Positions 1 to 10,316 of a stretch of 10,316 nucleotides of DNA are shown piece by piece (position 1 is the first letter of the stretch; every line of letters begins with the position of its first letter). The stretch comes from Candidatus Nanohaloarchaea archaeon (GTDB taxonomy: Archaea > Nanohalarchaeota > Nanosalinia > Nanosalinales > Nanosalinaceae). The notes under the pieces were generated by a model that saw only the letters and a program-made list of their open reading frames with translations, searched no databases and was not told the DNA's origin. The stretch lies in the NCBI GenBank assembly GCA_042217585.1, contig JBDGSJ010000013.1, positions 55,307 through 65,622 of the forward strand, written 5' to 3'. The position numbers and the translations under genes are program-made.

Positions 1-10
1 ACGGAATGGT

Positions 11-1684
11 TTACATCATTCCGCCCATTCCCCCCATTCCGCCGCCGGGCATTCCCCCGCCGCCGGATGGAGGTCCGCCTGCCTCGTCTCCACCGTCGGA
101 GTCGAATCCTGAGGCGGAGATGACGTCGTCGATCCTGAGGATCATCTCGGCGGATTCAGACGCTGAGGAGACCGCCTGGGTCTTGATCTGGAGCGGCTCG
201 ACGACTCCCTTGTCGAACAGTTTCTGGGACTGTCCGGAGGTGACGTCGATCCCTGCCCAGACGTCGCCGTCGTCGTGTCTGTTCCTGAGGTCGACCAGGG
301 TGTCGATCGGGTCGAACCCTGCGTTCTCGGCGAGGGTCCTCGGTACGACCTCGAGGGCGTCGGCGAAGGCGTTGATGGCGAGCTGTTCTCTGCCGCCGAC
401 CGAGTCGGCGTAGTCGCGGAGTTCCTGTGCGAGTTCGACCTCTGTAGCTCCGCCGCCTCCAACGACCTTTCCGTTTCTGAGTGCCGAGGAAACGCCTCCG
501 ATGGCGTCCTCCATTGCTCTCTCGATCTCGTCGACGACGTGCTCGGTTCCGCCGCGGATCAGGACCGATACGGACTTCGCCTCGGGGCAGTCCTGGACGA
601 AGGTCATGGCATCTCCGCCGACTCTTTTCTCTTCTACGCTGCCTGCCTCGCCGAGGTCCTCCTCTTCCATGTCTTCGATGTTGGTGACGACGTTGGCTCC
701 TGTCGCCTTGGCGAGATTCTCGACGTCCGAGGTGGAGACCCGCCTGATGGCGAGGATGCCTTTCTTGGCGAGGTAGTGCTGTGCGATGTCGTCGATGCCT
801 TTCTGGCAGAGGACGACGTTCGCGCCGACCTCCTCAAGCTTGTTGACCATCTCCTTGAGCTGTTCTTCCTCCTGCTCGACGAATCCCTGTAGCTGGGACG
901 GGTCCGAGATGTTGATCTCGGCGTCGGTCTCGGTCTCCTTGACCTCGATGGGTGTCTTGAGGAGGGCGATGTTCGCGTCCTCCACGTTGGTCGGCATCTG
1001 GGAGTGGACCTTCTCCTTGTCCAGGATGACTCCCTGTACGAGCTCGGTGTCCTCCACGGAGCCGCCCTGGTTCTTCTCCAGCTTGACCATTTCGGAGTCG
1101 ATGACTGTGGCGTCTCCCTGTTCCTCTGCGACCTGCTCGACCGCATTGACCGCGATCTCGGCGAGGTATTCCCTGGCTGCCTCGGCGCTCTTTCCTGTCA
1201 TGGCGGTCATGGCGACCTTCTGGAGGAGTTCTTCGTCGCCGAGGGAGACGTCCTCGGATATGTCGTCTAGGGCCTCTGTGCTCTTCTCCCGGGCCATCCT
1301 GTAGCCCTTGGTGATTATCGTTGGATGGATCTCCTGGTCCAGCAGGTCCTCTGCCTGCTTCAGCAGTTCTCCTGCGAGGACCACCGCGGTGGTCGTTCCG
1401 TCGCCGACCTCTTCTTCCTGGGTCTGTGCGACTTCGACCATCATCTGGGCCGCGGGGTGTTCCAGATCCATCTCTTCAAGTATCGTTACCCCGTCGTTCG
1501 TCACCACGAGATCTCCGACCGAGTCGACCATCATCTTGTCCATCCCCTTCGGTCCGAGCGTGGTCCGTACGGCTTTAGAAACGGTTTTGCATGCTGCGAT
1601 ATTGTTTTCCTGAGCGTCTTCGCCGGTCTGACGCTGTGCGTCTTCCGACATTACGAAGATCGGTTGTCCTCCTAGTCCTGGCAT
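11..1684 (-). CDS. ths: Thermosome subunit (group II chaperonin, Cpn60/TCP-1 family)
   Basis: 557 aa. Motifs [31 protein letters not shown] (ATP-binding), [19 protein letters not shown] and a C-terminal GGM-repeat tail. Alpha versus beta subunit cannot be determined by eye. Confidence 0.97.
14..75 (-). repeat. Low-complexity coding repeat: Gly/Met-rich C-terminal tail of the thermosome
   Basis: Encodes [22 protein letters not shown]; repeated ccattcc/ccgccg units on the + strand. Confidence 0.85.
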
Positions 1685-1687
1685 AGT

Positions 1688-1697
1688 GATTTCACCT
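1688..1697 (-). promoter_or_regulatory. Shine-Dalgarno site of thermosome gene (AGGTGA within AGGTGAAATC)
   Basis: Minus strand reads caaAGGTGAaatcactATG; GGTGA complements the archaeal 16S rRNA 3' end. Confidence 0.75.
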
Positions 1698-1726
1698 TTG
1701 AACAGTTTTGATGATGTATGTAAAAA

Positions 1727-1734
1727 TATTTAAA
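1727..1734 (-). promoter_or_regulatory. TATA box of thermosome promoter (TTTAAATA)
   Basis: Minus strand ggagagTTTAAATAttttt with a purine-rich BRE-like run upstream. Lies 43-50 nt before the ATG, implying a ~20 nt leader that contains the SD. Confidence 0.7.
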
Positions 1735-1757
1735 CTCTCCGACAGCGCGCCTCAAAC

Positions 1758-1770
1758 CCTGTATAACAGG
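1758..1770. repeat. Short inverted repeat CCTGT-ATA-ACAGG immediately after the gatE stop codon
   Basis: Perfect 5-3-5 dyad seen directly; function (3' hairpin or operator upstream of the ths promoter) unknown. Confidence 0.45.
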
Positions 1771-3639
1771 TTATTCAGCCCGTTCCTGCAGTTCCTCTCG
1801 CAGTATCTCCGATACCGTGCCGCCCGAGGCATCGACCCTCCCCATGACGACCCCCATCAGGGCGCCCTGGGCGTGCATACCCTGCTCCTCCACGAGCTCT
1901 TCCTTCTCGTCAAGGACCTGCCTGACCGTTTCACGGACTTCTTCCTCGCTGGATTTACCCGCTATTACCTCCTCTATCGCCTCTTCCGGGTCCTCAGGGT
2001 TCTCGGCCATCTCCCCGAGGACCTCCTCTATGTCTCCCTTCTCGATGTCGCCCTCGGAGTACGCGTCGAAGACCGCGGTGAAGTGCCGGTCCTCAAGTCT
2101 CTCGACCGGTACGTCGTCGGATTCGAGCCGGGGGAGGTAGTTCGTTAAGACGTTTGCGACGAGTTTCGTTTCCGCCCTTTCCGTGAACCTCTCGAACATC
2201 TGGAGGTCCTCGGAGTAGACTATCTGCCGGGCGAGTTCCTCGCCTATCTCCTCAGAGTACCTCTCGTATTTCTCGTCGAGGGTGTCGGGGAGGTCCTGGT
2301 CTATCTCCCTGATCCTCTGGTCCGTGACCTGTATCGCGGGGATGTCGGTCTCGGGGTACATCCTGGCGCTTCCGGGCAGCGGCCTCATGTAGCTGGTGGT
2401 GAAGTTCTGCTCCGCATCCCGTGTTTCCTCCGGGATCTCGCCGGTGTAGAGTTTTTCTGCTCTTTCACGGACTGCTTCTGCGGCGTTCTCCGCCTTCTCC
2501 TCGGGAGCGGCGATCACAGCTATCACGTCGTCCTCGCCCTTGTCGAGTTCTTCCGCGAGTTCTTCGAACTCGTCCTCCAGTCCGTAGTTACCGAGGTCCT
2601 CGTCGGTGTGCAGTATCCCCTGGACGCCGCGGCTCTTCGCGTAGTCGACAAGTTCCTTCGCGAGGTATCTTTCGCCGGAGATCTTCTGTTTCATCCTTCC
2701 GGCGAGGTCCGGAAGCCTGAGTGCGTGGACTGCGCCGTCGTTCTCGAGGACTGTCGAGACTATCTGGTTCTCCGTCCCCCGGAAAACGTCTGAGACCTCC
2801 CTGACCACTGCGTGGTGCTCCCCGGGAAGCTCTTCTCCGATTTCCAGCAGGTTTTTCTGCCTGAGGACCTCGTTCCTTATAAGTTTCTCCAGGTTGTCCA
2901 CATCCTGGAAACCCTTTATCTCGACCCGTGCTCCTCCTTCTATGGAGACGTTGACGTCCTGCCGGATCGTTCCGATCCCTCTTCTCGCCTTTCCCGTGGA
3001 CCGGAGAAGCATACCGAGCTCCTTGGCGACCTGTTCGGCGTGTTCCGGGTCCTTTATCGATGCGTCGGTCCCTATCTCGATCAGGGGTACTCCGAGCCTG
3101 TTGAGGTCGTAGACGGCTTTTTCCTCGCCCCGGGAGTGGATGCCGGCGGACTCCTCCTCGAGTTCGATGTCCTCGATCGAGACCTTCCCTTTCTCGACCT
3201 CGAGTTCTCCGTCAAGGCCGACCATGGCGGTCCTCTGAAAGCCGGAGGTGTTGGAGCCGTCGACCACCATCTTCCTCATGACCTGTATCTCCTCCGGGAC
3301 CTCGGCGTCCACCATCCGGGCGAACGTCAGCGCGGTCTCCAGCGCCTCCTCGTCCATCTCGTGGGGCGGTTCCTCGTCAAGCTCGACCAGGCAGTTGTTC
3401 CTCCGGTAGTAGTTGTAGACGAACTTCGTGGATTTCTGTGCCTCGACCTCGGCGGCCTCGTCCCTCTCCCCGGTCTCCCCGGTGACGGACTTGAGGTACC
3501 GTGACACCTGCCGGTCCGCCGCCTCGTCCTGGAGGTCGACCGGGCAGTCACAGAAAAGTTTTGTCTCTGTCGCGAGCTGTTGATGTATCTCGATTCCGCA
3601 TCTGAATCCCAGTTCGTCGTAGTCCACGTCTTCAGTCAT
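1771..3639 (-). CDS. gatE: Glu-tRNA(Gln) amidotransferase subunit E
   Basis: 622 aa. GIEIHQQL, KLFCDCP, CLVELDEEPPH, MRKMVVDGSNTSGFQRT, RRGIGTIRQDVNVSI, AspRS-like (GAD) insertion with GILHTDE, EETR, RPLPGSARMYPETDIP, C-terminal Yqey-like GALMGVVM. SD GGGTGA 6 nt before the ATG. Confidence 0.97.
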   Translation of the reverse strand: MTEDVDYDELGFRCGIEIHQQLATETKLFCDCPVDLQDEAADRQVSRYLKSVTGETGERDEAAEVEAQKSTKFVYNYYRRNNCLVELDEEPPHEMDEEALETALTFARMVDAEVPEEIQVMRKMVVDGSNTSGFQRTAMVGLDGELEVEKGKVSIEDIELEEESAGIHSRGEEKAVYDLNRLGVPLIEIGTDASIKDPEHAEQVAKELGMLLRSTGKARRGIGTIRQDVNVSIEGGARVEIKGFQDVDNLEKLIRNEVLRQKNLLEIGEELPGEHHAVVREVSDVFRGTENQIVSTVLENDGAVHALRLPDLAGRMKQKISGERYLAKELVDYAKSRGVQGILHTDEDLGNYGLEDEFEELAEELDKGEDDVIAVIAAPEEKAENAAEAVRERAEKLYTGEIPEETRDAEQNFTTSYMRPLPGSARMYPETDIPAIQVTDQRIREIDQDLPDTLDEKYERYSEEIGEELARQIVYSEDLQMFERFTERAETKLVANVLTNYLPRLESDDVPVERLEDRHFTAVFDAYSEGDIEKGDIEEVLGEMAENPEDPEEAIEEVIAGKSSEEEVRETVRQVLDEKEELVEEQGMHAQGALMGVVMGRVDASGGTVSEILREELQERAE

Positions 3640-3953
3640 CTTTCTTCACCCGAGTGCTCCGCCTGGAGCATTATCGCCGCCTGCCTGAGCGTGAGGTCCT
3701 TTTCAGGGTCAAGCATGACAGGTATCCCGTTCTTCACTCTTACCTTTTCCCCCTGGACCTCGTAGGGCTCTTCGACGAGCATGTCGTCCAGCCACTCACG
3801 TATCCTCGAGCCGGATCTCGCCGCGGTATAGTTCGCGGAGGCTCTATCGGCTACTTCCCCGGCGGCCTCCGCCGTCCCGAACCTGTACACGTTGGTACTG
3901 CTCAAACCGTTTCCATCCACGAGCTCGTAGCTGTAGTCCTCAGGACCTGTCAT
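3636..3953 (-). CDS. Hypothetical protein (105 aa), translationally coupled to gatE
   Basis: ATGA overlaps at both ends (3950-3953 with the kinase stop, 3636-3639 with the gatE start); acidic composition like its neighbours; no recognised motif. Confidence 0.8.
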   Translation of the reverse strand: MTGPEDYSYELVDGNGLSSTNVYRFGTAEAAGEVADRASANYTAARSGSRIREWLDDMLVEEPYEVQGEKVRVKNGIPVMLDPEKDLTLRQAAIMLQAEHSGEER

Positions 3954-4480
3954 ACTATCTTTTCGACCTCTTCCTCAAGTTCTTCCACGGTTTTCCCCTC
4001 GTTCCTGACCAGGTGGTCGCTGAGAGCCATCATCTTCCCGACCCCCTGCTCTATCTCCCTGAGGTCCCGGTCGTGGAACTCCTGGCCCTCGACATCTTCC
4101 TCCCGCTGGCGCTCCTCCTTCCTGTTTTTCCGTGTCTCGCGGGACGCCCAAACCGCGACGACTTCTATATCCTCTCCGGTCTCCTTCTCGAAGTGTTTTT
4201 TCTCGGACCATCCCCTCATCCCGGTTATCACTATCCGGTCCCTCTCCTCCATCATCTCCTCGAGGTAGGGGACCGAGATCTGTGCGATGGCGTCCCTGCC
4301 ATGCTCGTCCCTCATCTGGCTCACGAACTCTCCGGTCCTTTCCGCGGGTATATCTCTCCTCTCCATCTCTATTCTCACTATGTTCCCCATGTCGAGGACC
4401 GTGAAACCTTTTTCCCCCATCATCTCCGCCACAGTGGTCTTGCCGGCGAGCGGCATACCTGTAACGCCGTAGATCTCCAT
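3950..4480 (-). CDS. P-loop NMP-kinase-fold protein, UPF0200/COG0237 (dephospho-CoA kinase-like) family
   Basis: 176 aa. N-terminal Walker A GMPLAGKT, MGxxVR, lid-like RxxRxxxRxRxxD and RDxRE...G.G...A.SD..V.N pattern of archaeal UPF0200. Starts 1 nt after the upstream TGA with GAGGT SD. Confidence 0.85.
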   Translation of the reverse strand: MEIYGVTGMPLAGKTTVAEMMGEKGFTVLDMGNIVRIEMERRDIPAERTGEFVSQMRDEHGRDAIAQISVPYLEEMMEERDRIVITGMRGWSEKKHFEKETGEDIEVVAVWASRETRKNRKEERQREEDVEGQEFHDRDLREIEQGVGKMMALSDHLVRNEGKTVEELEEEVEKIV

Positions 4481-4481
4481 C

Positions 4482-4739
4482 TCAGCGGTACCTCGGTCCT
4501 TTCCTTATCTCGTCTTTTATCACGGTTTTCGCCACCTGGTACTCCGTGAAGTCGTCGATGCTTTTCGTCTCTATACCGGTCTGCTTCATGAACCGGGACG
4601 GGTTTTCAAGCTCGTCTCCGTTCTCGTAGGAGACGCACATCGCAAACTCCTTCAGTATATCCTCAAGTCTTTCGCTGTTCCCTTCCTCGAGGAACTGCTT
4701 CGCCTTTTCATCGAACTCGTCCAGCTCCCTTTCAGTCAC
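4482..4739 (-). CDS. Hypothetical protein (85 aa), GTG start, coupled to gatD
   Basis: Strong SD GGAGGT ~9 nt before the GTG; 8-nt overlap with the gatD stop; fills the gap exactly; acidic and helical-looking sequence. Confidence 0.8.
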   Translation of the reverse strand: MTERELDEFDEKAKQFLEEGNSERLEDILKEFAMCVSYENGDELENPSRFMKQTGIETKSIDDFTEYQVAKTVIKDEIRKGPRYR

Positions 4740-6033
4740 TGAACACCGACCTCCGGGTTATCTCGCCGGAGAAATCCTTCCTGAACTTCTCCCGGGCCTC
4801 TTCAAGGTCTTCAGAGTTCCCGAGAGACCACACCAGTTTCACGTAGGCGAGTTCCGGGTGCATGTCCTCCGCCTGGATCACTCCGGCCTGCTGGATTTTC
4901 AGGCCAGCATCGTAGACATTCATGTTTATCCTTCCGTTGACGCACTGTGAGGCCATCACGACGACGGCCTGGTCCGCCAGCTCGTCGATCTTCTCCAGTA
5001 TCTCATCGTGGTGCTGCGTCTTTTCATCGAAAGCGTTCACCGGCATGTGGCCGAGCCCGGTCCCCTCTATTATCACGCCGCTGTAATCCTTCTCGAGAAG
5101 GAAATCTATCTCATCGGGTTCCATCCCGGGACGGACCTTCAGGTATCCGACGTCGGAATCGAGGTCGGTCCTCTTCCTGTACTCTCCCGCGGGGTTCTCG
5201 TAGTCCTCGTCGATCACCTCGCCCTCTTCGTAGTCGACCCTTCCTATAGGCTCGGTGTTTACCGGGCTGAACGCGTCCCTCCTTGAGGTGTGCATCTTGC
5301 GGACCTTGTTCGCCGGCATGATGTCACAGGTCGTGTCAGAGGTCCCTGAATGCATGCAGACCCCGAATCCCTGGAAATCGGTCTCCGTGAGGAACTTGGC
5401 GGCGCAGTAAAGGTTCATCGCCGCGTCGCTGGAGGGCCTGTCGCTGGACCTCTGTGCGCCGACCAGCATCACACCGGTGTCGATGTTCTGGAGCATGAGG
5501 CTTAGCGCGGCGCCGGTGTACTGCATCGTGTCGGTCCCGTGACCCACCACTATGCCGTCGTAGTCATCCTTGACTTCGTCGATCTTCTCAGCTATCTCGA
5601 CCCAGTGACCGGGCTCCATGTCCTCGGAGAGCATCTGGGCCACGACCTCGGAATGTATGTTGACCTCCTCCGCGAGCTCCGGGTACATCTCCACCAGGTC
5701 CTCGGGATCGAACTCGGGCTTCACACCGCCCTTCTCGTAGGATATCCGGGAGGCGATGGTGCCCCCGGTGTGAAGTATCATTACATCGGGCCGATCCTCA
5801 TCGTGTTCTACAGGCGGTTTCTCGCGCTCATCCATATCTCTCTTCTCGACCAGTTCCAGTTCCTCCGGACTGACCCCCACGTTGTAACCGCTGTCAAGTT
5901 TAAGTAGCAGAACTTCTTCATCCCCGCTCTCAGGTTTGGGCATCAGTTTTCCCTTCCTTCCGTCCGCCTTCACGAGGTCGCCCACCTCGATACCCTCCGA
6001 ATCCAGCATTTCCTGTATCTCTGGCGAATACAT
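4732..6033 (-). CDS. gatD: Glu-tRNA(Gln) amidotransferase subunit D (asparaginase-like glutaminase)
   Basis: GatD N-domain (GKLMP, KLDSGYNVG), HTGGTIASR, HGTDTM, GAQRSSDRPSSDA, RKMHTSRRDAF, EGTGLGH, DMHPELAYVKL. Start moved from 6072 to the ATG at 6033 (MYSPE...) because the extra 13 codons span the TATA box. Confidence 0.96.
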   Translation of the reverse strand: MYSPEIQEMLDSEGIEVGDLVKADGRKGKLMPKPESGDEEVLLLKLDSGYNVGVSPEELELVEKRDMDEREKPPVEHDEDRPDVMILHTGGTIASRISYEKGGVKPEFDPEDLVEMYPELAEEVNIHSEVVAQMLSEDMEPGHWVEIAEKIDEVKDDYDGIVVGHGTDTMQYTGAALSLMLQNIDTGVMLVGAQRSSDRPSSDAAMNLYCAAKFLTETDFQGFGVCMHSGTSDTTCDIMPANKVRKMHTSRRDAFSPVNTEPIGRVDYEEGEVIDEDYENPAGEYRKRTDLDSDVGYLKVRPGMEPDEIDFLLEKDYSGVIIEGTGLGHMPVNAFDEKTQHHDEILEKIDELADQAVVVMASQCVNGRINMNVYDAGLKIQQAGVIQAEDMHPELAYVKLVWSLGNSEDLEEAREKFRKDFSGEITRRSVFSD

Positions 6034-6058
6034 ACAGAAAACTGGTACGATGTGAAAG

Positions 6059-6066
6059 CTTAATAA
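6059..6066 (-). promoter_or_regulatory. TATA box of gatD operon (TTATTAAG), probably leaderless transcript
   Basis: Lies 26-33 nt upstream of ATG 6033 with no SD, the spacing expected for leaderless mRNA. Confidence 0.65.
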
Positions 6067-6084
6067 TCTCACCGAAGCCGGTCT

Positions 6085-6516
6085 TTACTCCACCACTACC
6101 ACTCCCTGGTGGTAGGGTGCCCTGTGATTGTGGTACTCCCACGTACCGGTCCTGTTAAAGGCGAAGTAGTACACTTTCCCTGCGCCCTGCTGGTCGAACA
6201 CCGGTTCTCCGCCTTCAGTTCCGTACTCCCTGTGAGTGGGATGGTCGTTCGACGCGACCCACATGCTGCCGGACCTCGCCACCCACTTCACGGTGTCACC
6301 CTTATCTACCGTGACCCTCTCCGGGCTGAAACCGTCAGAAGTATAGTTTATCACGACATCCGCCTCCGCAGAGCCGGGTCCCTCATCGCCGCCCGCATCA
6401 TCCGGCGCAGGACCCTGATCCGACGGCTGATCCGCTACTCCCGACGAATGGACGCATCCCGAGAAAGCCACGAGAAGACCGACCAGGAGGACCGGCACCA
6501 GGTTCTCTGGATTCAC
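6085..6516 (-). CDS. Cupredoxin/plastocyanin-fold lipoprotein lacking the type-1 copper cysteine
   Basis: Hydrophobic signal ending in lipobox FSG-C; acidic P/G/D linker; cupredoxin pattern GFSPERVTVDKGDTVKWV...FAFNRTGTWEY...GVVVVE. GTG start is less certain. Confidence 0.8.
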   Translation of the reverse strand: MNPENLVPVLLVGLLVAFSGCVHSSGVADQPSDQGPAPDDAGGDEGPGSAEADVVINYTSDGFSPERVTVDKGDTVKWVARSGSMWVASNDHPTHREYGTEGGEPVFDQQGAGKVYYFAFNRTGTWEYHNHRAPYHQGVVVVE

Positions 6517-6566
6517 AAAGGCCTTAGGGGGTGGCCCGGTGATAAGAGCTTGGAATCGGTACCCTC

Positions 6567-6574
6567 TTTAAAAG
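6567..6574 (+). promoter_or_regulatory. TATA box of rnj (TTTAAAAG) in the divergent intergenic region
   Basis: 43-50 nt upstream of ATG 6617; near-palindromic context tctttaaaaga. Confidence 0.6.
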
Positions 6575-6604
6575 ATTCGGTCCTCCCTATCTTCAATATA
6601 AACT

Positions 6605-6614
6605 AGGTGAAATC
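6605..6614 (+). promoter_or_regulatory. Shine-Dalgarno site of rnj (AGGTGA within AGGTGAAATC)
   Basis: actAGGTGAaatcgaATG. Confidence 0.75.
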
Positions 6615-6616
6615 GA

Positions 6617-7927
6617 ATGAAAGTTTACACTCTAGGAGGATACGAAGAAGTCGGCATGAACATGACCGCCGTCGAAGTTGACGGCGACGTCGTGATCTTC
6701 GACATGGGATATAACATGGAAGAAGTGATCGGCGCCGAAGGTCAGGTCGACGAAATGACAACAAACCAGAGCCTCGATGTCGGGGCAATTCCAAAGGACA
6801 AACCCGTACTAGACAAAAACGTAGTCGGTATCGTGATCGGTCACGGTCACCTCGACCACGTCGGTGCGATCCCCAAGCTTGCGGGATCCCACGACTGCCC
6901 GATCTACTGCTCTCCATACACGAAGAAGATCGTGGAGGGGATGATAGAAGACGACAGGAAGAACGTCAACAACCCTGTCATCGGACTCGAGATCGGGGAA
7001 GAGGCGGACCTCACGGACGACTTCACGCTCGAGTTCGCCCACGTGAACCACTCGATACCGGACGCCACCATGTCCCTCCTCAACACACCCGAGGGGTACG
7101 TGGTCTACGGCAACGACATGAAGATCGACCGCTCGCCGGCCATCGCCGACACCACGGACATAGACAGGCTGAAAGAGGCAGGAAAAGAAGGTGTCAAGGT
7201 GATGATCCCCGGAACCACGAGAGTGGACGAGGACGGAAGAGCCCGGTCCGAGGAATCCGTCAAGGTCGAGCTGGAGGACATACTGAACTCCTGCTACGAC
7301 GCAGGAGGCGCAGTCGTCCTCTCAACGTTCTCCTCGCAGATCGGAAGGCTTAAATCGGTCCTCGATGCGAACGATGGCCGCCGAAAGGTCGCGTTCGTCG
7401 GCCGGTCCCTCAAGGAGTACGTCGAATCCGCCGAGGAACTGGGCCTGATTGACACCTCGGACATAGAGATCGTCTCCTACTACGACGAGGTAGAGGAGCT
7501 GATGTCCAGGGTCAACAACGAGAAAGAGGAATGGCTCATCGTCGCAACCGGAAACCAGGGGGAGCCAGGCGCCCAGCTGACCAAGATGGCGAACCAGCAG
7601 TACCCGTTCCGGTTCGAGAAAGGCGACCACGTCGTCTTCTCCTCGGAAGTCATCCCTACCCCGGTCAACAGAGCCAACAGGCACGAACTTGAGAAAGAGC
7701 TGAAGGACCAGAGTGTGAGAATGTACAAGGGCATCCACACAACCGGACACGCCCTCAAGGAGGACCACAGGGACTTCATCCAGTTCCTGGACCCCGAGAA
7801 CATCGTTCCAAGCCACGGAGACATCAAGAAGCTCGGCAGCTATGTCGAGCTGGCCAGAGAGGAAGGTTACAGCCTAGAGAAGGATGTCTTCATCGGCGAG
7901 AACGGACGCATCATCGACCTGGACTGA
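6617..7927 (+). CDS. rnj: Archaeal ribonuclease J (MBL/beta-CASP)
   Basis: 436 aa. LGGYEEVGMNMT, FDMG, HGHLDHVGAIP (HxHxDH), NHSIPD, DMKID, TFSS, TGNQGEP, VIP, HTTGHA (motif B), PSHG (motif C). Lacks the bacterial C-terminal domain, as archaeal RNase J does. Confidence 0.93.
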   Translation: MKVYTLGGYEEVGMNMTAVEVDGDVVIFDMGYNMEEVIGAEGQVDEMTTNQSLDVGAIPKDKPVLDKNVVGIVIGHGHLDHVGAIPKLAGSHDCPIYCSPYTKKIVEGMIEDDRKNVNNPVIGLEIGEEADLTDDFTLEFAHVNHSIPDATMSLLNTPEGYVVYGNDMKIDRSPAIADTTDIDRLKEAGKEGVKVMIPGTTRVDEDGRARSEESVKVELEDILNSCYDAGGAVVLSTFSSQIGRLKSVLDANDGRRKVAFVGRSLKEYVESAEELGLIDTSDIEIVSYYDEVEELMSRVNNEKEEWLIVATGNQGEPGAQLTKMANQQYPFRFEKGDHVVFSSEVIPTPVNRANRHELEKELKDQSVRMYKGIHTTGHALKEDHRDFIQFLDPENIVPSHGDIKKLGSYVELAREEGYSLEKDVFIGENGRIIDLD

Positions 7928-8438
7928 CAGGGTCCCCCCTCATCTTTACTCCCTTTCTTATCGATTCATTCTCCGCGAAACCCGCCCGGACCTCAAGCAC
8001 GTATTTTGCAGGACCTTCGCTGTAGTAAGTATCCAGCTCTTCCTCAGTTGCGTTGGGCTGGGGCTCTGCAGTCTCGACGTTGAGGACCGTTCCGTTCCCG
8101 TCCACGAATATAATATCCAGCGGTATATACGTGTTCTTCATCCAGAAGCTACGGCGTTCCTCGTCCGGGAACACGAAGAGCATCCCATGCCCCTTCTGGA
8201 GCTCTCTCCGGTGCATCAAACCTCTTCTTCTCTCGGTCCTGTTGTCCGCGATCTCCACTGTAACGTTGGCAAGATTTTTACCCTTCTTCCAGAAGCTTAC
8301 AGCAGGCTGTGAACCGTTCAGTTCACCTCTCGGTTCGCCTGACGGGGCTTCAGTGTCCCTGACGCGGTACTCGGGGACCTTGACCACGAAACCCATCAGT
8401 ACCCCGACGGCGAGCAGGACCAGGATTTCGGACCTCAT
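7911..8438 (-). CDS. DUF192 (COG1430) family membrane-anchored/secreted protein
   Basis: N-terminal hydrophobic segment; VEIAD...RRRGLM.R, GMLFVF, FWMKNTYIPLDIIF, YVLEV.AG signature of DUF192. Confidence 0.92.
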   Translation of the reverse strand: MRSEILVLLAVGVLMGFVVKVPEYRVRDTEAPSGEPRGELNGSQPAVSFWKKGKNLANVTVEIADNRTERRRGLMHRRELQKGHGMLFVFPDEERRSFWMKNTYIPLDIIFVDGNGTVLNVETAEPQPNATEEELDTYYSEGPAKYVLEVRAGFAENESIRKGVKMRGDPVSPGR

Positions 8439-8460
8439 ATGAAAAGCTTTGACGCGGCGA

Positions 8461-8468
8461 GTTAAATC
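8461..8468 (-). promoter_or_regulatory. Putative TATA box (TTTAAC) for the DUF192 gene, leaderless spacing
   Basis: Minus strand gaTTTAAC lies ~23-30 nt upstream of ATG 8438. Confidence 0.45.
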
Positions 8469-8475
8469 TCCATCA

Positions 8476-8494
8476 CCTATATAGGAATTTCCTA
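8476..8494 (+). promoter_or_regulatory. gltX TATA box (TATATA, 8478-8483) embedded in two interlocked palindromes
   Basis: TATATA lies 27-32 nt before ATG 8510 (leaderless spacing); CCTATATAGG at 8476-8485 and TAGGAA-T-TTCCTA at 8482-8494. Confidence 0.6.
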
Positions 8495-8509
8495 CCCGAA
8501 AAGACGTGT

Positions 8510-10183
8510 ATGGAACTAGAGGAGATAGCCCGGAAATACGCGCTGAAGAACGCAGTGGACCACGGAGGAGAGTGTGACCCCGGAGCCGTTATCGGAAAGA
8601 TATTTGCAGAGGAAGAGTTCGACGACAAAGGAGAGGTGACCTCGACCGCACAGCAGGTCTGCCAGGAGGTAAACGGGCTATCCATCGAGGAACAGCAGGA
8701 TGAACTGGAGAGCTACGATTTCGAGGAAGAAGAGAACGAAGAGCATGACCCGATACCGGACCTTGAGGGCGCGGAAGAGGGAGAGGTCGTGGTAAGGTTC
8801 GCCCCGAATCCCAACGGTCCGCCTCACATCGGACACGCCCGCGGGATGACGATCAACGGCGAGCTGAGGGACAAGTACGACGGCAAACTCATCCTTAGAT
8901 ACGATGACACGGACCCCGTCACGAAGAGGCCGATGGAGGAGGCATACGAGATGTACGAGGAGGACTACGAATGGCTGGGATACCCGGTCGACGAGGTCCG
9001 CTACTCCTCTAAAAACTTCGACGAATACATTGAGCACGCGGAAAAACTGATCGAGAAAGGCAAAGCCTACGTGTGCCGGTGCTCGCAGGAAGAAGGCCAG
9101 GAATACAGGAAGGAAGGCGAACCATGCCCCCACAGGGACCAGGACCCGGAGAAAAACATGGATCTCTGGAAGAAGATGAAGGACGGGGATATCGCGGAGG
9201 GAGAAGCCACCCTGAAGATAAAGACCGATATAAACCACAAGAACCCCGCGGTCCGGGACTTCGTCGCCTTCAGGATCATCGAGGACCCTGACCACCCGGT
9301 CACCGGGGACGAGTACAGGGTCTGGCCGATGCTGGACTTCGCTGGCGCGATCGAGGACCACCTGATGGGTACGACACACATCGTAAGAGGTAAAGACCTA
9401 CGCGCCTCCACCAAGAGGCAGAAATACATCTACGAGTACTTTGGCTGGGAATACCCGAGCATCAGGTACTGGGGGACCGTCAAGGTCTCCGGCTTCGACG
9501 CACCGGTCAGCTCCTCGACGCTGGGAGAGATGGTGGAGAACGGGGAACTCGATGGCTGGGACGATCCACGTGCGCCGACGCTGAGAGCGCTGAAACGGAG
9601 AGGATTCCAGCCGGAAGCTCTCCAGCAGTTCTTCATAGACCTTGGCGTAACCGAGAACGACATCGAGGCCTCGATCGAGGGACTGGAGAAGGCGAACACC
9701 CGCGTCATAGATGAAGAGGCGGACCGGTACTTCTTCGTCGCCGACCCGGTGAAGCTCAGGGTCAGCGGCGTCCCGGACGACCTAGAACCCGAGATGCAGG
9801 TCCACCCCGAGCACCCGGAGAGAGGCACTCGCTCACCAGAGATAGACACCTCTGGCGGAGCCATCGAGGTATACGTCGACTCCCAGGACCTGGAAGACGG
9901 CTTCGCCCGGCTGAAAGGACTCTGCAACGTCGAGATAACTGATGGAGCGGCGGAGTACCGCGAGGGCGACCACAAGGAGGCACTTGAACGGGACGCCGAC
10001 TTCATCCACTGGACCCCTGAGTACGCGGAGAAGGCGACGGTCCGGATGCCGGACGGCAGGGACCTGGAGGGACGCATCGAGCCGAACAGTGTCGAGACCG
10101 GCGAGGTGGTCCAGTTCGAGAGGTTCGGTTTCGTCCGCTGCGACGACCCGGAAGAAAGAGTGTTTTACTACACTCACGGATGA
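8510..10183 (+). CDS. gltX: Glutamate--tRNA ligase, archaeal type (expected non-discriminating)
   Basis: 557 aa. YALKNAVDHGG N-domain, RFAPNPNGPPHIGH (HIGH), LRYDDTDP, Zn-site CxC...CPH, THIVRGKDL, GWDDPRAPTL...RRG, C-terminal QFERFGFVRCD. Confidence 0.97.
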   Translation: MELEEIARKYALKNAVDHGGECDPGAVIGKIFAEEEFDDKGEVTSTAQQVCQEVNGLSIEEQQDELESYDFEEEENEEHDPIPDLEGAEEGEVVVRFAPNPNGPPHIGHARGMTINGELRDKYDGKLILRYDDTDPVTKRPMEEAYEMYEEDYEWLGYPVDEVRYSSKNFDEYIEHAEKLIEKGKAYVCRCSQEEGQEYRKEGEPCPHRDQDPEKNMDLWKKMKDGDIAEGEATLKIKTDINHKNPAVRDFVAFRIIEDPDHPVTGDEYRVWPMLDFAGAIEDHLMGTTHIVRGKDLRASTKRQKYIYEYFGWEYPSIRYWGTVKVSGFDAPVSSSTLGEMVENGELDGWDDPRAPTLRALKRRGFQPEALQQFFIDLGVTENDIEASIEGLEKANTRVIDEEADRYFFVADPVKLRVSGVPDDLEPEMQVHPEHPERGTRSPEIDTSGGAIEVYVDSQDLEDGFARLKGLCNVEITDGAAEYREGDHKEALERDADFIHWTPEYAEKATVRMPDGRDLEGRIEPNSVETGEVVQFERFGFVRCDDPEERVFYYTHG

Positions 10184-10201
10184 GAAAGACAGGAAAGAAA
10201 C
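10184..10201 (-). terminator. Pyrimidine/U-rich tract on the minus strand; possible terminator of a transcript converging on gltX
   Basis: Minus strand reads GTTTCTTTCCTGTCTTTC directly after the hairpin at 10202-10223. Confidence 0.4.
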
Positions 10202-10315
10202 AGACCAACTATGGGATTGGTCTTCGGGTCGAAGATTTCATAGAAATCTTCTCGAACAGGTTTCCGCGCGGCGAAAACCTGTGATGGGAACTAAACCATT
10301 CGAACCGAATGGTTT
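10202..10315. repeat. Four tandem, non-identical inverted repeats (candidate structured ncRNA or palindromic element)
   Basis: AGACCAA/TTGGTCT (10202-10223), GAAGATTTC/GAAATCTTC (10231-10251), ACAGGTTT/AAACCTGT plus inner CGC/GCG (10256-10282), AAACCATTCG/CGAATGGTTT (10293-10315). Confidence 0.85.
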
Positions 10316-10316
10316 C

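Follow-up and report, generated by a model that had tools for sequence, protein, structure and literature searches.

What are four consecutive, mutually different hairpins doing at the very end of a nanohaloarchaeal contig, directly downstream of gltX? The window, meaning the whole 10,316-nucleotide stretch analysed here (G000:C5:55307-65622), ends on the last base of contig C5. A first-pass annotation made from the sequence alone had described four stem-loops at 10202..10315 with centres approximately 28, 28 and 35 nt apart, and both the positions and the spacing were borne out (Table 1). The mismatch in H3 is a G.U pair when read on the minus strand. Folding of 10202-10315 outperformed all 200 shuffled controls on either strand (-42.8 kcal/mol and z -4.20 on the plus strand, -46.2 kcal/mol and z -6.73 on the minus strand, with 0/200 shuffles as good in each case). 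A census of the 0.98-Mb genome returned 1,932 hairpins with at least seven Watson-Crick pairs, among which were 60 adjacent pairs, 3 triples and a single quadruple, namely this array.

The U-rich tract noted earlier on the minus strand is present (10201-10184) and, combined with H1, scores as terminator-like (2 sites vs 0.5 +/- 0.7 in shuffles). The neighbouring gltX has orthologues in 58/61 genomes. That the hairpins are the coding 3′ end of a downstream gene was ruled out: only shadow ORFs overlap them, and relatives have a tRNA at this place. The sequence near the edge is supported by contigs of samples X1 and X2, which span 10184-10290 with zero differences; the two samples belong to one study, and one run may be the assembly's own source. 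Samples X3 and X4 contain small shares only and were left out of the analysis. A BLAST search of the array against its own genome gave no second copy among the matches listed. Rfam covariance models had no match in the array and two chance-level matches elsewhere in the window (E 3.5 and 3.9), a metagenome scan with H2 alone recovered just five unrelated chance palindromes, and two scans of viral contigs produced no match to the array. A scan of genome contigs yielded eight loci, three of which (L071, L072 and L075) were unrelated bacterial matches and were left out.

The array is the 3′ trailer of a minus-strand, intron-bearing tRNA-Met(CAU) gene that lies just past the contig end, because X1 record 2 continues into tRNA-Met and because a related contig, L077, shows the same order. 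X1 record 2 (98 nt, depth 18.2) has no differences from the window over 10215-10290 and then runs through 22 nt of a tRNA-Met 3′ end, a joint carried by 76+22 nt on its two sides and therefore below our rule of 31 letters per side. The unmatched tail of this contig had been expected beforehand to be tRNA and was found to be tRNA-Met; the record also overlaps a gltX contig of similar depth (15.7). In L077, the first cassette after tRNA-Met includes H4, and beyond that cassette come an H3-like hairpin and the beginning of one resembling H2, which is the minus-strand order of the window. L077 itself is titled as a Magasanikbacteria MAG while carrying a nanohaloarchaeal intron-type tRNA-Met and cassettes, and is probably misbinned. 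Among relatives in which both genes were located, the intron-bearing tRNA-Met(CAU) lies on the strand opposite to gltX and at most 1.5 kb from its end in 19/26. This tRNA gene is absent from the G000 assembly. A low-threshold ARAGORN run gave only noise. The first-pass annotation had thus rightly anticipated that the element continues past the window edge, where sample contigs and relatives show tRNA-Met, and that the minus strand, which is the tRNA-sense strand, is the relevant one; it overlooked the adjacent tRNA gene and the copy of the tRNA end at 10285-10290.

Summed contig depth rises to ~350-400 at 10284-10313 vs 9-18 on gltX, the sum covering several organisms. The depth is taken solely as a sign that the cassette is shared among organisms, and this sharing is likely to have broken the assembly. 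Many G000 contigs end within or beside tRNA genes. In many relatives (e.g. L007, L011, L014 and L024), the space separating gltX from tRNA-Met is occupied by a small, ~45-codon ORF featuring CxxC and CHxxC motifs; the window lacks this ORF.

Comparison with relatives resolved the hairpins into repeated units. On the tRNA-sense strand, a unit begins with TC, which leads into an A hairpin and, across a short linker, into a B hairpin; the last 6-7 nt of the tRNA are typically repeated at the close of the unit, and most units measure 57-63 nt. The ends of a cassette are not inverted repeats of each other. The final 23 nt of most units stand in register with the last 23 nt of the tRNA, keeping the T-loop motif and the tail, and identity in this register is 13/23 in the window (10285-10307) and 7-17/23 across 17 segments tested in relatives. 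Read outwards from the tRNA, the array opens with what is visible of the proximal unit, its 3′ half with H4 and the tail. Next come a second unit made of H3, the TCGA linker and H2, then a short relic, H1 and finally the U-tract. A hairpin homologous to H1 closes the third cassette of G022 with its tRNA-end copy intact, and loose ends of X1 and X2 include a variant of H1 whose loop is T-loop-like. The motif of the relic follows the twin hairpin in introns of G011 and G016, and also in the G022 trailer. The order A-linker-B recurs behind tRNA-Met in L077, G035 and G065, and inside tRNA-Met introns.

Table 1. Features of the window around the hairpin array, in window coordinates.
Feature	Position	Strand	Remarks
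gltX (glutamyl-tRNA synthetase)	8510..10183	+	557-aa ORF with HIGH motif; convergent with the tRNA-Met unit
U-rich tract	10184..10201	-	Seen directly; terminator-like with H1; likely terminator of the tRNA-Met transcript
H1	10202..10223	-	Hairpin 1 of the array; distal, decayed 'B-type' hairpin whose tRNA-end copy has degenerated
GACCC-type relic	10224..10230	-	In tRNA-Met introns, the motif comes after the B hairpin and is base-paired within the intron stem
H2	10231-10251		Hairpin 2 of the array
Twin-hairpin module, second cassette	10231..10282	-	H3 (A, 10256-10282), TCGA linker (10252-10255), H2 (B, 10231-10251)
H3	10256-10282		Hairpin 3 of the array
8-bp direct repeat	10283..10290	-	Last 6 nt of tRNA-Met (10285-10290) plus 2 nt starting a cassette
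tRNA-proximal cassette, visible 3′ half	10285..10316	-	Includes H4; remainder and tRNA lie beyond the contig end
H4	10293-10315		Hairpin 4 of the array

By the analyst's reading of the trailers of 35 family tRNA-Met genes, a tail-closed cassette stands directly behind the tRNA in 12/35 genomes; counting cases that are truncated at a contig end, lack the tail or were displaced by an island gives 15/35, and 20/35 have none. Three units are found in G022, and two units with a remnant in G003. The twin-hairpin module also resides within tRNA-Met introns. A related unit follows tRNA-Asp in G006, G016 and G000 and ends in the Asp tail, so the copy matches the local tRNA. A sequence-only model (R1) had matches in 17/70 genomes of the order, all within the family, and in 0/20 outside it; 11 of the 17 matched genomes had supplied training sequences, and three weak matches look like chance. 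Behind several other G000 tRNA genes (on contigs C33, C18, C13, C9, C3 and C14), hairpin inserts of 55-130 nt are closed by a copy of the respective tRNA's own 3′ end, with repeats of ~6 to 40 nt, and tRNA-Lys and tRNA-Tyr carry a nearly identical insert. Cassettes of the Met type were also encountered in longer stretches that are rich in hairpins but have no tRNA according to ARAGORN (L164, L165 and L173, from G067, G002 and G003, respectively).

The introns of tRNA-Met have features of their own. In 34/34 (e.g. L027, L041-L070, L129-L131), a stretch complementary to the gene's own anticodon loop is followed by an ATGA box and, further downstream, by a box-C-like motif; the fifth base before the box pairs with the wobble base C34. 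From these motifs, the tRNA-Met intron looks like an intron-encoded box C/D guide, predicted to direct Cm34. The loop separating the two boxes is where twin-hairpin modules are inserted. In Haloferax, the C34 guide acts in trans, and tRNA-Trp introns contain such guides. Methylation of C34 in archaea is carried out by box C/D RNPs, according to the accessible part of one study (PMC6601510).

Several comparisons indicate that the trailer cassettes come and go as discrete pieces of DNA. The proximal cassette is absent from X1, while X2 has both forms: record 12 carries the cassette (depth 12), and records 10 and 13 do not (depths 6.3 and 3). X1 record 2 and the two cassette-free X2 records leave the window sequence at 10290 and run into tRNA-Met. 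The X2 forms diverge exactly at this position, which is the edge of the 8-bp direct repeat, making that repeat the boundary of the presence/absence variant. The cassette therefore appears to be present and absent within one population, the cassette-bearing X2 record having 30+10 nt around the joint, below the rule of 31 letters per side. Within one genus, the filled site of G024 has 63 nt cleanly inserted, relative to the empty site of G073, where the tRNA meets flanks that otherwise align; a second, looser filled/empty pair is formed by G017 and G030.

Cassettes are also shared over much larger distances. The first unit is identical over 65 nt between G003 and G022, which belong to different genera, and the visible 34/34 nt of the window's proximal unit are identical to the 63-nt first cassette of both. 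The four-fold sites of gltX are just 34-37% identical between G000 and each of G022, G003 and G024, the pairs computed. Identity across genera whose gltX synonymous sites are saturated suggests that the cassettes have spread laterally. Individual A and B hairpins recur in differing combinations, and loose ends join H2 to another A hairpin. The insides of stems have been flipped: H3 is inverted relative to L077 (24/27 against the plus strand, 20/27 against the minus strand), and H4 has an inner inversion with respect to G025. As far as the available text of one paper goes, arm homogenisation and spacer inversion are outcomes of polymerase template switching (PMC8604942), and the inner inversions of H3 and H4 have the signature of that process. 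Distal units are more decayed than proximal ones, which suggests addition at the tRNA end.

Taken together, our preferred explanation, to which we assign a probability of about 0.6, is that the array is the trailer of tRNA-Met(CAU) built from ~60-nt twin-hairpin cassettes, and that these likely enter and leave as DNA at the final bases of the tRNA with little enzymatic help. It builds on direct observation of the tRNA adjacency, the cassette anatomy, the filled and empty sites, the near-identical cassettes of different genera and the shuffled and inverted hairpins. The cassettes would probably have begun when the terminal ~22 bases of the tRNA were duplicated in register and became linked to a hairpin module that also occurs in tRNA introns. 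A new cassette would arrive by recombination with two anchors, the nearly invariant tRNA exon at one end and the 6-8-nt copy of the tRNA end at the other, and would land beside the tRNA, pushing older, decaying cassettes outward. Loss may proceed by slippage between the short direct repeats, while template switching by the polymerase would keep the stems perfect and flip their insides. The cassettes would be co-transcribed in the pre-tRNA trailer and removed by RNase Z at little cost; RNase Z is encoded in 5/5 complete relatives, and none was found over the cut-off in G000 (90% complete). The recombination and slippage steps are ones we infer, no mobilising step having been observed. The perfect identity of cassettes could also reflect purifying selection, and passive recombination is a poor explanation for the arrival of these modules in introns and at other tRNA genes.

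Elements with this behaviour have been described from other systems. No published description of these cassettes was found in the literature searched, most subscription journals being outside its reach. A study of nanohaloarchaea describes, in its accessible text, tRNA introns together with five ncRNAs (PMC10266531) and nothing like the cassettes, the five sequences of its Table S3 being unlike the array by eye. The closest working analogues are the mitochondrial double-hairpin elements (DHE) and the yeast GC clusters (such as GC42), which, in the sections of the two papers available, share with the cassettes a structure of two adjacent gene-less hairpins with short flanking direct repeats, as well as sporadic presence, merging and shuffling, and identical copies in different species (PMC10085805, PMC4478555). 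Those elements are described in the same sections as being exchanged by homologous recombination at conserved flanks, with no known dedicated enzyme (PMC10085805, PMC4478555). The likeness drawn is one of behaviour and implies no relation in sequence: the nanohaloarchaeal cassettes are on an archaeal chromosome, have AT-balanced rather than GC-rich stems, use tRNA 3′ ends and introns as anchor points, and include the host tRNA's tail in degenerate form.

The earlier suggestion of a REP- or MITE-like palindromic element held insofar as palindromic DNA is concerned and failed the defining tests of both classes. Like REP, BIME and REPIN sequences, as characterized in the part of the literature at hand (PMC3733652), the array consists of short intergenic palindromes in dimers and clusters. 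Unlike REP and REPIN elements, it lacks both the GTAG and the CGTC tag (10184-10316, both strands), is low in copy number and is tied to tRNA ends, and the HUH Y1 transposase is present in 2/50 family genomes and not in G000. Unlike a MITE, it has neither terminal inverted repeats nor a target duplication of fixed length (repeats of ~6-40 nt).

An unlikely but serious alternative is that the cassettes are gene-less satellites moved in trans by a site-specific recombinase, most plausibly one of the family's tRNA-targeting tyrosine integrases, and stacked in a polar, CRISPR-like manner, with the tRNA's last 6-7 bases serving as the crossover overlap. Tyrosine integrases were detected in 34/50 family genomes, and they do target tRNA-Met: in G062 an integrase gene follows it, and in G017 a 13,017-bp integrase island with an 11-nt attR occupies it (L174, G017:C1:313800-326877). 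Insertion of cassettes is exact and polar, cassette lengths concentrate at 57-63 nt, the copied tail is that of the local tRNA, and 12/14 cassette trailers begin with TC vs 6/21 other trailers. Yet the repeats at G000 tRNA genes are far from constant in length, unit lengths show no helical phasing (27 lengths, Rayleigh p 0.83), viral contigs gave no match, and no tyrosine integrase scored over threshold in G000 (90% complete). A span of 57-63 bp is short for excision by a tyrosine recombinase. Other candidate enzymes do not track the cassettes, within the limits set by incomplete genomes (G000 itself is 90% complete): the Y1 transposase (PF01797) is as rare as stated above, Cas1 occurs in 3/50 family genomes, reverse transcriptase in 7/50 (G030, G065, G020, G019, G031, G032 and G036) and IS110 in 0/5 cassette-bearing genomes, with Y1, Cas1 and reverse transcriptase all at 0 in G000. 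An integron cassette is marked by an attC core (GTTRRRY/RYYYAAC) and an IntI integrase; the tail of the hairpin cassette starts with GTT but continues with pyrimidines.

A bolder proposal, which we hold to be rather less probable, is that an enzyme-driven system of nanohaloarchaea adds ~60-nt cassettes singly at the RNase Z cut site, copying the tRNA tail and trading units across genera, so that the tRNA would act as leader of a CRISPR-like polar array whose units are perhaps released as small RNAs. Integration of the casposon or CRISPR type resembles the cassettes in its use of a tRNA 3′ end, a duplicated target, new units beside the tRNA and tandem stacks, judging from the available portion of one article (PMC5137440). 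In that portion, a casposon is defined by a casposase, terminal inverted repeats and a ~15-bp target duplication (PMC5137440), unlike the cassettes, which have no terminal inverted repeats and no fixed repeat length, and unlike G000, where the sparsely distributed Cas1 family is missing. The initial statement that the array is not a CRISPR direct repeat stands, given a repeat of just 6-8 nt, units that recur between genomes and the scarcity of Cas1 (3/50).

More doubtful still is the reading of the hairpins as selected pre-tRNA trailer RNA, acting as a terminator helper, as an exonuclease block or as small RNAs that RNase Z would release at every copy of the tRNA end. The window array itself folds better on the tRNA-sense strand (z -6.7), its G.U pairs are on that strand, and H1 lies at a terminator-like site. 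The distance from the T-loop-like motif to the tail is conserved, and the sequence identity between genera would be compatible with selection on the RNA. The B stem covaries, 13 cells being changed on both sides (0/500 shuffles, for an analyst-chosen structure of 4 pairs); template switching likewise yields two-sided stem changes. The strand preference of the window does not extend to trailers as a class. With the tRNA-Met introns as positive control, the better fold was on the sense strand in 8/16 cassette trailers vs 30/34 introns (Fisher p 0.010, with trailer boundaries drawn by hand and related sequences that are not independent). The ratio of G.T to A.C was 7:4 in trailers (p 0.55) vs 8:1 in introns, the difference between the two having p 0.32; a wider intron set gave 11:1 (p 0.006). 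RNAalifold returned no consensus pairs for 13 cassettes, partly since the stems are out of register, and the pairing register of the T-arm is not kept. Stems invert, most tRNA-Met genes surveyed (20/35) lack the cassettes, and a single population appears to vary in them.

The same results tell against the stand-alone structured ncRNA proposed in the first-pass annotation: the array has no Rfam match, the four-hairpin unit is not conserved as such, cassettes are missing behind many tRNA-Met genes and apparently polymorphic in one population, and trailers lack the strand bias seen in introns of the same tRNA. Because cassettes are identical across genera, sites are filled or empty, hairpins recur reshuffled and in inverted form, and neither strand is preferred among trailers, the evidence points to turnover at the level of DNA and not to a structured ncRNA. 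The cassettes are most likely passenger DNA that does no harm, and not a new RNA gene.

Very improbable, and largely disfavoured, is that integrase islands entered tRNA-Met in succession and left the cassettes behind as worn attR scars. Each cassette does end in a copy of the tRNA 3′ end, as attL/attR direct repeats do, and islands do enter tRNA genes of the family, including this tRNA in G017 and G062. However, the examination of 13 integrase regions gave five island ends, and the G017 tRNA-Met a sixth; all six are 11-14-nt repeats with neither a T-loop nor a preceding hairpin, unlike the gene-less cassettes of 57-130 nt. In addition, the G017 island pushed an intact cassette away from tRNA-Met so that it now lies outside the island's attR as a separate entity, and scars would not be identical across genera.

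On the explanation favoured here, streamlined symbiont genomes of ~1 Mb carry tiny, fast-turning repeats whose like has otherwise been reported mainly from mitochondria, and these sit at the single position from which RNA processing would clear them. The cassettes account for the broken contigs of these assemblies and for the tRNA genes that they lack. The locus offers a directly testable case, with two alleles in one population and an 8-bp repeat as their boundary, and should a dedicated enzyme exist, it would represent a new insertion activity specific for tRNA ends. Since the same modules fill the tRNA introns of this lineage, they may also explain how those introns grew.
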